Sequence record: MT611523.1
Strand: one strand, 5' to 3'
From: Escherichia phage DK-13
DNA length: 64,000 nt
In this document: piece after piece, positions 1 through 64,000 of the stretch
Layout of the letters: each line of letters begins with the position of its first letter
Numbering within the stretch: position 1 is the first letter of the stretch
The notes under the pieces: generated by a model
Databases searched by the model: none
The model's input: only the letters and a program-made list of their open reading frames with translations
What the model was told of the DNA's origin: nothing
Position numbers and translations under genes: made by a program

Positions 1-202
1 TACTATTCAGGATGGTACCATCTTTCATTTCAACTTTTTCAACAAAATAATCACCTTCAATATAACACATATCCAGGACTTTGAAGGAACTACCATGTTG
101 TTCCATCAACTTGACCATGCACGAATTATCATCAGGACTACCAGCGATGAATTGTTTTTTAGCAGCAGGGTCTAATACGTAAAATTTACCAGTTTCCATC
201 AT
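1..202 (-). CDS. hypothetical protein, N-terminal part only (gene runs off window start)
   Basis: ATG at 202 with GAGGAA SD 8 nt upstream; frame open to window edge; translation MMETGKFYVLDPAAKK...; lies downstream of gene 32 where T4 has frd-side small ORFs. Confidence 0.4.
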   Translation of the reverse strand, partial: MMETGKFYVLDPAAKKQFIAGSPDDNSCMVKLMEQHGSSFKVLDMCYIEGDYFVEKVEMKDGTILNS

Positions 203-260
203 TTTAATTTCCTCATTTTTGTTGAGGGAACATATTATCATGTTCCCGTTGGTTTGTATA

Positions 261-488
261 CTAAGCTTGAATCAAGCCCATATAAAATTCAGCGTCTTCC
301 GGGTGCATCCCTTCGCAATATTCATTTTGCATAAAGCGGGTAAGGTCTTCAAGAGGACCTTGAACTTCAATTTGAATACTAAAGAATTGGGTATCTTTAA
401 TGTAAGTCATACACAAAGAAGGATACCGATTACGAATAACTTCGTAAGTGTATTCAAAATCAACGATATCAATATTAACCTTAGCCAT
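261..488 (-). CDS. hypothetical small protein (75 aa)
   Basis: ATG ORF preceded by GAGGAAA SD and an early-type promoter; no recognisable domain. Confidence 0.5.
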
Positions 489-547
489 TTTATTTTCCTC
501 ATGTAGTTGATAGGTCTATAGTATCTCAACCATAGACCGTTGTAAAC
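489..547 (-). promoter_or_regulatory. sigma70-like early promoter with stem-loop and conserved leader
   Basis: minus strand reads GTTTAC (-35), inverted repeat ggtctat/atagacc spanning the -10 region, leader TATCAACTAC, then SD and ATG at 488. Confidence 0.4.
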
Positions 548-549
548 TG

Positions 550-912
550 CTATTTGAAAGCTTTTTGTAGAAGTTCAATGATTTGGTCGACGTTATTAGC
601 ATCTACAACACAATTAATAGAAACCGCCCCCGAAGGTGTTTTTGTATAATTGGAGTATTCACGGAAGCAATAAAACTCTTCTTCACTAAGTTCAAAATAA
701 TCATCACCCATGCCATCATCATTATAGATTGCACCATTAGCACAAATGATTTCGGTTACATAATCATAGCCGTCTAAACTTGATATTGATTTAACTTCAA
801 ACCAACCGCCATTTTCTTGGATGATGTCGACCATACTAGCATTCGATGAACTAATATCAATGAAAGATTTAATACGATGTGGATTGAACTCATATTTTTT
901 GCCGATTTCCAT
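550..912 (-). CDS. hypothetical protein (120 aa)
   Basis: ATG ORF with GAGGAA SD; preceded by promoter/terminator cassette; no recognisable domain. Confidence 0.55.
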   Translation of the reverse strand: MEIGKKYEFNPHRIKSFIDISSSNASMVDIIQENGGWFEVKSISSLDGYDYVTEIICANGAIYNDDGMGDDYFELSEEEFYCFREYSNYTKTPSGAVSINCVVDANNVDQIIELLQKAFK

Positions 913-949
913 TTTTATTTCCTCAGTTGTTATCAGTAGTTGATGGAAT

Positions 950-985
950 CATTATGCCTTAGCTCAAGGGGATTGTACACTACTT
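950..985 (-). promoter_or_regulatory. sigma70-like early promoter
   Basis: minus strand GTGTAC (-35-like), about 18 nt spacer, CATAAT (-10), then leader ATCAACTACTGA and SD GAGGAA before ATG at 912. Confidence 0.4.
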
Positions 986-990
986 TTTTA

Positions 991-1016
991 AAATAAAAAA
1001 GGGACCCGAAGGTCCC
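991..1016 (-). terminator. rho-independent terminator after gene 32
   Basis: minus strand GGGACC-UUCG-GGUCCC hairpin followed by U-run, directly after gp32 stop at 1023. Confidence 0.6.
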
Positions 1017-1022
1017 CTTATA

Positions 1023-1934
1023 TTAAAGGCCAGCCAGAAGGTCGTCAAGACCATCATCAGAAGGCTCTGGAGTGCTTGGAGCAGTCGCAGTGCGTTCAGA
1101 CTTAGCAGGTTTGCTGGAAGTGAAGTCTTCCATATCTTTATCAAAATCGTCCAGGTCAGCACCCAGTTTATCGGCTTGTGCAGCGGCTTTAGAAGCAGCA
1201 CCACCGAGAGCAGCCGTACCCATTACTTTAGAGAATTTCTTCTGATTCTCTTCAAGGGATTTAAACACCAGCAATTCATTCAGGTCAGACATTTCGTCCC
1301 AAAGTTTTTTCTGGAATGCTTCATCATTGATACCAGCGATTTCAGACTGGTTCATGAATTTGGAATCATCGTAGTTTTTATAACCGGAAACCATTTTAGA
1401 TTTCAGTACGAAGTTCGCACCTTCAAACGGACAAGTTACATCGATAGCAGTTTCACCCATGTCAACATCGACTTCAACCATCTGGTTGATTTTGTCCATG
1501 ATTTTCTTACCAAAGCGATATTTGAATACTTGGCCTTCGTTAGACGGAACTGCAGGGTCTTTAATGACCAGGATGTTAGCCCAGTAAGAAGTATTACGCT
1601 TCAGTTTACGATATTCGGATTCGTTTGTATTGTACAGGTCATTCTTATTCATGTACGCACACACAGGGCAGTTTTCATAATCGCCGTGAGTAGAAGTACA
1701 GTTTTCAATATACCATTGACCAGCATTTTTAAAGCCGTGGTTAACGAGCTTGATGAATGGAGATGGATTTTCTTCATTCTTAGAAGGCAGGAAACGAATA
1801 ACCGCAGAGCCGACACCATCAGTATCTTTCAGTTTCCATTCTTTTTTATCGTCAGAAGAGAAACCAGCACCACCTTTCAGTGCATTAAGGGAAGCAGCCA
1901 GGTCAGCAGGGTTTTTACGTTTAAACATAGACAT
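1023..1934 (-). CDS. 32: single-stranded DNA-binding protein gp32
   Basis: 303 aa; N-terminus MFKRK...[20 protein letters not shown]...AVIRFLPSK and acidic C-terminal tail resemble T4 gp32 as I recall it; synteny next to gene 59. Confidence 0.93.
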
Positions 1935-1983
1935 ATGATTTTCCTTAGATTATTTGATTTTTAGCAGTTGTTTTGATTACGTA

Positions 1984-2622
1984 TTAATTATACTTCAAAG
2001 TGATTGAAGCGATAAACTTTTGAAATTCAGAATCAAGATGGGGATTCCATCCTAATTTGAATTTATTTATAATGGAAATACCGGTCGTGTGTGTACACGG
2101 TAAACCAGTTTCTCTTGCCATAATAACTGGACCAAGTCTGGAAGTTCTATGCGGTCCTATATACCAGTCATAATATATTCCAGCATTTAACCAAACTAAA
2201 TGAGCACCTTTAGCTATTGTATTAGGATGTTCCCAAGGCAATAAACCTTTAAGGTGAGAATTTAATTTCATATTTATTTTATGTGATTCTGATTTTGGTT
2301 TACCTTTTAATGAAGACTTAAAGGTTCCACGAGCACTCGCCTTATTGAAAAACAATGGCGATTTAACCACATTATAGTGTTGATGGTAAAACTCTTCTTC
2401 TGACAACACATCGTCACACACATGCAGAATTTTAACGGTTGGTTTTTCAGACAATGCCTCAATAAAACGAGATTGTTTGCATGAAGACCAGTATTCTTTA
2501 TTATGTGAATCAATTATAACACCATTTTCAAAAGCACAATTATGCTTTGACCCAATGTAAAAATAAGGAGGCGTTTTATTTTTCAGACGAGTTTCAAATG
2601 TAAACCAATATACAACATTCAA
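1984..2622 (-). CDS. hypothetical protein (212 aa) inserted between genes 59 and 32
   Basis: ORF-track start is TTG overlapping the gp59 stop (TTGA); no internal ATG near start; weak GIY-YIG-like features (VVY...TRLKNK...YFYIGSK) that I cannot confirm. Confidence 0.5.
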   Translation of the reverse strand: MNVVYWFTFETRLKNKTPPYFYIGSKHNCAFENGVIIDSHNKEYWSSCKQSRFIEALSEKPTVKILHVCDDVLSEEEFYHQHYNVVKSPLFFNKASARGTFKSSLKGKPKSESHKINMKLNSHLKGLLPWEHPNTIAKGAHLVWLNAGIYYDWYIGPHRTSRLGPVIMARETGLPCTHTTGISIINKFKLGWNPHLDSEFQKFIASITLKYN

Positions 2623-3272
2623 AACTTACACCCTTTAACAGTCTCGATGAACAATTTACGGGCTTCAAGAGAATCGATATTTAAGATTTTCTTATAAGCA
2701 TTTAGTTTAGTTGAATACTTTTCCCAAACCAAGTCGTTAGTCTGTTCATCATGTTGGTCTATTATACCTAAAAATGAATCAAGCAAACAAAACGTTTCAA
2801 ATGAAATAACATTCGATTGGAGAAGTTTGAAAATATAACTTGTATTCACTTTAGTATTATACTCGAAAATCTCTTGGAGCGATTTGACTTCGACTTTCTT
2901 ACTGAAGTAATAGATGTTCTTTATATCATCTTCGTATACTTGTCTAATTCTTTTAAGTCGGCCAATGTATTCTCTATAAAATATCAGAGCATCGGCATCA
3001 CTTATATCGCCTATCCATGCATCCTGGTTCGCAACCAGGTTTGACATGAATATTAACGTTAATTCTTTAAGAGTGTACTTATCGCTAAGCTTTTCGAAAA
3101 AATACTTATCGCGACGTTTTTGATAAGCACTATCGGAGATTCGCATGGTCCAGTTATATTTGATAATATCATAACGACCCGAAAAATGCTGTTTGATGGA
3201 TAAGTACAGTTGGTATACTGATTTACCATTTATATATCGGTTGTTATTTGGAGGCATGCGAATCGTAATCAT
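2619..3272 (-). CDS. 59: helicase loader gp59
   Basis: 217 aa; sequence closely resembles T4 gp59 as recalled (MI.IRMP...YI.GKSVY.LYL.IKQH..G.YD.IKYNW.MR.SD.AYQKRRDKYFF.KLS.KY.LKEL); synteny. Confidence 0.93.
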   Translation of the reverse strand: MITIRMPPNNNRYINGKSVYQLYLSIKQHFSGRYDIIKYNWTMRISDSAYQKRRDKYFFEKLSDKYTLKELTLIFMSNLVANQDAWIGDISDADALIFYREYIGRLKRIRQVYEDDIKNIYYFSKKVEVKSLQEIFEYNTKVNTSYIFKLLQSNVISFETFCLLDSFLGIIDQHDEQTNDLVWEKYSTKLNAYKKILNIDSLEARKLFIETVKGCKF

Positions 3273-3562
3273 AACAAAAAGTCCAGCGTATTAGTTTTCT
3301 GTGTACGAGACATACTTGGGCGAAGCAGGTTATCATCATATGCTTCATTCATAATCTTATCAATGATTCCCGCAGGAATGTATCGTGCAAAATTACCTTC
3401 AGGAATTCCACGTTCTTCCAACCAGGCGGTCGCAGCTTCCAGATAAGACATTTCAGTTGACTCAACCATGGCTTCAATATCAAGCCCATTTTGCTGCTTA
3501 CTAATCGCCCCGGAAGGCGATTCAGTTTTCTGTGTATCGAAATTAACTAAAGAGGACATCAT
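3269..3562 (-). CDS. 33: late-transcription accessory protein gp33 (start uncertain)
   Basis: ORF-track frame 3269..3655; I place the start at ATG 3562 (MMSS...) because of GGAG SD 4 nt upstream; C-terminal ...TNTLDFLL tail; position between dsbA and 59 as in T4. Confidence 0.55.
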   Translation of the reverse strand: MMSSLVNFDTQKTESPSGAISKQQNGLDIEAMVESTEMSYLEAATAWLEERGIPEGNFARYIPAGIIDKIMNEAYDDNLLRPSMSRTQKTNTLDFLL

Positions 3563-3812
3563 AGAGCTCCACAGCTTCGGTTTTTTCATCTTCAAAACGT
3601 TCACGAGTGCCTTTATGATACAGGCCGAGCTGTGTATTGAACATCTTACCGTCAACGCCTAATTCAGTTTTTGCCTTATCTTTAAGGTCTTTAATTTCGT
3701 CTGCATATGCTTCCATTTTTAATTTGGTATCGGAAGCAGCTTTAATCAGCTTGGCTAGTTCAGCACCATGAGTATCAGGACAAAATTCAACTTTCACTTT
3801 TTTCTCTTTCAT
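3543..3812 (-). CDS. dsbA: dsDNA-binding protein DsbA-like (89 aa)
   Basis: 89 aa ORF between rnh and 33, matching T4 dsbA position and size. Confidence 0.7.
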   Translation of the reverse strand: MKEKKVKVEFCPDTHGAELAKLIKAASDTKLKMEAYADEIKDLKDKAKTELGVDGKMFNTQLGLYHKGTRERFEDEKTEAVELYDVLFS

Positions 3813-3820
3813 AATATACC

Positions 3821-4765
3821 TTAATAAAATTCAGCAATATTTGCAGTTAGTTTAGACAGACCAGACTTAACAAAGTAAGGATAAACTTTACTTTTGGCTG
3901 GGATAACGTAGTTATTATATCGTTCTAATATTGAAGCGGATATTTCCGTTGGGATAAAGTCCATATCAATCAACAATTGGTTTTCACAGAATCTATTATA
4001 TTGCTCTTCTGTTAAAAGCGTTTTCAAAACGTCATGGTCGTAATAGTTGAGTGCAATTTGTTCAAGCTCAGCTGCACGGGTTGGCGGAGTACGTTCACCT
4101 TCTTCATGAGTGTAATAAAAATCACCACGAACCTTGATGCTCGACACGTTATCTTTTTTGTCGCCTTTAACAACCTTTGTCACGCAATCCATAAGGGCAT
4201 CGCCTGATTTAGTTTTGACATATTTTTTCTGCATCGGGGACCATTGTTTCACCCCAGGGAATTTATGCAACTGGGTAAAGTCACCATCCGAAGAAACAAC
4301 CATAACCGGATGTCCGAGACTGGTGAGCAACTTCGTTAATACTGCAATATGGTCGTCTGCCTCGACTTTATCAATATTCATCACGATGTAAGGCATGTAT
4401 TTTTCCATTTCATCGATGATGATGTGCATGGCAGCATGTAGACCTTCCCAATCGAATTGAGACTCTTCACGAGCCTTTGCACGGTTTTTCTTATAATAAT
4501 AAGATTTAGTCCGGCGCCAATAGCCATTCTTCGAGTTATCAACACAAATAATTGGAATTGTATAACCAAGCTTTTTGAACTGTACGATATTTTTTCGGAT
4601 AGAGTTCAGAACCAAGTGTCTGGTCATTGCAGTTGTTACTTTCGGAAAGCCTGCGTCTTTGCCGAATTCCTGAAAGGCTGCAGCCATGATAAGCTGACTA
4701 AAATCGAGTAACTGAAAACCTTCTTTTTGACGGTCTTCTTCAGGGAGTAAAAAATCTAAATTCAT
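3821..4765 (-). CDS. rnh: RNase H (5'-3' exonuclease / flap endonuclease)
   Basis: 314 aa; motifs YYKKNR.KAREES.WDWEG, DKYEADDHIAV, SSDGDFTQLHK resemble T4 RNase H; synteny upstream of gene 34 on opposite strand. Confidence 0.9.
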   Translation of the reverse strand: MNLDFLLPEEDRQKEGFQLLDFSQLIMAAAFQEFGKDAGFPKVTTAMTRHLVLNSIRKNIVQFKKLGYTIPIICVDNSKNGYWRRTKSYYYKKNRAKAREESQFDWEGLHAAMHIIIDEMEKYMPYIVMNIDKVEADDHIAVLTKLLTSLGHPVMVVSSDGDFTQLHKFPGVKQWSPMQKKYVKTKSGDALMDCVTKVVKGDKKDNVSSIKVRGDFYYTHEEGERTPPTRAAELEQIALNYYDHDVLKTLLTEEQYNRFCENQLLIDMDFIPTEISASILERYNNYVIPAKSKVYPYFVKSGLSKLTANIAEFY

Positions 4766-4822
4766 ATGAACCTCTGTTCAATTAGTTGACTCGATTATAT
4801 TAGCATAAAAATTTTAAAGCAA

Positions 4823-4830
4823 TATAAATA
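4823..4830 (+). promoter_or_regulatory. T4-type late promoter motif upstream of gene 34
   Basis: exact TATAAATA about 30 nt upstream of gp34 ATG. Confidence 0.6.
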
Positions 4831-4861
4831 CACATATACCAAATCAATAAGGATAAAGCAC

Positions 4862-7800
4862 ATGGCCGATATTTTAAAACCAGCATTCAGAGCAACATCC
4901 GGTCTCGATGCTGCTGGTGAGAAAGTCATTAATGTCGCAAAAGCTGATTACTCAGTTTTATCAGACGGCGTTAACGTAGGTTTCTTTATAGAAGAAAACA
5001 CAATTCAACAATATGATGCGACGCGCGGATACAAAAAGAACTTTGCGGTTATTAATGATAACCGTATTTGGGTTGCTCAACGTGATATTCCGGCACCAGC
5101 TGGAGCATTTACCCCTCAGTATTGGTTAGCAACTCGTACTGACCCTAAATGGGAAACTGTTGCATCTCCAACTCGTCAGCTTAGCTCCGGGGAATTTATC
5201 GCAGTCGACTCAGCTGCAAGCTTTACCACATTTACATTGCCTCCGAACCCGACTGATGGTGATACCATCGTTATTAAAGATATCGGCGGTAATACCGGTT
5301 ATAATGAAATTAAAGTTCAATCGAGCAATGTGCCTGGTCAAGGTAACCAAAAGATTGTTCGCTTTGGTAATCAGTATTCAGAAGTTTTAATTACCAAACC
5401 ATTCTCTTATAACATGCTTATCTTTTCAAACCGCTTATGGCAATTTTGGGAAGCAGGTAACGAAGAACGTGGTATCAGAGTAGAACCGTCGACCGGACGT
5501 TTCCATGCACAAGCTGGCGACTTTATTATGCGTCGTTATACAACTGGTGCACCGATTACTTTCATTCTTCCTAAGTATGCAAACCAGGGTGATATTGTCA
5601 AATCTGTTGATATCGATGGTATGGGACCAACGTTCCACCTGATGGTTGAAACCTTTGACACTAGTTCCAGTCTTGATAAAGCTGGTCAGCATCAAATGGA
5701 ATTCCGCACCACAGGTGATGGTTTCTTCGTTTATGATGCTGCCGAAAAACTCTGGCATGTTTGGGACGGTGATTTTAAAACTCGTCTTCGCGTTATTCGC
5801 GACAGCGTTAAACTTTTACCAAACGAAAGTGTCATTGTATTTGGCGAAGATAACTCAACTCCGGCAACGATTAATATCGATTTGCCAACTAATGTTTTGC
5901 AAGGCGATATTGTTAAGATTGCGCTGAACTATCTCCGTAAATCGCAGACTGTTAATATAAGAGCTGCTGTTGGCGATAAGATTGCAACTGACATTAAATT
6001 GCTGCAATTCCCTAAACGTTCCGAGTATCCACCAGATACAACTTGGGTGATGGTTGATTCATTGACCTTTAATGGCAACATCAGTTATACTCCGGTTATT
6101 GAATTATCATATGCAGAAGATGCAGTGTCTGGAACAAGTTATTGGGTTGTCGCTCAGAACGTCCCGACTGTCGAACGAGTTGACTCATTAAATGATTCCA
6201 CGCGTACACGTCTTGGTGTTATTGCTCTGGCAAACCAGACTCAGGCAAACGTTGACCATGAAAATAACCCAGAAAAAGAACTCGCAATTACCCCTCAGAC
6301 TTTAGCCAACCGTGTTGCTAAAGAGAACCAACGAGGCATTGCCAGAATCGCAACGACTGCCCAAGTAAATCAGAACAGTGATTTTGCATTTGTTGATGAT
6401 GTAATTATTTCTCCGAAAAAACTCAATGAACGTACGGCAACAGAAACGAGACGCGGGCTCGCAGAACTCGCCACACAGCAAGAAACCAATGCGGGTGTAG
6501 ATGATACCACAATTATAACTCCAAAGAAACTGCAAGCTCGCCAGGGCTCAGAATCGCTATCCGGTATTGTAACTTACGTTTCAACAACCGGTGCAACTCC
6601 TGCTGCTTCGCGTGAATTAAATGGTACAAACGTTTATAATAAAAATACGGTTAATCTGGTTGTTTCTCCGAAAGCTCTTGACCAGTACAAAGCTACTTAC
6701 ACCCAACAAGGTGCGGTTATTCTTGCGGTTGAAAGTGAAGTAATTGCTGGTACTTCTCAATCTGGCTGGGCAAACGCAGTCGTTACTCCAGAAATGTTGC
6801 AGCGCAAAACTGCTCTTGATTCCCGTATCGGTTTAATCGAGATTGCAACTCAAGTAGAAACAGATGCAGGAACCGATTATACCAGAGCTGTGACTCCTAA
6901 AACGTTAAATGACCGTAAAGCATCAGAAACGTTAACCGGCATAGCCGAGATTGCTACGCAATCAGAATTTGATACTGGAACTGATGATACTCGTATCTCA
7001 ACTCCATTAAAAATTAAAACTAGATTTAATAATACTGCTCGCACTTCTGTTAATGCATTAAGTGGTTTAGTAGAAACAGGGACGCTCTGGGACCATTATA
7101 GCCTGAATATTCTTGAAGCAAATGAGACTCAACGCGGTACGGCAAGATTAGCAACTCAGGGTGAAGTCAATACCGGCACTGACGATAAAACAATCGTTAC
7201 TCCGCTTAAATTGATGTCGAAAAAAGCCACTGAAAATGCCGAAGGTATTGTTCGCATCGCGACAAACGCAGAAGCAACAGCAGGCACATCAAAAGTCTTG
7301 GCCATCAGTCCGTCGGCGCTGAAATATATTGCACAAACGGAAACAACCTGGGAATCATCTGAAACACTGCGTGGATTTGTTCGTTTATCTTCTGGTACAG
7401 CTACTTCGGCCGCAACTACAACGACTGGTGCAGGATTTACATATGCAAATGGTGTGTATACTCCGGACCCAAGTAAACTGGTTAGCTATTCAAAATCTGG
7501 TTATGCAGTTTCACCTTACGAATTAAACCGCGTATTGCAAAACTTCTTACCGATAAATGCGATGGCTGTTAATGCTGAAAAACTGGATAACCTTGATTCG
7601 ACCCAGTTTATTCGTCGTGATATTGCTCAGACTGTTGAAGGTGTGTTAACTCTTACTAAACAGACAAATATATCTGCTCCGGTTGTATCGACGAGCACTG
7701 CAGTGTTTACTGATGTAACGGCTGGCACTTCGACGTTCGGAACTGTGAATGTTGTTAACGGAACTAACAAGTGGAAAATCACCGCTCCTTCCGCCGGAAC

Positions 7801-8818
7801 GACAATGACTATTGGCGATACGACTAACGTATTGACATTAAACACCGCCTCGGGTAATGCTGCTGTATTGAACAACCTTAGTGCCGGAAATGATGTTCAA
7901 GCCAAAAATAATTACGTTCTAAATGGTCGTACTATCGCAACCACAACGGGTGAAGCTTCTGGCGCAACTCTGGCTCTGGGTGATAACTCGCAGAATTTAG
8001 TGCTTAAAACTCTTGATGCTGGCAATATCATAGCAAATGGTGGCGGCGCATTTAAAGTCCTGACCGAGAAAAACGCTGTTGAGATTGTAGATAGAAACTT
8101 TGTTAACCAAGCCGGTGATACAATGTCTGGTGTGCTCCGTGTGAATGCTCCGGTCCGTGTATTCGGTACGAAACCAAGTCTTATCGCACAAGCTCCGACT
8201 GCAGATACTGTTGGCTTCTGGTCTGTCGATATCAATGATGAACCGACTTATAGCCAGTTCCCTGGTTATTGGACAATGAAGTTAAAACGTCAGGTAAACA
8301 TTGATACAGTTCAAACTAAACCTGCTGGGGTAACTGATGAAGTTTGGAATGCTTCTGGTTGGTTAACTGAAAATGGAACTTTCGCCTCGCCTGTTATTCG
8401 TTATCGTAATGACGATGGTACACTCGGTGATGAAGTATTAGGTAGCTCTGGCCAAAAACTGCGCGGAACCTGGTTTGACTATTCGGTTCGTGATAAGGAA
8501 GTTAAATACCCTGGTACGTTAACTCAGTTTGGTAATACATTGGATTCATGTTATCAGGATTGGGTGTGTTATCCAACTGGATTGAACGGTGGTACTATTC
8601 GTTATACTCGTACATGGCAGAAAAATAAATCTGCATGGACGACTTTTGCAATGGTTTACACCGCGGATAACCCTCCGTCTGCAGAGGATGTTGGTGCATT
8701 ACCGGCCGACAACACAACAATGGGGAACTTAACCATTCTCGATTGGTTGCGTATCGGTAACGTGCGCATCATCCCAGACCCGACCACTAAATCCGTTAAG
8801 TTTGAATGGGTTGAATAA
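4862..8818 (+). CDS. 34: long tail fibre proximal subunit gp34
   Basis: 1318 aa ORF with ATG and AAGGA SD; size and position (after rnh, before 35/36/37) match T4 gp34; repetitive fibre-like sequence (multiple ...E.LRG.A..AT... repeats). Confidence 0.9.
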   Translation: MADILKPAFRATSGLDAAGEKVINVAKADYSVLSDGVNVGFFIEENTIQQYDATRGYKKNFAVINDNRIWVAQRDIPAPAGAFTPQYWLATRTDPKWETVASPTRQLSSGEFIAVDSAASFTTFTLPPNPTDGDTIVIKDIGGNTGYNEIKVQSSNVPGQGNQKIVRFGNQYSEVLITKPFSYNMLIFSNRLWQFWEAGNEERGIRVEPSTGRFHAQAGDFIMRRYTTGAPITFILPKYANQGDIVKSVDIDGMGPTFHLMVETFDTSSSLDKAGQHQMEFRTTGDGFFVYDAAEKLWHVWDGDFKTRLRVIRDSVKLLPNESVIVFGEDNSTPATINIDLPTNVLQGDIVKIALNYLRKSQTVNIRAAVGDKIATDIKLLQFPKRSEYPPDTTWVMVDSLTFNGNISYTPVIELSYAEDAVSGTSYWVVAQNVPTVERVDSLNDSTRTRLGVIALANQTQANVDHENNPEKELAITPQTLANRVAKENQRGIARIATTAQVNQNSDFAFVDDVIISPKKLNERTATETRRGLAELATQQETNAGVDDTTIITPKKLQARQGSESLSGIVTYVSTTGATPAASRELNGTNVYNKNTVNLVVSPKALDQYKATYTQQGAVILAVESEVIAGTSQSGWANAVVTPEMLQRKTALDSRIGLIEIATQVETDAGTDYTRAVTPKTLNDRKASETLTGIAEIATQSEFDTGTDDTRISTPLKIKTRFNNTARTSVNALSGLVETGTLWDHYSLNILEANETQRGTARLATQGEVNTGTDDKTIVTPLKLMSKKATENAEGIVRIATNAEATAGTSKVLAISPSALKYIAQTETTWESSETLRGFVRLSSGTATSAATTTTGAGFTYANGVYTPDPSKLVSYSKSGYAVSPYELNRVLQNFLPINAMAVNAEKLDNLDSTQFIRRDIAQTVEGVLTLTKQTNISAPVVSTSTAVFTDVTAGTSTFGTVNVVNGTNKWKITAPSAGTTMTIGDTTNVLTLNTASGNAAVLNNLSAGNDVQAKNNYVLNGRTIATTTGEASGATLALGDNSQNLVLKTLDAGNIIANGGGAFKVLTEKNAVEIVDRNFVNQAGDTMSGVLRVNAPVRVFGTKPSLIAQAPTADTVGFWSVDINDEPTYSQFPGYWTMKLKRQVNIDTVQTKPAGVTDEVWNASGWLTENGTFASPVIRYRNDDGTLGDEVLGSSGQKLRGTWFDYSVRDKEVKYPGTLTQFGNTLDSCYQDWVCYPTGLNGGTIRYTRTWQKNKSAWTTFAMVYTADNPPSAEDVGALPADNTTMGNLTILDWLRIGNVRIIPDPTTKSVKFEWVE

Positions 8819-8826
8819 GAGGTAAT

Positions 8827-9957
8827 ATGGAAAAATTTATGGCAGAGTTTGGACAAGGATACGTCCAAACGCCAGTTATATCAGAAAATAATGCCGTTAA
8901 ATTTAAAATGAGTATAGCAGGGAGCTGTACTCTTTCCACGGTGAAATCGTATATCAAATTTCAGGATGAACAAATCGGACCAACTACTTTTGGCAATGGT
9001 TTGACTCTATTAGAAATTGATACAACTACGAATAAAATTGTTAACACGAAAAACTATTCATTGACCAGCACACATGATGTAATCAGTCAGGCATTAATCA
9101 CCTTTGTGGAATCTGTTCCAGCTGGAAGATTGATTGCTTTTATTTCTTCTGGGAAACTAAATGCCTCGCAAACATTAATTGACTGGCTTCGTAAATGTGG
9201 CTCAAGAGCATTCCCCGAGAAATGGTTGATTGATAAAGTTGATACATCGTACTCGGCTTTTTACATAACCGGCCGGAACGTAATTGTTTCGGAGCATGTT
9301 AAGTATAATGACGGAATGTTAGTTGAGGATGTTTCAACTCCGCTTGAAGTCATTTATGATACCTTTAGTGATATAGGAGCAACAGGCTATCCTGTGCGCA
9401 TAACGGAAGACGAGAGCACGTATTCATCAACAGGTGATGGAACATCAACCGCGATTAGAAGGTTCCCCACAGAGGACCTGGTGACTCCTATGAGCACCTA
9501 TAACCTTTTACCTTTGGATGTGCTTTACTTGAAGTTTCAGATGTCATTTGACGCTGCACTGAAAGCCGCCGGGACTGTAAGGACTTCGGTTCGATTCTTT
9601 AAAAGCCCCAGCACTTCTCCAATATCAAATACAAACATCGATATTGCAGCGAACGTTCCAGCTGGTGCATGGGCAAGTTTCGAAAGATATGTCGAGATTC
9701 CAGCGGAAGCCGATGGCTTTACGGTAGTAACATCAAGGACTGTAGCTGTGGGAACTGGGTCAATACGTAATATTGTTATTGGTGAGATAACCAGAGGTGA
9801 CTCGGCATTCAAACCAGCTGAATTTGGTGTCAACGGCATAAGGATGTCATATGCAAACGATACAACAAATACAGGCAATACAATTGTAACATTACCAGAT
9901 GCGCAAGCTCCGAGAGCCGGCAAGATATATGCGGCCGAACTACGAGAAAAACAATAG
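8827..9957 (+). CDS. 35: long tail fibre hinge connector gp35
   Basis: 376 aa ORF immediately after gp34; size and position match T4 gp35. Confidence 0.8.
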   Translation: MEKFMAEFGQGYVQTPVISENNAVKFKMSIAGSCTLSTVKSYIKFQDEQIGPTTFGNGLTLLEIDTTTNKIVNTKNYSLTSTHDVISQALITFVESVPAGRLIAFISSGKLNASQTLIDWLRKCGSRAFPEKWLIDKVDTSYSAFYITGRNVIVSEHVKYNDGMLVEDVSTPLEVIYDTFSDIGATGYPVRITEDESTYSSTGDGTSTAIRRFPTEDLVTPMSTYNLLPLDVLYLKFQMSFDAALKAAGTVRTSVRFFKSPSTSPISNTNIDIAANVPAGAWASFERYVEIPAEADGFTVVTSRTVAVGTGSIRNIVIGEITRGDSAFKPAEFGVNGIRMSYANDTTNTGNTIVTLPDAQAPRAGKIYAAELREKQ

Positions 9958-9979
9958 GACTCTTCGGAGTCCTTTTTTC
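9956..9979 (+). terminator. rho-independent terminator after gene 35
   Basis: AGGACUC-UUCG-GAGUCCU hairpin followed by UUUUUU. Confidence 0.6.
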
Positions 9980-9981
9980 GT

Positions 9982-9989
9982 TATAAATA
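9982..9989 (+). promoter_or_regulatory. T4-type late promoter motif upstream of gene 36
   Basis: exact TATAAATA directly after the terminator and about 35 nt upstream of gp36 ATG. Confidence 0.6.
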
Positions 9990-10024
9990 CAAAATATCAT
10001 ATGCCGGTTGAAGAGGACTTATAA

Positions 10025-10672
10025 ATGGCAGATTTAAAACTAGGCTCAACAGCCGGAGGTTCGGTCCTCTGGCACCAAGGTAATTTCCCATTAACACCAG
10101 TCAGTAATGACTTATATTTCAAAACTTATAAAATTTATTCCGAATATAACAAGCCACAAGCAGTCGATAACGATTTCGTTTCTAAAGCTCTTGGCGGTAA
10201 TTATAAAGCAAATGTATATTTCGAACAAGGCTTGACATTTAACGATTCAAATGGTTATGGAATTAAGTTGGGAGCGAGAACGGGCGGTGCACCATTTACA
10301 GCATCTTTCCGTATTAAAGGACCGTTTGGATTTGAGACTGAAACGGGAACACCATTCGTTATTTTTGACCCTGACACTACAACAGGAGCAAAACGTCTTA
10401 CTGTTATGGGTGATACGTTAGCTCGACAAATTTATGATGAAACAGGTCGTGTATTTTCTCCAGGAAATACTCCGTCAAAAGCTCAAGTTGGTCTTGGTAA
10501 TGTAACTAACCAGCGACAGGTGGAACTAAATAATAGTACATTGCAAACAATGACAGGTAACTTGTCAGCACCTAATTTCTTCTCTAGGAACCCAGCATCA
10601 GACCCGGCCCACGTGCCCCGTTTTGACCAAATCGTTCTTAAAGACTCCGTACAAGATTTTGGATATTATTAA
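10025..10672 (+). CDS. 36: long tail fibre distal connector gp36
   Basis: 215 aa; MADLKLGSTAGGSVLWHQGNFPL... and C-terminal ...APNFFSRNPAS.P.HVPRFDQIV.KDSVQDFGYY resemble T4 gp36. Confidence 0.9.
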   Translation: MADLKLGSTAGGSVLWHQGNFPLTPVSNDLYFKTYKIYSEYNKPQAVDNDFVSKALGGNYKANVYFEQGLTFNDSNGYGIKLGARTGGAPFTASFRIKGPFGFETETGTPFVIFDPDTTTGAKRLTVMGDTLARQIYDETGRVFSPGNTPSKAQVGLGNVTNQRQVELNNSTLQTMTGNLSAPNFFSRNPASDPAHVPRFDQIVLKDSVQDFGYY

Positions 10673-10680
10673 GAGGCATT

Positions 10681-13600
10681 ATGGCTACTTTAAAACAAAT
10701 ACAATTTAAAAGAAGTAAGGTTGCCGGCGTTCGTCCGGCGCCAACAGTTCTTGCTGAAGGTGAACTGGCTATCAACCTGAAAGACCGCTTACTTTTTACT
10801 AAAGATGACACCGGCGCCATCATCGACCTTGGCTTTGCTAAAGGTGGTAATATTGACGGTAACGTTATTCATAAAGGAAATTACAATCAAACCGGCGCCT
10901 ATACTATAGCCGGAGATATTTCACAAACGTCTGGACATTTTACTACTACTGGTAATATAACAGCAAATGGTGATATTACTGCAAAAGCCCGTTTAATGAC
11001 AGATAACGGTGAAGTTCTTGTACGAGGTACAGGAACCACTCATGTTCGATTCCAGGATTTGGCTGATGCTCGCGAAAGAGGTATAATTTATTCTCAAAAC
11101 CGTACTGGGGATACCAAGCAAATCTTGAACGTTCGTGTCCAGGATTACACTAATTCAACATCTAATATTTTTGCATTCAACGGCGACGGTTTATTTTATG
11201 CTCCATCTATTTCCGGTGGAACATCGGTAAAATCTCCGGTAATTTATACTAATACCGTTGATACCGGTAATAAATCAGCTCTTGATTATGATATATCTTC
11301 ATTAGCAAATAATAATCCTGCAAGTTCAAGCGCAACAGCTATTAACTATCTTAGAATAAGTAGACACGCTGTCGATGGAATTAGGTATCGTGAACTTAAT
11401 AATGTAAATGGTATTTCATGGCATTCTATTTCTACAGCCGGAACAGCTAAGTATCTTTGGTCATTTAATGCAGATGGAGATGTCAAAACATCAAATTCTC
11501 TTTCCGTTGGCCTACCTGGGGATAGCTCAGGATACTCAACATTAGGTCCGTCTGCTATCGCACTTGGCGACAATAACACAGGTTTGAAATGGAGACAAGA
11601 CGGCCAGTTCCATATAGTTAATAATGGAGCTTATACTTTACTTACAACTCCGACTGAAGTTACAAGCCTTAAACAGTTAGTTGCGGGTTATTCAACCAAC
11701 GGTTCTGATTTAATTCTCCCTACAACCCAAAACTATCCATTAGTTATTGTTAATACTACTAATGATAAAAACGGCTTCGGTGACGGTCAAACTCTTTTAG
11801 GATATCACCAAAGCGGCAAATATCACCATTATTTTCGTGGCAAAGGTGTAACAAACGTTAACACCGATGGTGGGTTGTTGGTTACTCCTGGTAACGTTGA
11901 AGTCCGTGGTGGTTCGGTTAATATTGATGGTCTCAGTAATGCTTCGACAGTGCTTTTTAAAGGAAATACTACAGGTTCTAGTTCAGTTGATAATATAGAG
12001 CTCAAAGTTTGGGGTGACACTTTTAATACGGTAGATGGTTCTCGTAAAAACGTAATGGAAACATCTGATGCTACCGGCTGGATGCATTATATTCAACGAA
12101 CTACAGCAGGTAAAGTCGAATCCTATTTAAATGGTACCATGAATGTAATTGAAGGATTGACTGTCAATCAAGATACATCCTTAAAACGCAATCTGTATGT
12201 TTCTAATGAAATTAAAGTTCGCGCTGCTAGTGGTCTTCGTATTTGGAACGATAAGTACGGTGTTATTTTTCGAAATTCGGAAGACCAGCTGCATATTATC
12301 CCGACCAATGTTAATGCCGGCGAAAGTGGCGGATTAGGCCCATTACGCCCATTAAGTATTACGTTAGACACTGGTCAAGTTAAAATCCCTAATTTAGCGG
12401 CTGACCAAGTTTCTTTTATTGCTAACAGCGTATTAGAATTCCCTGCTGGTAATGGTGCATCTTATGCCAACCAGAATACGACTAAAGCTCCGTTGTATCA
12501 AACACTTGGTGCAGCAACCCAAGCATTCTATCCAATTACCAAGCAGAAAAATACAGTTTCTAATGTAACTATTACTCAAGGTATGGACCGCGCTACGAGC
12601 GAATACCGAATTGTTGCTCAAGGTGATTTGCTTGGTAATGGTGATGTTACAGGATTAAAATACTGGCGCTTTACCAAAGAAGGTAACTTCATAGCTCAGA
12701 ACCGCTTATATGCCGGTACAGCTTATATGAATACCGATGGTAATATTGCAGGTTCTATTTGGAAAAAGTATAGCGGTGCTACTAACCTTGATTCTGCGGT
12801 GAATACTCGTGTAGGTAAAGGCGGCGATACAATGACAGGCCGTTTAACTCTTAATGCAAACTCGGATGCTATTGTTATTAACAGTGCTGCAACCGAATCT
12901 GGTTATATGAAAGGACAAAAAGCTGGTATTGATAACTGGTATGTAGGTAACGGCGGTGCCGATAATGCTGTATCAATTTATAGTTTTCAAACTAATTCAG
13001 GTGTTAATATTAATGCAGGTGGTGATATTGCTTTAAACCCACAAGGTTCAGCCACTTTTAATTTTAATAGGGACAGACTTTTTATTAATGGCTCTGTCTG
13101 GGCGGCTCACCAAGCTGGCGATTGGGGAACCCAATGGAAGCAAGAAGCTCCGGTATTTGTAGATTTTGGTAATGTTGGTAATGATAGTTATTATCCGATT
13201 ATCAAAGGAAAATCTGGTATTACTAATGAAGGATATGTATCGGGTGTTGATTTCGGTATGCGTCGTATTACTAATACATGGGCCCAAGGTATTATTCGTG
13301 TAGGTAACCAGGAAAACGGTTCCGACCCACAAGCTATATATGAATTCCACCACAATGGAGTTATGTATGTTCCTAACATGGTTAAAACTGGAGCAAGATT
13401 ATCAGCTGGTGGTGGTGACCCTGTATGGACCGGCCCGTGTCTTGTTATTGGTGATAATGATACAGGATTAGTTCATGGTGGTGACGGCCGAATCAATATG
13501 GTTGCCAATGGTATGCATATTGCATCTTGGTCTAGCGCTTATCATATCCATGAAGGTCTTTGGGATACCAATGGTGCTTTGTGGACTGAGCAAGGAAGAG

Positions 13601-14010
13601 CTATTATGTCTTATGGTCATCTTGTTCAGGCAAACGACAGCTATTCTACATATGTTCGAGATGTTTATGTCCGTTCTGATATTCGTGTTAAAAAAGACCT
13701 TGTTAAATTTGAAAATGCTTCTCAGAAGCTTTCTAAAATCAACGGTTACACTTATATGCAGAAACGTGGCCTGGATGAAGAAGGTAATCAGAAATGGGAA
13801 CCTAACGCTGGTTTAATTGCTCAAGAAGTTCAATCTATTTTACCTGAATTGGTTGAAGGCGACCCTGATGGTGAAGCTTTACTTCGTTTAAACTATAACG
13901 GTGTAATTGGTTTAAATACAGCTGCAATCAATGAGCATACTGCAGAAATTGCAGAACTTAAGTCAGAGATTGAAGAACTTAAAGCATTAATTAAATCATT
14001 GTTAAAATAA
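10681..14010 (+). CDS. 37: long tail fibre distal subunit gp37 with C-terminal intramolecular-chaperone-like domain
   Basis: 1109 aa; N-terminus [48 protein letters not shown] resembles T4 gp37; last ~110 aa (SDIRVKK...[15 protein letters not shown]...coiled-coil) resemble S74-type auto-cleaving chaperone domains. Confidence 0.9.
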
Positions 14011-14013
14011 TAA

Positions 14014-14031
14014 GAGGGGCTTCGGCCCCTT
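14014..14031 (+). other. C(UUCG)G-type hairpin between genes 37 and 38
   Basis: GAGGGGC-UUCG-GCCCCUU directly after gp37 stop and before the gp38 SD (GGAGG); no long U-run. Confidence 0.45.
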
Positions 14032-14041
14032 GGAGGTTTAT

Positions 14042-14839
14042 ATGGCAGTAGTAGGACCATGGGTTGGAGGGTCTGCAGTAGCTAATACAGGACAAAACTG
14101 GATGGGTGGCGCGGCCCAACGATTAAGAATGGGTGCTCCGTTTTGGATGAGCAATATGATAGGTCGGTCTGTTGAAGTAATTCATACTTTAGGTGGAGAC
14201 CATAACTTTAATGGGCAATGGTTTAGAGACCGTTGTTTTGAAGCCGGCGCTGCGCCTATTGTGTTTAATCTTACAGATACATTAGTATCTTATACCCCTG
14301 ATGTTCCATTGTTCTTTATGTATGCGGATACTCCAAACGAATACGTTGTTTTGAATATTCATGGTGGGGTTCATATGTGGGGACGTGGTGGTCACGGCGG
14401 TTGGACCCACTCAGGTGGAGACGGTAACGGCCAACGGGGTGGTGATTGTATAGTCAACCATATAGGTCATAGACTACGTATTTGGAACTATGGGGTTATC
14501 TGCGGCGGTGGCGGAGGCGGAGGCGGTATTGCTTATCGACCTCACTCAGGTGCTAACTGGCAAGATATCGGCGGTGGCGGCGGACGTCCATTTGGTCCAG
14601 GTGGTGGTGGCGGGTATTCCGGCGGCGGCGCTTCTTATGAAAGCCCTGGCGGTGGATACGATTATGGTAACGCCCACTCAGGTCGTGGCGGGGATGCCGG
14701 CGGTGCAGGCCAGAACGCATGGTCTGATGGTGGTAAAGTTCTAAAAGTCGGAGCCGGTGGCGGTTCTGGAGCTGCTGTTGCCGGTTATGCTCCTGCATGG
14801 GGCGCGACAGGTACGATTTACGGTCCTTGGCTTAGTTAA
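14042..14839 (+). CDS. 38: T2-type receptor-recognising adhesin gp38 with glycine-rich motifs
   Basis: ORF-track start 14030 is TTG; ATG at 14042 has GGAGG SD; MAVVGPW..GSAV...[28 protein letters not shown]...PLFFMY.DTPNEYV.LNIHGG followed by poly-Gly tracts resembles T2-like gp38 as recalled. Confidence 0.8.
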
Positions 14840-14844
14840 GAACT

Positions 14845-14852
14845 TATAAATA
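14845..14852 (+). promoter_or_regulatory. T4-type late promoter motif upstream of holin gene t
   Basis: exact TATAAATA about 22 nt upstream of ATG 14875. Confidence 0.6.
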
Positions 14853-14874
14853 TCTTTAAAGTTAAGGAGAAAGT

Positions 14875-15528
14875 ATGGAACCAAAAGTAGGAATATCAAT
14901 ACCCGACCTACTTTTTGGACTTCTTGATAGAATTTTTAAAGATAATGCGACCGGGAAAGTTGTTTTTTCCCGGGTACTAGTTATTGTTCTATTATTTTTA
15001 ATGGCGGTAATCTGGTATAAAGGTGATGCAATTTTAGATGCGTACAGGGATGCTTCATATGCCTCGTACACAGAAATGATAAGGCAAGACCAGGATAACA
15101 GATTTAAAATTGCAGCTATCGAGCAAATCCAGATAGTCCACTCGTCAAGTGGAGCAGACTTTACAGCAATATATTCTTTTAGACCAACTAACCTTAACTA
15201 CTTTGTGGATATGGTGGGATATGAGGGGATATTGCCTGATACTGTCGACGAAAAAAATTTGGGTGGGTTTCCAATAGATAAAACTTCAGCAGAATATTTG
15301 GCGGGGGTTAATGGTAATTATTTTGAATCCAGTACGGAATCTGTATTCTTACCAACAAAGAAAAAAAGCAGCTTCTCATATATGTTCAGCTGCCCATTCT
15401 TTAATTTGGAAAACGTTTATGCAGGTACAGTCTCGCTGTACTGGTATAAGCAAAAACCTATCCTTGGTTTTGATAGGCTTTCTGCTATGTGTGGACAAGC
15501 AGGTCGTACGCTTGGGCGTACACGTTAG
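14875..15528 (+). CDS. t: holin T
   Basis: 217 aa; ...DLLFGLLDRIFKDNATGKV...YSFRP.NLNYFVD...YMFSCPFFNLENVYAGT...YWY resembles T4 holin T; N-terminal TM segment; position after gene 38. Confidence 0.93.
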   Translation: MEPKVGISIPDLLFGLLDRIFKDNATGKVVFSRVLVIVLLFLMAVIWYKGDAILDAYRDASYASYTEMIRQDQDNRFKIAAIEQIQIVHSSSGADFTAIYSFRPTNLNYFVDMVGYEGILPDTVDEKNLGGFPIDKTSAEYLAGVNGNYFESSTESVFLPTKKKSSFSYMFSCPFFNLENVYAGTVSLYWYKQKPILGFDRLSAMCGQAGRTLGRTR

Positions 15529-15800
15529 AATCCGGAGGTATACATCATAAGATAACGGTGTATATCTTCGAATCCTTCGTTAAATTGTTCAATGATTTGT
15601 TCAATTTCATCTTCAGATAAACTTTTAAACAACTTGTTAAACGATACATTGTTTAACTCATTCCCATTCTCATTCCGTAATCCTAACTCATTCAAAAACG
15701 CGATAAACACATCACGCTTCATCGTAATATCTTCCCGGTCGGTTTTAATCAAAATTGAAGTTACAGTAACAATTTCAGAAACGATTTCAAATTTAGTCAT
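15525..15800 (-). CDS. asiA: anti-sigma70 protein AsiA
   Basis: 91 aa; ...EIVTVTSILIK..REDI...FIAFLNE.G...FNEGFE...RYL.MYT resembles T4 AsiA; converges on holin t as in T4. Confidence 0.88.
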   Translation of the reverse strand: MTKFEIVSEIVTVTSILIKTDREDITMKRDVFIAFLNELGLRNENGNELNNVSFNKLFKSLSEDEIEQIIEQFNEGFEDIHRYLMMYTSGF

Positions 15801-15858
15801 TTTAATTTACTCAAGTATTCAATAAGACATTCAATTATTCAGTAAGGATATTGTACTA

Positions 15859-16023
15859 TTATTCCTCTGGGTTGTACACATGATTTTTCATCTGTACAAC
15901 ATATTCCTGATACATCTGTTCAACTGGTTCCTGGAACTTAAAATCAGCTCCAAGGAATTCCTCAAAGCAAGACTGTTCGTGTGTACGCTGGCCAGTAATG
16001 GTGTTCTCTAAGTTATGACTCAT
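15859..16023 (-). CDS. small hypothetical ORF (54 aa)
   Basis: ATG ORF below the track size cut-off, found by manual translation (MSHNLENTITGQRTHEQ...); weak support. Confidence 0.3.
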   Translation of the reverse strand: MSHNLENTITGQRTHEQSCFEEFLGADFKFQEPVEQMYQEYVVQMKNHVYNPEE

Positions 16024-16112
16024 AACGATTCCCCTTGTGCTTCTGCTTACGTTTGGACTGCATTTCAGTTTTCTTCTTATCCTTATGGACAGACGCCTTA
16101 TTGAAATCGTGC

Positions 16113-16391
16113 TTAGCTACCAGATTGTTCATGCAATTTCCTTAATTGATATTCAAGAGAACTGATAATTTCTTTATTAGTTGCAATATACATATCACGT
16201 AGGAAGGGTTTCAGACCTTCTCTAACTCTATACGTGTTATCACTAATATCCTTTATATATTCATGGTCTAAAGCATCCCAAGCCGGCTGGTTAACATAAG
16301 TTCCCCAGTTGTCTTCCATCATAGTGTTCAGACGTTTGATATGATTGATATGAGTTTCGATTGCATCAATCTGGAGTTGTTTAAGGTTCAT
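16113..16391 (-). CDS. hypothetical protein (92 aa), at the T4 arn position
   Basis: ATG ORF between asiA and motA; same length as T4 Arn, but I cannot verify similarity. Confidence 0.45.
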   Translation of the reverse strand: MNLKQLQIDAIETHINHIKRLNTMMEDNWGTYVNQPAWDALDHEYIKDISDNTYRVREGLKPFLRDMYIATNKEIISSLEYQLRKLHEQSGS

Positions 16392-16879
16392 TAATAAAGG
16401 TCCTCTGAATAAAGTTCTTTTTCACTACCGCCACGACGTTCAATACGCACTTGATTTGCATAAGTCGCAATAATCATTGCTTCTTCGCGGGTCCAGTAAT
16501 TGCTGTACTGGTCAATGAATCCTTGATTATCACCACAAACATGGTCTGACACAAGTTTATCACTTACTTGGTCAAGCACTTCTGCCATATCCTTGGAATA
16601 ATGTCTGGCACCAGGAATAACCAGAGTCCCACCATCTTTTAACTTAAATCGGTTGGCTGCACATACAATCCGTCGCTGATATTTTTCATTATTGTTCCAA
16701 TGAGCAATCTGCCAACAGATTTCAGGAACTTCTTCTAAAACATCCTCTTCCGTATATTCGGTGTATCCATAAGCCTGTAATTTAGCTGCTAGACTTTCTA
16801 GAGTTTCACGAGAAAGAGCTTTATCTAATAAAGCCATACGGTCTTTAAAGGATAATTCTTTACCTTTTAATGGATTCAT
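16391..16879 (-). CDS. hypothetical protein (about 163 aa)
   Basis: start placed at ATG 16879 overlapping upstream stop (ATGA); no recognisable domain. Confidence 0.5.
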
Positions 16880-17208
16880 TTGAACCAACCTTTAACACGT
16901 TGCCACAGACTTTTCTGTTGAGCTTTATTAACACCAATTGAGCGAATAACTGGTTGTGATTCCTGGTATTCTTTGTAGTCAGCTTTATATACTTCATATG
17001 CTGCTGGAACAAAGGCACCAATCGCTGCCATGAAGTTCTTGCGTGCACCAAACGGAGCTACTGCATCATCCTGACGATGGATAAGATACTGACCAGCTTT
17101 GACCTTGACAATAGTTCCAAGGTAAGCGCCATGATACCAAACATCCCAACCCTCTTGAGTAGGTTCTACACAAGCGCGCAATTCATTAACAATATTCAGC
17201 TTATTCAT
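16876..17208 (-). CDS. hypothetical protein (110 aa)
   Basis: ATG with SD (GAGGAAA) ; no recognisable domain. Confidence 0.5.
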
Positions 17209-17215
17209 AATTTCC

Positions 17216-17824
17216 TCACTTTAAGATGTTAATAACATGTTGAATGTTTTCAGTTGACATAACATTGTCAATGTAGGTATTCAATCCACCCACTTTAACG
17301 CTAAATCCCACATCTGTAAACTGTTTTACTATCTTTTGTTCAGTATTATACGCATGTACGCGAATCTGACCATCACGCCGCACATCAATCTGTTTTAATG
17401 TCTTGATACGCTTGAACTTCACAATCAGATTGCTGCGGTCTTCTGAAATGCTCTTAAAGTCAATACCAATAGACAATAATTGCTCTTTGATATATTCTGC
17501 AGTCGCTTCCATTTCATCAGTAACACCGCGTTTTGTTCTTGTCTTCTTCACTTCCAGAAGGTCGGGATTATTTTCATTCGCCCAAAGTTCAGCTGCATCC
17601 AGAATAAGGTCAACACCCTTTTCTGTAATCATCAAACCATCACCAGAAGCTTCAACATAGTTGTTATTCAACAATGTCTGCACGCTATCAATTGACGTGT
17701 TCTGCTGGCCTAAAACAACCTCAGGACGCACGAAGTTGTTTTTGTATACAAACACCAGAGCATTAACATCAGTCTCATGTAGAGCGTTCTGGGAGCATTT
17801 AACGATATAATTTAACTTGTTCAC
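17216..17824 (-). CDS. motA: middle-promoter transcription activator MotA
   Basis: 202 aa; start codon GTG with AAGGGA SD; N-terminus M.K..YI.K.S and overall pattern resemble T4 MotA; synteny between asiA and 52. Confidence 0.8.
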   Translation of the reverse strand: MNKLNYIVKCSQNALHETDVNALVFVYKNNFVRPEVVLGQQNTSIDSVQTLLNNNYVEASGDGLMITEKGVDLILDAAELWANENNPDLLEVKKTRTKRGVTDEMEATAEYIKEQLLSIGIDFKSISEDRSNLIVKFKRIKTLKQIDVRRDGQIRVHAYNTEQKIVKQFTDVGFSVKVGGLNTYIDNVMSTENIQHVINILK

Positions 17825-17826
17825 AA

Positions 17827-18042
17827 TTATCCCTTAATAGATTTCATATAATTTGATGCATATGATTGTACCACAGTACGTTTCATATGGGAAGTAGAAA
17901 CAATCACATCAATCGCTTGTTTACGTTCTTCTTTAGAGTTTGCCAGTTTGAACATGTCAAAGTAGTAATAACAAGCTTCTTTATTAGATTTGAATTTAGC
18001 GTTAATGTATTCTTGACCTTCATTCTGTTGTGCAGTAAACAT
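17827..18042 (-). CDS. hypothetical small protein (71 aa)
   Basis: ORF-track start 18054 is TTG; ATG at 18042 has GGAGA SD. Confidence 0.45.
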   Translation of the reverse strand: MFTAQQNEGQEYINAKFKSNKEACYYYFDMFKLANSKEERKQAIDVIVSTSHMKRTVVQSYASNYMKSIKG

Positions 18043-18085
18043 TTTATTCTCCAAAGTTTTTGTGATTCATTGTGTAACTCAGTAT

Positions 18086-18121
18086 GGAATCATTATGCAG
18101 CGGGTCAAGGGGATTGTACAC
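18086..18121 (-). promoter_or_regulatory. sigma70-like early promoter
   Basis: minus strand AAAAAAAGTAGTGTAC (A-tract and -35-like), CATAAT (-10), leader GATTCCATACTGAGTTAC. Confidence 0.4.
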
Positions 18122-18130
18122 TACTTTTTT

Positions 18131-18159
18131 TAAAATAAAAAAGGACCCCGAAGGGTCCT
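18131..18159 (-). terminator. rho-independent terminator downstream of gene 52 region
   Basis: minus strand AGGACCC-UUCG-GGGUCCU hairpin followed by U-run. Confidence 0.6.
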
Positions 18160-18252
18160 AGTCTTTATCTATCTTATTACCAATAAACATACCAACAATC
18201 ACACCTGCGATTGCCGCGAAAATACAAAGCAATGCAAACTCAACTCCAAAAC

Positions 18253-19632
18253 TCATAGAGCCTCCAGGTCATTAAGGTATTCAGTTTTAACATCAGTTGT
18301 CTTCCAGTACTCATGCTCAGCTTTCTTAGCCTTTGCTTCGTCTGCAAGCTTCTTGGCTTCATCAGAGGTCATATGGTAGATGTTCATCGCCACTAACTTC
18401 TCTGCATAATCGCCATATATTTCACTCGCCTGGAGTTCCTCAATCAACTTCTTACGAGGTTTCCCCTGGATAACAACCTTGCCATCAATCACTTCTTTAA
18501 TAAAGAAGACTTTTGCTCGGGCCAGTTTAAATGCTGCTTCAGTTTCTTTAATCTTACTGTCAATTCGCACTTGAACATAAGTCTTACGGACATCAACGAA
18601 ATCGCGAATCAGGTCAAGCGTGTTTGTGTATTCAGCCAGCTTGCCTTTGTGATTAAGCACTGTTAAGTTCTGGGAGAGCTTCTCAATCAGACCAAAGTCT
18701 TTCATGATTTTCTCATGATTTTCTTCTTCAGTACCATCCAACTTGTATTCTTTGCGGAATTTAATCTTAAACCCAAAACCATGCTCGCCACAGTTATCTT
18801 TCCAGGTGATAAAACCTTTCTCTTCCAGCGGGTCCAGGATTTTACTTGTATACTTTTCCAGGTTCCATTGGACCGGGATTTCAGTAATTTCCATTTGGGT
18901 CCTGGAAGTCATTTTGTATGTGCCATGAAGCTCATACTTACCAGGCTCTTCCAGCTCAACCACTTTACCGCGGAATTCTGGATATTTTACTTTCGGAGCA
19001 ACCGGCTCCCGACCTTCCACGATAGCTTTAACAGCTTCCTTGACGTCCTGGAACGAATGAGGAAGAATATCAGTAGCGAAGCCAACAGCAATCCCAGAAG
19101 TGGCGTTAAGTAATACAGTAGGAATAACAGGAAGATAAAAAGCAGGAGGCTTATGTTCTTCATCAGGATGGACCGGAGCATATTCTGTATCCTTAAACAA
19201 GTTATAAAAGTTCTTTGAAACCCTTGCGAATACATAACGAGCTGATGATGCTTCTGGAACCATTCTGGAACCAAAGTTACCTTGCCCATCAAACATGGGG
19301 TATTCATTTTTATATGTTGCGACCAAACCAGAAGTTGCTTCTTCCGCTGATGCTTCGCCATGGTGATAACCATAATCAGCTACGCCACCTGCAATGGAGG
19401 CAACCTTATGGAATTTATTCTTATCGCCACGAGCCAGGTCTAATGCTCTCGCCATAACAAATCTGTGAACTGGTTTAAAACCATCAATCATGTTTGGGAT
19501 GGCACGACCTTCCACAGTGTAGATAGCATATGACAATGCTTCCACATCAATAATGTCTTTTAGACTGCGTGGGTTAAGGGACCCCATGGAATCACTGAAC
19601 TGTTTGGACATCATACTTAAAACGTCAGACAT
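18253..19632 (-). CDS. 52: DNA topoisomerase II medium subunit gp52
   Basis: 459 aa; GyrA/ParC-like N-terminal region (RAIPNMIDGFKPV.RF...ARVSKNFYN) resembling T4 gp52; ATG with GGTGA SD. Confidence 0.93.
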   Translation of the reverse strand: MSDVLSMMSKQFSDSMGSLNPRSLKDIIDVEALSYAIYTVEGRAIPNMIDGFKPVHRFVMARALDLARGDKNKFHKVASIAGGVADYGYHHGEASAEEATSGLVATYKNEYPMFDGQGNFGSRMVPEASSARYVFARVSKNFYNLFKDTEYAPVHPDEEHKPPAFYLPVIPTVLLNATSGIAVGFATDILPHSFQDVKEAVKAIVEGREPVAPKVKYPEFRGKVVELEEPGKYELHGTYKMTSRTQMEITEIPVQWNLEKYTSKILDPLEEKGFITWKDNCGEHGFGFKIKFRKEYKLDGTEEENHEKIMKDFGLIEKLSQNLTVLNHKGKLAEYTNTLDLIRDFVDVRKTYVQVRIDSKIKETEAAFKLARAKVFFIKEVIDGKVVIQGKPRKKLIEELQASEIYGDYAEKLVAMNIYHMTSDEAKKLADEAKAKKAEHEYWKTTDVKTEYLNDLEAL

Positions 19633-19640
19633 ATATCACC

Positions 19641-19781
19641 TTACCAGATTAACGAATGTACTGCCATTATAGCATCAGAAATAAAAAGCACAACCTGTAC
19701 TAATGCAAACATAACTCCATAATACAACGCTACCAATAAGGTAGCAAGGGCTAACGAGTAGCCCAAGATTTTCTTAATCAT
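19641..19781 (-). CDS. small hydrophobic peptide (46 aa)
   Basis: manual translation MIKKILGYSLALATLLVALYYGVMFALVQVVLFISDAIMAVHSLIW; ATG overlaps upstream stop (ATGA); sits where T4 has ac/stp-type small genes before gene 52. Confidence 0.35.
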   Translation of the reverse strand: MIKKILGYSLALATLLVALYYGVMFALVQVVLFISDAIMAVHSLIW

Positions 19782-19942
19782 TTATTAATAGCCGATTCAA
19801 GAAATTTAACTAAGGCATCCAGTACAAACCATGTGCAAATAAATCCTGCAAAAAGAGTACTTGGGACCCATACACCTGTAGCAAAAAGAGTCACAGCAAC
19901 GATAACAGCTACGAGCCAGATAAAAGTAAAAACTGATTGCAT
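19778..19942 (-). CDS. small membrane protein (54 aa)
   Basis: track ORF 19778..19963; start moved to ATG 19942 with GAGGAA SD; hydrophobic; hairpin ggcgtc-tttg-gacgcc just upstream. Confidence 0.45.
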   Translation of the reverse strand: MQSVFTFIWLVAVIVAVTLFATGVWVPSTLFAGFICTWFVLDALVKFLESAINK

Positions 19943-20031
19943 GTTTTCCTCACAGGCGTCCAAAGACGCCAGTTAATTTCAGATTATGACGATGCCATTG
20001 CATCACATGTTCGTTATGGAAATTACTCATA

Positions 20032-20481
20032 TTAATAGCTCTGTAAAATGAATTTAAAGTTATCAGCAAGCATGCGATTCATTTCTGAAAGGGTCTGGCA
20101 ATCAGAACTATGTGAGCGAGTGAACGCCATCGCAATTTGACCTTTACCATAACCAGTTGTCAGAGGTTTCATTTTAGAAACTGGGACAAACAGGACTTCA
20201 TAGATAACCCCATTGTTCGCCATTGTGCGAGACAGTTGCGAACGCTGTTTGCGGATGTGACTTAATACAGTGTCAAACCCTTGTTGTGAACGTTGGTTAC
20301 CAACATAAAAACGTGCGGCAACAATACGTGATTCGCCTTCACCTTTGACCACGAAATAAAAACCTGGTTGGGTGACAGCTTCTTTAGTTGGACGCCCTGC
20401 AACATAATTGCCATTATGGATGTGAGCAACAGTGGTAGCGCCAGCATTCAGTACGTCACGACGGGTCATGTAAGTAGTCAT
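20032..20481 (-). CDS. ndd: nucleoid disruption protein Ndd
   Basis: 149 aa; ...[28 protein letters not shown]...Y.V...[39 protein letters not shown] resembles T4 Ndd. Confidence 0.88.
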
Positions 20482-20520
20482 ATTAATTTCCTCAGTAAGT
20501 TAAAGTTTTGTGCTCCAGTG

Positions 20521-20556
20521 GGGGTCATTATACTCTGACCCCAAGAGTTTGTACAC
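20521..20556 (-). promoter_or_regulatory. sigma70-like early promoter with stem-loop (PeSL-like)
   Basis: minus strand GTGTACAAACTCTTGGGGTCAGAGTATAATGACCCC: -35-like, TATAAT, inverted repeat GGGGTCA/TGACCCC flanking the -10. Confidence 0.45.
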
Positions 20557-20900
20557 TATTTTTGAAGTTGTTCTAAAATAAATCCGCTGGTGTAAAGGCT
20601 TGCATTATACAGGCGGTCAAGAGACAACGAATCCAATCCATAAGCTTCGCGAATTGCATTGATAACACTCTCATAACTTGTATAATAAACATCACGATAA
20701 TCGCGGTCCATAGTCATGCGGAACTTAATAAATTTGTAGAAACCAGTTTCAGGGTCCTGATAGAATGCAAATTCTGCAGACATCAAATTTTTAAGGTTAA
20801 CAGCTTTTGTACCACCTGAATAACTTAAATCAAATGCTTCTGATATGCTAATCTGTTTAAAGAACATAATGTTGCGATTACCAAAAAATACTTTAGACAT
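20556..20900 (-). CDS. hypothetical protein (114 aa)
   Basis: ATG ORF with SD; flanked by promoter cassettes. Confidence 0.5.
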   Translation of the reverse strand: MSKVFFGNRNIMFFKQISISEAFDLSYSGGTKAVNLKNLMSAEFAFYQDPETGFYKFIKFRMTMDRDYRDVYYTSYESVINAIREAYGLDSLSLDRLYNASLYTSGFILEQLQK

Positions 20901-20932
20901 AATATTTTCCTCAATTAAATTTTATTATCCAC

Positions 20933-20968
20933 GGGAACATTATACTCTGCTCCCAAGAGTTTGTACAC
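20933..20968 (-). promoter_or_regulatory. sigma70-like early promoter with stem-loop (PeSL-like)
   Basis: near-identical copy of the 20521-20556 cassette (GTGTACAAACTCTTGGGAGCAGAGTATAATG). Confidence 0.45.
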
Positions 20969-21213
20969 TATTCTACATCTACTGCGCCATCCCACAAGTC
21001 AACTTCTTCTGATGATTCCATCAGTTCATCAACTGTGAAGCACTCAGTATTATTTTCAATTGCAAAACGCTTCTGATAAAAAGGATAATCCAAACAGTTT
21101 TCAGTGCGCACGGGGCGTTCACTGTTATCCATTAAAGGCGAAATGCGAATCAGTTGTTGACCATTACCCAGGACAAATTTTTCACCAACTGCAATGTCTT
21201 TAAAAAGTTTCAT
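20968..21213 (-). CDS. hypothetical protein (81 aa)
   Basis: ATG ORF; no recognisable domain. Confidence 0.45.
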   Translation of the reverse strand: MKLFKDIAVGEKFVLGNGQQLIRISPLMDNSERPVRTENCLDYPFYQKRFAIENNTECFTVDELMESSEEVDLWDGAVDVE

Positions 21214-21416
21214 TGCTTAGCTCCATTCCAAATTACATCAACAACAGACTTCAAACCATTATCCTGGATTTGTGTGAATACTTCAGCAGCAATCCAGAGC
21301 TGGAAACCAATCATTGCAATGGCACCAATGAAAATCAGGATAATCATTGCCACAATAAACTTGAACATAAAGTCAAAGCGACGATTGGATTTCTGAAAGT
21401 GTGAATTGTAATTCAT
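21210..21416 (-). CDS. small membrane protein (68 aa)
   Basis: track ORF 21210..21464; start moved to ATG 21416 with GAGGATAA SD; one predicted TM segment. Confidence 0.45.
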   Translation of the reverse strand: MNYNSHFQKSNRRFDFMFKFIVAMIILIFIGAIAMIGFQLWIAAEVFTQIQDNGLKSVVDVIWNGAKQ

Positions 21417-21426
21417 AATATTATCC

Positions 21427-21543
21427 TCAAAAGAAATAGTTAAAGTAAACACGCACATGGTCAATCATAAAAACAATTGGGAAAATGCTCAGGACAACAA
21501 ACAGTACAAACATGTTCCAAATGGCTTTAAGTAACTTTTTCAT
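21427..21543 (-). CDS. small hydrophobic peptide (38 aa)
   Basis: manual translation MKKLLKAIWNMFVLFVVLSIFPIVFMIDHVRVYFNYFF; preceded by the conserved leader and SD. Confidence 0.3.
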   Translation of the reverse strand: MKKLLKAIWNMFVLFVVLSIFPIVFMIDHVRVYFNYFF

Positions 21544-21688
21544 AATCATCTCCAGTAGTTGATAGGTTCATTATACTACAACCACTGGAGATGTATACTC
21601 TTTTATGCAAGTTTCATTAATAATAAACTAAAACAAACGCAAATTACTGGGATACACAATATCCAGATAAGACACCAGGTTTTGCTGC

Positions 21689-21955
21689 TCAAAATATCAC
21701 CTCTTTGATTTCAATCAGACCACGGTGCAATGCAGTGCGAAGGTCATAAAGAATATCTATGCCATCAACATTATCCAGTTTTCCATCAATAAGCTTTTTT
21801 AAATCACGCTTTGATGCAACTAGCGGGCGAAGAAATTTACATTCAGAAAGAGACAACTCTGTAGTAACATCATCACCATCACCTGACGCATCATACATGG
21901 CGGCAACAACCATACCTGTAACTTTGTGCTTGGCGTAATATAATTTGATATCCAT
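21689..21955 (-). CDS. hypothetical protein (88 aa)
   Basis: ATG ORF preceded by promoter cassette. Confidence 0.5.
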   Translation of the reverse strand: MDIKLYYAKHKVTGMVVAAMYDASGDGDDVTTELSLSECKFLRPLVASKRDLKKLIDGKLDNVDGIDILYDLRTALHRGLIEIKEVIF

Positions 21956-21984
21956 TTTGTTTCTCCAGTTTGGTAACTCAGTAT

Positions 21985-22020
21985 GGAATCATTATACATA
22001 GACTCCATACTGATGTACAC
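21985..22020 (-). promoter_or_regulatory. sigma70-like early promoter
   Basis: minus strand GTGTACAT (-35-like), 17 nt spacer, TATAAT, leader GATTCCATACTGAGTTAC. Confidence 0.45.
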
Positions 22021-22030
22021 TACTTTTTAA

Positions 22031-22306
22031 TTAATTTTGCATTTGTTCTTTAACTTCTTTATATGCGCCAACTGCATTCACGACCCCAGTAAAATCTGCA
22101 GTCCCACGATAGAGATAGAAAGCAATTTCAGTCAGGTGGTAGACTTCAAATTCTGAAAGATAAACGATAACGTCATAATATGCAACTTGACCCTGGACTT
22201 CGTTGAATACCACATCAAAAATTTCATGGGTTGGAAAATTGATGTTGTTGTTTTTGAGTGCTTGGATAAGAATTTGTTTGATGTTGTGAGTAGTAACGTG
22301 TTCCAT
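22031..22306 (-). CDS. hypothetical protein (91 aa)
   Basis: track ORF 22031..22396; start moved to ATG 22306 with GAGGA SD; SD lies inside an 11-bp perfect inverted repeat. Confidence 0.45.
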   Translation of the reverse strand: MEHVTTHNIKQILIQALKNNNINFPTHEIFDVVFNEVQGQVAYYDVIVYLSEFEVYHLTEIAFYLYRGTADFTGVVNAVGAYKEVKEQMQN

Positions 22307-22353
22307 GATAATGTCCTCATTTGTTGGTATGAGGACATTATTACACAGTTGGT

Positions 22354-22947
22354 TCAGCTTGTAAACCGGTGATAGGGAAATTTTTCTTCTGAACAAGAAC
22401 GGAGGTACCAGCCATCCCCTTGTGACTTCTGCACAAGACCAGACTCAGGAACGAAAGCACCAGGCCCAGCAAGGAATTTTGGTTTAAATCTATAACCTTT
22501 GAGAGTCTCTTTTACATCGAGCATAATCATAAGGTCAGCAAGTTTGTGTTGCATAAAGGGACCAAGATTAACCCCGTAACCATGTGGATAATCGCCCTGG
22601 TGACCAGTATGCACGGATATCCATTTGGAACCAGACTGGTGGGTCTTGACTTCGATTCTTACCCCTTCCTTCGAAACTACATCAAATGCAAAGGAATAAG
22701 GATTATCGTAATCTTCATCACCGCCACATAAAAAACCGGAGGTCCATTTGGCAATAGCTTGTTCAGCCATTGTGGCCACCATACATCTTTGCATGACTTG
22801 CTCACGGTCCTGACCTGGGTCTTTACGCAATGAATACCGGGCAGTGTCTACAATCTTTTGCAGGGATTCGGGGGTTAAGTCTTCCTTTGTATAAAGGAAG
22901 GAGGGCATCTTTTTCAGATGCTCCCATGTTTTACTCTTCTGAATCAT
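22354..22947 (-). CDS. denB: DenB-like endonuclease (start uncertain)
   Basis: track ORF 22354..23031; start moved to ATG 22947 with AAGGA SD just after upstream stop; first ORF downstream of rIIB region as denB in T4; possible D-x(n)-E-V-K nuclease motif (AFDVVSKEGVRIEVK). Confidence 0.4.
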   Translation of the reverse strand: MIQKSKTWEHLKKMPSFLYTKEDLTPESLQKIVDTARYSLRKDPGQDREQVMQRCMVATMAEQAIAKWTSGFLCGGDEDYDNPYSFAFDVVSKEGVRIEVKTHQSGSKWISVHTGHQGDYPHGYGVNLGPFMQHKLADLMIMLDVKETLKGYRFKPKFLAGPGAFVPESGLVQKSQGDGWYLRSCSEEKFPYHRFTS

Positions 22948-22951
22948 CAGC

Positions 22952-23272
22952 TCATCCTTTAAAATACATATCGGATTTTTCGACAATATCCAAAGAATTT
23001 TGCTCAGCTTGCTCTTGATAATCACTGCCAATATAAACTTTGTCTACATGAACGACGCCATAATAAATTCTGGCACTTTCGGCTAGAGTAGAATGGTCCA
23101 GACTACGAAGTTCTTCTTTCGTTGCAAGAATGATGTCTCTCGCATATAACCGGCCAGTTGACTTTGTAGAAGCATAATGACAATCAACACAATAAACAAT
23201 ATCCGCAACATGATTACCATGCAACCGAATTTCATTAATAGATTCATCGCCAACGTTCATATAGTTAATCAT
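22952..23272 (-). CDS. hypothetical protein (106 aa) with Cys/His cluster
   Basis: ATG ORF; HGNHVADIVYCVDCH could be a small metal-binding site; not in T4 at this position to my knowledge. Confidence 0.45.
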   Translation of the reverse strand: MINYMNVGDESINEIRLHGNHVADIVYCVDCHYASTKSTGRLYARDIILATKEELRSLDHSTLAESARIYYGVVHVDKVYIGSDYQEQAEQNSLDIVEKSDMYFKG

Positions 23273-23275
23273 AAT

Positions 23276-23473
23276 TTATTCACCAAAATAAGAGATACGA
23301 GTTGCCAGAATATGAGCATATGCGCCCATCGCATCTAACTGGGCAATCAAAAGACCTTGTTGACGAGCATCGAGAGTTTCAAAAACACCACCCTTAATAA
23401 ATTCTTCAAGAGCATTGATTTTCAAAACCAGCTGGTCATGTTCTTCAACTACACGTGCTTGGAAACCTAACAT
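23276..23473 (-). CDS. hypothetical protein (65 aa)
   Basis: ATG ORF immediately preceded by a GGGGC-UUCG-GCCCC hairpin. Confidence 0.4.
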   Translation of the reverse strand: MLGFQARVVEEHDQLVLKINALEEFIKGGVFETLDARQQGLLIAQLDAMGAYAHILATRISYFGE

Positions 23474-23506
23474 AAAGCCTCATTAGGGGCCGAAGCCCCG
23501 ATTAAT

Positions 23507-24481
23507 TTAGAATTGTTCAGTTACATCGTCAAGGACTAAGTAACCACAGACCCGCATTTTGGAATCATTATAATCCACCGGGATACTTACAACATCACGC
23601 GGGTGAACTTTACAGGATACGATGCGTCCATCACCATGACCAAAACCACTTCCGATATAACCTTTAGAGCAAACATGCAGCCCGGTTGAACAGGTCTGTT
23701 CGTCATTATCGTTCACACGAGAGCGCGGCATTTTAACATATTGGCCAGGGCTGTTGTCGAATGTATTTGAGTGACAATCTTTGTAAGTTGCACGAACCAT
23801 TTTCCATGTGATGAAATGACCGTCTTCGGTGATTTCAATATCGTTCGCAACCAGGAAGTCAAACAAACGCTGTACAGCTTTTTCACTCGGGTTCTCAAGG
23901 AGATTCTCAAGGAACGGCAGATAGAATTCAAAGTCTTCGCCATTTTGCATTGAATCAATGATACGAGTAACCAGGCCGGAGCGCAGTTCAATTCCCTGAT
24001 AGAACAAACTACCACCTTCAATACGCACATCACCTTTCACATATTTTTGTACTGCAGCTTTGATTGAGATAAACTCGATAGCATCATCAAAACGAGATTC
24101 TTTGAGTGCCTGAATAATATCATCAAAGTGTTTATGGTCTTTTGTTGCGTTCCAGACTGTACGACCTTCAGTGATGGAAACGAATTTGCTTGATGCGTTC
24201 CATACGATTTCTGGACGGCTACCGCCGATTGTATCTTCAACAACCGGGACTTCAACCGTTACTGTCACCGGAGCATTAATCGCCACCCCGACAGCGGCTT
24301 TCAATGATGCAGAAATGGTTTTAGATAATTTTGATTCTTTATCATTTTTCAAAACACGGCGAATGGTGTCAACCGATACACCGAAATTATCTGCTAGTTC
24401 CTGTTGGGTATAATTACCAGTTTTATAAAGAGAAACTACCTGGTTTTGGTCAAATTTGGATAAAGCTTTAATATTAAACAT
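23507..24481 (-). CDS. rIIB: rIIB protein
   Basis: 324 aa; N-terminus M.NIK.L.K..Q..VV.LY..GNYTQQELAD..GVSVDTIRRVLKN resembles T4 rIIB; directly downstream of rIIA. Confidence 0.93.
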   Translation of the reverse strand: MFNIKALSKFDQNQVVSLYKTGNYTQQELADNFGVSVDTIRRVLKNDKESKLSKTISASLKAAVGVAINAPVTVTVEVPVVEDTIGGSRPEIVWNASSKFVSITEGRTVWNATKDHKHFDDIIQALKESRFDDAIEFISIKAAVQKYVKGDVRIEGGSLFYQGIELRSGLVTRIIDSMQNGEDFEFYLPFLENLLENPSEKAVQRLFDFLVANDIEITEDGHFITWKMVRATYKDCHSNTFDNSPGQYVKMPRSRVNDNDEQTCSTGLHVCSKGYIGSGFGHGDGRIVSCKVHPRDVVSIPVDYNDSKMRVCGYLVLDDVTEQF

Positions 24482-24482
24482 A

Positions 24483-26717
24483 TTATTCCTTATTGGCCGC
24501 TTCCACGGCCTTCATGATTTGAGCAACGTTCTGTACTTGTTCAGTTGACATGGCGTTACGGTTATATAAAAAGTGTGAAACAATCGGGTGATTCTTTTCA
24601 AATTCAAAAACCATTTTATCGCTTGTTACCGAAGCGTTTTTGGTCAGGTCGTCATAAATCTTATTACAAAGGACCAGAGTTTCCTGCATGGTCTTATCAA
24701 CTGTTCCACTGTTATATGCATTATAAGCAAAGAACTTATTGAACTGCATTAGTTCAGCATAGTCAGTGTTCACATCTTTCTGAACATCTTTCGCATAAAA
24801 ATACTTGAACATAAAATTCAGTTCTGCATATTCAGACAGGATAGGAATATAATAACGCGAACGGCTTGAAGCGGCAATGTACTGGTCCGCATCAACTGAA
24901 TCAATCAATTCCACATAACCATTGACTGCAGCTTCAATCAGACAATCACACTGCGCCAGCTTGGTAACCTTTTTCTGAAGCTGTGGACGAATAACACAGA
25001 ATTCATTGATTTCCAACAGGTTTGCCAGTTTACACAATGTCTGGGTCCCGAAGGTCGTGGTGCCATATTCTTGATTCAACGGGGAAATGCTGCTGCGGTT
25101 AATGAATACAGCATAACCATCGATTTCCTCTGCATCAGCAGCACACGTAAATTCTTCAACAGCCTGCCATCGACCATTGGTTTTAGTCCAACGAATCACC
25201 GATGGAGTCTTTGACTTAACACGCTCTTTCGGGTCCGCAACCGGAATCCAGTCTTTTACAAGGGCGGTCAGTTCAGACGTACGATAGATATTAACTGTAT
25301 CGCCTTTAAATCGTTCTTGAAGTTGAACCATCAGACGTGTTTGAATTTCGCTGGTTGGGTCAACGAACAATAGACTACTACCCTGCACAGTCGGAACTTT
25401 ACCAGATGCTTTGAGCTTTTTGGCTTTCGCGCTGGTGTCATACAGCATTGAACTGATACCACGAATCATCGCAATTCGCCCTTTAGCATCGTCAATAACA
25501 ATATTCAAGGTATCATTATGAATACCAAACATGCTTGTCAGGCTTGCAGTATTCGTGTTCGAGCTTGAGTTACGCAGACGTTTCAGACGGGTGGTGCTAT
25601 AGATATCATAGACAACCCCGGCATTAATAAGGTCTTTGTCCAGCTCGAACATTTCGTACATCTGGTTAAAAGTCAATTGTGATTTTGTAAATTTCGTTTC
25701 AGCATTACGAGCTTTCAGAAAATTACGAGCTTCATAACTCAGACTCTGCAATTCGCGATACGTATGGCGGATACATTCTGATTCCTGCCATTTCTTACAA
25801 TCATCTTCCATGACCTTCTTATCAAGCGATTCAATACGTTCAACGATATTTGCGACCGTACGTTTGTCCAGTGATAATGCTTCGCGAGAAGGTGCAATAT
25901 CCAACGAACCCATCGGGAACTTAATAAAGACAACATCATTTTTGGCAGTCATCCAGGTTTTCTTTGTATAACCATCACCAATCGGATAAACAATACCGCC
26001 GTAAATTGCATAAAGTCCATAACGTTCTGGGCTGCTATAATCAATACGCGCTGGAGCATAATAATCATCAAATTCTGGGAAGTAATTAATTTCGCCTACG
26101 CCTTGCACTTCAGCCAGTCCAGCAAATGGACGCATGATATACGCAATCTCGTAGCGGAACTTACCAAAATCATTACTATCAACCGGGACAACAACTTCAA
26201 TCCCTGTGCGGTCACCAGGTTTCATTGGTTCGCTAAAGGTTGGCTTAATCTGTGGACCATCGCCGTCCATATAAGCGACATATCCATTAACTTGACCATC
26301 ATGATATGAAATCAGGCTAAACGTCTCGGTATAACTGAACGGAGATTTAGAACCCAGACCAAAGCCACCAATAAAATCATTGGATTCAGCCTTGGATGAT
26401 GCAAAGAAACTGTTATACAGACCTGGAGTGTTTTCATCACCACGAATCTGGAAATCACTCATACCTGGACCAAAGTCACGACACACAAAACGTGGGTCCA
26501 GTTCACCAGGAGCTTGAACAATGAATTTATCCTGACAGCCATTGAGCATATGAGCATCAATCATATTGGTAATCAACTCACGAACAACTGCACGCACCTT
26601 ATTTGTGTAAAGGTCGCTGGTCAGAATCTTAAACACCTTTGGAGATGCCTGGATTGTGAATGCTGATGCCTTGGCACCATTACCAAGGATTGTTTCCTTT
26701 TCAGTTTCTAAAATCAT
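24483..26717 (-). CDS. rIIA: rIIA protein
   Basis: 744 aa; N-terminus MI..TEKETILGNG.K...F.I.ASPKVFKIL.SDLYTNK.RAVVRELITNMIDAH.LNG (GHKL-like ATPase region) resembles T4 rIIA. Confidence 0.93.
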   Translation of the reverse strand: MILETEKETILGNGAKASAFTIQASPKVFKILTSDLYTNKVRAVVRELITNMIDAHMLNGCQDKFIVQAPGELDPRFVCRDFGPGMSDFQIRGDENTPGLYNSFFASSKAESNDFIGGFGLGSKSPFSYTETFSLISYHDGQVNGYVAYMDGDGPQIKPTFSEPMKPGDRTGIEVVVPVDSNDFGKFRYEIAYIMRPFAGLAEVQGVGEINYFPEFDDYYAPARIDYSSPERYGLYAIYGGIVYPIGDGYTKKTWMTAKNDVVFIKFPMGSLDIAPSREALSLDKRTVANIVERIESLDKKVMEDDCKKWQESECIRHTYRELQSLSYEARNFLKARNAETKFTKSQLTFNQMYEMFELDKDLINAGVVYDIYSTTRLKRLRNSSSNTNTASLTSMFGIHNDTLNIVIDDAKGRIAMIRGISSMLYDTSAKAKKLKASGKVPTVQGSSLLFVDPTSEIQTRLMVQLQERFKGDTVNIYRTSELTALVKDWIPVADPKERVKSKTPSVIRWTKTNGRWQAVEEFTCAADAEEIDGYAVFINRSSISPLNQEYGTTTFGTQTLCKLANLLEINEFCVIRPQLQKKVTKLAQCDCLIEAAVNGYVELIDSVDADQYIAASSRSRYYIPILSEYAELNFMFKYFYAKDVQKDVNTDYAELMQFNKFFAYNAYNSGTVDKTMQETLVLCNKIYDDLTKNASVTSDKMVFEFEKNHPIVSHFLYNRNAMSTEQVQNVAQIMKAVEAANKE

Positions 26718-26724
26718 GTTTTTC

Positions 26725-26928
26725 TCACTTTATGTTACGTTTGATTAATTCTGCAACTTCAAGAAGTTCATCCTTTGTTGCGGTGTCTGAAGCTATTTTA
26801 ATACGGATTTCTTTGAAGCGTTCTTTAAACTCTTCAGCTTCTCTTATATCAAAAAATCGTTGGATAACACGGTATTCTTTATGGACGGCTTTATCAAACA
26901 GTTCCATATTCACTTTGAAGTTCGTCAT
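26725..26928 (-). CDS. hypothetical protein (67 aa)
   Basis: track start 26934 is TTG; ATG at 26928 has GGAG SD; position corresponds to T4 rIIA.1-type ORF. Confidence 0.4.
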   Translation of the reverse strand: MTNFKVNMELFDKAVHKEYRVIQRFFDIREAEEFKERFKEIRIKIASDTATKDELLEVAELIKRNIK

Positions 26929-27193
26929 TTCCAATCTCCTGCAATATTTTTCTCATACTACGCATGGTAGCTTTATGTTCTTGGTCATGGTATATCAATG
27001 CAAGGAGTGCTTCAATTCGCTCCTCAGGGACCTTCTGGCCAGCCTTAATGCTCATGGCTGTTGCTCTTACAGCCAACAAGTAACTTCGCTTCCTGTCGCT
27101 ATCTGGGAGCTCCTGTACCTTCCTCAGGCCTGCTTCCATAATACAACGAGCAACATTCTGCAGATTAACTAAACTTCCATCAGACATAATCAT
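26894..27193 (-). CDS. hypothetical protein (99 aa)
   Basis: ATG ORF between gene 39 region and rIIA. Confidence 0.45.
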   Translation of the reverse strand: MIMSDGSLVNLQNVARCIMEAGLRKVQELPDSDRKRSYLLAVRATAMSIKAGQKVPEERIEALLALIYHDQEHKATMRSMRKILQEIGNDELQSEYGTV

Positions 27194-27241
27194 ATTTTCA
27201 CCTCAAAGACATCTTAACGCAATTTTTATGGCTTGTACATA

Positions 27242-27265
27242 ATAAAAAAGGACCCGAAGGTCCTT
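27242..27265 (-). terminator. rho-independent terminator
   Basis: minus strand AAGGACC-UUCG-GGUCCUU followed by UUUUAUU. Confidence 0.55.
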
Positions 27266-27269
27266 TTGG

Positions 27270-27422
27270 CTACTCAACTTTATAGACTTGCCCATACGCG
27301 GTATAGTATTCACCATCCCAGGTCTCGCACATAATGGTGACAAAGGATGCAAACAGGGGTTTAGTATCGGCCCACAGATAACCGTATTCGCCATTTGACA
27401 ACGTAACCCACCACTTTTTCAT
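27270..27422 (-). CDS. small hypothetical protein (50 aa)
   Basis: manual translation MKKWWVTLSNGEYGYLWADTKPLFASFVTIMCETWDGEYYTAYGQVYKVE; AGGAGA SD 6 nt upstream; ends just before the terminator. Confidence 0.4.
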   Translation of the reverse strand: MKKWWVTLSNGEYGYLWADTKPLFASFVTIMCETWDGEYYTAYGQVYKVE

Positions 27423-27464
27423 GGACTTCTCCTATAAGACGGGAGAATATTCTCCCACATCTAT

Positions 27465-29297
27465 TTATAGCGTCGCATTCATCCAGTCTTTACGCTGCTG
27501 GGAATCTTTACCGAATAGCATTTCGAACAGTTCTTTCCAGTTGTCGGGCAATTGAACAACTTCGAATACCGGTTCGAGCAATACACGTTTATACTCGGCA
27601 TCTTCCAGAGAACCAAGCCCCTTGATATATCGGATGGTGTGCTTCGGAAGTTTATCCTTAGCTTCTTCATAGTCAGGGAGAGAATAGAACCATTCTTGTT
27701 TATCTTTGAGCTGTGCAATAATAACAGGAGTTTTCACAAAGCGAATTCGTCCTTCATGGAACAACTCTGGCCAGTTACTGAAAAACGCCAATAATGATGG
27801 ATAGATACTACCGACACCATCCACATCCGCATCTGTCATGATAGCAATGTTTCGGTAATTCATATTCTCGGCCGGTTGTCCAATCGTTAATCCAGTAATT
27901 GCACACACATCAAAGGCTTCAGCGTTCTTCATAACTTCAACAGCTTTCAGACCCCATGTGTTTTTAAACTTACCACGTAATGGATAAGCACCTTGCAATT
28001 CACGGTCACGAACCTTGATAAATGGACCGGTTGCAGAATCACCTTCAGTCAGGAACAGAGTTGTTTCCAACTTATCATTGCCCCATTCGTTGGCTTTGAT
28101 ATGCTTTTGTACCTTGGCCTTTGAAGCTTTCTTATTTGCTTTAGTCTCTGCTGCTTTCTCTGCAGCCAATTTACGGGCTAATGCAGCTTCAACAATCGGC
28201 ATAATCAGCGGTTCATTTTTCAGAATAGCTTGCGCGATTTTCTTGGCATCAATCTTAATGTGATTTCGAATTTCGCCAGCCGGAGAAGTCAATCGCTCCT
28301 TGGTCTGGGAATCAAATCGCATGTTGCTCATATCGCGGATGAACATAAGCATGGTGAGACATTCTTTAACTCGTGCCTTGGTCACCTCGATGCCTTTATA
28401 TTTGCGCTTAATCGCAGGCTGAAGGTATTCACAGATATCATCCATAACACATTCAACGTGGTGTCCGCCATTCTTTGTATGAATATTGTTGACATAAGTC
28501 AGCTGACGGAAACCGTCCGGGCTGGTCGTAAAGGCCATCGATACTGTATCAGTTTCCTGGATAACAACTTCAGTTCCGAATTGCTTGGAGAACTTCTTGA
28601 AATTACCATCAACCTTTTTACCATTAAAGGTGAACTGAATATCCGGATAAACAACCGCGAGAGTCTGTAAACGGTCTAATGTAATATCCAGATAAATCTG
28701 GGACAGACTATTTTCTTCAAAGTGACTAAAATCTGGAACAAATATAACAGTTGTACCTTTGCCCTTAGATTTCTTGGTGGACCAACCTTTGTTTTCCATA
28801 CCGTTGGAGCAGTTAACAGTAATTTCATTTGTCCCATCAGCGGTAATCCCGGTGAACAATACAGAGAAAATATTGGTCAGAGAAGACCCGACACCATTCA
28901 TCCCGCCAGTTTTACGTTCAGCATCATCACCGAAGTTGCCACCGGCTTTTGGAATAGTCCATGCTGCAACAGGGCCAGGGATTTGTTCACCGTTTTGGTC
29001 TGTAACCATTGCTTGTGGAATACCACGGCCATTATCAGAAACCGAAATCTGATTATCTTTAATTTGGACATCAATTTTATTGGCAAATTTAAAACTGGTG
29101 CGAATTGCTTCATCAACAGAGTTATCGATAATTTCATCAATCAGTTTTACAATACCAGGAACATAGCTTACGGACTTATATTCACCAAACAAGAATCGCT
29201 CATGCGCTTCATTTGAACTGGAACCAATATACATCCCGGAACGTTTTTTGATATGCTCGACGTCCGAGAGTACTTTAATTTCATTATTAATCATCAT
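27465..29297 (-). CDS. 39: DNA topoisomerase II large subunit gp39, single long ORF covering T4 gp39 plus gp60 regions
   Basis: 610 aa; GyrB-like ATPase N-terminus and TOPRIM-like region (LTEGDSA, DADVDG); T4 has 516-aa gp39 plus 160-aa gp60 with a bypass, here one uninterrupted ORF. Confidence 0.93.
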   Translation of the reverse strand: MMINNEIKVLSDVEHIKKRSGMYIGSSSNEAHERFLFGEYKSVSYVPGIVKLIDEIIDNSVDEAIRTSFKFANKIDVQIKDNQISVSDNGRGIPQAMVTDQNGEQIPGPVAAWTIPKAGGNFGDDAERKTGGMNGVGSSLTNIFSVLFTGITADGTNEITVNCSNGMENKGWSTKKSKGKGTTVIFVPDFSHFEENSLSQIYLDITLDRLQTLAVVYPDIQFTFNGKKVDGNFKKFSKQFGTEVVIQETDTVSMAFTTSPDGFRQLTYVNNIHTKNGGHHVECVMDDICEYLQPAIKRKYKGIEVTKARVKECLTMLMFIRDMSNMRFDSQTKERLTSPAGEIRNHIKIDAKKIAQAILKNEPLIMPIVEAALARKLAAEKAAETKANKKASKAKVQKHIKANEWGNDKLETTLFLTEGDSATGPFIKVRDRELQGAYPLRGKFKNTWGLKAVEVMKNAEAFDVCAITGLTIGQPAENMNYRNIAIMTDADVDGVGSIYPSLLAFFSNWPELFHEGRIRFVKTPVIIAQLKDKQEWFYSLPDYEEAKDKLPKHTIRYIKGLGSLEDAEYKRVLLEPVFEVVQLPDNWKELFEMLFGKDSQQRKDWMNATL

Positions 29298-29339
29298 CTT
29301 TCCTCTTGTGTATGGAGGTATTATAAGTCACATATTTTA

Positions 29340-29363
29340 AAGCAAAAAGGCCCGAAGGCCTTT
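29340..29363 (-). terminator. rho-independent terminator upstream of gene 39
   Basis: minus strand AAAGGCC-UUCG-GGCCUUU then U-rich tract. Confidence 0.5.
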
Positions 29364-29761
29364 TATTTGAATCGAAGCTGCTCTAACATTTTAATAGCTT
29401 GTAGACGTCCGGCTTCAGTTTTAACCGTAATAATAACATCACCGCCGGTAACAACGATATCCTCTTTTGATTCCTGTTCGGTTATTTCAGAATCACATTC
29501 CGGGACTTCTTCAAAATATTTAAATTCATCACCAAAAATAAGACCGGTTCCATTACGACTATGGAAAGAAAACCCAGTTCCATCGATAGTACTAAATTCC
29601 GTAACAACATTTGCTTCCATCTTAGTGACTGAAAACTCTTTGGTAGTAACCAAATCAATGATAGAGGTTCCTTGTTGGTTCAAAATGCTACCAGGCATAC
29701 CGACATGTTTAAGGAAGCCATCTAAATCTTTAATGCAATAACTCTTTCCAATTTTAAACAT
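29363..29761 (-). CDS. hypothetical protein (132 aa)
   Basis: track ORF 29363..29938; start moved to ATG 29761 (MFKIGK...) with GAGGA SD, which removes overlap with the lipoprotein gene. Confidence 0.45.
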   Translation of the reverse strand: MFKIGKSYCIKDLDGFLKHVGMPGSILNQQGTSIIDLVTTKEFSVTKMEANVVTEFSTIDGTGFSFHSRNGTGLIFGDEFKYFEEVPECDSEITEQESKEDIVVTGGDVIITVKTEAGRLQAIKMLEQLRFK

Positions 29762-29768
29762 AATATCC

Positions 29769-30029
29769 TCATTCGAATCGGATGGTTGAATTCTTAAACA
29801 GCAATCCAGAACAAACGGTTCCTTCAACTTTCTTACCAGTTGGGCCCACGGCTGTAAAACCTGTGTGTTGAAAATCATCTTTACCACAAGAGAACCAGTT
29901 ATAACCGGTGATTTGGATTTGCTCATAGCCGTTTGCATCTAATACACGAATGGCATTATCTGCATCAGTACAACCAGCCAATGAAACCGCCAGTACCAGT
30001 GCTGCAATAGAACGATTAATGTATTTCAT
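29769..30029 (-). CDS. small putative lipoprotein (86 aa)
   Basis: N-terminal signal peptide with lipobox LAGC (MKYINRSIAALVLAVSLAGC...). Confidence 0.55.
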   Translation of the reverse strand: MKYINRSIAALVLAVSLAGCTDADNAIRVLDANGYEQIQITGYNWFSCGKDDFQHTGFTAVGPTGKKVEGTVCSGLLFKNSTIRFE

Positions 30030-30035
30030 AATTCC

Positions 30036-30212
30036 TCACTTAGTCAGCAGGTCGTAAAAACCGCCATTAACATGTTTAGGAGCCGAGACTAACCGAACAG
30101 CCAGCCGATGGCAATCAGGACAAACATCATTATCTCTTTCAGAGATTTTCTTGATTTTTTCGTATTCTTTTGCGCAGTCATTGGATTGGCATTTGTAATC
30201 ATAAAGTGGCAT
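30036..30212 (-). CDS. small zinc-ribbon protein (58 aa)
   Basis: manual translation MPLYDYKCQSNDCAKEYEKIKKISERDNDVCPDCHR...; two CxxC pairs; AAGGA SD. Confidence 0.45.
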   Translation of the reverse strand: MPLYDYKCQSNDCAKEYEKIKKISERDNDVCPDCHRLAVRLVSAPKHVNGGFYDLLTK

Positions 30213-30213
30213 G

Positions 30214-30588
30214 TTATTCCTTAAAATGTGCTTTCAACATCTGGTACACGGTCCAGGCTTCAGAGTTATTAGAAATTGTGATTTTAGTCAAAGGGAATTC
30301 GCTTGGTTCAAATGCTTCATCAGCGTCTTCGCATTCATCTTCAGTATCGTCATCTTTTTCTTCTTCAAAGAAACGACGCTCATCTTCCTTTATGAATATT
30401 CTCTCTATTCCACCGGTCGAAAATTCTATCCGATATACATCACCACCTTCAATTCCGACTGGTCTAAATCCTTCACCATTGATTATAGCATCAGCTATAT
30501 TATCATTATCAGAGCATAACAAACGAAATCTGCTTTCAGCAACATTATCTTTAAAATAATACCATTTATCAGTTTCAAATTTCAACAT
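30214..30588 (-). CDS. hypothetical acidic protein (124 aa)
   Basis: track ORF 30214..30729; start moved to ATG 30588 with GGAG SD; acidic tract EEEKDDDTEDECEDADE. Confidence 0.45.
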   Translation of the reverse strand: MLKFETDKWYYFKDNVAESRFRLLCSDNDNIADAIINGEGFRPVGIEGGDVYRIEFSTGGIERIFIKEDERRFFEEEKDDDTEDECEDADEAFEPSEFPLTKITISNNSEAWTVYQMLKAHFKE

Positions 30589-30805
30589 GATAAGTCTCCT
30601 TCCAAAAATCTGTACCATCTTCTGATTCTTCGCGGAACAGCGCATAGCTAGGTAATTCCGCACCTTCATACGCATACACATAAATGATATCAGTGGTGCA
30701 AAGAAATTCATTGATGTTTTTCTTAACAATCACTTTATCACTTTCAGCGGTTTCCCAGAACTCTTCAGCGGTCAGGGAAGTGGTCACACAATCTTCATTA
30801 AACAT
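30575..30805 (-). CDS. hypothetical protein (76 aa)
   Basis: track ORF 30575..30841; start moved to ATG 30805 with GAGGAG SD; hairpin gataggg-N5-ccctatc just upstream. Confidence 0.45.
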   Translation of the reverse strand: MFNEDCVTTSLTAEEFWETAESDKVIVKKNINEFLCTTDIIYVYAYEGAELPSYALFREESEDGTDFWKETYHVEI

Positions 30806-30850
30806 AATATTCTCCTCATTGATAGGGCAAAACCCTATCATTTTTATAAT

Positions 30851-31342
30851 TTAGGCACGATGAATATCAGCATACTCAACGATAAAGCTTTCAGGAACCA
30901 CCTTAAAGGTTCCAAGGAACACGATGTTATAGAGCTTAACGCCTTTTTCAACCCACTGGTCTGTGATGTAACCAGACATGCTAGTGGTTTCATAAGTACC
31001 AAAAGGTTCGTCAACATATTCAAACGGTTTAGGTGAAACAAAAAAGACACCTTTGCCCAATTTCCATTTAAAATCAACCCCAACATGAGACTGGTCAATG
31101 GTTTCAACTTCTTCGGTCACAGGAGCGATGTACCCAGTAAATTCGGTTGATTCCAGGAATTTAGGATGTACATAAGCCAATTGAGTTTCAGTCTGGCCAT
31201 TTTTAGGAATAATACGCACTTTAACTTCTTTAATTCCACCTACTAAATTAGTGCGAAGACCCACAACCTCAACAAAACGACCAGCAGCTTTAGAACGAGA
31301 TTCTTTAGAAACACGTGCAATATCACCAACTTCAACTTTCAT
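30851..31342 (-). CDS. hypothetical protein (163 aa), paralog of the next gene in its C-terminal module
   Basis: C-terminal GYITDQWVEKGVKLYNIVFLGTFKVVPESFIVEYADI matches GWVTDQWIEDGVELLNVVHAGEFTVVPRSMAVEIFN of ORF 31419..32171; size and position similar to T4 motB region. Confidence 0.55.
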   Translation of the reverse strand: MKVEVGDIARVSKESRSKAAGRFVEVVGLRTNLVGGIKEVKVRIIPKNGQTETQLAYVHPKFLESTEFTGYIAPVTEEVETIDQSHVGVDFKWKLGKGVFFVSPKPFEYVDEPFGTYETTSMSGYITDQWVEKGVKLYNIVFLGTFKVVPESFIVEYADIHRA

Positions 31343-31378
31343 AATTTTCTCTCTTGGTTAATAAGTTTATTCTCCAGT

Positions 31379-31414
31379 GGGGCCATTATACTCCGGCCCC
31401 AAGAGTTTGTACAC
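31379..31414 (-). promoter_or_regulatory. sigma70-like early promoter with stem-loop (PeSL-like)
   Basis: minus strand GTGTACAAACTCTTGGGGCCGGAGTATAATGGCCCC; inverted repeat GGGGCC/GGCCCC flanks the -10. Confidence 0.45.
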
Positions 31415-31418
31415 AAAT

Positions 31419-32171
31419 TTAATTAAAAATTTCAACAGCCATGGAACGTGGTACAACAGTAAATTCACCAGCATGGACAACGTTCAGGAGTTCAACACCA
31501 TCTTCAATCCACTGGTCTGTTACCCAACCACAAATGGAACTATTAAATGGACGTTTGATTTGAACTGGTTTACACAACAAGTCAATAGGGTCACCCAGCT
31601 CGCTAACTTCTTCCAGCAGTACAGATTCACGCGGATAAAGGATAGCTTCAAGATTGTCACCTGATTCATTGACTGCAGTAAATTCAAAAATGCTTTGGTG
31701 ATTGTGGTACTTAACTGTTTTAACGGTAAATGGAGCAAATCCAAAAATACCTTTCAGTACCCGCCAACCGGCATTCAATGCATTAGTATTATCAAAATCA
31801 CCATATCCAACAAGTTGATAGGTTTTGTCAACTTTGATAGGAGTTTCTTCAACTTCTTTGAAGAGTTCAATCTCAGCTTCATAAACCATAATTTTTTCTA
31901 CTTCATTTGTATCAAGGCGACGTGCATGTAGAATATATGCTTTATCAAACCAGTTACTTTTTACAAAAGTTTCAACAATAAATTCACCTTCACCTAAAGC
32001 ATCAGTCAGAGTATTATACCCAGAAACCATAGCTGCGTTTTGAGTAATAGGTTCAATCAGTTGATAAGTTTTGTTAATTTCAATAGTCATATTTTGTTTC
32101 TCAAGTTTTAATGGTTTAATTGGGCGAACATACATACTTACAACATCAAAGTCAATAAATTCTGGTTTCAT
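31419..32171 (-). CDS. hypothetical protein (250 aa), shares C-terminal module with ORF 30851..31342
   Basis: see paralogy above; ATG start. Confidence 0.55.
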   Translation of the reverse strand: MKPEFIDFDVVSMYVRPIKPLKLEKQNMTIEINKTYQLIEPITQNAAMVSGYNTLTDALGEGEFIVETFVKSNWFDKAYILHARRLDTNEVEKIMVYEAEIELFKEVEETPIKVDKTYQLVGYGDFDNTNALNAGWRVLKGIFGFAPFTVKTVKYHNHQSIFEFTAVNESGDNLEAILYPRESVLLEEVSELGDPIDLLCKPVQIKRPFNSSICGWVTDQWIEDGVELLNVVHAGEFTVVPRSMAVEIFN

Positions 32172-32428
32172 TATGCAACCTTATTGAACATCGCCAGTTG
32201 ATTAGGTTGTACAACCATAATTTCACGACGACCTTTTGCATTTGACACGTTCAGGTAGATGCCTTTGTTCATATCAGTTTCTTTATCATATACCGCAATT
32301 TTATTGACAGTAAAGATTTTACCACGAATATTTGTAAATGCACATTCAAACGCTTTAGTCAGACCTGCTTCAGCAGCTTGAAGAGCAGACATTTCATATT
32401 GTTGGCCAATTTCAAAAGAAGTAATCAT
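32171..32428 (-). CDS. hypothetical protein (85 aa)
   Basis: track ORF 32171..32476 begins inside the promoter/leader motif; start moved to ATG 32428 after leader TCAACTACTGATGAGGATAA. Confidence 0.45.
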   Translation of the reverse strand: MITSFEIGQQYEMSALQAAEAGLTKAFECAFTNIRGKIFTVNKIAVYDKETDMNKGIYLNVSNAKGRREIMVVQPNQLAMFNKVA

Positions 32429-32495
32429 TTTGTTATCCTCATCAGTAGTTGATGAGATGATTATGTCTCTTTCCATTGGCCTTGTACACTACTTT

Positions 32496-33179
32496 TTATC
32501 GTTTTTTCGGTAAAGATAACGGGTCTGCATCTTCTTCGGAAGGAACTTCATCTAAACCAAGAGCATAGCGCTGGGCATACTTTAACATCAAAATATCTTT
32601 CGCGCAGTCATGTACCGAATCGTGCGCCACAAATCCATCTAAAGTCCCTTTCGGTAATGGGGTTTCACACATCTTACGGACGAGTGATAGGGCTTCGATG
32701 GCTGTCCTAATATCTCGCTGGTTCCAGAATACAACCGGCTCCAGGTTATAGGTATTCAATTCACGCTCAGGAATCCCCTCATTGCGCTGTAGGTCGCGGA
32801 TAAGGTCAACAAACAACGGGAAGTCAAAAGACATCCCACGGCACCACATAAGGCTTTCGTATTTGTTAATTCCATTGCCATTCAGATAGTCAATCGCCTG
32901 TTGGATACCGGTCAGAGTATCAACATCTTGCGCAGAAGGAGCCAGGTTAACACGGGCTTCTGCTGATTGCTTTTTCCACCAACCCATGGTTGTTGTATCA
33001 AACAGACGTTTTCCTTTTTGGTATTCGAGACTGAACTTAATACGTTTGCCGCGATTAACCAGAGTTTCGAATGATTCCACAATAGCAGGGTCAGATTCGA
33101 ACGTAATCAGGGCCAGGTCAATAACGGCTCCCTTCGAGCCGTTTCCCAGAGTTTCAAAGTCAATAATAGCATCAATCAT
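32496..33179 (-). CDS. dexA: exonuclease A (DEDD-type 3'-5' exonuclease)
   Basis: IIDFET.G.G.K.AVIDLA.I.F, WC.GMSFDFP..VDLIRD.QR, DGFVAHDS.HDCAKDI.M.KYA resemble T4 DexA; track start 33182 is GTG, ATG at 33179. Confidence 0.9.
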   Translation of the reverse strand: MIDAIIDFETLGNGSKGAVIDLALITFESDPAIVESFETLVNRGKRIKFSLEYQKGKRLFDTTTMGWWKKQSAEARVNLAPSAQDVDTLTGIQQAIDYLNGNGINKYESLMWCRGMSFDFPLFVDLIRDLQRNEGIPERELNTYNLEPVVFWNQRDIRTAIEALSLVRKMCETPLPKGTLDGFVAHDSVHDCAKDILMLKYAQRYALGLDEVPSEEDADPLSLPKKR

Positions 33180-33447
33180 CACACATCTCTTTTAATTTCT
33201 GAATTTCACCAGCAACATAATCAGAGATAAAAATCCCTGGCTCTTCATTGTTAAAATATTCAATCGCGGCCATACGTTTCCGAATAAGATTCAGTTCCAG
33301 TAAAACGTAATTACCCTGCACGACGATAGTCGAATTATCTTCGAAAAATTCAACCGCGTCTTTAATACCGTAGATAAGATTATCTAAATCTTCTTTATGT
33401 ACTTTATACATAATATGCGTCGTACCTCGCTCGTGTGATTCCAACAT
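33172..33447 (-). CDS. hypothetical protein (91 aa, start uncertain)
   Basis: ATG ORF between dda and dexA; overlaps dda 3' end. Confidence 0.4.
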   Translation of the reverse strand: MLESHERGTTHIMYKVHKEDLDNLIYGIKDAVEFFEDNSTIVVQGNYVLLELNLIRKRMAAIEYFNNEEPGIFISDYVAGEIQKLKEMCDD

Positions 33448-34732
33448 AAGCCAACTGGCTCGCTAATGAAGCTTCGGCCATATGGATGCATGGGGTATAG
33501 ATGAATGCTTTGTCTACTGAAACGCCCTGGGCCTTGTGGATTGTACTGACCGGAAGAGCACGAACTTTCAAGAAGGTCCGGCGAGCTTTCCAGAAGTCTT
33601 TCCACTCTGGACGTTTGCCAGCGGCTTTCATCTGTTTGTATGTGTCAGCAACTTTCGCCAGGTATGCCTGGAATTTTGGTTGCTGGTCTTCAGGTAAAAC
33701 TTTGATGCGGTCAACCTGATATTCTTCATCTTCATCAATTGACTCAACTTCCAGGTCCCAGTAATTAATCACCAACTGGTGCGATTCACCTTTACAACGG
33801 AGAATGGTGGAAGTGTATTTGCAATCCTTGATGCGAACCAACTGACCATTATTAAAAATGGTTTCGCTGAATTTCTTGCCTTCAAATTCCAGCTCTTTCA
33901 TGTGTGGCTCTTGCATAACCAGGACTTCATACGGTAAAAATGCTTTATCCGTTTCATAGAGCTTGCGACGAATAATATTGTTCAGTTTTTCAACTGATTT
34001 ATTCGTGTACGCGTACATCCTGTTTTCCATCAGCATATCAGCATCTTTTACAATACTGAAATAGTTTGCCATGAAATCCTTTAAAGCGGTTTGTGAGGTG
34101 AAACCCTGTACACCATGACCCTCATACATACAGTCACGGAACCAACCACCATTACGAATTTCTGTCGCCACTTCAATGATAGGAGCATTGCTTCGCATGA
34201 CCTCAGTCAGATGAATCTGTTTGAACTTAGGATGCGTAAAGAATGGGCTTATCTTTTGTTGTGTGCTTCCTGGGTCAACTGGCTGCAGCTGGTGCATATC
34301 ACCAATCCCAAGAATAGTACACCATTCTGGAACAGAGTTAAGAATAATCTTAAACAGAGACCCGTCATACATACTTGCTTCATCACAAACCAGAACATTA
34401 CATTTTGACATGTCAGGCATTTCGCGCTGTTCAAAAACGTTTTGGTCTTCATATGTGGTCGGGTTAATCTTCAGGATACTATGGATTGTATTCGCCGTTT
34501 GACCAGACAATTTAGATAGAACCTTTTTTGCCTGGTGAGTTGGTGCGGCAAGCACAATTCCCATAACTCCATTACGCACTAAGTGGTCAATGACAAATTT
34601 TGTCAGAGTAGTTTTACCTGTACCAGCTGGACCATTCAGAGTGATACATTCCCCTGAACGTCGTTGAATAGCTTCAGTGATATAATCAAAAGCTTCTTTT
34701 TGTCCTGTGTTCAAGTCTTCAAATTTAATCAT
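33404..34732 (-). CDS. dda: DNA helicase Dda (SF1)
   Basis: 442 aa; Walker A GPAGTGKTTLTKF, ILAAPTH.AKK.LSKLSG..A.TIHSILKINP resemble T4 Dda. Confidence 0.93.
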   Translation of the reverse strand: MIKFEDLNTGQKEAFDYITEAIQRRSGECITLNGPAGTGKTTLTKFVIDHLVRNGVMGIVLAAPTHQAKKVLSKLSGQTANTIHSILKINPTTYEDQNVFEQREMPDMSKCNVLVCDEASMYDGSLFKIILNSVPEWCTILGIGDMHQLQPVDPGSTQQKISPFFTHPKFKQIHLTEVMRSNAPIIEVATEIRNGGWFRDCMYEGHGVQGFTSQTALKDFMANYFSIVKDADMLMENRMYAYTNKSVEKLNNIIRRKLYETDKAFLPYEVLVMQEPHMKELEFEGKKFSETIFNNGQLVRIKDCKYTSTILRCKGESHQLVINYWDLEVESIDEDEEYQVDRIKVLPEDQQPKFQAYLAKVADTYKQMKAAGKRPEWKDFWKARRTFLKVRALPVSTIHKAQGVSVDKAFIYTPCIHMAEASLASQLAYVGITRARYDAYYV

Positions 34733-35025
34733 GCCAATTTTACTCGCTTAACATATAAAGTATCTAAAACTAATTTCAATTCTCGTGCGTGTTCTTCAGT
34801 AGGAAAAACAGTTTTTGTTTCCCGCTTATCAAACCACCATTTTCTGGGAATATACCGTGTTTCAATACGTCCCATGCGTAAATAGCGGTTTGTAGTATAT
34901 GAATAGTTGGCAAGTTCATACTCTGCGCCCGGTTTTGTGGTGTATAAGGTAACCTTTCCATCATACTCCAATGGGCGTTCAAAACCATCTTTATCTTTGT
35001 GAACCAGCACATATGCGTAGTACAT
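34729..35025 (-). CDS. hypothetical protein (98 aa)
   Basis: track start 35028 is GTG; ATG at 35025; position corresponds to T4 dda.1. Confidence 0.45.
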   Translation of the reverse strand: MYYAYVLVHKDKDGFERPLEYDGKVTLYTTKPGAEYELANYSYTTNRYLRMGRIETRYIPRKWWFDKRETKTVFPTEEHARELKLVLDTLYVKRVKLA

Positions 35026-35029
35026 CACA

Positions 35030-35776
35030 TTAACCTCTAATCAGTTTAAAAATTGACGCGTTCAAAGGTAGACCACGTTTCAGTTTTAATTTACCAATAA
35101 AACCAATCTTCTCAAAACGCTCAAGACCTTGAATGATTTTATCATAGCAATCAAAAAGCGTTTCAGCATCAGTTAATTTCTTGGTAACTTTCCAGTCATT
35201 ACCTTTGAGCAGGACATTCAATTTAGTAAGCTCATGTCCTTCCGCAACACGGGAACCATCAATGCGAGCCTTCAGAGCAACCATTTTTAATTGGTTTTCT
35301 TTGGACTGCTCTGATTTACTCATTTGAGCATAATGCTTAACGCGATTATCACGTTTGTGCTGGATGTTCTTGATATGAGTATATGACTTTTTAATCTGTT
35401 CCCATTTCTCTGAAGTCAGATTTAACTTTTCAATCTTCTTGGCAGAGGGGCGAGCAATTTTTACAGCAACATCATCGCGACGTTGTTTAAGCTCATCCAG
35501 GGACCAATCAGAACGCATGGTATTGTATTTCTTTTTAACAGGAATAACATTACCCTTGATATAACCAATATCATTGTTAAAACGCTCTAATGATAACTTC
35601 TCACCTTCAATAGAGTTATTAAATGCTTCACCAGAATAGGCACAAACTTTTTGGTCAAGAATGTTAACCAGGTAATTGAAATCCAGGTTAAAGTCTTTAC
35701 CGCGGCGTTTAGCGGAAGCTTGAGTGTGTTCCAAACGACGTTTAACTTTCAGCGTTTTGGTTTTTGATAAAGTCAT
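35030..35776 (-). CDS. hypothetical basic protein (248 aa), at the T4 srd position
   Basis: ATG ORF between dda and modA-like gene; Srd assignment is by position and size only. Confidence 0.5.
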   Translation of the reverse strand: MTLSKTKTLKVKRRLEHTQASAKRRGKDFNLDFNYLVNILDQKVCAYSGEAFNNSIEGEKLSLERFNNDIGYIKGNVIPVKKKYNTMRSDWSLDELKQRRDDVAVKIARPSAKKIEKLNLTSEKWEQIKKSYTHIKNIQHKRDNRVKHYAQMSKSEQSKENQLKMVALKARIDGSRVAEGHELTKLNVLLKGNDWKVTKKLTDAETLFDCYDKIIQGLERFEKIGFIGKLKLKRGLPLNASIFKLIRG

Positions 35777-35932
35777 GATATTTTTCTCATCTTACGGACG
35801 ATTGAAAACTCAGTATGGATTCATTATATACTATTCATCTTTTATGTACACTACTTTTTCACCTTTAACGCTTTTATTTTTACTGTGTATAATGGTTCTA
35901 AGGTCTTTGGCCTTTTGTTAACCCAGAATACT

Positions 35933-36547
35933 TCAGTAAGAAAGAACGGAAAGATTCCATAATTTATAGTCTTCCCATCTATAAATGCTCTCAATAGAGT
36001 CCACGCGTAGCGTAGTTCCCGCAGGGAACATCATCTCATCTTCATCATTTACTAATTGCAAGTTTGAAGAACGAGTTATTTCAGGATATAGTCCGTTGAA
36101 CTCTTCAGGAGGTGCCGCACAAATCATTTTAAAAATCGCTTCCTGATAATCAAATGCGAATGGTGCATCATTAATACAGAAAATATTTTTGGTTCCATAG
36201 AAGCTAAAGGAAGCAAAGTTACGCGCAACACTGAAATCTTTGGAGAAACTCATTACACGGTCAAACTCAATCGTAGCACCAACACATCCTACGGTTTCAA
36301 GATATGCCAAAGTTTTCTTAGAAATCCCGCGATATAACTTACCAGGCACAGCAGAAGTCAAATTCTTACGAATAATTTTGTTCAAAGTTTCCTGGATAGT
36401 GTCTGGCTTATTTTCCATACACTGCCAGAGTGTACTCTGTTCCAACTCAGAGTAAATTTCATCAATTTCAATCTGGGTATTTTCACGAAAATATTCACAT
36501 TTAACTGCATTGATGTACTCTGCTAATTGGTGACTTGCGTACAGCAT
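35933..36547 (-). CDS. modA: ADP-ribosyltransferase ModA-like
   Basis: track ORF begins inside leader motif; ATG at 36547; R-S-E-class ART-like motifs (GKLYRGIS; MSFSKDFSVA); tandem with paralog; position as T4 modA. Confidence 0.55.
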   Translation of the reverse strand: MLYASHQLAEYINAVKCEYFRENTQIEIDEIYSELEQSTLWQCMENKPDTIQETLNKIIRKNLTSAVPGKLYRGISKKTLAYLETVGCVGATIEFDRVMSFSKDFSVARNFASFSFYGTKNIFCINDAPFAFDYQEAIFKMICAAPPEEFNGLYPEITRSSNLQLVNDEDEMMFPAGTTLRVDSIESIYRWEDYKLWNLSVLSY

Positions 36548-36591
36548 TTTATTATCCTCATCAGTAGTTGATAGGAACATCTTAACGTGTC

Positions 36592-37152
36592 TTATTGCTC
36601 TTGTACACAGTCAAGAACATAATAATCACCAACAAATCCAGCATCAACTATCACGAATTTCTGGTCAACTGGAACAAACCATTCAAGCTCAGAATCAATC
36701 ATGTCCATGTATTCTTCACGTCTTAACGTTGCCGCCTGTTCGGAACCAGAAGCTGTATTGAAGAATTCCAGTGGAACATCAAGCGCGAGCTTACGCATTA
36801 CATCATGGTAACAAAAAGCTTTTGTCTGATTCAATCTGACGATAGTCCTTGTCACATATTCCATTGCAGCAAAATCCCTGGCAATACCATAGTCTTCTGT
36901 AAAGGAGGTTATCCTTCCAAATTCAAAAGGTTGCATTGATTCTTTTGCTTCATCTAACAAATCAATCTCTTGCTGGGTCACCCCACGATACAAGACTGTA
37001 TCAGGTATAGACAACCTTGACTTGATGATTGAGTTAACGTTTGAATGCAAGGTCTTATCAACCTTTGATGTGCGGCATTCAAATAATGAAGCTATCTCCA
37101 TTTCACTAAATTTTAACTGGTTGGGTTCGGTATCAGATTTGATGATGTTCAT
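36592..37152 (-). CDS. modB: ADP-ribosyltransferase ModB-like
   Basis: 186 aa; ART-like motifs (VLYRGVT; RITSFTEDYGIA; DSELEWF); paralog of adjacent ORF; position as T4 modB. Confidence 0.55.
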   Translation of the reverse strand: MNIIKSDTEPNQLKFSEMEIASLFECRTSKVDKTLHSNVNSIIKSRLSIPDTVLYRGVTQQEIDLLDEAKESMQPFEFGRITSFTEDYGIARDFAAMEYVTRTIVRLNQTKAFCYHDVMRKLALDVPLEFFNTASGSEQAATLRREEYMDMIDSELEWFVPVDQKFVIVDAGFVGDYYVLDCVQEQ

Positions 37153-37208
37153 AATGGCCTCTCTGTTGTAAGAAAGACCATTATGTCATTAGGAGGGGAG
37201 TAAGTAAA

Positions 37209-37442
37209 CTACTTAAATACTCCAAGTGGGACGCCAAAGACTGCAATGTCTACGGCCATGCCAATCGGAGATTGATATGATGAGTAAGAACTTTTCGATT
37301 CTGTCGGGCGTTTGACTTTAATTGTCTCGGATTCAGTCTTAAGCCTTTGTAAGCGATTAATTTTTTGTTGCTCAATTTCCTTATGATCGTGTTTACGGTC
37401 GATATCCAGCGTCGATGTGGGGATATTTGTTAACCAGTTCAT
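37209..37442 (-). CDS. hypothetical protein (77 aa)
   Basis: track ORF 37209..37463; ATG at 37442 overlaps upstream stop (ATGA). Confidence 0.4.
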   Translation of the reverse strand: MNWLTNIPTSTLDIDRKHDHKEIEQQKINRLQRLKTESETIKVKRPTESKSSYSSYQSPIGMAVDIAVFGVPLGVFK

Positions 37443-37618
37443 CGTTTCACCCATGGTGCCCATGGAGGTGGGTCGTCGTAATATGAGGCCAGGTCGCGTA
37501 GAACTTCCATTGGAAGACTAAAACCATGCTTCTGTATAATCGCATCAAGTTCGTCAACTAGGTCCACACGGGCTTCTGCGGGAGCTTTAGGCTCTTCAAA
37601 AAGTTCAAATAAATCCAT
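37439..37618 (-). CDS. small hypothetical protein (59 aa)
   Basis: manual translation [59 protein letters not shown]; start overlaps upstream stop (TAATG). Confidence 0.3.
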   Translation of the reverse strand: MDLFELFEEPKAPAEARVDLVDELDAIIQKHGFSLPMEVLRDLASYYDDPPPWAPWVKR

Positions 37619-38106
37619 TAGTAGCCACCGATAGGACCGTAACCATACATACGAGCACGCATTTTAGTATCTTGAATAGCTTCTTCTGTTAAAGTAAAGC
37701 GCAAGCCGATATCAAAGTGCTTCCAAATCTGACGTTCGACTTCAGCAAGGTCGTCGGTAGTGGAAATCAGATATGTGCGACCTTGAAGACGTTCAGTGGC
37801 CATTTTATCTCTATCTTTATAGAAAATATCCGCAGTACCTTCTGCATATGGGTCCGGGTGACGATAGCCTTTGATGTGCAGAGCTTCAGAAACAGTAAAC
37901 GGACACCCTTCGGCAACATCAACGTTTTTTCTATGAAATACCTTCAGCATAACGTTTTCTGGCATCGTCAGGTTCATTAATTTTGTTTCCAATGCAGTGA
38001 CCGAATCCATGCCATTGTAAACCATGATAAGGCATGCGGTAGCATCGTAAGGTCGTGTTTGACCTGCCGAATCACGGACATAGAATTCTAATTCATATAC
38101 TTTCAT
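37618..38106 (-). CDS. hypothetical protein (162 aa), at the T4 mrh position
   Basis: ATG ORF between soc and modB-like gene; Mrh assignment by position and size only. Confidence 0.5.
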
Positions 38107-38252
38107 AATGTTTTCCTCTTACCGACTAATGGACCATCAGGAACTTTATTTTCCTTGATGTACTTTTCGTTTTCTTCCATCATTTTACTGCCAATTTTCA
38201 AAAGCAAATCCAGTGCTTCTTTTGCTCGGCGTTCAGCATCTTCTTGTGTCAT
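38103..38252 (-). CDS. small hypothetical protein (49 aa)
   Basis: manual translation [49 protein letters not shown]; ATGA overlaps at both ends. Confidence 0.3.
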
Positions 38253-38443
38253 GATTTATCTCCGTAGATATCACGCATCAGTTTAAGCGCTGCTCGTTCA
38301 GTCTTCTTTTCCTGCATGGCTTTAAGCCCGTTAACGGCCCATTCTTCAGCTTCGCGCTGCATTTCTTCCTCGGCCCTGGCTACCCAGGAATCATCAATCC
38401 CTGGAGTAACCAACCAATCTTTAAGCCAACTTGTAATTCTCAT
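38249..38443 (-). CDS. hypothetical protein (64 aa)
   Basis: ATG ORF; N-terminus [10 protein letters not shown] resembles N-terminus of next ORF. Confidence 0.45.
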
Positions 38444-38785
38444 TTAATCACACGAGCTGGAAGACGAATCACAGCTTCCCGAATCATAGGAGGAATAAGA
38501 CGAATCACCGGTCCACGAACTAACTGCGGCAGCGGTGACCACAATCGAAGTAGTATCGATACTGCTTTGCGCTTGGGCTCTTTGTTCTTGCAGTCGAGTT
38601 AAACGTTTTTGTAAGTCTTCTTCTGACATTGTAGAATATAGGTCTTTTGATTTCGATTTGACCACTTCTTCCATCATGCCATCACCCATGTAAACATATT
38701 CTCTTAGCTTGACATCTGGTATGCTAACAGGAACCACACCTTCACCCGGTTTGGTCTTGAATAAATTCTTGAGCCAACTAATCAT
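38444..38785 (-). CDS. hypothetical protein (113 aa) with Ser-rich C-terminal tail
   Basis: ATG ORF; N-terminus MISWLKNLFK; C-terminal SSWTGDSSYSSYDSGSCDSSSSSCD. Confidence 0.45.
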   Translation of the reverse strand: MISWLKNLFKTKPGEGVVPVSIPDVKLREYVYMGDGMMEEVVKSKSKDLYSTMSEEDLQKRLTRLQEQRAQAQSSIDTTSIVVTAAAVSSWTGDSSYSSYDSGSCDSSSSSCD

Positions 38786-38979
38786 AGGAAACCACGTTTA
38801 AATTCAACTTTACCATCATCACAACGGATTTCAATATTGAATTCTAAAGAATCATCATCGTGCATCATAAACGAGTGCACGACAACCTCGTCAAACACAC
38901 CCAGACCATACTTAAAATGTACATCATGGGCAATAACTTCGTCTAAAGTTTTGTTCGGTTTAATCCAACGGTTTAACAT
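38782..38979 (-). CDS. hypothetical protein (65 aa)
   Basis: ATG ORF preceded by TATAAT and leader TATCTCAACTACAGAGGAG. Confidence 0.45.
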   Translation of the reverse strand: MLNRWIKPNKTLDEVIAHDVHFKYGLGVFDEVVVHSFMMHDDDSLEFNIEIRCDDGKVEFKRGFL

Positions 38980-39024
38980 AGTATTCTCCTCTGTAGTTGA
39001 GATAATTATACCATCTCTATTAAA

Positions 39025-39050
39025 AGCAAAAAGGGAACCCGAAGGTTCCC
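39025..39050 (-). terminator. rho-independent terminator after soc
   Basis: minus strand GGGAACC-UUCG-GGUUCCC followed by UUUUUGCUUUU. Confidence 0.6.
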
Positions 39051-39055
39051 TATAA

Positions 39056-39289
39056 TTAAACTACTGGGGTAGGCGTAAACATCGCCGCGTTCTTAGTTCG
39101 CCAATCAGCTGCACTAGACGCTACGGTGACATAAGCGGCCTTTTCGGAAGGAAAAGTCTGATAGTGTGCATTAGCAATACGGTGCTCGTTCGAATAGATT
39201 TCAAACGGAACAGATACTTCAACACCTTTAACTTCAACACCTTCACCAGCTGGATGCGTAAAGGTTTTGATATTAACGAAACCACCCAT
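39056..39289 (-). CDS. soc: small outer capsid protein Soc
   Basis: 77 aa; ...VNIKTF.....G...KG.E.SV.F..YS..H.I..AHYQTFPSEKAAY.TV resembles T4 Soc. Confidence 0.85.
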   Translation of the reverse strand: MGGFVNIKTFTHPAGEGVEVKGVEVSVPFEIYSNEHRIANAHYQTFPSEKAAYVTVASSAADWRTKNAAMFTPTPVV

Positions 39290-39332
39290 AATTAACTCCT
39301 TTGTTGTTTAATTACAGGTGTATTTATACTGC

Positions 39333-39566
39333 TTATTTTATCATAACCTTTTTAGTTAAAAGCTCGTCGGGATGCCTTCTGGCGTATGAAGGGCTTTCTT
39401 TTACTGGGGTATTTGAAATAACATCACTTAATTTATCAGCTCTAGCTTTTAATTCTACGTGTTCTTTTGAATCTTTAAAAGGATGACTAATTATTTGCAA
39501 ATTAAGACCATGTAATTCATATTTAAGCCCTTCCATAAATCTTGCTGGGCACCCGTAATTATTCAT
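39333..39566 (-). CDS. hypothetical protein (77 aa)
   Basis: ATG ORF abutting the 3' end of the HNH gene; could be a separate gene or a frameshifted C-terminal part. Confidence 0.35.
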   Translation of the reverse strand: MNNYGCPARFMEGLKYELHGLNLQIISHPFKDSKEHVELKARADKLSDVISNTPVKESPSYARRHPDELLTKKVMIK

Positions 39567-40392
39567 TTTCGAACCTCTTTACCATGTTTATATAATTTTC
39601 GTCTGGATAACCTAAACTAACTGCTAACTTTCTAAAATTCACATATTTAGGTTTGTTATTACTAAGCCATAAATCTCTAAGCTCAATTTCATAATTCCAT
39701 TTAAGCTGGTTTCCTCTAGCAGTTTTGCTCAAAGTTTTTCCTTTATCTTTTAGAGCTTTTTCCGAAGACTGTTTTAATTTTTGGAGATTTAAAACTTCCT
39801 CAACAGATAAATTATTTTCTTCTGCATAGCGCGCACAAAAATCTTTTACTGTAGCTATTAGACAGTTTTTGTGGGTACCTAAAACTTCCGGATTATTTTC
39901 TTCAACCAAAACTCCCCAGTATCTTCGATAGCGAGGCATATCCCGCGAAATCCAGTCATTATACCAGAAATCAAAATTAGAATACATAAAGGATTTTCTT
40001 TTACGGAGAATGTCTTGCTCTATCCACTCCCCGCGTTTATCGGCCCATAACTTAATAGTAAGGTCTTTCTCTAAATCAGAAAGCTTCTTAAACTGGGCAC
40101 TATTTGTTAGTGTCATTCTCTGGAATGCATTAAGCAAACCCAACACCCGAGTTGAGCACAAAAGATAATGAACATATATGTGTTGGTATATAGGAAGATA
40201 CACCCTATTCCAAGGAGAGATTTTAAAATCGCTGTATTCTGGAAATGCACACTTCGGAAGTATATGATGAGCTTCCGTTTTAGATTTGGTATGGACGTTT
40301 AGTTTATACTTATCTATAATTTTTAAGTAATCATCTAAAAGTTCCCATTGCGGGAACTTTTCTTTAAGAACGGATTTGAAATTAATATCCAT
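39559..40392 (-). CDS. HNH-family homing endonuclease-like protein
   Basis: track start 40407 is TTG; ATG at 40392 with AGGA SD; HNH motif EAHHILPKCAFPEYSDFKISPWNRVYLPIYQHIYVH; inserted between 56 and soc. Confidence 0.7.
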   Translation of the reverse strand: MDINFKSVLKEKFPQWELLDDYLKIIDKYKLNVHTKSKTEAHHILPKCAFPEYSDFKISPWNRVYLPIYQHIYVHYLLCSTRVLGLLNAFQRMTLTNSAQFKKLSDLEKDLTIKLWADKRGEWIEQDILRKRKSFMYSNFDFWYNDWISRDMPRYRRYWGVLVEENNPEVLGTHKNCLIATVKDFCARYAEENNLSVEEVLNLQKLKQSSEKALKDKGKTLSKTARGNQLKWNYEIELRDLWLSNNKPKYVNFRKLAVSLGYPDENYINMVKRFENE

Positions 40393-40897
40393 TGTCCTGA
40401 CGTTCAAAGTTGTGTTTATTTTTCAAATAATAAAGTTTAAACATTTCTTCGGCTGACATATTAAGACCAATAGCCATATTGAATACAAAGTGCATAATGT
40501 CAATTAATTCAAATTTAATTTCGAGTTGGTCTTCAGGAGACATTTCTGAAATAGGTTTAGCTTGTGCTTCCAGATAACGAGCTTTCCATTTTTTCCAGAC
40601 ACCTGAAGCATCTTTTTCACCTTTAGACATTTCACCGAGAGAAGTCAAAAGTTCACGGAATTCATCATCAATACAGTCTTTCTGTTCGCGCATCCAGGCA
40701 ACTACATCGCCTGCAGTGGCCAGTTTATCCGGATGGTAGCAATAATCACGGTCATTAGCCAGACGAACCTGCAATGATTTCTGCATATCAAGCATAACTT
40801 GCAGTGGGTCAGTGCCTTCAAAAATTGCATTATCATAAGCGCCTTGAGCTTTATCAACACCAGCAATCAGTTGAGAACACTCGTTAAAATGAGCCAT
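40382..40897 (-). CDS. 56: dCTP pyrophosphatase gp56
   Basis: start moved to ATG 40897 (MAHFNEC...); ...DPLQVMLDMQ..LQ.RLAN.R.YCYHPDKL.TAGDVV.WMREQKDCIDDEFRELLTSLGEMS.GEK.AS.VWKKWKARY.EAQ resembles T4 gp56. Confidence 0.9.
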   Translation of the reverse strand: MAHFNECSQLIAGVDKAQGAYDNAIFEGTDPLQVMLDMQKSLQVRLANDRDYCYHPDKLATAGDVVAWMREQKDCIDDEFRELLTSLGEMSKGEKDASGVWKKWKARYLEAQAKPISEMSPEDQLEIKFELIDIMHFVFNMAIGLNMSAEEMFKLYYLKNKHNFERQDNGY

Positions 40898-40981
40898 TAT
40901 ATTTTTCCTTATCAATTCATGTTGTTTGTATGTTAATTATATCGTATTGGTTTAAAGCATAAATACACGGAAGGAGGATAT

Positions 40982-41179
40982 ATGCTCAAACTATCTAGTC
41001 TAATTCAAGCCATCAAAGGCAGTCGTAAGCGAACGATTCTGGTCCTTTCGATACTCTGTTTAGTTCTACTCTGGAACTTCGTTGTTGCCCCTATTGCATT
41101 GGCACATGGTGTTATATTGCCAGTCGTCGCGCTCGAATCAGTTGTAGATGTTTCACTGGCATTAATCGGCCTTATATAG
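40982..41179 (+). CDS. possible small membrane protein (65 aa) on the opposite strand
   Basis: ATG with strong AAGGAGG SD 4 nt upstream; CATAAATA (late-promoter-like) at about 40958-40965; two hydrophobic segments; all neighbours are on minus strand. Confidence 0.35.
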   Translation: MLKLSSLIQAIKGSRKRTILVLSILCLVLLWNFVVAPIALAHGVILPVVALESVVDVSLALIGLI

Positions 41180-41358
41180 GTGGAACTATGTGAACATTAT
41201 TCTATCAGATTTGGAAATTAACCAGTAAGAAAAGCCCATGATGTTTCTCTGTGGAACTTACTGGTTGTGCCTATCGCTGCAACACAAGGGGTGCACTTAC
41301 CTCAGGTCACAACGGAACATATCCATTCCATCATCGGTTACTTTACCGGAATCCCTTC

Positions 41359-42108
41359 CTAAACTTTTGCGTACTTCCAAAAATGGCCGTTTGACCTATA
41401 CATTCGGCCTGTCTTTTTATTTCTTTTACAAGCTGTGTATATATTTTGAGTATTGCCCGCCAATTGTAATAATTCCTTTGCCTCAGCTCCCGAATTATAC
41501 TTTTCAAGTATATTACCAAATTCATCGCATCTACAAACCGGTGTTCCAGTTGCCTTTCGGCATGCTTCTCGGCGCAACTTTTTCGTTTCTTCGGTTTGCG
41601 GATTTTCTTTAAATCGTCTCATTTGTGCATCGCGATTCTTTTGCCGTTGTTCATCAGTAATTGGATTATTTTGATAATACAATTTTAATGAGTTGGCTAT
41701 TTTGCTTTTGGTTTTATCAGACGCAGGGTGGTCGTTATGTCGCTTGTGTAAAGCAATTAACATTTTGTCTTTAAACTCGGATTGACTCCATAAGTTTGAC
41801 ATATGTTCACTAACGGCTTTACTATGTTCTTTTCGCATCCATTCATATTTTGCGCTATCAAATTTGTCACCACACATCCGGTGTATAGCAAACATTAATT
41901 TAGAAAGTCGATAAATTTTAAAAAGTAACAAATGCGCAATAAAATGTTCTCTTGCTGATAACAATACCAAATTATCTTCGGTGTCAGGCCCACCCAAACA
42001 CCTTGGTAGTATATGATGGGACTCCGTATAAAATGGGATATTCTTTTTGTTTAGGCCCCTTGCGAGGCCTTTGTCTATTAATTTATTATATAATTTTAGA
42101 TAATTCAT
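41359..42108 (-). CDS. HNH-family homing endonuclease-like protein
   Basis: 249 aa; HNH motif ESHHILPRCLGGPDTEDNLVLLSAREHFIAH; N-terminus paralogous to plus-strand HNH ORF at 56212; inserted between 61 and 56. Confidence 0.75.
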   Translation of the reverse strand: MNYLKLYNKLIDKGLARGLNKKNIPFYTESHHILPRCLGGPDTEDNLVLLSAREHFIAHLLLFKIYRLSKLMFAIHRMCGDKFDSAKYEWMRKEHSKAVSEHMSNLWSQSEFKDKMLIALHKRHNDHPASDKTKSKIANSLKLYYQNNPITDEQRQKNRDAQMRRFKENPQTEETKKLRREACRKATGTPVCRCDEFGNILEKYNSGAEAKELLQLAGNTQNIYTACKRNKKTGRMYRSNGHFWKYAKV

Positions 42109-43133
42109 ATTTTTGCATATTTGGATAATCGAAGTTTTGCCATTAAACCTTGTGCAATATTATCATTCATATAGGCTTCAATTTGCTCAGGCGTTGCTCC
42201 TTCCGATTTAATCATTTCATTTATATCTTTCGTATGCCACGGTGCATTGTCCCAGAACATAACAGCTTCTCCTGCATCGACTAATTTCTTCATACGTTTA
42301 ATTGTATCAGGATGTCTTGCTTCTGAATCCATCACCCATACTCTGGTTTCTGGATAAGGAACAGCTTCCAATGACAATGTTCCACCAGTTATCGCAATGC
42401 TGTTAGGGATAAACAAACTATCAATCGGACCTTCCATTACCCATACACGTTTACGCTCATCAATCTTGTCTACGCCATAGACTTTGGAAGCTTCTGGGTG
42501 AGCTTTGATTGTGATATATTTTTGTGGTGCATCTTTGCGAAGAGCTCGTCCTTGGAAAGATTCGATTTCTTTTTTGCCGTTGAAGATAGGAATAACCAAG
42601 CGTGGTTCATTCGTTTCATTCTTATACGTCCCAGGATTAACGGAGTTAACTAATGCGGGCCATTGGTTTGTAAACCATAACCGGTTCCAAACATTGCTCG
42701 GAATACACCGACTTTTTACATACTTAACTATCGGATGCGCTTCTGGTAAAGTATCGAGTCTTTCACAAAAAGCAAGCTGCTCAATAACCGGAGTTTTTTC
42801 TGGTTCTTTCGGAGTTTCAATGACTTCATTGCGTTGTCGCCCGAAGGCGTTCTCCTTATACTTCTCAACCATATATTCCCGGTGTAAATCCGGCTCAAAC
42901 TCTTTTATGTATTTGCTTATATGCGTGGAGTAGTCACAGTTAAAACATTTCACGTAAACCGCACCATCAGCCGGATTAGTATACGCCCAGAATCGAGCCT
43001 TGTGTGAATCTTTCTGGGAGTCCCCACAAACCTTGCAACGACAGTTTGCTTTAAATGTGCTCCCGGTGACTTCTCTATAACGTGGTTGATACGATAAAGC
43101 TCTGACTGCAAATTCTTTATCAATATATGACAT
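42105..43133 (-). CDS. 61: DNA primase gp61
   Basis: 342 aa; zinc-ribbon C.VCGDS...C.NC then TOPRIM-like region (...EGPIDSLF..N.IAITGG...); C-terminal IAQGLMAK.RLSKYAKI resembles T4 gp61. Confidence 0.9.
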   Translation of the reverse strand: MSYIDKEFAVRALSYQPRYREVTGSTFKANCRCKVCGDSQKDSHKARFWAYTNPADGAVYVKCFNCDYSTHISKYIKEFEPDLHREYMVEKYKENAFGRQRNEVIETPKEPEKTPVIEQLAFCERLDTLPEAHPIVKYVKSRCIPSNVWNRLWFTNQWPALVNSVNPGTYKNETNEPRLVIPIFNGKKEIESFQGRALRKDAPQKYITIKAHPEASKVYGVDKIDERKRVWVMEGPIDSLFIPNSIAITGGTLSLEAVPYPETRVWVMDSEARHPDTIKRMKKLVDAGEAVMFWDNAPWHTKDINEMIKSEGATPEQIEAYMNDNIAQGLMAKLRLSKYAKI

Positions 43134-43165
43134 AGTTTCCTCATTTCAATGGCCCCGAAGGACCA

Positions 43166-43333
43166 TTATACTGTAGGTTTATCGTCTTTGTTCTTACGCT
43201 TTTTTGATGGGATTTGTTCAGGGCCTTTATTGACAACTGCCCCGGAAGTGGTACCTGTTGCGATATTAGTTGGGTTTCCACCTGCATCACCGGCAACCAT
43301 ATTTTCGTTGATAAAATCTTTGAATGTTTTCAT
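43166..43333 (-). CDS. small hypothetical protein (55 aa)
   Basis: manual translation MKTFKDFINENMVAGDAGGNPTNIATGTTSGAVVNKGPEQIPSKKRKNKDDKPTV; strong SD AGGGGGTG. Confidence 0.4.
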   Translation of the reverse strand: MKTFKDFINENMVAGDAGGNPTNIATGTTSGAVVNKGPEQIPSKKRKNKDDKPTV

Positions 43334-43352
43334 AACACCCCCTTTCCGCTAT

Positions 43353-43544
43353 TTATACAACGAAGATAGCTTTATCACCATTTGCATCAGTCACTTCATA
43401 AGTGTCTTCATGATACAATGGAATAATCCAGGTAACACCATCATCAGCGATAACATGGATTGCTTCTTGGTCTTGCGACACGATTTCATATTCTTCAAAA
43501 ATCTGGAAGACGGAAATCTTAGAGCCCGTACACATTGCACTCAT
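43353..43544 (-). CDS. hypothetical protein (63 aa)
   Basis: ATG ORF. Confidence 0.4.
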   Translation of the reverse strand: MSAMCTGSKISVFQIFEEYEIVSQDQEAIHVIADDGVTWIIPLYHEDTYEVTDANGDKAIFVV

Positions 43545-43740
43545 ATTGTTCCCTTCTTTTAATCAGTTGGCGATGTGCCTTTTTAAGTTTACGAATCTGA
43601 CGTTTAGTCGGTCGAGCAACGTAAGCTTGAGTAGTTACTCGTCCAAAAACTCCATACTTGGGAGACGGAGTATCAATAAAGACTTCCCATTGACAAGAGT
43701 AACTATATATTGCTTTAGAGAATTGGGTCAAAACAAACAT
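43519..43740 (-). CDS. hypothetical basic protein (73 aa)
   Basis: ATG ORF; basic C-terminus. Confidence 0.4.
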   Translation of the reverse strand: MFVLTQFSKAIYSYSCQWEVFIDTPSPKYGVFGRVTTQAYVARPTKRQIRKLKKAHRQLIKRREQYECNVYGL

Positions 43741-43741
43741 A

Positions 43742-44095
43742 TTAACCTCGCTTCATGAAGGCATTAAAAATCTGGTCGTCAACAGACTGTTCTTGAGCTT
43801 TGACCCAAGCTCCTTCCAGAATGTCATTCGCTTCAGTAGATATCATGACCCCAATTTCAGGGTTTCCTGTTATCCATGCTGCACAATCGCGCACATTCTT
43901 TTTATCAAATGGGTAGCCGCGAGTATCTTCATAAGGTCCATTCATTACCATAAATGAGCGAGCCTTTATGATAACATCATCTTTAACGATAATATAACCA
44001 ATCGCCTGATTAAACCGAGGCTCACGGAATTCATAATGAGCATTACCGTCATTATTGCTCGCTAGTTCAAAATTCAGAAAATTATAATAACTCAT
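43742..44095 (-). CDS. hypothetical protein (117 aa) ending in VDDQIFNAFMKRG
   Basis: ATG ORF; last 12 codons encoded by a 37-bp sequence repeated at the end of the next gene. Confidence 0.5.
   Translation of the reverse strand: MSYYNFLNFELASNNDGNAHYEFREPRFNQAIGYIIVKDDVIIKARSFMVMNGPYEDTRGYPFDKKNVRDCAAWITGNPEIGVMISTEANDILEGAWVKAQEQSVDDQIFNAFMKRG
43747..43783. repeat. 37-bp direct repeat, copy 1
   Basis: ctcgcttcatgaaggcattaaaaatctggtcgtcaac, identical to 44102..44138. Confidence 0.7.
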
Positions 44096-44096
44096 A

Positions 44097-44534
44097 CTAA
44101 TCTCGCTTCATGAAGGCATTAAAAATCTGGTCGTCAACTGAATATACAGGGGTTTCCAGAATTTTCAAAAGACTGTTTTTGATGTACTTACCCGGGATAC
44201 CCATATTAACAATACTGTCATTCAATTCATTGTCAGGGTTGATGTCTTTAAATTCAAACCCGTCAAACTCAACCTTGTCAGGAATACCATCAGCGAAAAA
44301 ATAAACCAATTGGTGCATTGTATTGCACGAAAATAATTTGGACTTGACCGCAATAAGTTCTTTCCAATGGTTTAATTCTTTGTTAAGAAGCTTATGAGCA
44401 AACGTAATTCTATCATCACTATCAACAAGAAAATAACCCAGGTATTGAATGTCGTCGCTCCAAAACACCCGGTATGCCTGTGCATTTGGATTTTTACAGC
44501 GAAGTTTTTTGATAACTAAATTTCTGTTAATCAT
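44097..44534 (-). CDS. hypothetical protein (145 aa) ending in VDDQIFNAFMKRD
   Basis: track ORF 44097..44621; start moved to ATG 44534 with AGGTGA SD directly after sp stop. Confidence 0.45.
   Translation of the reverse strand: MINRNLVIKKLRCKNPNAQAYRVFWSDDIQYLGYFLVDSDDRITFAHKLLNKELNHWKELIAVKSKLFSCNTMHQLVYFFADGIPDKVEFDGFEFKDINPDNELNDSIVNMGIPGKYIKNSLLKILETPVYSVDDQIFNAFMKRD
44102..44138. repeat. 37-bp direct repeat, copy 2
   Basis: identical to 43747..43783. Confidence 0.7.
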
Positions 44535-44535
44535 T

Positions 44536-44829
44536 TTATTCACCTGTAACCCATTGAACAATTTTGCTATTGTCAAATGAAGCATCGCAATACAGAACAT
44601 AGTTATACTGCATAACGTCACCAGAAGTCAATTTGTCAGATACTTCTTTAACCATATCAGGGCGGTCACGTTTAGTTATGTTCATAATATCAGCATAAAT
44701 CTGATGTTCAACATCAGTCTGGTCGGCAGTCATAGACCACTCACAAAGGTCTTTATCAAGTCCAGCAGTAACTGGAGCTGTACCACATGATGCTACGGTA
44801 AGAATTGCCGCGATTAATAACTTTTTCAT
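44536..44829 (-). CDS. sp: periplasmic superinfection-exclusion protein Sp (spackle)-like
   Basis: 97 aa with N-terminal signal peptide MKKLLIAAILTVASCGTAP; same length and position (between 61 and 41) as T4 sp. Confidence 0.55.
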   Translation of the reverse strand: MKKLLIAAILTVASCGTAPVTAGLDKDLCEWSMTADQTDVEHQIYADIMNITKRDRPDMVKEVSDKLTSGDVMQYNYVLYCDASFDNSKIVQWVTGE

Positions 44830-44886
44830 TTCAATCTCCTCAGTAGTTGATAGGGATAATATACAGCATTATCCCTTTGTTGTACA

Positions 44887-45126
44887 CTATTTTAATGCAT
44901 CTTCCAGATAAATTTTGCGGAATTTGCGTTTTGTCTGACGAATCTGACGCTTGGTAGGTTTCACAGGAAATTCGAAGAACTCTACGTATTCTTGTTCATA
45001 ATCATTGTGGCCGACTGAAAGAACTAGTTCCCAGCTGCTTACGGTGCGTTGGATAAACATATTATGCTTACCAAAAGATTTATTCCAAAAAGAACTAGGG
45101 GTAGGTTTCATTAATGCGATATTCAT
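44887..45126 (-). CDS. hypothetical protein (79 aa)
   Basis: ATG ORF; basic C-terminal tail. Confidence 0.4.
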   Translation of the reverse strand: MNIALMKPTPSSFWNKSFGKHNMFIQRTVSSWELVLSVGHNDYEQEYVEFFEFPVKPTKRQIRQTKRKFRKIYLEDALK

Positions 45127-45330
45127 TTAAATTTCCTCAATGCGGGCATCATATTCAAAAACTTTATTGTCATTAACAAAGGCTTTAACCAGCGCATTAT
45201 TCACTTCTGCATACTGCACTGTAACCCATTCAATCATATTTTTGTCACTAACATCCAGCGCGGTTTCTTTGGTAAACATATTACCGTTTTCAAACCAACC
45301 AATAAATACTACGTTCTCTAATTTATACAT
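45127..45330 (-). CDS. dmd: Dmd-like antitoxin (discriminator of mRNA degradation)
   Basis: 67 aa; pattern V.F.GWF.N..MFTKE...W.T.QYAEVN.ALVKAF..D.KV matches my recollection of T4 Dmd; position near gene 41. Confidence 0.5.
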   Translation of the reverse strand: MYKLENVVFIGWFENGNMFTKETALDVSDKNMIEWVTVQYAEVNNALVKAFVNDNKVFEYDARIEEI

Positions 45331-45648
45331 TTAGATTTCCTCGCAGAAGGCCCAGGCAGCGTGATAAACTGTTGCGCCTTTAGTATCATTTAAACAAACC
45401 ACGTCAACCGGTGCAATCACACGATAAAGACGGGGTTCTCCTCCATATGAGCGAGCTGCTCTTCCTGCATAGATACGTGCCAAACCAATATCTTCAGTAA
45501 AAAACACACGCCCTAAATTTTTCTTACGCCCAACTTCTGACAGAACACCAGTTGCATCAGGAGGGCAAAGCATATTTTGGATTCCAGCATTAGAGCTTGA
45601 CCCATGATAATAAACTTTGTATTCTGCCTTGCAATCAATGGTTTTCAT
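45331..45648 (-). CDS. hypothetical protein (105 aa) with PARP-like NAD-binding signature
   Basis: YYHGSSSNAGIQNMLCPPDATG...GRVFFTEDIGLARIYA resembles the H-G-S and Y-F-A-D blocks of H-Y-E-class ADP-ribosyltransferases; ATG with leader/SD. Confidence 0.5.
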   Translation of the reverse strand: MKTIDCKAEYKVYYHGSSSNAGIQNMLCPPDATGVLSEVGRKKNLGRVFFTEDIGLARIYAGRAARSYGGEPRLYRVIAPVDVVCLNDTKGATVYHAAWAFCEEI

Positions 45649-45685
45649 TTTATTCTCCAGTAGTTGATAGGGTCATTATAACATA

Positions 45686-45710
45686 AGAAAAAGGGGCTGT
45701 AAGCCCCTTT
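45686..45710 (-). terminator. rho-independent terminator after gene 41
   Basis: minus strand AGGGGC-UUACA-GCCCCU followed by UUUUUCUU. Confidence 0.55.
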
Positions 45711-45719
45711 TAAAATATT

Positions 45720-47159
45720 TTAAAATTTCATTTGAGCAGCAAGGTCGTCCAGGTCGCTCCTGTTGACCCTGGTTTGTCGATTCATTTCAGCCTGGCGATT
45801 CATCTCACCGGTGGCTTCTTTAACTGTAGGGCCTTGTTTAGGAGCCGAATCATCATCAACCTCATACCAGCGCTGATTACCTTTCTTAACACCCATCTTG
45901 AATTTATTATAGTAGTTCTTATCACCATAACGAGACTTAAGCTGTTTGATTAACTGCAGCCCCATTTGAGCGAATTCTTCGGTCTCAACAACACCCAACA
46001 TAAAGTCAGCTGTATGAGCAATACCAAAGGATTCTGCGATGTCAGCCATATCAATCTCAGCTGCAACGTTCGCGCCCCTGGTTGTCTGCGCTGCAGTCCA
46101 CAGGACCACATTTTTCTCGACTGCCAGACCACGAAGTTCTTCTGCAACCATCTTAATCAGACCGTAACTATTTTCGGTAAACGTTTTCAGTCTTGAGCTT
46201 GCACAGATTGCCAGGTAGTCAACAATAATCACATCTGGTACAAACCCTTGCTTCAGCTTGTACTCGTTCAGTAATGCACGGAAGGTGTCCGCATGAGCAC
46301 CGCCAGTTGGATATTGTTTTATCTTCAGAGTCCCAAGAGTCCCGGAAGCACGCCATTTTTCCATCTTAGCTTTATATTCCGCCCATGACACATGACCTTC
46401 ATCAATATCATCCAGAGATACATCCAGCAAGTTGGCATCAATACGTTTGGCACATACTTCTTCAGCCATTTCCATGCTTATATAAAGCACATTATGACCA
46501 GTCTGAAGATAGTCAGCGGCTAACGAACAAAGTCCAAGGGATTTGCCGACGTTCGTCCCGGCCAGTAAAACGTTCTCTGTACCGTACTCAACCCCACCCT
46601 TTGTGATTTTATTCAGGATGTTAATACGGAACGGAACCTTCTTCGATTTGTTCAGATAAGTCTGGAATCGAGCTTCGTAATCGTTTAACCAGTCATGGCC
46701 CAGAGCGGAGTCAAAACAGATAGACAATGCATCGCGCATGATGTCGGGGATAGCACCAATATCCGGGATTCGTTTATCACGTTTATCTTTAGGAAGTTCG
46801 GCATTACTCTGGATTTCGATAATCCTGGATGTGGCATTGAACATCGCAGACTTCTGTACATACTTCTCGGTTTCTTTAACCAACCAGTCCTGGTCTTCTG
46901 GAGTATCGGCCAGGACTCCTAAGAGTTTCTTTGTGCCTTCATATTCGACTTCAGAAAGGTCAGAACTGTCGAGCGCGATATCAAGTGCAGTCTTAGTTGG
47001 TACCGCTTGATATTCTTTTACGTGTTCGTTAATCGTATTAAAAAGGGTCTTTGCAGGACCCTTTTCAAAATATGTGTTATTCAGATATGGCCAGACTTTA
47101 ACAAAATATTCCTTGTTAAAGAGTAGCTGGGATAAAATAGTTTCTACCACTTCCACCAC
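45720..47159 (-). CDS. 41: replicative DNA helicase gp41 (DnaB-like)
   Basis: 479 aa; N-terminus MVE...LS.L.F...YF.KVWPY; Walker A GTNVGKS; resembles T4 gp41; track start is GTG. Confidence 0.93.
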   Translation of the reverse strand: MVEVVETILSQLLFNKEYFVKVWPYLNNTYFEKGPAKTLFNTINEHVKEYQAVPTKTALDIALDSSDLSEVEYEGTKKLLGVLADTPEDQDWLVKETEKYVQKSAMFNATSRIIEIQSNAELPKDKRDKRIPDIGAIPDIMRDALSICFDSALGHDWLNDYEARFQTYLNKSKKVPFRINILNKITKGGVEYGTENVLLAGTNVGKSLGLCSLAADYLQTGHNVLYISMEMAEEVCAKRIDANLLDVSLDDIDEGHVSWAEYKAKMEKWRASGTLGTLKIKQYPTGGAHADTFRALLNEYKLKQGFVPDVIIVDYLAICASSRLKTFTENSYGLIKMVAEELRGLAVEKNVVLWTAAQTTRGANVAAEIDMADIAESFGIAHTADFMLGVVETEEFAQMGLQLIKQLKSRYGDKNYYNKFKMGVKKGNQRWYEVDDDSAPKQGPTVKEATGEMNRQAEMNRQTRVNRSDLDDLAAQMKF

Positions 47160-47485
47160 CTCTTTTTCATTTTAATCTTATCAATTTCATCTTGTATTTG
47201 CATTGTAACACACTTTTCTACATGCACAGCAAGCTCCGCTTTGCGGTCTTCGGAAGGGGTACCGAAATCAACTGAAACTTTTCCAGATGGTTCAATTTTA
47301 ATTCCGGTTACGTACACAATGTGACTGGACCCATCAGGGAGTGATAACAGAATTTCCTGTCGTACAGTTCCCATGGATTGCCGGATAATCTCCAAACTTT
47401 TTTCGTAGTAAGGTACAGAAGGAGCCTTAGCTCCCTCCGCATCTTTCTCGAAATTATCTAAATCAGATAAATCGATATCATTCAT
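47144..47485 (-). CDS. hypothetical protein (113 aa), at the T4 gene 40 position
   Basis: track start 47488 is TTG; ATG at 47485; between uvsX and 41 as T4 gene 40. Confidence 0.45.
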   Translation of the reverse strand: MNDIDLSDLDNFEKDAEGAKAPSVPYYEKSLEIIRQSMGTVRQEILLSLPDGSSHIVYVTGIKIEPSGKVSVDFGTPSEDRKAELAVHVEKCVTMQIQDEIDKIKMKKRWWKW

Positions 47486-48656
47486 CAAGGTCTTCCATCA
47501 TATCTAAATCGTTTTCGATATCTGCAGCGGACGGTTTTGTCTTACCTTCAGGAGCAGAGTATTTTTCAACCTTGGAGGCAATAAGCGCATCAACTTCGGC
47601 ATCAACAACAGCATTGCTATCGATTGCACCCAGTTGGTAATGGCGTTTGATTGCATCACGGAAAGGTTCGTGTTTAAACAGCGGCCCCCAGAATTCGGTG
47701 CAGTTAGTATCTTTTGCGCGCCATGATTTTTCTTCGCGGACCATTTCCCCGGTCTCAACATCAAGATATTCACGGTTATACCAACCAACTTTTGGTTTAA
47801 CCACAAATCCGATTTCTATTGCCATATCAAGCAGGCCAGAATACGGGTCAATACCACCATCGAATTTTACATCAATGAAGAATTTACTTTTCTCTTTGAC
47901 CATACGAGATTTTTCGGCGTTCAGAACAAATTGGAAGCCTTCAAGTTCTTTACCAGTTTCTTTAATCTGACGTTTACCGATAATGAATACAGTGTCCGCG
48001 GAATACATAACACCTGTGCCACCGGTCATAACGGTTTTACTGTACATCTCAATCGTCTCGATTGTATGGTTAACCGCGACACAAGGAATATCCTTGATAC
48101 TAAAATAAGGGGTAACAATACGGAACAGAGATTTCAGGGATTTAGCACGAGTCATATCGCCAACGACTTTTTCGTTCATCGCATCTTCTGTTTCTTTTTT
48201 CGACGCCATGTTACCGATTGAGTCAATAAAGATAATGACTTTTTCACCACGCTCAATTGCTTCAAGCTGGTTAACCATATCAACTTTCAATTGTTCAACC
48301 GACTGGATTGGTGTATGGATAACACGCTCCGGGTCTACTTTCATTGCACGAAGATATGCTTCTGTGATACCAAATTCTGAATCATAGAACAAACAGATTG
48401 CGTCGGGGTATTTGTTCATATATGCAGAGACCATCGTTAAACCCATATTGGATTTAAAGTGTTTTGACGGACCAGCAAAAATAGTCAAACCTGACTGCAT
48501 ACCACCATCTAGTGCACCGCTGATTGCAATGTTCAGCATCGGGATTTTTGTACGAACTACATCTTTATCATTAAAGAACTTGGACTTGGTAAGAGTCGCA
48601 GTCATTTTGGATGTAGAAGCTTTAATCAAACGGGATTTCAAATCTGCAATAGACAT
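47478..48656 (-). CDS. uvsX: recombinase UvsX (RecA-like)
   Basis: 392 aa; MSIADLKSRLIKAS..K....L..SKFFN.KD...T..P.LN.A.SG; Walker A-like GPSKHFKS; resembles T4 UvsX. Confidence 0.93.
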   Translation of the reverse strand: MSIADLKSRLIKASTSKMTATLTKSKFFNDKDVVRTKIPMLNIAISGALDGGMQSGLTIFAGPSKHFKSNMGLTMVSAYMNKYPDAICLFYDSEFGITEAYLRAMKVDPERVIHTPIQSVEQLKVDMVNQLEAIERGEKVIIFIDSIGNMASKKETEDAMNEKVVGDMTRAKSLKSLFRIVTPYFSIKDIPCVAVNHTIETIEMYSKTVMTGGTGVMYSADTVFIIGKRQIKETGKELEGFQFVLNAEKSRMVKEKSKFFIDVKFDGGIDPYSGLLDMAIEIGFVVKPKVGWYNREYLDVETGEMVREEKSWRAKDTNCTEFWGPLFKHEPFRDAIKRHYQLGAIDSNAVVDAEVDALIASKVEKYSAPEGKTKPSAADIENDLDMMEDLDE

Positions 48657-48735
48657 TCATTTTTTCCATAGGCACCATTATATTTTTCTCACAGGTTTAA
48701 GATAGGATAATTATATCACTGTATTTTCAGAGCAA

Positions 48736-48864
48736 TTAACGATTGAATCCACGATTAATTGCACGTTCAACAATCTTCCGGGTCTGACGTTTGTCCCACC
48801 AGTACATAAAACCAATACCAAATGCAGACAACAGCCATAGGCTAATCAATAACATACCAATCAT
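48736..48864 (-). CDS. small hydrophobic peptide (42 aa)
   Basis: manual translation MIGMLLISLWLLSAFGIGFMYWWDKRQTRKIVERAINRGFNR. Confidence 0.3.
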   Translation of the reverse strand: MIGMLLISLWLLSAFGIGFMYWWDKRQTRKIVERAINRGFNR

Positions 48865-48885
48865 AATATTCTTCTCGCAGTTTGT

Positions 48886-49389
48886 TTAGTTAATACCTTG
48901 GCGTGCTTTCTCTTTAGCTACACATTTATTAATATAGCTCAGACGGTTTTGAGCAGAACGCTGATACATATCGCGGTACTCATTAGCTTTTGGAGAACCC
49001 GTCTCTGCTGCCTGATAAGCTTCTGCGCGCATGATGTTTATCTGCATATTGATGTATGACATGCAGACCTGTGAAATCTGGTTAACAGTATCCAGGTCAT
49101 TTTGTCGCTTGGTTTCTGCTTCCAGCTTGGCAATGATTTCGTCATGCTTCGCAGCTTGCTCGCGTTTGTACTCAATTTCTTGTTGAGCATATTTCGCGCA
49201 GTTGTTTCCACATTGATTGTTGTCGCGTTTGTAGATAAGTCCAGTACCACCTTTGAAATCAAAGGAACCATTATGCACCTGACGGTCTGCAGCAATTCGC
49301 GCTTTACCAATCTCGTTGGCATTAACAACATCACCCTGGTAAGCACAACCAGATAGCAGCATAACAGCTGCGATAGCTAACTTTTTCAT
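48886..49389 (-). CDS. putative lipoprotein (167 aa)
   Basis: signal peptide plus lipobox MKKLAIAAVMLLSGC; coiled-coil-like remainder; occupies the interval where T4 has beta-gt and gene 42. Confidence 0.55.
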   Translation of the reverse strand: MKKLAIAAVMLLSGCAYQGDVVNANEIGKARIAADRQVHNGSFDFKGGTGLIYKRDNNQCGNNCAKYAQQEIEYKREQAAKHDEIIAKLEAETKRQNDLDTVNQISQVCMSYINMQINIMRAEAYQAAETGSPKANEYRDMYQRSAQNRLSYINKCVAKEKARQGIN

Positions 49390-49537
49390 TTTGCTTCCTA
49401 ATTAAAACATTCATAGCGGGCTTGGAGCCCCAAAAATACCCAACCCAAAATTAAAGTTGGAATCATATGTGGAGTCATTATTGCCCAGTAGATTGACATA
49501 CTAAAAAATGCAATCAGTACAATAATTGTAATTATCT

Positions 49538-49780
49538 TCATTTTGATTCCTTGATGATAATTACTTGTGCGTTTGATTTACGTTCAGCAACGAGTGCCCA
49601 GATAAATGCAATAAACCATCCGACCATTGTCCAACCTAACAGAAGGTTAACAAAGAAGATTCCGCAATTACTTTTGGTACCACGCAGCAGCGCGATAATC
49701 CACGGCAGAAAATATGCCAGTGCAGCCAGGAAGAAAGAACCAGCCCCAAGAACAACAGTACCCGCAATTAATGTTTCCAT
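49538..49780 (-). CDS. imm: immunity protein Imm-like (superinfection exclusion membrane protein)
   Basis: 80 aa with two hydrophobic segments; immediately downstream of gene 43 as T4 imm. Confidence 0.55.
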   Translation of the reverse strand: METLIAGTVVLGAGSFFLAALAYFLPWIIALLRGTKSNCGIFFVNLLLGWTMVGWFIAFIWALVAERKSNAQVIIIKESK

Positions 49781-49817
49781 TTTAATATCCTTAAGTTATT
49801 CATCAGTTGATGAGGTA

Positions 49818-49847
49818 ATCATACGGCAATCCATTGCCGTTGTAAAC
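49818..49847 (-). promoter_or_regulatory. sigma70-like early promoter with stem-loop
   Basis: minus strand GTTTAC (-35), inverted repeat ACGGCAAT/ATTGCCGT in the spacer, TATGAT (-10), leader TCATCAACTGATGA. Confidence 0.45.
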
Positions 49848-49849
49848 AC

Positions 49850-52564
49850 TTAAAAGTCAAACATGTCAAAAAGAGTTGCTTTCTTTTCGTAATCAACCTT
49901 TGCAGCTTCAGAGAAACCTGTTAATGGCTTAACAAAAGTCTTCTGGAACAGTGTGTTGTAGTCCATCCACTGCAGAACCTGGTCACGGATTTCAATCGGG
50001 AGTTCAATCCCAGATGGCCATGCAATCACGGTTTCACCAAACGGGTTGCCGACTTTAAGAGGAAGTACATACACCTTTTCCCCTTCCATGATTTGCGGAA
50101 CAGTCTTCAGACCTTTAGTTGCACGCATATAAGCAAGCACACCTTTGATATGAGCCGGGCACTTAAATCCAGGGAAACCACCTTCATTATATTTCTGGAT
50201 GTTGTTAACCGATGATACACCTGCGATGGTCATGTAGTTAAGCTCATTAAATTCCTTATTGAATTCCTTGAAGTATGTCTGCAGAGATTCTTCACCTTCT
50301 TGCAGCATGCGGCGGATACATTCTTTCAGAGCTTTCTGACATGCCTTTGGAGTACTCGACTTTTGAGTTTCCAGACCCATAATTTTCAGTTTCGGAACAG
50401 CATAACGTGTGCCTTCCATATCGTACACGTTCAGCGCATAACGCTTCTTCGCCGTCCAGAATCCACCCACACCTTTAGAACCCAGCGGAGGACATGCAAT
50501 CGCCTCACGGTCCATAAACATAAGGTGCTGTTTGTTGTTCATGTATTCAGCCAGCTCACGGAAAGCTTTATCGATTGCCGGTTCCAGACGGTCTTTCGCA
50601 AACTTGTCCATGAAGTCAACCAGGTGGTTTGTATCACGGAATTTAGATTCGCCACCAACCTTTTTAATCAGGTTATCACACTGGATATAAATGGAGTCAG
50701 TATCGCCATAGAACACATAAGTTTCGCCGCTTGTCCCACAAACACTATCGAAGTATTCGTTAACTTTACGCTCAATCCACTGCAATGCAAGTTGTCCGAA
50801 AGATGTAATCGCGGTTGCATTTCGCAGGTCAAAGTAACGGAACCAGATATTGCCCAGAGCGCCATAACAGCTGTTGATAAGCAGCTTACGGTTAATCTGT
50901 GCGGTCATGCCTGCAACTTCTTCCATCTGCGCTTTATACAACATACCATTTAGGACTGTTTGATTCAGACCATGCAAGGTTGTTTTCATATTGTCATCAA
51001 AGTCATGACGATAATCAACTTCAGGTTCGGTTGTACCAGTTCCTGGATTGCGCAGAGCTTCCTTAATCAGTTCACCATTACGTTGAGCCGCAAGCATATA
51101 GCCTTTGTGCTCTTTACGCTGATTAAACACCTTGGTGACTTCTGTCGGAATAATACCCGCAACATCTTTAAAATACATCATACCATTTGGAGCACAACTA
51201 AATGTATCAGATGGACGGTCAGCAGTTCCGGCGATGTATTCATGCATTTGCGCAGGAGCAAATGAACCGGCAATCGTTTCTGGACTGATGTTAATCTGTC
51301 GGATAATGCTCGGATACAGAGATGTTAAGTCACAGCTCATTACATATTTGTACGCGTTCGGAATAGGTTCCTTAACAAATGCACCAGGGAACGATTGACG
51401 AACATGCGATTTGGTTTCCGGAATGACTTTGTTTTGAGTCTTCAGGCTGTTAAAGATAATCGCATCCCAAGTTTTGATTGGGCTGAATACAGACTGAATC
51501 TGCATTTTTGCGTAATAACCCATTGACTGACTCAGGTTAATAAACTGCCGCTTACGGTCAATCTGCACAACACGATAAACGTCGATGATGTTATAAGAAA
51601 TATACCGCTGGTGATTTGATTCGCGCAGTTTAGAAATCGGGCCATCATACGGGAGTTTACCAACACCCAGTTCAGATTCCGCAACATAATCCAACGAATA
51701 AGACGGTTGGTTTGTGAAGCTGAACTTTTTATACAGGTCCAGATAATCCAGAACAGAGATACCCAGAATCTGAATGATTTCTTGTTCTTCACCAAAGCCA
51801 TTGTTAATGACCTTAACTTTTGTACGACGATGTGGGCTCAGACGTTTTGCCGTAGCTTCACCAAATACATTTTTAAGGCGGTTGTAGATATATGGAATAT
51901 CAAATTTCTCGATGTTCCAACCAGTTAACATAACCGGAGTTTTCTCGTTCCAGAATACCAAATACTGCTGGAGCATTTCTTCTTCTGAATCGAAAGCCAT
52001 ATAAACAATTTTTTCCAGGATTTCTTCAGGGACTTCATCACCGCCGTCTTCCTGCAGCTTAGCAGCAATATCAATAGACCATTGCTCCACAGTGGCGTAT
52101 GGTGAGCCCAAAAGGTCAAAGACATAGAATTTATCGTCTACCGAATCATAGTGCGTCAGGGCATCAATAGGGTGACGTGCTTCAGACGGTTCAGGGAACC
52201 CATCAGGAGATGTCACCTCGATATCGAAGTTAGCAACACGGATTTTACTTGAATCATATTTGATTTCGTGTGGGTAACGGTCGGACAAGTATGCGAGTTT
52301 AAAGTCATCCATACCCATAGCTTCGAGACCCATGTCATTCATTCGCTTCATCCACTGGGATGCATCACGCATGGAATCGAATTCTTTTTTCACACAACCT
52401 TTATTATAGATGTCTGTATACTTTGCAGCCTGGCCTTCCCGGGCGTGCATAAACAAGCATGGGGCATAAGGGATTTCACGAACACGTTCATGACCATTCT
52501 TGTCAATATATCGTTCGAGTAGGTTGTCACCGATTTGTTCGATAGTTAAATAAAATTCTTGCAT
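49850..52564 (-). CDS. 43: DNA polymerase gp43 (family B)
   Basis: 904 aa; N-terminus M.EFY..IE..G.N..ERYID.NG.ER.RE; family-B motifs incl. YGDTDS; resembles T4 gp43. Confidence 0.95.
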   Translation of the reverse strand: MQEFYLTIEQIGDNLLERYIDKNGHERVREIPYAPCLFMHAREGQAAKYTDIYNKGCVKKEFDSMRDASQWMKRMNDMGLEAMGMDDFKLAYLSDRYPHEIKYDSSKIRVANFDIEVTSPDGFPEPSEARHPIDALTHYDSVDDKFYVFDLLGSPYATVEQWSIDIAAKLQEDGGDEVPEEILEKIVYMAFDSEEEMLQQYLVFWNEKTPVMLTGWNIEKFDIPYIYNRLKNVFGEATAKRLSPHRRTKVKVINNGFGEEQEIIQILGISVLDYLDLYKKFSFTNQPSYSLDYVAESELGVGKLPYDGPISKLRESNHQRYISYNIIDVYRVVQIDRKRQFINLSQSMGYYAKMQIQSVFSPIKTWDAIIFNSLKTQNKVIPETKSHVRQSFPGAFVKEPIPNAYKYVMSCDLTSLYPSIIRQINISPETIAGSFAPAQMHEYIAGTADRPSDTFSCAPNGMMYFKDVAGIIPTEVTKVFNQRKEHKGYMLAAQRNGELIKEALRNPGTGTTEPEVDYRHDFDDNMKTTLHGLNQTVLNGMLYKAQMEEVAGMTAQINRKLLINSCYGALGNIWFRYFDLRNATAITSFGQLALQWIERKVNEYFDSVCGTSGETYVFYGDTDSIYIQCDNLIKKVGGESKFRDTNHLVDFMDKFAKDRLEPAIDKAFRELAEYMNNKQHLMFMDREAIACPPLGSKGVGGFWTAKKRYALNVYDMEGTRYAVPKLKIMGLETQKSSTPKACQKALKECIRRMLQEGEESLQTYFKEFNKEFNELNYMTIAGVSSVNNIQKYNEGGFPGFKCPAHIKGVLAYMRATKGLKTVPQIMEGEKVYVLPLKVGNPFGETVIAWPSGIELPIEIRDQVLQWMDYNTLFQKTFVKPLTGFSEAAKVDYEKKATLFDMFDF

Positions 52565-52649
52565 TTGATTTCCTTTATAGTCGAGTGATTGACTTTTGTT
52601 TTATGACTTGACGCTATTATACTACAAAAGGGACCGAAGTCCCTTTGCT

Positions 52650-52865
52650 TTAAATTTCTATTATACGACGTTCGATAGTCGGATTACCATTTTCATCTTT
52701 AGTTCTAACCATAGCCTGGAAGACTCTCTGTCCAGGATGCAATAATTTATTGAGTTCCTTTTGAAATTCTATTTGAAGTTCTTCGGAAAGGTCAAAAATG
52801 GTTTGAGTTGGGGAAAGTCCATATATTTCTTTAAGGCGTTCACATGTTTCAATTTCATGCTTCAT
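52650..52865 (-). CDS. hypothetical protein (71 aa)
   Basis: track start 52877 is TTG; ATG at 52865 right after regA stop; C(UUCG)G-type hairpin downstream. Confidence 0.4.
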   Translation of the reverse strand: MKHEIETCERLKEIYGLSPTQTIFDLSEELQIEFQKELNKLLHPGQRVFQAMVRTKDENGNPTIERRIIEI

Positions 52866-52866
52866 A

Positions 52867-53235
52867 TCAATTACCAATTGTATATTTGGCTACGAGCTTC
52901 CAGTCATCTTTTTGTTTGAATGAGATAACACGGAAGTTATTTGTTACTGCGAACAATTCATTATGCTCTTCTTCTTTGATAGCGATTAAGCCCCAGTCTT
53001 CGAGCAATTGGGCGATGGAATCACGGCGCTGATAGTCTTCGCCGTCAATATCCACCTGACGACCATCCATGCGCAGCATTTCTTTGAAGTGAACAATATA
53101 ATAACGACCTTGCTTCTGGAGGATGTGGCAGCTCTGGTACAGCACACGGTCTTTATTATTTGCGATGCCCATACGGGTCAGAGTTTCTTTAACTTTCAGG
53201 AAGTCTTCAGGTTGCTTTAATGTAATTTCAATCAT
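52867..53235 (-). CDS. regA: translational repressor RegA
   Basis: 122 aa; MIEITLK.PEDFLKVKETLTRMGIANNKD.VLYQSCHILQK.G.YYIVHFKEMLRMDGRQV resembles T4 RegA. Confidence 0.9.
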   Translation of the reverse strand: MIEITLKQPEDFLKVKETLTRMGIANNKDRVLYQSCHILQKQGRYYIVHFKEMLRMDGRQVDIDGEDYQRRDSIAQLLEDWGLIAIKEEEHNELFAVTNNFRVISFKQKDDWKLVAKYTIGN

Positions 53236-53236
53236 T

Positions 53237-53815
53237 TTACCATTCCAATATTTGTTTTTTAATTTCTTTTTGTTCTTTCACATTACTGGTAACGGTCTTT
53301 AAGAATTCATCCGTCACCAGACCTTTTGTCTTTTTCAAAACATCTTTAAGACTACCTTTGACTTTCAATGTTTCCATATACATCAAAGCATCATCTGCAT
53401 TAATTGTATAATATTTCATTAAAAGCTTTAACACAAGCTGGACGCTGACTACATCCGGCTCAGCCTTCGCCCATTTACCATAACGCTTGCCTTGCGGAAC
53501 CGCATGCAGCAAATAATTATAATGCTGTTGGTCTGTTAACCCGGAACCAATTAAGTTCATCACGTTCACCTGCATGATGCAATCGACATGTTGGCTCAAT
53601 GCGTTTTCTAACCAGAATTTATTGTAGTTTTCCGATTGAATCAGGTTCCGTGGTTTTTTACTAACGGTTATGTCATTAAGAATCGCGAACAATTCATTTT
53701 CTGCTTTCTCTTTGTATGAATCGGACAATTCCTGAATTTTGTTAAAGTCGCGTGATTTCCACGCAACCTCATGTTCGTTTAATTGAACGTCATCATCAAA
53801 GAGACTTACAGCCAT
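53237..53815 (-). CDS. 62: clamp loader small subunit gp62
   Basis: 192 aa; ...F.DD.QLNEH.VAW.S.D...AVP.GKRYGKWAK...LVTD.FLK.VT.NVKEQK resembles T4 gp62. Confidence 0.88.
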   Translation of the reverse strand: MAVSLFDDDVQLNEHEVAWKSRDFNKIQELSDSYKEKAENELFAILNDITVSKKPRNLIQSENYNKFWLENALSQHVDCIMQVNVMNLIGSGLTDQQHYNYLLHAVPQGKRYGKWAKAEPDVVSVQLVLKLLMKYYTINADDALMYMETLKVKGSLKDVLKKTKGLVTDEFLKTVTSNVKEQKEIKKQILEW

Positions 53816-54765
53816 TTCATTTCCCCAGCCAGTTGAGCAAACAGATAAGTCAAGTGAACTTCGGTATTGGCTGCAATGCCATGATACTGATTATTCTCAC
53901 CCACAATCTCATACATACGGATGATGCTTGCACCAGTCAGTTTGCCATACATTTCATCAGCCAGCTTTGCAATGAAGCTTGAATAATCATTTGCATGCTT
54001 AGGAGCCAGCCCACGGAGAACTTTAAAGTTACGGTCCTTAAGGGCATCAATCACATCATCAATTGGTGTGCGATTGTTTGTCACGATGCTCAGAATACCG
54101 GAATCGATAACACCTTTTGCAGAGTAACGGTCAAGCTCATTAATTGTCTTACGCAGGTCCGGGAAGTTATGCTTAACCAGAGCAGCAACAACTTTCAGGT
54201 CTTCGATTTCAACGCCTTCGTTTTTACATATCGCGACTGCACGATGAATCATCTCTTTCATCATAGTAGTCTGGTCAGCTGGAGTTGCTTCACCAAACTT
54301 AATTACGCGGCAACGAGACTGCAACGGAGTGATGATACCATCGATATTGTTCGCGGTCATAATGATTGAACAGTTGCTCGAATAAGCTTCCATAAAGCTA
54401 CGAAGGTGTCGTTGTGATTCAGCCAGACCCGCACGGTCAAACTCATCGATAACGATTACCTTACGGCGTCCTTCGATTGATTTAGATGATGCAAAGCGAG
54501 TCAATTCATTACGCACAAAGTCAATTCGACAATCGGAGCCGTTAACAAACAGCATATCAGAATTCGTATCCGCACACATAGCTTTTGCAACTGTTGTCTT
54601 ACCAGTACCAGGGGAACTACTGACCAGAATCAAGTTAGGAATCAAACCTTTTTTAACAATCGCCTCTAATGTTTCTTTATCATGAGCCGGAAGAATACAC
54701 TCTGATAATGTACCTGGACGGTATTTTTGTTCCCACATGAATTCTTTGTCATTAACCGTTAACAT
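53806..54765 (-). CDS. 44: clamp loader large subunit gp44 (AAA+)
   Basis: 319 aa; Walker A SPGTGKTT, Walker B VIVIDEFD; position between 62 and 45. Confidence 0.93.
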   Translation of the reverse strand: MLTVNDKEFMWEQKYRPGTLSECILPAHDKETLEAIVKKGLIPNLILVSSSPGTGKTTVAKAMCADTNSDMLFVNGSDCRIDFVRNELTRFASSKSIEGRRKVIVIDEFDRAGLAESQRHLRSFMEAYSSNCSIIMTANNIDGIITPLQSRCRVIKFGEATPADQTTMMKEMIHRAVAICKNEGVEIEDLKVVAALVKHNFPDLRKTINELDRYSAKGVIDSGILSIVTNNRTPIDDVIDALKDRNFKVLRGLAPKHANDYSSFIAKLADEMYGKLTGASIIRMYEIVGENNQYHGIAANTEVHLTYLFAQLAGEMKWL

Positions 54766-54821
54766 ATATTTTCCTCATATTAGTTTCTACTTTGTACTCC
54801 ATGGGGCCGAAGCCCCATTTA

Positions 54822-55517
54822 TTAATCTTGGAATTCGTGGCTAGAACCTTGTTCCATTGCAATCACATAGCTTGCTTGTGTACCTTCAAACTTCGTAGCA
54901 AATTTATCGTCTTTCGCCCAAAGCATAACACGGTAATCAGCCGGAATCATTTTCATGTTCAGTTTGTTAATGATAAATTTAAACGCTGCATCACCTTCGT
55001 AATCGCCACACACCAGGGAATACAATGGACGCGCTAACTCTTTATCTTCGAGCTGATTATAACCATGGATAACAATCTTACCGTCTTTGTTGGTGATTGC
55101 AAAAGTATCCAGTGACAAACCACCAGCCACACGCAGAAGTTGCTGCAGGTCACTACCTTTCAGGTCGAAGATAACCTTAGCTACCGGGAAAGGAATCTTC
55201 TTAGCAGGGAACACGATAGTGCTCGGGTCAGCCGCTGGCCAGTGAATCGTTGAACGTTGGTCTTTGATAATGATATTCGATGCATCTTCAGCCAGAGATA
55301 CTTCGGCTTGGTCAGTTACCAGGCCCAGGATACTTAAGAAGCCGTTCAGGTCATAAATTGCAGCTTCAAAGTCGATTGTATCATTGATTTCAGATTCACC
55401 ATATGACGCTCCAGTCACAGAACGAGTCAGGATGGTATTACCTGGCTTAAGCATAATGCCAGAGTAAATGGAAGTGAAGTTTTTCAGAACTGCGATAGTG
55501 TCTTTAGAGAATTTCAT
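54822..55517 (-). CDS. 45: sliding clamp gp45
   Basis: 231 aa; MK.SKDT.A.LKNF..I.SGIMLK.G...TR.V.G..Y.E..I.D.IDF..AIYDLNGFL.IL.LV resembles T4 gp45. Confidence 0.93.
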   Translation of the reverse strand: MKFSKDTIAVLKNFTSIYSGIMLKPGNTILTRSVTGASYGESEINDTIDFEAAIYDLNGFLSILGLVTDQAEVSLAEDASNIIIKDQRSTIHWPAADPSTIVFPAKKIPFPVAKVIFDLKGSDLQQLLRVAGGLSLDTFAITNKDGKIVIHGYNQLEDKELARPLYSLVCGDYEGDAAFKFIINKLNMKMIPADYRVMLWAKDDKFATKFEGTQASYVIAMEQGSSHEFQD

Positions 55518-55547
55518 TTAATTACCTTTTATTCAAATCAAAATTAA

Positions 55548-55955
55548 TTAAGCAACAACTGCCATTTGTTTGCGGATAGCTTCCGGAAGAGATTCAATAT
55601 ACTCTGGAAGTTGCGCAGCAATAATAGAACCAGCTTGGACCAGGTGGTCGTCGAAGTCAACACAGTAATCATCTTCGAGACGTTCGGAACCGTCACGGTC
55701 GATAACCAGTTTAGCACCAGCAGCCAGTGAATCGTTGTAGTGATTACGCATCAGTTCAATCCACTTATCAGATACATCAGTATCAATCACACCGTACAGC
55801 ATGAATTTAATTTCTTGCGGCAGAGACTGCAGACGGGCAGCAGATGCTTCATCACATGCCAGGACCCAGGATTTGCGGATGCGGTTTTGGTTGTGTGGGT
55901 TGGCGTCGGTGCGGATGGTTTTAACTTGGATATCTTTAGCAGTTACGTTGTTCAT
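55548..55955 (-). CDS. rpbA: RNA polymerase-binding protein RpbA-like (start uncertain)
   Basis: track start 55979 is TTG; ATG at 55955 chosen; position between 45 and 46 as T4 rpbA; similar size. Confidence 0.45.
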   Translation of the reverse strand: MNNVTAKDIQVKTIRTDANPHNQNRIRKSWVLACDEASAARLQSLPQEIKFMLYGVIDTDVSDKWIELMRNHYNDSLAAGAKLVIDRDGSERLEDDYCVDFDDHLVQAGSIIAAQLPEYIESLPEAIRKQMAVVA

Positions 55956-55979
55956 AATATTCTCTCTATTCATTATCAA

Positions 55980-56198
55980 TTAATCAAAGTATTCATATGC
56001 AAACCAGGCATTGTGTCTGTTCGCGATTATTTTAACATATTCTTCACCGAAAGCGTTTTGTAAGTCACGTTCAGTAACAAGGTGTTCATCTTTCGAAAAG
56101 GTATTAACTAACACATATCGTTTAATTTCAGGGACAGCCAGTAAATGCTGCCCGGTTAAAAAATTGCTCATAAATAATATTATCCGTTGCAGTATCAA
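55980..56198 (-). CDS. hypothetical protein (72 aa or shorter)
   Basis: track start is TTG; internal ATG at 56171; position as T4 45.2. Confidence 0.4.
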   Translation of the reverse strand: MILQRIILFMSNFLTGQHLLAVPEIKRYVLVNTFSKDEHLVTERDLQNAFGEEYVKIIANRHNAWFAYEYFD

Positions 56199-56211
56199 AC
56201 AAGGGTCTGAT

Positions 56212-56928
56212 ATGAATTATAACATCATTTACCAAAAGCTTATTAGCAGAGCATTGAATCGCAAATTAACCACATACTCTGAAAGTCATCACATTATACC
56301 CCGTTGCATGGGTGGGGCAGACGACGCTTCAAATCTTGTTGATTTAACTCCCGAGGAACATTTCGTTTGTCATCAACTGTTGGTCAAAATGCATCCAAAT
56401 AATGCTTCTTTGGTCTATGCCGCGCGCATGATGACAGTTTCCTCACCAAACGCCGACAGAAGCAAAAACAAATTATTTGGATGGCTTCGTCGTAAAAACT
56501 TGGAAGCTCAACAAAATAAAATTTTCTCCGATGAAACCAGAAAGAAAATGTCAGAATCCGCCAAATTAAAACCGAGAGTTGAATGTCCACACTGTGGAAA
56601 AACCGGTCTCGTTGGCAATATGAATCGTTGGCATTTTGATAACTGTTCCAAAGGTCCAAACAAGGTTGTTCATACTATTCCAGAAAAACAAAAGCAAAAA
56701 ATTTCAGTAGGATTAAAACAAGCTAAACATGAAATTTTAACTTGTGAATTTTGTGGTCTTGAAGGTAAAAAGTGTGTTATATCCACTCACCAACAATTCT
56801 GCAAATCCAATCCAAACCGGAAGAAAAAGGTGGACCCCAAAATTCAGTGTCCACATTGTAATGTAGTCGGTACGCCAGCCAATATGAAACGTTGGCATTT
56901 TGATAACTGCAAAATGAAGCCTCAATAA
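56212..56928 (+). CDS. HNH-family homing endonuclease-like protein with three C-terminal zinc-finger-like repeats
   Basis: track ORF 56011..56928; start moved to ATG 56212 (MNYNIIYQKL...); HNH motif ESHHIIPRCMGGADDASNLVDLTPEEHFVCH; repeats CPHCGKTGLVGNMNRWHFDNC, CEFCGLEGKKC, CPHCNVVGTPANMKRWHFDNC; only plus-strand gene in this early block. Confidence 0.75.
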   Translation: MNYNIIYQKLISRALNRKLTTYSESHHIIPRCMGGADDASNLVDLTPEEHFVCHQLLVKMHPNNASLVYAARMMTVSSPNADRSKNKLFGWLRRKNLEAQQNKIFSDETRKKMSESAKLKPRVECPHCGKTGLVGNMNRWHFDNCSKGPNKVVHTIPEKQKQKISVGLKQAKHEILTCEFCGLEGKKCVISTHQQFCKSNPNRKKKVDPKIQCPHCNVVGTPANMKRWHFDNCKMKPQ

Positions 56929-56933
56929 GAGGC

Positions 56934-58616
56934 TCATTCCAGAACAGTAAATCGACCGACTTTTTTCATTTGAAGATGCTGTCCATATGCTTCTGGGTCG
57001 TGTTCACGATGGCTAATGATAAACACGTTTTGACCTTCCAATTTATTAATAATTGCCTGGATAGCTTTGATGCCTTCGGCGTCAGTGGCTGAATCCATGA
57101 CCTCATCCAGAATCAACGTACTAATTTGCACACCAGATACTTTCGCAGCAATATCACGCCATGTAAACAGCAATGCGATATCGATACGAGCTTTTTCACC
57201 CTGGCTAAATGATGCATAGCTGAAGTCTTCACGTCCACGAGATTTAATCGTTTCGTTGAACTCTTCATCTAACGTAAAACTATAATCAGCTTCCATAACT
57301 TTAAGATAAGCGTTTATCTGCTTATTAAAGATAGGAATATATTTCTTAATAATCGCGCCCTTAATACCAGAATCTTTCAACATATCCGTTAAGATACCAC
57401 GTTGATATTTTTCCATCACAAGGTCGGATTTTTGTTTGACTATTTTATCAAGCTGGTCTTGAAGCATTTTAATGTCTGCTGCATGGTCAATAAATTCCGA
57501 CTTAGCTTGCTCGATTAATGCTTTAACCTTTTTAGCTTTTTCGACAGTCTGGACTAAGGTTTGTTTCTTAGTTTGAATGTCTTGAGCTATTGTACGCTGG
57601 TTTTGTCTTGCCTTGGTATACGCATCAAATTGCTCTTGAACAGCATTCTGGCGAGCTTTATGCTTATCAGCTGATGCATTACATTCTTCAATCTTTGACT
57701 CAATCCTGGCGACAATGGGGTCTCCTGGATGCAACTGACTGGCACAAGTCTGACAACAACCACCTTTCTCGTACAGACCAACAACCTTTCGGTAATCGTC
57801 TATCTTCGACTTAATCAGGAATGATTCCTGCTTTAACTTCGTGAGTTCATGCTCAGGGTCTTCTCCCAAGATTATCTCGGTCAGTCTTGTTGTTGCTTCT
57901 TCGATAGTCGTCTTGATTCCACGTGCTTCTGTGGCAAGTTCATCATACATCGTTTGCAGCCGCAACAGATTATCACCTGATAATTTTCTTTGACGGTCTT
58001 CGTTGTCCTGATAGATTTTAATCTGTTGAACAATACCATCATGCTGCACATCCATCACCTGGATTTGACTATTGACTTCACGGATAAGAGATTTGTTCAG
58101 CTTATCCATATCGGCCAGTACAGAAACCTCTAAAAGGTCTTCGACGAGTTTTCTTCTTGCAGGAGTGGATAGGCCCATAAAAGGGGTATATCCAGCTGTG
58201 CCGAGTACGACAATCTGTTTGAAGCTTGCGTAGGACATTCCAATGAGCTGTTCAAATTCCGCTTGGAAGTCTTTACTGCTGGCAGATTCATCAAGACGTT
58301 TACCGCCACAAGAGATTTCAAAAACATTGGGTTTTTGCCCGCGTTTGATATAGTATTCTTTTCCATCATATTCCATCCACAATTCAACGAGCATATCTTT
58401 TTTGTTGCTCGAGTTAATCAACTGGCCTTTCTTTACATCACGGAAAGGCTTACCGAACATAGCAAAGGTAACCGCTTCAAGGAACGTAGATTTACCCGCA
58501 CCATTCTTGCCGGTGACCAGAGTTTTTTGGACTTTATCCAGTTCAACAGTAATCGGTTGAGCACCAACCGACATAATATTTTTATAGATAACTTTCTTAA
58601 GCTTAAAAGTCTTCAC
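56934..58616 (-). CDS. 46: recombination endonuclease subunit gp46 (SbcC/Rad50-like ATPase)
   Basis: 560 aa; Walker A GKNGAGKST; coiled-coil middle; C-terminal ...LILDEV.D...; resembles T4 gp46; track start is GTG. Confidence 0.93.
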   Translation of the reverse strand: MKTFKLKKVIYKNIMSVGAQPITVELDKVQKTLVTGKNGAGKSTFLEAVTFAMFGKPFRDVKKGQLINSSNKKDMLVELWMEYDGKEYYIKRGQKPNVFEISCGGKRLDESASSKDFQAEFEQLIGMSYASFKQIVVLGTAGYTPFMGLSTPARRKLVEDLLEVSVLADMDKLNKSLIREVNSQIQVMDVQHDGIVQQIKIYQDNEDRQRKLSGDNLLRLQTMYDELATEARGIKTTIEEATTRLTEIILGEDPEHELTKLKQESFLIKSKIDDYRKVVGLYEKGGCCQTCASQLHPGDPIVARIESKIEECNASADKHKARQNAVQEQFDAYTKARQNQRTIAQDIQTKKQTLVQTVEKAKKVKALIEQAKSEFIDHAADIKMLQDQLDKIVKQKSDLVMEKYQRGILTDMLKDSGIKGAIIKKYIPIFNKQINAYLKVMEADYSFTLDEEFNETIKSRGREDFSYASFSQGEKARIDIALLFTWRDIAAKVSGVQISTLILDEVMDSATDAEGIKAIQAIINKLEGQNVFIISHREHDPEAYGQHLQMKKVGRFTVLE

Positions 58617-58831
58617 AAAAGATTCCTTTTAATGTATCTTTTAGACCATTCTATCATATCATCATAATCTAAAAAGCATTCATCAAATTCAGCCATGTAA
58701 ACCACTCCCTGCGCCGTTTTTGATGTGATATAAATTATTCCGACATATCTAGAATCTTCTTCGGTATAATCAATATTTGCTACAAATTCATCATCAAGAT
58801 TAAATTCAAAAGTCTTCATCATAATAAGCAT
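58613..58831 (-). CDS. hypothetical protein (72 aa)
   Basis: ATG ORF between 47 and 46, as T4 46.1/46.2. Confidence 0.45.
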   Translation of the reverse strand: MLIMMKTFEFNLDDEFVANIDYTEEDSRYVGIIYITSKTAQGVVYMAEFDECFLDYDDMIEWSKRYIKRNLL

Positions 58832-59069
58832 CCTTGATGCATGATTCAGCCATATGAATTAATGTCTCTGGAGTATCATCTTCCATTACATTAAAGCTAA
58901 ATTCCACGGCCCAATCGGTGACTACATAGACTTTGATAAGTTGACCAGTTTCCCGGTCAGTGATAGCTTCAAACCAATACTTAATAGTATTCGGTTGATT
59001 ATCGTCGTCAACCACAGCACATTCGCGGATATGTTCAAGACCCGCTTCATTAAAATCATAAAGTCTCAC
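58806..59069 (-). CDS. hypothetical protein (87 aa)
   Basis: track start is GTG overlapping gp47 stop (GTGA); between 47 and 46. Confidence 0.45.
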   Translation of the reverse strand: MRLYDFNEAGLEHIRECAVVDDDNQPNTIKYWFEAITDRETGQLIKVYVVTDWAVEFSFNVMEDDTPETLIHMAESCIKDAYYDEDF

Positions 59070-60085
59070 GGTTGCACCTCAAGGTATAATTTGTTGGCCA
59101 ATGCTTTGAGAGCTTTTGATTCTTTCTCATTGGCGTCAGGTAATGCATCGATATATTCTGCCATCATATCTGTTAAGCGTTTTATGTCTAACTCTTCATC
59201 AGAGTCTGATGTGTCAACACTGTTATCAACCTTATTGACAACACGCAATTCATGCACACGCTTTTCTAATTCAGATTCGAACTTGGTCAGGTCTTTATCG
59301 ACTTTTTCTACAATAACACGGACTGATAAGTCTTTGAAGTCGTCGTAGTTAATAGTTTCGTTTGGATAGAAAATCTTCCGATGCCAGGTGGTTTCATTCG
59401 GAATAAATTTCATCTCTTCGGTTTCGGTATCAAATTCCCAGAACCCGCGCGGGTCGTTCTCGTCACCTGCTGTTAATGTCCATGGTGTCCCGATGTACTT
59501 AACGTTTGCAGCTTCTGAAATTGTGTGGAAGTGACCAGACCAAACTTGCTTGTACTTCTTAAGGAAATCAGGCTCAAGTCCGTGGGATTTCAATCCTTTA
59601 TAGAAATAAAACCCGGTTAATTCCCAGTGACCGATGCAATATTCAGCCCCAGAAGTTTTGATATGTTGGTGAATGTCAGTTGCGTTCTCGTCACACATCC
59701 ATGGAATCATATCAATCTGACAACCGTCAAAATCAACAGTCGTTGGCTTATCGTAGATTTTAACATGGTCATACTTATTCAGGAGTTCAGTGATAGCATT
59801 AGGATGAATCTTATTCTTCAGATTCATGTCATGGTTCCCGACTATCGTGTGCATAGTAATTCCTGCTTCACGAAGGAGTTCCATAATCTCACGGCTGAAT
59901 TCCATCGTCTTATGCGTTACGGCCTTACGGACGTCAAAAATATCACCATATTGAATCCAGACTTTAATCCCATTCGCTTTGGAATATGCAATCGCCTGTA
60001 AAATACCATCGCGTTGAATGTTTTGAGCCCATGGGTCGTCAGCTTTGACACCTAAGTGCCAATCACCTAAATTTAAAATTTTCAT
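59066..60085 (-). CDS. 47: recombination endonuclease subunit gp47 (SbcD/Mre11-like)
   Basis: track ORF extends to 60112; start moved to ATG 60085 (MKILNLGDWHLG...) matching T4 gp47 N-terminus as recalled; phosphoesterase motifs GDIFD, GNHD. Confidence 0.92.
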   Translation of the reverse strand: MKILNLGDWHLGVKADDPWAQNIQRDGILQAIAYSKANGIKVWIQYGDIFDVRKAVTHKTMEFSREIMELLREAGITMHTIVGNHDMNLKNKIHPNAITELLNKYDHVKIYDKPTTVDFDGCQIDMIPWMCDENATDIHQHIKTSGAEYCIGHWELTGFYFYKGLKSHGLEPDFLKKYKQVWSGHFHTISEAANVKYIGTPWTLTAGDENDPRGFWEFDTETEEMKFIPNETTWHRKIFYPNETINYDDFKDLSVRVIVEKVDKDLTKFESELEKRVHELRVVNKVDNSVDTSDSDEELDIKRLTDMMAEYIDALPDANEKESKALKALANKLYLEVQP

Positions 60086-60225
60086 AAGCCAAGCGCCGTT
60101 ATCGCAGTGCAAAATAAAATTATTGAAATGAACCCGTCAGGAGTGGAAAAGAATCCTATCCAACAAGCTCTTGTGAATGTGTAGAATGCCATGAATAGCA
60201 CGACATATCCTAAAAATAATTCCAT
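60082..60225 (-). CDS. small membrane peptide (47 aa)
   Basis: manual translation MELFLGYVVLFMAFYTFTRACWIGFFSTPDGFISIILFCTAITALGL; GAGGAG SD; stop overlaps gp47 ATG (ATGA). Confidence 0.35.
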   Translation of the reverse strand: MELFLGYVVLFMAFYTFTRACWIGFFSTPDGFISIILFCTAITALGL

Positions 60226-60514
60226 ATACTCTCCTCAGTTGGTTCATTTTATCATCCCGAATATAAAGCAAAAAAGGAAGCACTAGGCTTCCTTTCCAAT
60301 TAATACACCATACAGAGGTTCATGAGAAGACCTGAACTTGATAGGCTTATAGGTAATAGTACCTTCATTTTCTGCTTTAATACGAGCAGCTTCAAATTGA
60401 AGAATCATCTCGTTTTTGTCAGATTTAATCTTATCAAAATCCGTCGAATTCGTCATTCATATGACCTCTTAAAAATCTGGATGTTCGTCGTTCATTAGCC
60501 ACCTGTCCATGTTA

Positions 60515-60715
60515 TCATCGTTGCCACCATTTCTTAAGTTGATGAGAATCGACCCAAACCTTGGCTACAGGCTCAATCTGAAAAATACCATCAGAATATT
60601 GGCCCATCATTTTGTATTCGGTTTCGGTTTGCTTGATACAGATATTACCGTATGAGCGAAGTCTGAAAGCGGCTCCAACAAGAAGCCGTTTAAAAGGTTT
60701 ATTTACTAATGCCAT
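60515..60715 (-). CDS. hypothetical protein (66 aa)
   Basis: ATG ORF in the 47-55 interval. Confidence 0.4.
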   Translation of the reverse strand: MALVNKPFKRLLVGAAFRLRSYGNICIKQTETEYKMMGQYSDGIFQIEPVAKVWVDSHQLKKWWQR

Positions 60716-61010
60716 TTACGATTTCCCAAATTTGTTTGCGAGTAGAATCCCACATCAACTTAATCAGGTCTTCCGTAACTGGTTGGCGGTAAATTCCACG
60801 CAGTTTAACAAGAGCATATTTGTATGCTTCAAAATTGTTTTCCAGCACTGCCCCTTGAGCATGCTTATTCAGTCGTGCAATTTCACGAGCATTCTTTTTC
60901 AGAATCTTCGCTGCTTGACTGGTTGCTTCGAGTGCGTTCGCTTCTTCGAGACGTTCCTGTGCTTCTTCAATCTGCTTATCGGTCAGTTGAGAAATATCTG
61001 GAGCTTGCAT
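60699..61010 (-). CDS. hypothetical protein (103 aa)
   Basis: ATG ORF in the 47-55 interval. Confidence 0.45.
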   Translation of the reverse strand: MQAPDISQLTDKQIEEAQERLEEANALEATSQAAKILKKNAREIARLNKHAQGAVLENNFEAYKYALVKLRGIYRQPVTEDLIKLMWDSTRKQIWEIVNGISK

Positions 61011-61011
61011 A

Positions 61012-61281
61012 TTAATCCTTGGGAGTTAACTCAATTGTAAAATATAGATTAGCATTATCCACATGATAACGGTAATCAACGTTATTGTCCGGAGAAGTAA
61101 ATTCCAGATTCCGGACGTTTAAAGGGTCGATATCAATTGGAAGACCTTTTATGTCTCGCAGATAAAGTTTAATGAAATATGGGAGAGCCGTAAAGTCTTC
61201 CTCGATTTTATCTAAAAAATCGGTAATATCAAATTGATGTTCCATATAAAAAATCCAAATCACCCTCTTTATCTTTGGCAC
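61012..61281 (-). CDS. hypothetical protein (89 aa, start uncertain)
   Basis: track start is GTG; internal ATG at 61245; overlaps 3' end of gene 55. Confidence 0.35.
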
Positions 61282-61786
61282 TCTTATCAGACCCTGGCGC
61301 TTTAACTAAGGAGGATTCGTACTGTGTCATTTTGTCATAGATGTCCTGGATAAATGTTTCATCAGCCAGAGCCACCATATCGTCATCACGTGAATCATAT
61401 ACGTTATGGACGAAGTAGCTATATTTCTTTGCCATTTCTTTACGTTCTTTTTTGATACGCTGAACGAAAGCATTGAAGCAAGCCATTGTTATGTAAGCAT
61501 GTGGATTATCGTATTTTGTTTCGTCGAAGTTGTGAAGACCTTTTATTGCGGCCTCAATACCGTCAGCAATCATTTCTTGCTTCCAGGATTGGGTATATCC
61601 GGAGAAGTTGAAACGTTTGCTAAGACCTTCGGCTATAAGCATAATCGCCAGACCAATAACATCGTTCTGGCGAATAATTTTGTTCGGGTCGGTGTTCGCA
61701 TTCAGCTTCTGTTTCCACTCCGAAATAGCTTTCAAAAGCTCTTTATTATTTACATAGTTATTCTTGGTTAATTTAATTTCGTTCAT
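61229..61786 (-). CDS. 55: late-transcription sigma factor gp55
   Basis: 185 aa; ...[129 protein letters not shown] resembles T4 gp55. Confidence 0.93.
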
Positions 61787-61834
61787 ATCGCCTCACTTAG
61801 TATATGAATATTATATCATCCTTTATACAAAGCA

Positions 61835-62101
61835 TTAGCGAAGTAAACAGTAAGCCTGAAAGACCTTCTCCATAATTGCCTTAAATTCATGGATGTCAAT
61901 ATAAGGGATAACCTCGGCATCACTAATGAATTCCATCAAACGGTCATGCTCGTTGCGGTATTGTCCTTCATTCAACATGCCGATATGGGACTCCCAAGAG
62001 CCATACCCTTCTACGTGTGGGAAGAATGTTATTTTCATGAATTCATCCACCCAAAACGTTCCCAGGTCCTGGATGGATATCATTGTATGATTGATGTGCA
62101 T
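61835..62101 (-). CDS. hypothetical protein (88 aa)
   Basis: ATG ORF upstream of gene 55. Confidence 0.45.
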   Translation of the reverse strand: MHINHTMISIQDLGTFWVDEFMKITFFPHVEGYGSWESHIGMLNEGQYRNEHDRLMEFISDAEVIPYIDIHEFKAIMEKVFQAYCLLR

Positions 62102-62367
62102 CAGTACACCAATTGGGCAGCTTCTAAAACATCATCAAGCTTATCAAACTGGTCAATATAATCAATCCCACCAACTTCATCTTTAGCATACAACCAATAT
62201 TGGTGAAATTCATATTCAATAATAAAGTGGTCACCTTCAATCTGGAGAACGCCAGCATTATTAAATTGAACTGCATAACCCGTAAAGCGAACATCATTCA
62301 GGAGTTCTTCTTTCATAGTAATCATTTCCAAGTTTTTATCGTAATTAGAGAGTTTTATTTTAATCAT
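62101..62367 (-). CDS. hypothetical protein (88 aa)
   Basis: ATG ORF; tightly packed with neighbours. Confidence 0.45.
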   Translation of the reverse strand: MIKIKLSNYDKNLEMITMKEELLNDVRFTGYAVQFNNAGVLQIEGDHFIIEYEFHQYWLYAKDEVGGIDYIDQFDKLDDVLEAAQLVY

Positions 62368-62623
62368 TTAAGTAGTCCAGGAATTCGTCTAATGTCATGC
62401 CTTCCGCCCAAGCTTCCCAAGCATCGATTTTAGTGTACTTGGTTTTAGTACACATAGGATAGATTTTGAATTCATATCCCATTGAAATGAAATAATTTAA
62501 AGTCCTTTGTAAATAGTAACCTTGACTAATTTTATGAGCTCGGCGAATTCCATTAGCATACGTATGTTTGTATGATACTATTACCGCAACACCTTCAGGT
62601 AATTCAATAGCAGGACACATCAT
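62360..62623 (-). CDS. hypothetical protein (87 aa)
   Basis: ATG ORF. Confidence 0.45.
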   Translation of the reverse strand: MMCPAIELPEGVAVIVSYKHTYANGIRRAHKISQGYYLQRTLNYFISMGYEFKIYPMCTKTKYTKIDAWEAWAEGMTLDEFLDYLND

Positions 62624-62946
62624 TTCGCACCCTTAACAATTTTCAGGTCAACAAAACCTTTCTTACGTTGGGAATTCATACGCTTGATGGCTTTGTCAGA
62701 AACTTCTTTGTTTTCACGTGGAAGCGGCAGACCAAACGCTACTACATCAAATTCATTCAGGATATACTGAACAAGACTTTCACGAATACGCGCTTTACCC
62801 ATTGTCTGACCTTCTGCAATAATCAACTTCTGTACATCGCCTTCCCACTGGTCCAGAATCTCAGGGGTAACGAAACCAGATTTCATCAGAGTGTTAACTT
62901 TAGCAAATGCGAAATTAGCGATGATGTTAGTGATAGATGCAGTCAT
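62620..62946 (-). CDS. hypothetical protein (108 aa)
   Basis: ATG ORF; start overlaps upstream stop. Confidence 0.45.
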   Translation of the reverse strand: MTASITNIIANFAFAKVNTLMKSGFVTPEILDQWEGDVQKLIIAEGQTMGKARIRESLVQYILNEFDVVAFGLPLPRENKEVSDKAIKRMNSQRKKGFVDLKIVKGAK

Positions 62947-63018
62947 GATATATTCCTCAGTCTCATTAAATTAAAATTTTATTATCCTGGGGCCATTATA
63001 CCATGACCCCGTTGGTTT

Positions 63019-63216
63019 TTACTGCGCTTTAGCGCCTTTCCAACCTTCATACATCATCGCGGCGGAAATTAATATTGCTCCTGCACATTTTGAATAATAG
63101 AGATTCCAAAACCAGTTTAGAAAAACTTCATCATCAATACCTTGAGCTATCATATTTTCAAAGAACTGACGACGAGATTCAGCAATTCGCTGTGATAATT
63201 TAGATTGTGGATTCAT
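63019..63216 (-). CDS. hypothetical protein (65 aa)
   Basis: track ORF 63019..63309; start moved to ATG 63216 with GAGGAAA SD, removing a large overlap. Confidence 0.4.
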   Translation of the reverse strand: MNPQSKLSQRIAESRRQFFENMIAQGIDDEVFLNWFWNLYYSKCAGAILISAAMMYEGWKGAKAQ

Positions 63217-63223
63217 ATTTTCC

Positions 63224-63517
63224 TCAGCTGTAACGATAACACTCGTTTGATTTACGTTTTGCAACACGATGAGAAGTATTATAATCCAAATCATCCTCAA
63301 CGTATACATCTTTTTTCAACTGACGAACTTCTTTACGCAGTTGACGATTCATCTCATTCTTGACTTCTGAATCAACGCCACGCATACGCTTCCATTTGTC
63401 TGAACGGAAGATATTTTCTTCAACTTGTTCTTGACTTACACCATCAGGCGCCTGACGACGCCCTGAATAATAAAAATCTTTTACAGACAATTCTTTGCGA
63501 CGAATAGTTTTACCCAT
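63224..63517 (-). CDS. hypothetical basic protein (97 aa)
   Basis: ATG ORF; Lys/Arg-rich. Confidence 0.45.
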   Translation of the reverse strand: MGKTIRRKELSVKDFYYSGRRQAPDGVSQEQVEENIFRSDKWKRMRGVDSEVKNEMNRQLRKEVRQLKKDVYVEDDLDYNTSHRVAKRKSNECYRYS

Positions 63518-63519
63518 AG

Positions 63520-63774
63520 TTACCTCAGCAGTTTGTATCCAATAAGATTTTTAATGTACTGGATATCTTTGACATCCAAATCCAACTTAAGGTCTTTCAG
63601 ACGGTCACCCAGGGTCAAAAAGGTTACATGTTTCCAATTCTTCACTGGGCAACAATAAGTCTTAGGACCATTTGCAATTTCAATATTCTTATCAGTGACG
63701 GTGAGAAAAATCAGGCGCTCATCATCCAGATTAAGGGTAATGATATTTTTCATTGAGTGTAATTTCAGGCTCAT
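63520..63774 (-). CDS. hypothetical protein (84 aa)
   Basis: ATG ORF; start overlaps upstream stop (ATGA). Confidence 0.45.
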   Translation of the reverse strand: MSLKLHSMKNIITLNLDDERLIFLTVTDKNIEIANGPKTYCCPVKNWKHVTFLTLGDRLKDLKLDLDVKDIQYIKNLIGYKLLR

Positions 63775-63947
63775 AATTTAATTTCCTTAGCTACTGAACA
63801 AAATACACCACGGTCACAAATCATTTTAATATTAAGGTCAATTATGGTATACCACACATCCAGGCTAGATATTTCAGTTACTAGAACAGCTTTGCCGTTG
63901 ATTGAATAATACTGGTTGACTTTAATTTCTTTATCTTGGATAGTCAT
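63771..63947 (-). CDS. small hypothetical protein (58 aa)
   Basis: manual translation MTIQDKEIKVNQYYSINGKAVLVTEISSLDVWYTIIDLNIKMICDRGVFCSVAKEIKL; preceded by conserved leader CATCAACTACTGATGAGGAAAAC. Confidence 0.35.
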   Translation of the reverse strand: MTIQDKEIKVNQYYSINGKAVLVTEISSLDVWYTIIDLNIKMICDRGVFCSVAKEIKL

Positions 63948-64000
63948 TATGTTTTCCTCATCAGTAGTTGATGGGATAATGATACATCATTCAAAGGGGC

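What the first reader, a model, noticed from the sequence alone, without database searches (positions are those of the whole stretch)
30851..32171. Tandem paralogs sharing a C-terminal module, split by an early promoter cassette
The 163-aa and 250-aa proteins end with closely related segments (GYITDQWVEKGVKLYNIVFLGTFKVVPESFIVEYADI versus GWVTDQWIEDGVELLNVVHAGEFTVVPRSMAVEIFN), while their N-terminal parts differ. A promoter/stem-loop cassette lies between them. This looks like a domain duplication followed by divergence, possibly two specificities on one effector scaffold. The locus corresponds roughly to the T4 motB/dexA.x region.
Basis: seen in the sequence. Interest (0 to 1): 0.4.

Follow-up and report, generated by a model that had tools for sequence, protein, structure and literature searches.

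The report
MotB and MotB.1 phage paralogs
Two neighbouring early genes of a T4-like phage, motB and motB.1, really do share a small conserved C-terminal domain behind different N-terminal domains, but this relationship and the promoter/hairpin cassette between the genes are already published, so the finding is real but ordinary.

Summary
The 163-aa protein is MotB (Pfam PF17613, E 5.5e-52). The 250-aa protein is MotB.1 (phrog_2333). Their C-terminal domains are homologous: BLASTP E 6e-12, and profile-profile probability 98.6%, E 6e-16, over MotB.1 198-250 and MotB 94-159. The 76-nt spacer holds a sigma-70-type promoter whose -10 box lies in the loop of a G/C hairpin.

This is already known. 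Son et al. 2021 described the shared C-terminal domain, the different N-terminal domains, the tandem gene order and a likely duplication. Kim et al. 2025 described the LSm-like N-terminal barrel of MotB.1. Arbiol et al. 2010 described the promoter-stem-loop cassettes (PeSLs). Several GenBank records already label the 250-aa protein "MotB domain-containing".

Small additions from this work:
- The Gaprivervirus MotB.1 carries two diverged LSm-like barrels in tandem.
- The shared domain looks SH3/Tudor-like rather than clearly OB-fold, and it is acidic.
- The spacer hairpin shows compensatory changes across phage genera.
- The T4 reference record has an extra G that truncates MotB.1 inside the shared domain.

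Function is inferred only. The shared domain most likely gives both proteins a common binding or targeting activity, and the N-terminal barrels differ in what they add.

The parts
30851..31342 (-). motB: 163-aa MotB, a 'modifier of transcription' and non-specific DNA-binding early protein.
   Evidence: Pfam PF17613 E 5.5e-52 over residues 1-159. phrog_1671 E 2.4e-67. 100% identical to MotB of Escherichia phage DK-13.
31145..31342 (-). MotB N-terminal KOW/SH3-like barrel (aa 1-66). It is basic, pI about 10.
30863..31078 (-). MotB C-terminal domain (aa 89-160), the shared module in its long-hairpin form.
   Evidence: AF2 pLDDT above 90 with five strands at 98-157. hhalign to the MotB.1 C-terminal domain. 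Alignment A4.
31343..31418 (-). PeSL-type cassette. It has an AT-rich upstream stretch, -35 TGTACA (31408-31413), -10 TATAAT (31385-31390), a 7-bp stem (31395-31401 pairing with 31378-31384) whose 10-nt loop holds the -10 box, and then a Shine-Dalgarno sequence and the motB ATG.
   Evidence: Promoter scan 10 of 12. Fold -20.3 kcal/mol, z -2.6. Covariation: 70 of 70 cells paired, 5 of 7 pairs compensatory, 0 of 500 shuffles as good. Similar cassettes recur in the window.
31419..32171 (-). motB.1: 250-aa MotB.1-family protein.
   Evidence: phrog_2333 E 1.1e-77. Annotated motB.1 in SP18 and 'MotB domain-containing protein' in UPEC07. 99% identical to database protein P0001.
31422..31586 (-). MotB.1 C-terminal domain (aa 196-250), the shared module in its short form, lacking about 20 aa of hairpin tip. 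It is acidic, pI 4.7.
   Evidence: AF2 strands at 202-248. The 30-aa core has 95% mean pairwise identity across the family.
31596..31844 (-). MotB.1 barrel B (aa 110-192), LSm-like/SH3-like and of the T4 MotB.1 type.
   Evidence: BLASTP to T4 MotB.1, E 1e-18 over residues 112-222. The AF2 secondary-structure order is the same as in barrel A.
31845..32090 (-). MotB.1 barrel A (aa 28-109), LSm-like/SH3-like, of the type found alone in the roughly 180-aa MotB.1 proteins of many other T4-like coliphages.
   Evidence: A versus B BLASTP E 1e-4, 29% identity over 82 aa. 60-65% identical to the barrel of 180-aa homologues. AF2 model.
32091..32171 (-). MotB.1 N-terminal extension (aa 1-27). It carries the conserved motif IDFDVVSMYVxPxKPL and is predicted disordered. 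Its start codon overlaps the stop of the upstream 101-aa ORF (TAATG).
   Evidence: Positions D7, D9, Y14, K19, P20 and L21 are at least 90% conserved. pLDDT is below 50. The overlap is read from the sequence.

Best explanation
The two genes are motB and motB.1 of a Gaprivervirus (an SP18/VR-type T4-like coliphage).

Shown:
- The two proteins share one homologous C-terminal domain of about 50-70 residues. It is an all-beta, five-strand small barrel and is the most conserved part of both proteins.
- MotB places it behind a basic KOW/SH3-like barrel.
- This MotB.1 places it behind a conserved 27-residue leader and two diverged LSm-like barrels in tandem.
- The genes are co-oriented. They are separated by a promoter-early-stem-loop (PeSL) cassette that matches a sigma-70 early promoter upstream of motB and carries a conserved hairpin on the sense strand at the 3' end of motB.1.

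Inferred:
- The pair arose by an old duplication or shuffling of the C-terminal module within T4-like phages, perhaps helped by recombination at PeSLs.
- The shared domain provides a common binding or targeting activity. The most likely target is the nucleoid DNA/H-NS-DNA complexes to which T4 MotB is known to bind.
- The N-terminal barrels add different activities: KOW for tight DNA binding, and LSm-like barrels for a different, possibly RNA, ligand.
- The hairpin acts on read-through motB.1 RNA as an attenuator or 3'-end stabiliser, and the promoter re-initiates transcription for motB.
For: Identity.

Homology of the C-terminal domains.

Domain anatomy:
- AF2 models.
- Internal repeat.
- T4 MotB.1 aligns to barrel B plus the C-terminal domain.
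- The full-length MotB model aligns over about 150-165 columns to tandem Tudor and KOW6-KOW7 structures (Foldseek probability about 0.98-1.0, E about 1e-2).

Constraint: the 30-aa core of the C-terminal domain has 95% mean pairwise identity in MotB.1 against 69% for barrel A, and 78% in MotB against 57% for its N-terminal domain.

Conserved pairing: motB.1 lies directly upstream of motB in 21 of 21 loci.

Module reuse: KOW plus a MotB.1-type C-terminal domain, and other combinations, occur in metagenomic relatives.

PeSL cassette.

Published biology:
- T4 MotB binds DNA tightly and non-specifically, copurifies with H-NS/StpA on DNA, is toxic when overexpressed and doubles burst size (PMC6070864, PMC7827196).
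- The shared C-terminal domain and a possible duplication were stated in PMC7827196.
- The LSm-like N-terminal domain of MotB.1 is described in PMC12152347.
- PeSL promoter and terminator activity was shown for RB49/phi1 in PMC2839356.
Against: - No experiment or computation here assigns a ligand to the shared domain.
- The domain is acidic to neutral: pI 4.7 in MotB.1, 5.2 in this MotB and 7.9 in T4 MotB. MotB's N-terminal domain has pI about 10. DNA binding may therefore reside in the KOW barrel, not in the shared domain.
- MotB.1 as a whole has pI 4.7, which is unlike a non-specific DNA binder.
- Deleting T4 motB.1 gave no phenotype, and MotB.1 had no effect on a reporter RNA (PMC12152347).
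- The hairpin is not followed by a U-run, so it is not a canonical intrinsic terminator.
Confidence: 0.6

Rival explanations
1. The shared C-terminal domain is a protein-protein module rather than a nucleic-acid binder. It would mediate homo- or hetero-oligomerisation, or docking on a common host or phage partner. MotB would then bind DNA through its basic KOW barrel. MotB.1, always encoded next door, could heterodimerise with MotB. That would either tether LSm-like barrels to MotB-DNA complexes or temper MotB's toxicity.
For: - The C-terminal domain is acidic or neutral and has invariant D, E and W residues, while MotB's N-terminal domain has pI about 10.
- The two genes co-occur strictly in 21 of 21 loci.
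- The core of the C-terminal domain is extremely conserved.
- MotB is toxic when expressed alone (PMC6070864).
- T4 MotB.1 runs partly as a dimer (PMC12152347).
- MotB appeared to bind cooperatively with H-NS in footprints (PMC7827196).
Against: - No interaction data exist, and complex prediction could not be run here.
- The reported MotB.1 dimer was seen on non-reducing SDS-PAGE with a cysteine-containing, reference-truncated protein, so it may be a disulfide artefact.
- AlphaFold3 gave no confident homomultimers (PMC12152347).
- The motB.1 deletion had no burst-size phenotype (PMC12152347).
Confidence: 0.3
2. The similarity is a chance or compositional resemblance confined to a short hydrophobic stretch, and the genes are unrelated.
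For: The shared segment is short, about 50 aa. A profile of it also picks up short repeated motifs (SGYATEQWVEDKGYL) in long repeat proteins at E 1e-6 to 1e-4.
Against: - BLASTP E 6e-12 with compositional adjustment.
- Pfam hit above the gathering threshold.
- hhalign probability 98.6%.
- Only one other hit among 681 window ORFs.
- The predicted strand order is the same in both models.
- The relationship has been published (PMC7827196).
Confidence: 0.01
3. motB.1 is a decaying duplicate of motB, on its way to becoming a pseudogene, with no function of its own.
For: - It is dispensable in T4 under laboratory conditions (PMC12152347).
- Frameshifted or fragmentary copies exist: the T4 reference record, locus L016, the RB69 29-aa peptide (PMC7827196) and the 43-aa P0260.
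Against: - An intact ORF is present in nearly all loci, with 95% identity in the core of the C-terminal domain across genera.
- The T4 'frameshift' occurs only in the reference record.
- The N-terminal barrels have been gained and kept, not lost.
Confidence: 0.04

Closest known systems
T4 MotB (Pfam PF17613; Patterson-West 2018, Son 2021)
   Same: The 163-aa protein is an orthologue. It gives a full-length Pfam match, is 53% identical to T4-type MotB, has the same KOW-like N-terminal domain plus conserved C-terminal domain, and lies at the same position between motB.1 and cef.
   Different: The window's MotB is not basic overall (pI 5.96, against 9.23 for T4). Only its N-terminal domain stays basic. 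DNA binding, H-NS effects and toxicity have been shown only for the T4 protein.
T4-type MotB.1 (143 aa in T4T; Son 2021 categories 2-4; phrog_2333)
   Same: It has the same C-terminal domain, 70-77% identical, and the same position directly upstream of motB behind a PeSL. Barrel B aligns with the T4 MotB.1 N-terminal domain (E 1e-18 together with the C-terminal domain).
   Different: The window protein has two barrels in tandem (A and B) plus a 27-aa leader. T4-type proteins have a B-like barrel only, and most other coliphage MotB.1 proteins have A only. In Mosigvirus the leader motif sits between the barrel and the C-terminal domain.
GoF / Frd.2 / MotB.1 LSm-like fold family (Kim et al. 2025)
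   Different: Sequence similarity to GoF in this window is not significant. No RNA-binding or ring-forming property has been shown. GoF and Frd.2 lack the MotB-type C-terminal domain.
PeSL, promoter-early stem-loop cassettes of T4-type phages (Arbiol 2010; Comeau 2014)
   Same: AT-rich upstream region, sigma-70-like -35 and -10 boxes with a 17-nt spacer, a G-tract/C-tract stem-loop overlapping the -10 box, a Shine-Dalgarno sequence and start codon, and several copies in the same early region.
   Different: The -35 box here is (G)TGTACA rather than TTGACA or TTTACW. Activity has not been measured for this copy. Here the hairpin is conserved at an orthologous site across genera by compensatory change, which points to function and not only to a recombination substrate.
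Tandem SH3-like barrel proteins (53BP1/UHRF1 tandem Tudor, Spt5 KOW6-KOW7, EF-P/eIF5A domains)
   Same: The predicted MotB is two small beta-barrels joined by a flexible linker. The best structural matches are to these architectures.
   Different: There is no sequence relationship. The scores are weak and not resolved by domain. Son 2021 assigned the C-terminal domain to the OB-fold/eIF5A-C type by HHpred, which could be neither confirmed nor excluded here.

Membership tests
MotB (Pfam PF17613) | Full-length match to the family model above the curated cut-off | tested here: met
   The 163-aa protein scores 176.3 bits against a cut-off of 25, over residues 1-159 of the protein and positions 1-158 of the 162-position model.
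MotB (Pfam PF17613) | N-terminal KOW-like barrel plus conserved C-terminal beta domain | tested here: met
MotB (Pfam PF17613) | Tight non-specific DNA binding, H-NS/StpA co-purification and toxicity in E. coli | not testable with these tools
   Known only for T4 MotB (PMC6070864, PMC7827196).
MotB.1 family (phrog_2333; Son 2021 categories 2-4) | C-terminal domain homologous to the MotB C-terminal domain | tested here: met
   BLASTP E 6e-12. Pfam 34.2 bits, above the cut-off of 25, on residues 210-244. hhalign probability 98.6%.
MotB.1 family (phrog_2333; Son 2021 categories 2-4) | N-terminal domain unrelated to MotB's KOW barrel and LSm-like in fold | tested here: met
   No N-terminal similarity to MotB. 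Two barrels in the AF2 model. Barrel B aligns to the T4 MotB.1 N-terminal domain. phrog_2333 E 1.1e-77.
MotB.1 family (phrog_2333; Son 2021 categories 2-4) | Gene immediately upstream of motB on the same strand | tested here: met
   True for the window and for 20 other loci. Also shown by the annotations.
PeSL (promoter-early stem-loop cassette) | Sigma-70-like -35 and -10 boxes with about 17-nt spacing and an AT-rich upstream region | tested here: met
   TGTACA-17 nt-TATAAT, 10 of 12. The upstream sequence is AAATTTTTAATTAAATT.
PeSL (promoter-early stem-loop cassette) | [quoted passage not shown] | tested here: met
   The stem TGGGGCC/GGCCCCA encloses GGAGTATAAT. 70 of 70 cells are paired and 5 of 7 pairs are compensatory across 10 distinct sequences.
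PeSL (promoter-early stem-loop cassette) | Repeated in the hyperplastic early regions, followed by a Shine-Dalgarno sequence and a start codon | tested here: met
   Four matches to the core pattern against 0.03 expected. A fifth was found by a generic scan at about 21996. All are on the minus strand upstream of ATG codons.
PeSL (promoter-early stem-loop cassette) | Measured promoter and terminator/attenuator activity | not testable with these tools
   Shown only for RB49/phi1 examples (PMC2839356).
OB-fold, cold-shock/eIF5A-C type (proposed for the MotB C-terminal domain by Son 2021) | Five-strand closed barrel with OB topology, with OB proteins as closest structural neighbours | tested here: inconclusive
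Sm/LSm (Hfq-like) proteins | Sm1/Sm2 motifs, ring oligomer and RNA binding | not tested

The most novel reading that the evidence does not exclude
The shared C-terminal barrel is a hetero-/homo-association module. MotB.1 would then be a partner of the toxic nucleoid-binding MotB, either buffering its activity or recruiting LSm-like barrels, possibly RNA-binding, to MotB/H-NS-coated DNA. On this reading the family of KOW/LSm plus C-terminal-domain combinations is a modular phage toolkit for remodelling the host nucleoid. A corollary follows from the T4 reference frameshift: the published negative results for T4 MotB.1 may have been obtained with a protein lacking the conserved core of the C-terminal domain, so its function has not yet been properly tested.
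Probability: 0.15. Interest if true: 0.5.

Novelty: already known. Interest (0 to 1): 0.2.

Why it matters
MotB is one of the few T4 host-takeover proteins linked to H-NS and nucleoid structure, and neither its mechanism nor that of MotB.1 is solved. Which domain is shared, how strongly it is constrained, and that it recombines with different small beta-barrels all narrow the experiments needed. The practical point with the most leverage is a side observation. The T4 reference sequence truncates MotB.1 within the shared domain, whereas 13 other T4-type records encode an intact 143-aa protein. Functional work based on the reference ORF may therefore have used an incomplete protein.

Tried and rejected
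- Sequence searches of both proteins, and of a C-terminal-domain profile, against PDB chains found nothing below E = 1.
- NCBIfam and PADLOC gave no hits.
- I tested whether the N-terminal half of the 250-aa protein, or the upstream 101-aa ORF, corresponds to T4 MotB.2. There is no similarity.
- Exact-pattern scans of IMG/VR for the T4 frameshift site found neither allele. The question was settled with the GenBank phage collection instead.
- The C-terminal-domain profile search of 1.84 billion representatives returned only 36 proteins at E of 1e-3 or better. The long multi-repeat hits (P0259, P0261, P0269 and others) match only a motif of about 20 residues repeated several times, and I treated them as spurious.
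- A domain-resolved fold assignment of the C-terminal domain was not possible.
- The similarity of barrels A and B to the window's own GoF is not significant by BLAST or HMM, so that link rests on the literature and on weak PHROG hits.
Full report
**Source and gene map.** The window is from a Gaprivervirus, a T4-like coliphage of the SP18/VR20 type. The region 30500-33300 is 95-97% identical at the nucleotide level to phages TH44, UPEC07, CJ20 and SP18. All the relevant genes lie on the minus strand. In order of transcription they are:
- dda (33404-34732)
- a 91-aa ORF
- dexA (32496-33182)
- a 101-aa ORF (32171-32476)
- the 250-aa ORF (31419-32171)
- the 163-aa ORF (30851-31342)
- cef (30575-30841)
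- goF (about 30214-30588)

T4 has the same order except that motB.2 replaces the 101-aa ORF and dexA.1/dexA.2 lie on the other side of dexA.

**Observation check.** Both ORFs and both quoted peptides are present.
- The 163-aa protein is MotB: Pfam PF17613 at E 5.5e-52 over the full length, phrog_1671 at E 2.4e-67, and 100% identity to phage DK-13 MotB.
- The 250-aa protein belongs to phrog_2333 (E 1.1e-77). SP18 annotates it motB.1, and UPEC01/UPEC07 annotate it 'transcription regulator MotB domain-containing protein'.
- The C-terminal similarity is significant by four tests. BLASTP gives E 6e-12, 46% identity over 52 aa. The Pfam motB model hits residues 210-244 at 34.2 bits, above the 25-bit gathering cut-off. 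hhalign of the two family alignments gives probability 98.6% and E 6.2e-16, pairing MotB.1 198-250 with MotB 94-159. An HMM built from MotB.1 C-terminal domains alone finds MotB, and nothing else, among 681 window ORFs (E 2.4e-13).
- A joint alignment shows that the homology spans the whole structured C-terminal domain of MotB. MotB.1 lacks about 20 residues at the tip of the first hairpin. The invariant positions form the motif D-x-W-x-E-x-G-x-x-L-x-N-x-V-x-x-G-x-x-x-V.

**Anatomy of the proteins.** The AF2 model of MotB has mean pLDDT 82. It shows a five-strand N-terminal barrel (aa 8-65), a disordered linker (aa 70-84) and a five-strand C-terminal domain (aa 98-157) with pLDDT above 90.

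The AF2 model of the 250-aa protein has mean pLDDT 74. It shows a disordered leader (aa 1-27), two alpha/beta barrels with the same order of secondary-structure elements (aa 35-106 and 117-189), and a five-strand C-terminal domain (aa 202-248). The two barrels are detectably homologous to each other: BLASTP E 1e-4, 29% identity over 82 aa.
- Barrel B plus the C-terminal domain aligns to T4 MotB.1 (E 1e-18).
- Barrel A is the barrel found alone in the roughly 180-aa MotB.1 proteins of many other coliphages.
- Among the loci and proteins examined, the A-B-CTD architecture occurs only in the Gaprivervirus-type set: the window, L001, L002, L004, L006 and L009.

**Constraint and charge.** The 30-residue core of the C-terminal domain is the most conserved part of each protein. 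Its mean pairwise identity is 95% in MotB.1, against 69% for barrel A, and 78% in MotB, against 57% for the N-terminal domain. MotB's N-terminal domain is basic (pI about 10). The shared domain is acidic to neutral: pI 4.7 in MotB.1, 5.2 in this MotB and 7.9 in T4 MotB. MotB.1 as a whole has pI 4.7.

**Distribution.** In the window, three GenBank loci and 17 IMG/VR loci, a gene carrying the C-terminal domain lies directly upstream of motB on the same strand. That makes 21 of 21 loci. RB69-like loci carry motB.1 plus two motB copies.

A profile of the C-terminal domain, searched against 1.84 billion representative proteins, returned only 36 hits at E of 1e-3 or better. Apart from a few repeat proteins that match only a short motif, these are small proteins. 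They include combinations not seen in the cultured phages:
- a KOW barrel with a MotB.1-type short C-terminal domain (P0245);
- a KOW barrel, then the MotB.1 'leader' motif, then the C-terminal domain (P0249, P0253, P0255, P0257, P0258);
- the Mosigvirus MotB.1 (P0254), in which the leader motif lies between the barrel and the C-terminal domain.

The module has therefore been shuffled among small barrels. This was not just a single tandem duplication.

**The spacer.** The 76-nt spacer reads, on the minus strand: TAA-ATTTG-TGTACA-AACTCT-TGGGGCC-GGAGTATAAT-GGCCCCA-CTGGAGAATAAACTTATTAACCAAGAGAGAAAATT-ATG.
- TGTACA-17 nt-TATAAT is the best promoter-like site in the 3.5 kb scanned.
- The 7-bp stem encloses the -10 box. 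The folded spacer gives -20.3 kcal/mol, z = -2.6.
- The stem is kept in ten distinct orthologous spacers from Gaprivervirus-type, T4-type and JS98-type phages. All 70 cells pair, 5 of 7 pairs show changes on both sides (for example GGGGCC/GGCCCC, GGGACC/GGTCCC, GAGAGCC/GGCTCTC), no shuffle of 500 reaches this, and the slid-register controls collapse.
- The ten non-Watson-Crick cells are all G-U pairs on the coding (minus) strand. They would be A-C mismatches on the other strand. This points to selection on the sense RNA, that is, on the 3' end of read-through motB.1 transcripts.
- No U-run follows the stem.
- Near-identical cassettes recur at 20521-20542, 20933-20954 and 62989-63010 (0.03 expected by chance). 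A longer-stemmed one lies near 21996.
- All of this matches the published PeSL definition, including 'overlapping the -10 box' as a common position for the stem (PMC2839356, PMC4122927).

**What is known.**
- Son et al. [quoted passage not shown] They found that 40 other phage genomes carry both genes, and that the homologues fall into a MotB group and MotB.1 groups with two distinct N-terminal domain types.
- Kim et al. 2025 (PMC12152347) showed that the MotB.1 N-terminal domain shares a predicted LSm-like/SH3-like barrel with GoF and Frd.2. They found no phenotype for a motB.1 deletion and no effect of MotB.1 on a reporter RNA.
- Patterson-West et al. 2018 (PMC6070864) showed that T4 MotB binds DNA tightly and non-specifically, copurifies with H-NS/StpA, is toxic when overexpressed and doubles burst size.
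- Only two papers in the searched library mention MotB.1.

**Mechanism.** This part is inferred. Both proteins most likely use the shared barrel for one common interaction and use the N-terminal barrels for different ones. I favour a targeting or ligand-binding role tied to MotB's known association with nucleoid DNA and H-NS-DNA complexes. Confidence for this overall statement is 0.6, and most of that rests on the identity and homology part. The main rival, at 0.3, is that the acidic C-terminal domain is a protein-protein or oligomerisation module, that the basic KOW barrel is the DNA binder, and that MotB.1 is a partner or modulator of MotB. Neither can be decided with the tools available; the deciding experiments are listed under next steps.

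**Side observation of practical value.** In the T4 reference record (AF158101.6 = NC_000866.4) the annotated 119-aa MotB.1 ends '...GGWVTDQWIGRWR*'. The +1 frame continues with 'EDGVELLNVVHAGEYSVVPRSAVVAILN', which is the conserved core of the C-terminal domain.
- Only those two records carry the extra G. Thirteen other T4, T4T, RB55 and RB59 records are one base shorter over the same interval. A direct alignment shows the single-base difference.
- T4T encodes an intact 143-aa MotB.1.
- Kim et al. report a 13.8-kDa MotB.1. Their methods state that gene synthesis and plasmid construction were done by a company, and they cite NC_000866.4 for the mutated T4 sequences they cloned. The paper does not mention a frameshift or truncation. 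Their heterologous MotB.1 may therefore lack the conserved core of the C-terminal domain.

**Verdict.** The core finding is already in the literature and in database annotation. The additions here are incremental: the tandem-barrel MotB.1, the SH3-like and acidic nature of the shared domain, covariation in the PeSL hairpin, new domain combinations in metagenomes, and the T4 reference frameshift.

Noticed in passing
L003 2741-2854 (T4 NC_000866.4, 7240-7353); compare L021 601-713 (T4T): The T4 reference record has one extra G (GATTGGAAGATGG against GATTGAAGATGG). It frameshifts motB.1 inside the shared C-terminal domain and gives the annotated 119-aa protein. Thirteen other T4, T4T, RB55 and RB59 records lack the extra G, and T4T encodes an intact 143-aa protein. 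The published MotB.1 work reports a 13.8-kDa protein and cites NC_000866.4 for its constructs.
   Followed up: yes
window 31378-31401 (minus strand) and orthologous spacers in L001-L017: The hairpin around the motB -10 box is kept by compensatory changes across Gaprivervirus-type, T4-type and JS98-type phages. All wobble pairs are G-U on the sense strand only, which suggests an RNA-level function for the PeSL stem at this site. The RB69-like loci L018-L020 lack this hairpin.
   Followed up: yes
window 20521-20542, 20933-20954, about 21975-22010, 62989-63010 (all minus strand): Further PeSL-type cassettes. Three of them share the nearly identical 40-nt core GTGTACAAACTCTTGGG..AGAGTATAATG..CCC with the motB cassette. 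They are potential substrates for recombination between early genes.
   Followed up: partly
proteins P0245, P0249, P0253, P0255, P0257, P0258 (metagenomic); P0254 (Mosigvirus MotB.1): The MotB.1 N-terminal 'leader' motif (IDxDVxSMYxxP) occupies different positions. In this window it lies before the barrels. In Mosigvirus it lies between the barrel and the C-terminal domain. In metagenomic relatives it lies between a KOW barrel and the C-terminal domain. It may belong structurally with the C-terminal domain, with the LSm-like barrels as insertions. P0245 is a KOW barrel joined to a MotB.1-type C-terminal domain.
   Followed up: partly
protein P0260 (43 aa); L016 2128-2644: P0260 joins the N-terminus of MotB.2 (MKIYRVESSFSIL.YED) to the last 28 residues of the MotB.1 C-terminal domain, apparently a deletion product. 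In L016 the barrel and the C-terminal domain of motB.1 are in different frames. The 29-aa RB69 peptide of Son 2021 may be a similar remnant.
   Followed up: no
window 30851-31342: This Gaprivervirus MotB has pI 5.96, whereas T4 MotB has pI 9.23. The high pI of T4 MotB was used in the literature to rationalise its DNA binding. Here only the N-terminal barrel remains basic.
   Followed up: partly
window 32171-32476 (minus strand): A 101-aa ORF (phrog_17795, no known function) occupies the place of T4 motB.2 and is unrelated to it. Its stop codon overlaps the motB.1 start codon (TAATG), which suggests translational coupling.
   Followed up: partly
window 29363-29761 and 30214-30588 (minus strand); weak hit at 55983-56216: goF and a second GoF-like gene (phrog_622, RB69ORF005c-like) lie within 2 kb of motB.1. 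The region therefore holds at least four predicted LSm-like barrels. A 78-aa ORF at 55983-56216 gives a weak hit to the barrel-A HMM (E 0.0056).
   Followed up: partly
proteins P0259, P0261, P0263, P0264 (600-860 aa): Long repeat proteins carry many copies of SGYATEQWVEDKGYLTEHQSL. This matches the GY(I/V)TDQWVE(D/K)G core of the shared domain at E 1e-6 to 1e-4. It is probably a convergent hairpin motif and was not examined further.
   Followed up: no
L001 1284-1382 (UPEC07): A 32-aa 'hypothetical protein' CDS is annotated across the motB.1-motB PeSL spacer in UPEC07. It is likely an annotation artefact.
   Followed up: no

Follow-up and report, generated by a model that had tools for sequence, protein, structure and literature searches.

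Two probable Mob-type HNH homing endonuclease genes and an orphan reading frame around gene 56 of a T4-like phage

Two open reading frames with HNH motifs lie on either side of the dCTPase gene 56 in the DNA analysed here, and a third frame of 77 codons overlaps the end of one of them. This locus raises the questions of whether the two HNH genes are mobile elements that home into the genes beside them, and whether the small frame is a piece of a nuclease or something else. The window, by which we mean the whole 64,000-nucleotide stretch that was analysed, is from a T4-like phage, a Gaprivervirus-like relative. We call the HNH gene between soc and gene 56 HNH-1, the one between gene 56 and gene 61 HNH-2, a further HNH gene elsewhere in the window HNH-3 and the 77-codon frame ORF77. 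The features that the argument needs are these:

39032-39051: intrinsic terminator after soc, from a terminator scan
39056..39289, minus strand: soc (small outer capsid protein); Pfam Soc, E 4e-18
39321..39328, minus strand: T4-type late promoter of soc, TATAAATA, read from the sequence
39333..39566, minus strand: ORF77, 77 aa, an orphan; its cassette is 39329-39563, 235 bp
39559..40392, minus strand: HNH-1, 277 aa; PHROG 655, E 2e-30, and PHROG 12434 'HNH endonuclease', E 5e-10
40337..40361, minus strand: terminator-like hairpin within HNH-1, AAAAGUUCCC-GCAAU-GGGAACUUUU
40382..40897, minus strand: gene 56 (dCTPase); PHROG 173, E 1.5e-41
40982..41179, plus strand: dam.1-like ORF, 65 aa, hydrophobic; PHROG 2024, E 2e-26
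41190..41358, plus strand: second copy of dam.1, decayed by comparison with the intact ORF in P479 and Bp7
41359..42108, minus strand: HNH-2, 249 aa; PHROG 655, E 7e-45
42105..43133, minus strand: gene 61 (DNA primase); PHROG 47 DNA primase, E 2e-94
56209..56928, plus strand: HNH-3, a Mob-type HNH gene that lies between gene 46 and rpbA and has zinc-ribbon repeats

We found that HNH-1 and HNH-2 are very probably free-standing HNH homing endonuclease genes of the Mob type, from two unrelated lineages, in a T4-like phage, with ORF77 separate from them.

Two HNH genes of separate lineages

HNH-1 and HNH-2 have the coordinates given in a preliminary description of this DNA, and both are on the minus strand on either side of gene 56. 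The third HNH gene counted there within 64 kb was also found, as HNH-3. It resembles HNH-2 (phmmer, E 5e-18), has weak Pfam matches to HNH and zinc-ribbon families, and was found in just 5 relatives. The same description took three such genes to be a high density of selfish elements. This did not hold up: three per 64 kb is normal in T4-like phages, and T4, with 15 homing endonuclease genes in 169 kb, has about 5.7 per 64 kb (PMC2988022). In the window, a phmmer search with SegF and a motif scan detected no GIY-YIG seg genes.

The HNH motifs reported for both reading frames are borne out by alignments in which the catalytic residues are conserved. In the H-N-H motif, a catalytic His is the general base, an Asn is structural and a distal His or Asn is a metal ligand. 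Both proteins keep the core E-HH-(I/L)-P...N...H...H. In HNH-2, residues E29, H31, H32, P35, G39, G40, N46, E54, H55 and H59 are invariant across 50 homologues, and the H-N-H residues (H31/H32, N46 and H55/H59) align with the HNH domain of Cas8f-HNH and with that of a group II intron maturase whose structure is solved. In HNH-1, residues E40, H42, H43, P46, N62, H71 and H75 are invariant in alignments with Mob-like proteins, and the motif loop is atypical in that the GG-x-D element is missing. A domain search, which had been proposed as a check, gave a divided answer. PHROG 655 'homing endonuclease' matches both proteins, but the Pfam HNH family (PF01844) matches HNH-2 at 19.8 bits (E 8.6e-4), under the gathering cut-off of 21.4 bits, and HNH-1 has no Pfam match. 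Many homologues of HNH-2 have Pfam NUMOD3, and NUMOD1 is also present in homologues; in the C-terminal halves of HNH-1 and HNH-2 themselves, Pfam returned no NUMOD or zinc-finger match, and NUMOD in HNH-2 was recognised by eye only.

Predicted structures are compatible with the same family. The AF2 model of HNH-2 (pLDDT 90.7) has a beta-beta-alpha element at residues 28-66, a helical linker and a C-terminal beta/alpha domain. A beta-beta-alpha element is also predicted at the HNH-1 motif, and the HNH-1 C-terminus is a complete three-helix domain that is confidently predicted and common to the T6 and fPS-2 homologues. The top PDB matches are HNH domains at weak scores (E 0.02-0.5); when the HNH-2 model was compared to the PDB with Foldseek, HNH domains were on top, yet not at a significant level. 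Foldseek matches in BFVD are MobD-like proteins, MobE and T4 MobC (those of HNH-1 include MobD-like proteins and T4 MobC), and one BFVD protein is 100% identical to HNH-1. The tblastn matches of the two genes are annotated mobB, mobC, mobD and mobE.

In T-even phages, the free-standing HNH homing endonucleases are T4 MobA to MobE, of which MobE is the characterised one. HNH-1 and HNH-2 are like T4 Mob proteins in having an N-terminal HNH nuclease domain followed by a lineage-specific C-terminal region that is a putative DNA-binding region in both. They are also alike in being promoterless intergenic cassettes that follow an essential gene of nucleotide metabolism or replication and occur sporadically among relatives (PMC2988022). 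Both genes are outside introns and inteins, each directly after an essential early gene (gene 56 for HNH-1, gene 61 for HNH-2), and a promoter of their own was not evident for either. In contrast to the T4 Mob proteins, HNH-2 is between gene 61 and dam.1 and HNH-1 between gene 56 and soc, neither of which is a T4 mob site; identity is ~30-45% over the first ~100 residues only, and the C-terminal domains differ. We infer cleavage activity, target sites and mobility of both from sequence comparison.

Insertion sites and the flanking essential genes

To homing endonuclease genes placed beside essential genes, the preliminary description had attributed a homing strategy, and it had proposed a comparison of insertion sites among relatives. 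We found that each gene is carried by some close relatives and missing from others, with edges that are exact to the base. The start of HNH-2 overlaps the gene 61 stop (ATGA), as the start of T4 mobE overlaps the stop upstream of it (UAAUGA at nrdA/mobE; PMC2988022). Compared to VR7, the window has an exact insertion, ~41382-42110, at the gene 61 end (boundaries ~41381/41382 and 42110/42111). The 23 letters that follow on the minus strand, 41359..41381 (AAGTACGCAAAAGTTTAG), are the displaced native 3' end of gene 61, from which HNH-2 takes its last codons and its stop. This stretch is an imperfect direct repeat of 42105-42127 and has the same sequence as the gene 61 end (RLSKYAKV, then stop) in VR7 and P479, both of which lack HNH-2; gene 61 in the window terminates on a recoded copy (RLSKYAKI, then stop). 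As read from these alignments, HNH-2 is lodged in the final codons of gene 61, carries a recoded replacement end and stops on the displaced native end. HNH-2 is 99.6% identical to YP_010650896, the 'homing endonuclease' at the same site in phage vB_EcoM_RZ (RZ), and is also carried by P8. In Bp7, a relative of HNH-2 with 54% identity follows gene 61.

HNH-1 shares its first 11 nt with the end of gene 56. Compared to RZ, the window has an exact insertion, the block 39329-40378, that extends from the gene 56 stop to the soc late promoter (RZ boundaries 39328/39329 and 40378/40379), with its right edge just upstream of that promoter. RZ and P8 have nothing at the site between gene 56 and soc, where VR7, P479 and T4 have segF. 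Orthologues of HNH-1 with 88-94% identity are found at this site in Tequatrovirus, Moonvirus and Dhakavirus, and same-site orthologues include the 'HNH endonuclease' of KM16, fPS-2 (g028c) and ACG-C40 and UniProt A0A7G5BCB7. Unlike in the window, HNH-1 directly abuts soc in KM16, fPS-2 and ACG-C40. Only 30 nt within HNH-1 is a hairpin with a perfect 10-bp stem and a fold z-score of -2.9, which is kept in Pu-Krd-SF4 and KM16 and is labelled 'terminator' in fPS-2. Terminators are found in the same place, within the 5' end of the ORF, in T4 segF and mobE (PMC2988022).

The ATG of HNH-1 coincides to the nucleotide with the segF ATG or GTG in VR7, P479 and T4, and the HNH-1 and segF sequences part directly after the gene 56 stop. 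T4 SegF is the free-standing GIY-YIG homing endonuclease at soc/56, and it cuts gene 56 of T2. HNH-1 is thus like SegF in its site, its start nucleotide, the 11-nt overlap with gene 56 and the internal 5' terminator (PMC2988022), although the catalytic domains are unrelated (HNH as compared to GIY-YIG). BLASTP of HNH-1 against SegF gave a match of 12 residues only (E 0.23), and at the C-terminal ends there is a possible common motif, (E)(I/L)x(E/Q/D)(I/L)W(I/L/V)SxxKP (hhalign probability 66%, E 5.6e-5). At other phage loci, SegH and Hef replace mobC and mobE, as far as PMC2988022 relates the work of Sandegren et al. (2005). HNH-1 and SegF are comparable in that unrelated families alternate at one intergenic site by the same target gene; they differ in the locus and the pair of enzymes, and HNH-1 and SegF even share the position of the start codon.

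Next to both insertions, the identity of the essential genes to relatives without the insert declines. Compared to VR7 and P479, gene 61 is 70-74% identical in its final 60 nt and 90-100% identical past ~240 nt, and RZ and P8, which carry HNH-2, are 100% identical to the window across the 3' tract of gene 61. By this comparison, the last ~240 nt of gene 61 (42105-42345) is a tract inherited with HNH-2. Compared to RZ, which lacks HNH-1, gene 56 is 66-68% identical beside HNH-1 and 95% identical upstream of the gene, and soc is 97% identical. The divergence from the closest relative without the insert is strong in the 3' half of gene 56, and the best match of the gene among phage records is just 89%. 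In both essential genes, flanking identity recovers to 95-100% within ~250-500 bp of the insertion. The gradients in genes 56 and 61 look like co-conversion tracts, as a comparative signature and not an observed event, and they could partly be the product of older mosaic recombination that is independent of the nucleases. Taken with the presence or absence of both genes at exact boundaries, the gradients support the earlier suggestion that these positions beside essential genes serve homing.

In the mechanism that we propose, HNH-1 and HNH-2 would be transcribed by read-through from gene 56 and gene 61. Expression of both may be kept low by the overlapping promoterless layout, by analogy with T4 mobE and segF, and that of HNH-1 may be lowered further by the terminator-like hairpin just within its ORF. 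In a mixed infection with a related phage that has no copy of the endonuclease gene, the enzyme would nick or cut that phage's allele, at a target within the 3' part of gene 61 or gene 56 or close by. Recombinational repair on the carrier genome would then copy the endonuclease gene together with the flanking tract of the essential gene, and the carrier's own allele would presumably be spared by the sequence differences in that tract.

An alternative is that the HNH genes are no longer mobile, and are either idle or domesticated or decaying relics (with a role, for example, in phage-phage competition or marker exclusion), so that the divergence beside them is ordinary mosaicism. Relics of this kind would agree with the lack of any demonstrated activity for several T4 mob genes (PMC2988022, Table 1), with an HNH-1 loop without GG-x-D in a protein that Pfam does not match, and with the hypervariability of gene 56 throughout the T4-like phages. 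However, the dN/dS of HNH-1 is 0.04, which indicates strong purifying selection for a functional protein, and the catalytic residues of both HNH-1 and HNH-2 are intact. The identity gradients point exactly at both junctions and are not seen in relatives that share the insert. In addition, the combinations of HNH-1, HNH-2 and HNH-3 differ between RZ, P8, P479 and the window, indicating recent independent gain or loss. We therefore consider it unlikely that the genes are immobile.

The arrangement of HNH-1 and HNH-2 is textbook for T4-like phages, and near-identical genes have already been deposited and annotated. The locus is of modest value as an illustration of HNH and GIY-YIG families that use one start position after gene 56. 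It also illustrates an endonuclease cassette within the final codons of an essential gene, where a recoded end is supplied and the displaced stop is borrowed, and homing genes that would drive local hypervariability of the essential genes 56 and 61.

The reading frame between HNH-1 and soc

Only one element at this locus is unfamiliar, the HNH-1-linked orphan ORF77. Its start overlaps the HNH-1 stop (ATGAATAA), and a GAGG Shine-Dalgarno sequence is 7 nt upstream. The two frames overlap by 8 nt and differ in phase. In principle, a change of one base might be enough to join them, and ORF77 had been suggested to be a frameshifted C-terminal domain of HNH-1, that is, one gene split by a single-base error or mutation. 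The comparison with relatives contradicts this: about 30 phage orthologues of HNH-1 share its end codon (277-278 aa) directly by soc, with nothing like ORF77 downstream. The ORF77 segment of 235 bp is a discrete additional insertion, ORF77 resembles neither an endonuclease nor any phage sequence, and the HNH-1 C-terminus is already a complete predicted helical domain, as in the T6 and fPS-2 homologues. The layout of two ORFs is moreover kept in all 10 of the short metagenome contigs in which we found ORF77, where the order is always 56-HNH-1-ORF77-soc, and in both alleles of ORF77. A split gene is thus extremely improbable.

ORF77 is absent from every phage that carries HNH-1 alone, and none of the phage records searched has HNH-1, HNH-2 and ORF77 together. 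It has no match in 50,697 phage records (tblastn and blastn), was not found in E. coli genomes, plasmids, IMG/VR or JGI metagenomes, and has no match in Pfam, PHROGs or NCBIfam. A search of a set of 5.8 billion proteins returned solely a 97% twin, and exhaustive HMMER against 1.84 billion representatives yielded the 69-aa P0125 as one real relative, along with two spurious tandem-repeat proteins. P479 has a 75-aa ORF in the corresponding place, which we considered as a counterpart; it is unrelated to ORF77.

The two alleles of ORF77 have 63% amino-acid identity and differ by a 6-nt in-frame indel, with conserved ends. Its dN/dS is 0.53, and its dS is 4 times that of the neighbouring gene, while the adjoining nuclease is 99% identical. 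Such mild constraint, together with the fourfold dS and the lack of any family or domain match, would be in keeping with a segment that is no gene at all, a 235-bp non-coding filler or remnant whose open frame is accidental. We regard this as somewhat unlikely, because 77 codons without a stop at 34% GC have a chance probability of p ~0.001 (the other five frames have 2-11 stops), the frame survives in two alleles as different as these and across the in-frame indel, and its start is coupled to the HNH-1 stop with GAGG 7 nt before it. ORF77 is probably a separate small orphan gene between HNH-1 and the soc late promoter. It travels with HNH-1 and is not part of the nuclease.

A more speculative reading, and a rather improbable one, is that ORF77 is functional cargo attached to HNH-1 that spreads by homing, maybe as an anti-defence or superinfection factor or as a modulator of the nuclease or an immunity factor to it. 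If this were true, the divergence of the ORF77 alleles would be a sign of diversifying selection or of alleles swapped repeatedly, and the homing endonuclease gene would be a vehicle for a small accessory gene.

The inverted repeat in the second copy of dam.1

Between gene 56 and HNH-2, the dam.1-like ORF corresponds in position and orientation to T4 dam.1, on the strand opposite to its neighbours. The copy that follows it at 41190..41358 is a small membrane ORF that is intact at 66 aa in P479 and Bp7. The window and RZ have a 26-nt deletion within it, and P8 has a 63-nt deletion. The inverted repeat that the preliminary description had placed here exists; its arms, however, are 10 bp and not 8 bp (41220-41229 and 41257-41266, with a 27-nt loop), and it is at chance level, with 10 such repeats in the window as compared to 5.8 +/- 3.1 in random sequence.

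The perfect 10-bp stem, its situation between convergent ORFs and a fold predicted on both strands could suggest that the repeat is functional, as a terminator for the convergent genes or as a nuclease recognition site. A loop of 27 nt with no U-tract is a poor fit to a terminator, though, and the fold z-scores are only -0.96 and -0.52. In P479 and VR7, moreover, the arms are inside an intact coding ORF (loop of 53 nt), the deletion in the window and RZ falls between the two arms, and the deletion in P8 has removed one of them. A function is accordingly very unlikely, and the inverted repeat is incidental to the decayed dam.1 paralogue in which it lies.

Layout and nuclease identity of the gene 56 locus

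The preliminary description placed two HNH endonuclease-like genes, 39559-40392 (HNH#1) and 41359-42108 (HNH#2), on either side of the dCTPase gene 56. We found that both ORFs are real with exactly these boundaries, and that they do flank gene 56; the minus-strand order is 61, HNH#2, 56, HNH#1, ORF77, soc.

42105-43133, minus strand: gene 61 (DNA primase)
41359-42108, minus strand: HNH#2, 249 aa (PHROG 655 'homing endonuclease', E 7e-45)
40982-41179, plus strand: dam.1-like small ORF between HNH#2 and gene 56
40382-40897, minus strand: gene 56 (dCTPase)
40337-40361, minus strand: terminator-like hairpin, perfect 10 bp, 30 nt inside HNH#1
39559-40392, minus strand: HNH#1, 277 aa (PHROG 655 'homing endonuclease', E 2e-30)
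39333-39566, minus strand: ORF77, a 77-aa ORF between HNH#1 and soc
39321-39328: soc late promoter, TATAAATA
39056-39289, minus strand: soc (small outer capsid protein)

The HNH motifs claimed for both ORFs are borne out by catalytic residues conserved on alignment: E29, H31, H32, I33, P35, G39, G40, N46, E54, H55 and H59 are invariant in HNH#2 and 49 homologues, and E40, H42, H43, P46, N62, H71 and H75 are invariant in the alignments that include HNH#1. HNH#2 scores 19.8 bits against Pfam PF01844, slightly below the cut-off of 21.4 bits; for HNH#1, Pfam gives no match. The HNH#2 motif region aligns with solved HNH domains (group II intron maturase and Cas8f-HNH; E 0.017-0.12), and the HNH#1-clade profile matches the same Cas8f-HNH domains weakly (E 0.47). 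AlphaFold models of both proteins have a helix and two strands around the motif; the pLDDT is 90.7 for HNH#2 and 73.6 for HNH#1, where the N- and C-terminal domains are good and the middle is poor. When the HNH#1 model was compared with viral structures by Foldseek, we found MobD-like, MobE and T4 MobC proteins, and UniProt A0A7G5BCB7, which is 100% identical to HNH#1. Annotated genes of several phages are about 90% identical to HNH#1, and an annotated gene of vB_EcoM_RZ (RZ) is 99.6% identical to HNH#2. HNH#1 and HNH#2 are an ordinary, well-understood kind of element.

The window comes from a T4-like phage. The closest relatives over the 4.3 kb around the two genes are the Gaprivervirus phages RZ (94.5%), Yersinia phage P8, P479 and VR7, and any single record covers at most 76% of the region. 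T4 has a dam gene between 56 and 61; in contrast, the window does not. In Yersinia phage fPS-2 (1341-3337 of its record), gene 56 also lies between two HNH genes, g030c upstream and the HNH#1 orthologue g028c downstream, so the bracketing is not unique to the window; g030c and g028c have a C-terminal domain in common (BLASTP E 1e-9). In Escherichia phage vB_EcoM_005 (Dhakavirus; 3748-4600 of its record), the gene 56 3' part and the first ~60 nt of HNH#1 are partially duplicated in tandem, and the primase region is in fragments with further endonuclease genes, an arrangement that could be either a real homing-caused rearrangement or an assembly problem.

Insertion boundaries and homing signatures

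We took insertion boundaries, which are base-precise, from pairwise BLAST against relatives. In RZ and P8, soc directly follows gene 56, and compared to these phages, 39329-40378 is a 1050-bp insertion that extends from the gene 56 stop codon to the soc late promoter. In VR7, P479 and T4, this site is occupied instead by the GIY-YIG homing endonuclease gene segF, whose start nucleotide is exactly the position of the HNH#1 ATG; the 11-nt overlap of HNH#1 with gene 56 is the same as that of T4 segF (PMC2988022). The junctions of the window (CAGGACAATGGATATTAA), VR7 (CAGGACCATGGCTATTAA) and the RZ empty site (CAGGACCGGGGTTATTAA) part company right after the gene 56 stop. GC content is 0.30-0.33 over ORF77 and the 3' half of HNH#1 (39329-39800) as compared to ~0.40 in adjoining genes, consistent with a foreign origin of the inserted block.

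Compared to VR7 and P479, ~41382-42110 (HNH#2) is extra sequence, inserted at the gene 61 end. The 18 nt that close the HNH#2 ORF, together with the sequence downstream (AAGTACGCAAAAGTTTAG GAAGGGATTCC...), match without a difference the natural gene 61 3' end of VR7 and P479, which encodes ...RLSKYAKV and a stop. In the window and RZ, a recoded copy, TCCAAATATGCAAAAATATGA (...RLSKYAKI and a stop), forms the end of gene 61, and the ATGA of this copy doubles as the HNH#2 start in a stop/start overlap. Because the native end is at the 3' side of HNH#2 and the recoded end at its 5' side, the cassette lies inside the last five gene 61 codons; it supplies a replacement gene 61 end and uses the displaced original one for its own termination. 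In P8 (2820-2890 of its record), the 3' junction of HNH#2 is different: the displaced stop codon of gene 61 is missing and the ORF runs 8 codons further (WKYQDDEGIPVK and a stop), which points to an independent integration or else to later recombination there. Dhakavirus Bp7 has a distant, 54%-identical HNH#2 orthologue at the same post-61 site that ends in WKYQ and a stop. The differing 3' ends in P8 and Bp7 suggest that the joint arose at the AARTAY microhomology.

The identity gradients in genes 61 and 56 point at the insertions. Gene 61 is 70-74% identical to VR7/P479 over its last 60 nt and 90-100% identical beyond ~240 nt, and the HNH#2 carriers RZ and P8 are 100% identical to the window over this end tract; against T4-type alleles, the tract is 75-79% identical and the rest of the gene ~60%. 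Gene 56 is 66-68% identical to RZ beside HNH#1, as compared to 95% upstream of the gene and 97% in soc, and its best match among phage records is at most 89%. HNH#1 identity across genera is 82-99%, where gene 56 and soc reach only 65-82%, and dN/dS between HNH#1 and a metagenome copy is 0.04. RZ carries HNH#2 only, P8 carries HNH#2 and a third Mob-type gene (HNH#3), P479 carries segF and HNH#3, and the window carries all three HNH genes. Gradients and sporadic combinations are the expected comparative signatures of free-standing homing endonucleases (PMC2988022). The earlier suggestion that positions beside essential genes fit homing holds up, and we infer from sequence that HNH#1 and HNH#2 are probably capable of cleavage and mobility. 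The count of three HNH genes in 64 kb was right; however, this is not a high density, since T4 has 15 homing endonuclease genes in 169 kb (PMC2988022).

No promoter of their own is evident for HNH#1 or HNH#2, with a sigma-70 scan at background level. The hairpin inside HNH#1 (fold z-score -2.9) is conserved in HNH#1 orthologues, and the fPS-2 annotation lists it as a terminator; T4 segF and mobE have terminators at the same internal position (PMC2988022).

ORF77 and the C-terminal domain of HNH#1

The ORF77 start does overlap the HNH#1 stop, as had been noted; however, the proposal that ORF77 is a frameshifted C-terminal domain of HNH#1 is rejected by orthologues in Pu-Krd-SF4, KM16 and fPS-2 that end at 277-278 aa and abut soc without ORF77, and compared to which only 39329-39563 is extra in the window. 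ORF77 is without a match in the families of Pfam, PHROGs and NCBIfam, among 50,697 phage records (tblastn, blastn), and in E. coli genomes, plasmids, IMG/VR and JGI metagenomes. It is present in 10 short metagenome contigs, always in the order 56-HNH#1(277 aa)-ORF77-soc. An exhaustive search with HMMER brought up P0125, a second allele that is 63% identical; the two remaining matches were tandem-repeat artefacts. Between alleles, the flanking HNH#1 protein is 99% identical (dS 0.11), and ORF77 has dS 0.44, dN/dS 0.53 and a 6-nt in-frame indel. The stop-free frame has a chance probability of ~0.001, other frames have 2-11 stops, and GAGG lies 7 nt upstream of the start. We read ORF77 as a probable real small gene, weakly constrained or fast-evolving, that travels with HNH#1.

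At the equivalent place between segF and soc, P479 has a 75-aa small ORF (1230-1457 of its record) without relation to ORF77. Small orphan genes seem to have a hot spot in the interval immediately before the soc late promoter.

The HNH#1-clade profile matches SegF with a probability of 66% (E 5.6e-5), a similarity that rests on a common C-terminal motif, ...W..(E)(I/L)x(E/Q/D)(I/L)W(I/L/V)S..KP; BLASTP alone between HNH#1 and SegF is not significant. The similarity agrees with the naming of SegF as a 'hybrid' endonuclease (PMC2988022, Figure 1 legend) and is a hint, only a suggestive one, of a DNA-binding module that the HNH#1 clade and SegF might have in common. In fPS-2, this C-terminal domain is present in both HNH genes around gene 56.

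HNH#3 and the inverted repeat

56934-58616: gene 46, on the strand opposite to HNH#3
56209-56928, plus strand: HNH#3, Mob-type HNH gene between gene 46 and rpbA
55548-55979: rpbA, on the strand opposite to HNH#3
41190-41358, plus strand: second dam.1-like ORF, a decayed copy that holds both inverted-repeat arms
41220-41229 and 41257-41266: inverted-repeat arms, AACCAGTAAG and CTTACTGGTT

HNH#3 has three CxxC...WH(F/Y)xNC zinc-ribbon repeats and is found in five relatives only (P479, PSD2001, MN01, P8 and TH15; 96-99% identity); most other Gapriverviruses lack it. Its true start is likely MNYNIIYQKL, with the listed ORF opening 66 codons too early.

An 8-bp inverted repeat had been described near 41225-41265. 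The repeat is real, but its arms are 10 nt and it has no special status: inverted repeats of this kind (10 nt, perfect, loop of 3-60 nt) number 10 in the window as compared to 5.8 ± 3.1 in random sequence, and folding gives z-scores of -0.96 and -0.52. P479, VR7 and Bp7 have the second dam.1-like ORF intact (66 aa); a 26-nt deletion between the repeat arms disrupts it in the window and RZ, and in P8, one arm is wholly gone. The first dam.1-like copy (40982-41179) is intact and in tandem with the second, both being small membrane ORFs.

Follow-up and report, generated by a model that had tools for sequence, protein, structure and literature searches.

A probable dam.1 orthologue opposite gene 56 in a Gaprivervirus phage: evidence for a small, late-type membrane protein gene

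Introduction

MgrB (47 aa) and SafA (65 aa) are very small bitopic regulators in the inner membrane of enterobacteria, with the N terminus inside and the C terminus outside (N-in/C-out). This layout is that of proteins which act by binding a larger membrane protein. Small membrane proteins that are made around the late period are also encoded by phages, such as the class II holin (pinholin) S68 of phage 21 and the antiholin RI of T4. The gene described here belongs to the family of Dam.1 of T4, the phage which serves as a model for lysis, lysis inhibition and superinfection exclusion. In T4 the gene lies between dam and gene 61 (17738-17938, plus strand) and encodes 66 aa. It is named dam.1 in the T4T record HM137666.1 and is unannotated in NC_000866.4 and AF158101.6. 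T4T Dam.1 corresponds to RB32 ORF030w and to VR7ORF033w; the VR7 copy is annotated as a hypothetical protein ("similar to RB32 ORF030w"), and a hypothetical protein is likewise annotated in vB_EcoM_RZ. No mention of the dam.1, ORF030w or ORF033w gene was found in the literature searched.

Late promoters of T4 are gp55-dependent and carry TATAAATA at positions -13 to -6. A list of 50 T4 late promoters includes 32 with the perfect sequence and nine with A in place of T at -13, and most of the others show a single deviation (PMC2988020; Geiduschek and Kassavetis review). Position -13 is the most variable one, and an AT-rich segment downstream of the box is usual (PMC2988020). Late transcripts of T4 are of either polarity, and several sites are transcribed on both strands (PMC2988020). 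Moreover, a preprint on T4 dRNA-seq gives 150 phage start sites, 22 of which are antisense (bioRxiv 10.1101/2024.04.04.588121).

In the present study we analysed a window of 64,000 nucleotides, which is the whole stretch of DNA presented above and belongs to a T4-type phage of the genus Gaprivervirus. The nearest complete genome over the window in the phage collection was vB_EcoM_RZ (92.7%). The original prediction had proposed a late-expressed small membrane protein gene upstream of gene 56, on the strand opposite to its neighbours. Comparative evidence points to a real gene which is probably late. This core claim is backed by conservation of the protein in at least nine genera, by dN/dS values below 1, by a late box in each lineage and by a basic patch followed by a transmembrane (TM) helix. 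Our overall account is that a late gp55-dependent mRNA encodes an N-in/C-out micro-membrane protein which would act on an envelope partner via a conserved motif close to the periplasm, and we assign it a probability of about 0.65.

Genomic setting of the small gene

The features of the locus are as follows.

39056-39289: soc, preceded by a TATAAATA box
40382-40897, minus strand: gene 56 (dCTP pyrophosphatase), the divergent neighbour of the small gene
40936-40959, minus strand: predicted MotA-dependent middle promoter of gene 56, with TGCTTTA (40959 to 40953), an 11-nt spacer and TATAAT (40941 to 40936)
40958-40965, plus strand: late-promoter-like -10 box CATAAATA, 5 nt before the Shine-Dalgarno sequence and 16 nt before the ATG
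40971-40977, plus strand: Shine-Dalgarno (SD) sequence AAGGAGG, 4 nt ahead of the ATG of the small gene
40982-41179, plus strand: small CDS with ATG start, 65 aa, protein MLKLSSLIQAIKGSRKRTILVLSILCLVLLWNFVVAPIALAHGVILPVVALESVVDVSLALIGLI, of the Dam.1 / VR7ORF033w / PHROG 2024 family
41188-41362, plus strand: pseudogene of a second tandem paralogue (Dhakavirus/Marfavirus type), with TGA directly after the ATG and 26 nt missing from the TM region
41359-42108, minus strand: HNH homing endonuclease (PHROG 655, E 6.6e-45), between the small gene and gene 61
42105-43133, minus strand: gene 61 (DNA primase), the convergent partner of the small gene in other genera

The 65-aa plus-strand ORF of the original prediction was confirmed and starts with ATG. 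Both signals claimed upstream of it, the AAGGAGG Shine-Dalgarno sequence and the motif CATAAATA at 40958-40965, are present. The claim that the surrounding genes all lie on the minus strand was borne out for every credible gene between ~30 kb and 56 kb around the small ORF, and no minus-strand gene overlaps it. In the neighbourhood of soc, an ORF at 39333-39566 was considered for this gene and rejected, the real soc being that at 39056-39289.

The HNH gene which adjoins the locus is present in RZ and P8 and absent in VR7 and EAWsc9. Its last codons (KYAKV and the stop) align with the terminus of gene 61 in VR7, which indicates that the endonuclease was inserted into the 3' end of gene 61. In the window the distance from the small gene to gene 61 is ~930 bp, with the small gene still intact.

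Conservation of the small gene

The small protein matched PHROG 2024 (category unknown function) over its entire length (residues 1-65 on profile positions 1-65 of 65, E 2.4e-26). The same PHROG and no other was matched by 35 of 35 diverse relatives. When the small protein was used as query, tblastn returned 700 phage records at 46-97% identity. Of these, ~33 share more than 80% identity and come from Gaprivervirus; the other 667, at 46-54%, are from Tequatrovirus and include T2, RB3 and RB59. A distant member as query yielded 138 further phage records from other genera. In total, homologues were found in ~840 T-even-type phage genomes of at least nine genera, always antiparallel to their neighbours. 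This compares with 977 records that hold a gp61 relative with at least 60% identity to the window primase; ~85% of the phages with such a close gp61 relative keep the small gene. A profile search of 1.84 billion representatives gave 11 matches including distant relatives of 60-69 aa. Ten of these were small phage proteins or fragments, and the remaining one, a repetitive protein of 449 aa, was taken as spurious. The scan of IMG/VR returned 8 loci only.

The arrangement is conserved as well. In Tequatro-, Gapriver-, Kanagawa-, Gelderland-, Moon-, Marfa-, Mosuguk- and Dhakavirus the small ORF is antiparallel to gene 61 and converges on its 3' end, and the usual case in the other genera is an overlap of the two stops by 4 bp. 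The window gene shares ~50% identity with the T4 copy and 83-100% with the Gaprivervirus copies at the protein level, and it resembles T4 dam.1 in length, in orientation against the neighbours, in place (between gene 61 and gene 56 or dam), in the Shine-Dalgarno sequence and in the late-type box. It differs in that the 4-bp overlap with gene 61, which T4 also has, is replaced by the decayed paralogue and the HNH gene. The small gene was absent in Krischvirus, Slopekvirus, Lazarusvirus and Bragavirus, where gene 61 directly adjoins the following gene on its own strand (56 or another ORF), and it thus behaves as a discrete gene.

Selection at the protein level was evident from the pairwise dN/dS values of 0.07-0.63 (within clades, for pairs with both values non-zero), and second codon positions vary least. 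Between clades dS exceeds 1, yet the frame, the length and the invariant residues are kept. Judged by these comparisons, 40982-41179 on the plus strand is very probably a real protein-coding gene and an orthologue of T4 dam.1. The gene is not new: it is already catalogued as a hypothetical protein in most relatives, as dam.1 in T4T and as PHROG 2024, and the record of Escherichia phage DK-13 carries the identical protein (100%), also as hypothetical protein.

A decayed tandem paralogue

Between the small gene and the HNH gene lies the remnant of a second copy. Its C-terminal half is still recognisable, with WNLLVVPIAATQGVHLPQVTTEHIHSIIGYFTGIPS and a stop compared with WNLLVVPIAATQGVVLPQVTIEHILSIVSFFTGVPS and a stop in Marfa. 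The stop of the pseudogene overlaps that of the HNH gene by 4 bp, in the same way as the intact small gene does with gene 61 in other genera. We also considered that only 41251-41362 is a partial duplicate of the small ORF. This was rejected because the alignment covers a whole decayed paralogue, which belongs to the other subfamily. Different states of the paralogue were found in the relatives. VR25 and VR26 have an intact copy of 66 aa in which Gly replaces the conserved acidic residue, the copy of VR7 is frameshifted late in the gene, the ATG-TGA lesion is found in both VR20 and RZ, and more sequence is deleted in EAWsc9. The tandem paralogue is decayed only where the other copy is intact. 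Retention of one copy throughout, with erosion of the other, argues for a function which is needed and for two subtypes which are interchangeable.

Predicted topology and conserved surface

Two hydrophobic segments had been claimed for the small protein, and both were seen as hydrophobic stretches on a Kyte-Doolittle plot. As TM segments, only the first held up. On a Hessa-type scale it has a dG of -2.4 kcal/mol here and of -2.4 to +4 across the family, and for the second the values are +5 in the window protein and +5 to +13 family-wide. In some members the hydrophobicity of TM1 is itself marginal, and in the Dhaka/Marfa type this segment contains an Asp. An AF2 model based on a 35-sequence alignment contained helices at residues 2-11, 15-41 and 51-64 with a mean pLDDT of 74.7. 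The layout comprises an N-terminal amphipathic helix, the basic patch KGSRKR, a predicted TM helix at ~18-41, the loop HGVILPVVA and a C-terminal amphipathic helix at 51-64. Five Lys/Arg are located ahead of the TM helix and the tail is net acidic, and N-in/C-out is therefore the best prediction. According to this model, a single-pass inner-membrane protein with N-in/C-out topology is likely.

The alignment of the family revealed invariant columns at W31, P37, A39 and P47 and a near-invariant G43; N32 and the acidic E/D52 are also conserved. These residues form the motif WN..P.A...G..LP....E/D at the predicted periplasmic side. The window protein has W31, N32, P37, A39, G43, P47 and E52, and the family core (basic patch, TM helix, W-N/D, P-x-A, G-x-x-[LI]-P and the acidic residue) is complete in it. 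The conserved residues all map to the outer half of the helix and to the predicted periplasmic loop, where a partner-binding surface would be expected. In the window protein the C-terminal 24 residues are hydrophobic and include two acidic and zero basic residues. Across the family, conserved acidic residues are found in this segment, and many members also have basic residues or His.

With respect to its architecture the protein resembles regulators of the MgrB/SafA type in size, in the single TM helix, in the basic cytoplasmic N-terminus, in the short periplasmic tail and in the conservation on the periplasmic side. In contrast to them, Dam.1 is encoded by phages and is probably late, and no similarity of sequence or profile to a characterised family was found for it. 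Searches with the small protein and with the 35-member alignment gave no significant match in Pfam, NCBIfam, PADLOC or PDB sequences.

A late-type promoter box upstream of the small gene

The box CATAAATA matches TATAAATA at 7 of 8 positions, and the deviation is a C at -13. In every lineage examined a late-type box was found 13-22 nt before the ATG and just before the Shine-Dalgarno sequence, in upstream contexts which are otherwise unalignable. Lineages without a perfect box carry N-ATAAATA or ATTAAATA. The boxes are distributed as follows.

TATAAATA (perfect): Entb_45, Marfa and IME08 (three genera)
GATAAATA: T4 (17,710-17,717), T2 and PM2
AATAAATA: fPS-2 type
CATAAATA: all Gaprivervirus
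ATTAAATA: STML-198 and Merlin

Besides, (A)GGAGG is kept before the ATG at most of the homologous loci, for example as GGAGG in Entb_45 and as AGGAG in PM2. In the window VATAAATA is depleted (4 observed versus 16.8 ± 4.4 expected), so the box upstream of the small gene is not background. Eight to nine of the 11 NATAAATA sites in the window have a Shine-Dalgarno sequence and a start codon 16-39 nt downstream. Among these is the only other copy of CATAAATA in the window, which precedes a plus-strand HNH endonuclease ORF.

In comparison with the gp55-dependent late promoters of T4, the window box has the correct geometry before the Shine-Dalgarno sequence and the ATG. It differs in having a C at -13, the documented common variant of T4 being A, and in the downstream segment. 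The bases which follow the box in the window (CACGGAAGG; CACGGAAGGAGG) are not AT-rich, whereas at the homologous loci of T2 and T4 the AT-rich TTAATTTAAAGG follows the box. T4 thus has GATAAATA and then an AT-rich segment, and the window has CATAAATA and then GC-richer sequence. Because of the C at -13, instead of T or A, and the non-AT-rich downstream segment the late promoter may be weak. Nevertheless, the conserved motifs make late expression of the small gene reasonably probable.

Proposed function and alternative explanations

During late infection, RNA polymerase together with gp55, gp33 and gp45 would start transcription ~6 nt downstream of CATAAATA, with a predicted start site near 40971 (plus strand). 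The resulting mRNA would have an unusually short leader of ~11 nt which begins at the strong Shine-Dalgarno sequence. Its 65-aa product would span the inner membrane once, in N-in/C-out orientation. As suggested by conservation, the functional surface may be formed by the motif W31-N32...P37-x-A39...G43...P47...E/D52, which is located in the outer-leaflet half of the TM helix, in the periplasmic loop and at the start of the C-terminal amphipathic helix. By analogy, we speculate that late in infection the protein would bind, at the periplasmic face, to a larger envelope protein of phage or host origin and modulate it, for example one with a part in lysis timing or envelope integrity. Any specific role that might be ascribed to the small protein is doubtful at this stage.

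Two explanations deny the ORF a selected protein product. It might be a chance ORF in an AT-rich intergenic region which is unexpressed and has been propagated by annotation pipelines. Many chance ORFs of 30-70 aa exist on the non-coding strand here, and the T4 reference record leaves dam.1 unannotated. However, the frame, the length (58-74 aa), the motif and the Shine-Dalgarno sequence are maintained across genera whose proteins are ~25-35% identical, dN/dS is below 1, and the absence of the gene where gene 61 abuts the next same-strand gene is the behaviour of a discrete gene, which leaves this explanation with hardly any probability. Alternatively, the selected product could be a late plus-strand RNA that is antisense to the gene 61/HNH mRNA and to early and middle transcripts formed by read-through, with an incidental ORF. 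The known polarity of T4 late transcripts, with both strands transcribed at several sites, would be in line with such an RNA (PMC2988020), and so would the convergence of the ORF on gene 61 with overlapping stops in most genera and the lack of a predicted terminator after the ORF. An RNA of this kind does not account for the constraint seen in the protein, where identity is 23-50%, W, P, A and P are invariant and the frame persists with dS above 1 between clades, or for the conserved strong Shine-Dalgarno sequence. No conserved RNA structure was seen: Rfam gave no match in the region of the small gene, and RNA folding was no better than that of shuffled sequences (z = +0.53). Moreover, the window gene is intact despite its distance from gene 61. 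We therefore consider the RNA-only explanation highly improbable. Given the comparative data, the lack of an overlapping minus-strand gene and of an Rfam match and no excess of RNA structure, both a chance origin of the ORF and an element that acts purely as RNA are excluded for practical purposes. An antisense side-effect may exist on top of coding.

Other explanations accept the protein and assign it a different form or activity. Residues 1-41 might be a cleavable Sec signal peptide; a cut by signal peptidase I after A-L-A41 would release HGVILPVVALESVVDVSLALIGLI, a hydrophobic and acidic peptide of ~24 aa, at the periplasmic face as the active product. The positively charged n-region KGSRKR, the small residues A39-L-A41 before H42, which fit -3/-1, and the invariant P37 and A39 at -5 and -3 are compatible with this, and the long helix of the AF2 model stops at residue 41. 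In most members the residue at -1 is small (ALA|HG here, AIA|HG in T4, ALA|YG in Gelderland/Moon and AA(S/T)|Q in Dhaka/Marfa). On the other hand, the -1 position is occupied by F, M or V, or the -3 position by P, in some members, and no single register fits the family. The hydrophobic core of ~19 residues is longer than the short core (~7-15) expected for a signal peptide, and a core of this length is typical of uncleaved signal anchors rather than of signal peptides. Cleavage is hence unlikely. Still less probable is a holin, pinholin or antiholin which accumulates late in the inner membrane and forms or regulates lethal holes. The protein is small, predicted to be membrane-embedded and probably late, and depositors have used the labels 'holin family protein' (EAWsc9) and 'Holin' (vB_EcoM_OE5505). 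Foldseek against BFVD returned same-family members only, one of them with the depositor label 'Holin'. No significant Pfam holin match was obtained, the best being GTA_holin_3TM for 1 of 35 relatives with E 0.1, and there was no NCBIfam match; the category of PHROG 2024 is unknown function. Unlike S68 and RI, Dam.1 has no holin HMM match, one convincing TM helix, no charged C-terminal tail and no linkage to lysis genes. Its C terminus, being hydrophobic and acidic, differs from the charged hydrophilic tail typical of holins. Around the small gene lie gene 56, HNH endonucleases and gene 61, and the neighbourhood is one of replication and nucleotide genes, without an endolysin or spanin. Furthermore, T4-type phages already have the holin T, the antiholins RI and RIII and spanins. 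The "holin" label in database records is thus unsupported by profile match, C-terminal composition or neighbourhood.

We return to the uncleaved N-in/C-out protein as the preferred reading. Purifying selection acts on the small gene, and one genus has duplicated it, yet the T4 reference annotation does not list it. Because T4 is such a well-used model and the gene is conserved subfamily-wide, Dam.1 is a cheap and testable candidate for a missing accessory function. A far-reaching and quite unlikely version would make the Dam.1 family an unrecognised late envelope factor of the T-even phages including T4. It could be a bitopic tuner of holin, antiholin or spanin, a protector of the long-lived lysis-inhibited cell, or a periplasmic peptide of ~24 aa processed by signal peptidase. 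If true, such an envelope factor or peptide would be a new component of one of the best-studied lysis and envelope systems.

Overlap with the predicted gene 56 promoter

The region upstream of the small gene had also been expected to contain the minus-strand promoter of gene 56. We searched for middle promoters using the pattern of a MotA box TGCTT(t/c)A, a spacer of 11-13 nt and a -10 element TAnnnT, placed ahead of a gene on the early/middle strand. Eight matches were found in the window (1.55 expected), 6 of which are on the minus strand. One of them, a strong predicted promoter of textbook form (TGCTTTA-11 nt-TATAAT at 40936-40959), is located ~39 nt upstream of the gene 56 ATG, as anticipated, and is conserved in the Gaprivervirus relatives. 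Its MotA box overlaps the CATAAATA box by 2 bp, and the C at -13 of the late box pairs with the G in TGCTT. This sharing of 2 bp offers a reason for the unusual C.

The predicted start sites, near 40929 (minus strand) and 40971 (plus strand), are ~42 bp apart, and the promoters are back-to-back and divergent. They are predicted to use different forms of the polymerase at different times, MotA/AsiA-sigma70 for gene 56 and gp55/gp33/gp45 for the small gene. The original prediction had suggested that sense and antisense transcription interfere here. The predicted promoters do overlap by 2 bp, but, being divergent, they would not yield colliding transcripts; interference at this place would take the form of competition for binding or of a temporal hand-over. 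Overlap of sense and antisense transcripts is likely elsewhere, namely by minus-strand read-through from gene 61/HNH across the ORF and by late plus-strand RNA which would enter the HNH gene and gene 61. The scan for intrinsic terminators predicted none between the ORF and gene 61 or from the HNH gene to gene 56 on either strand.

One segment of ~45 bp would accordingly be shared in time, serving minus-strand transcription in the middle period and plus-strand transcription in the late period. If true, this segment is a compact strand-switching element, and the 2-bp overlap of the late -10 box with the MotA box gives a compact view of how T-even phages switch strand usage over time. In fPS-2 a "predicted middle promoter" is annotated in an analogous divergent arrangement. 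The old T4 record X01416 lists a potential promoter P(E)17.40, the -35 region of which overlaps GATAAATA. Another back-to-back promoter pair was found in the window at 4797-4830.

Late-promoter-like boxes

Besides the box of the small dam.1-family gene, which encodes a predicted membrane protein, the window holds a single further copy of the late-promoter-like sequence CATAAATA.

56169-56176, plus strand: second CATAAATA, 35 nt upstream of an HNH endonuclease gene
about 56212-56928, plus strand: this HNH endonuclease gene, set amid minus-strand genes

Since this copy also precedes a plus-strand gene among minus-strand genes, the sequence context suggests that in phage DK-13 CATAAATA may function as a variant late promoter. 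Across the whole window the motif VATAAATA is strongly depleted, with 4 occurrences observed against 16.8 ± 4.4 expected, and six of the seven perfect T4 late boxes (TATAAATA) lie upstream of a Shine-Dalgarno sequence and an ATG. Both results fit with selection acting against late promoters at stray positions.

43350-43357, minus strand: perfect TATAAATA on the early/middle strand, 16 nt upstream of the gene 61.1 homologue

The gene 61.1 homologue shares with the small gene the same very short distance between promoter and ATG. Another predicted back-to-back promoter pair was found at 4797-4830.

4797-4821, minus strand: predicted MotA-type middle promoter, directly adjoining TATAAATA
4823-4830, plus strand: TATAAATA, upstream of a plus-strand ORF

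Second gene copy and endonuclease genes

The small gene is followed in tandem by a paralogue which in the window is a pseudogene with two lesions, a TGA stop directly after the ATG and a 26-nt deletion.

41188-41362, plus strand: second paralogue, Dhaka/Marfa subtype (about 1709-1909 in the loci L008 and L009)
41359-42108, minus strand: HNH homing endonuclease gene, inserted in the 3' end (42105-42125) of primase gene 61
39559-40407, minus strand: second mob-like HNH endonuclease ORF (PHROG 655), overlapping the 3' end of gene 56
39333-39566, minus strand: 77-aa ORF of unassigned nature, between the mob-like ORF and soc (39056-39289)

In VR25 and VR26 the paralogue is intact, VR7 carries a frameshift in it and EAWsc9 has lost more of it; as read from these sequences, one copy decays independently and the other is kept. 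The HNH gene's final codons (KYAKV*) align with those at the end of gene 61 in VR7; in the window, gene 61 has a fresh terminus, KYAKI*. RZ and P8 carry this insert; VR7 and EAWsc9 lack it. At the place of the mob-like ORF, T4 and VR7 carry segF.

T4 counterpart and annotation

The first codons of T4 dam.1 hold an inverted repeat, ATGGCA...TGCCAT (2753-2780 of the T4 locus L006), followed on the minus strand by a T-run. The hairpin is not conserved in the window, though the peptide sequence is. At the position of this repeat the fPS-2 record annotates a terminator for the gene 61 transcript. The small gene itself, though conserved, was left unannotated in the T4 reference NC_000866.4 (L006 2739-2939) as well as in the records of IME08 (about 1420-1620 of its locus L020) and SP18 (15701-15895), and is annotated in T4T, as dam.1, and in most newer records.
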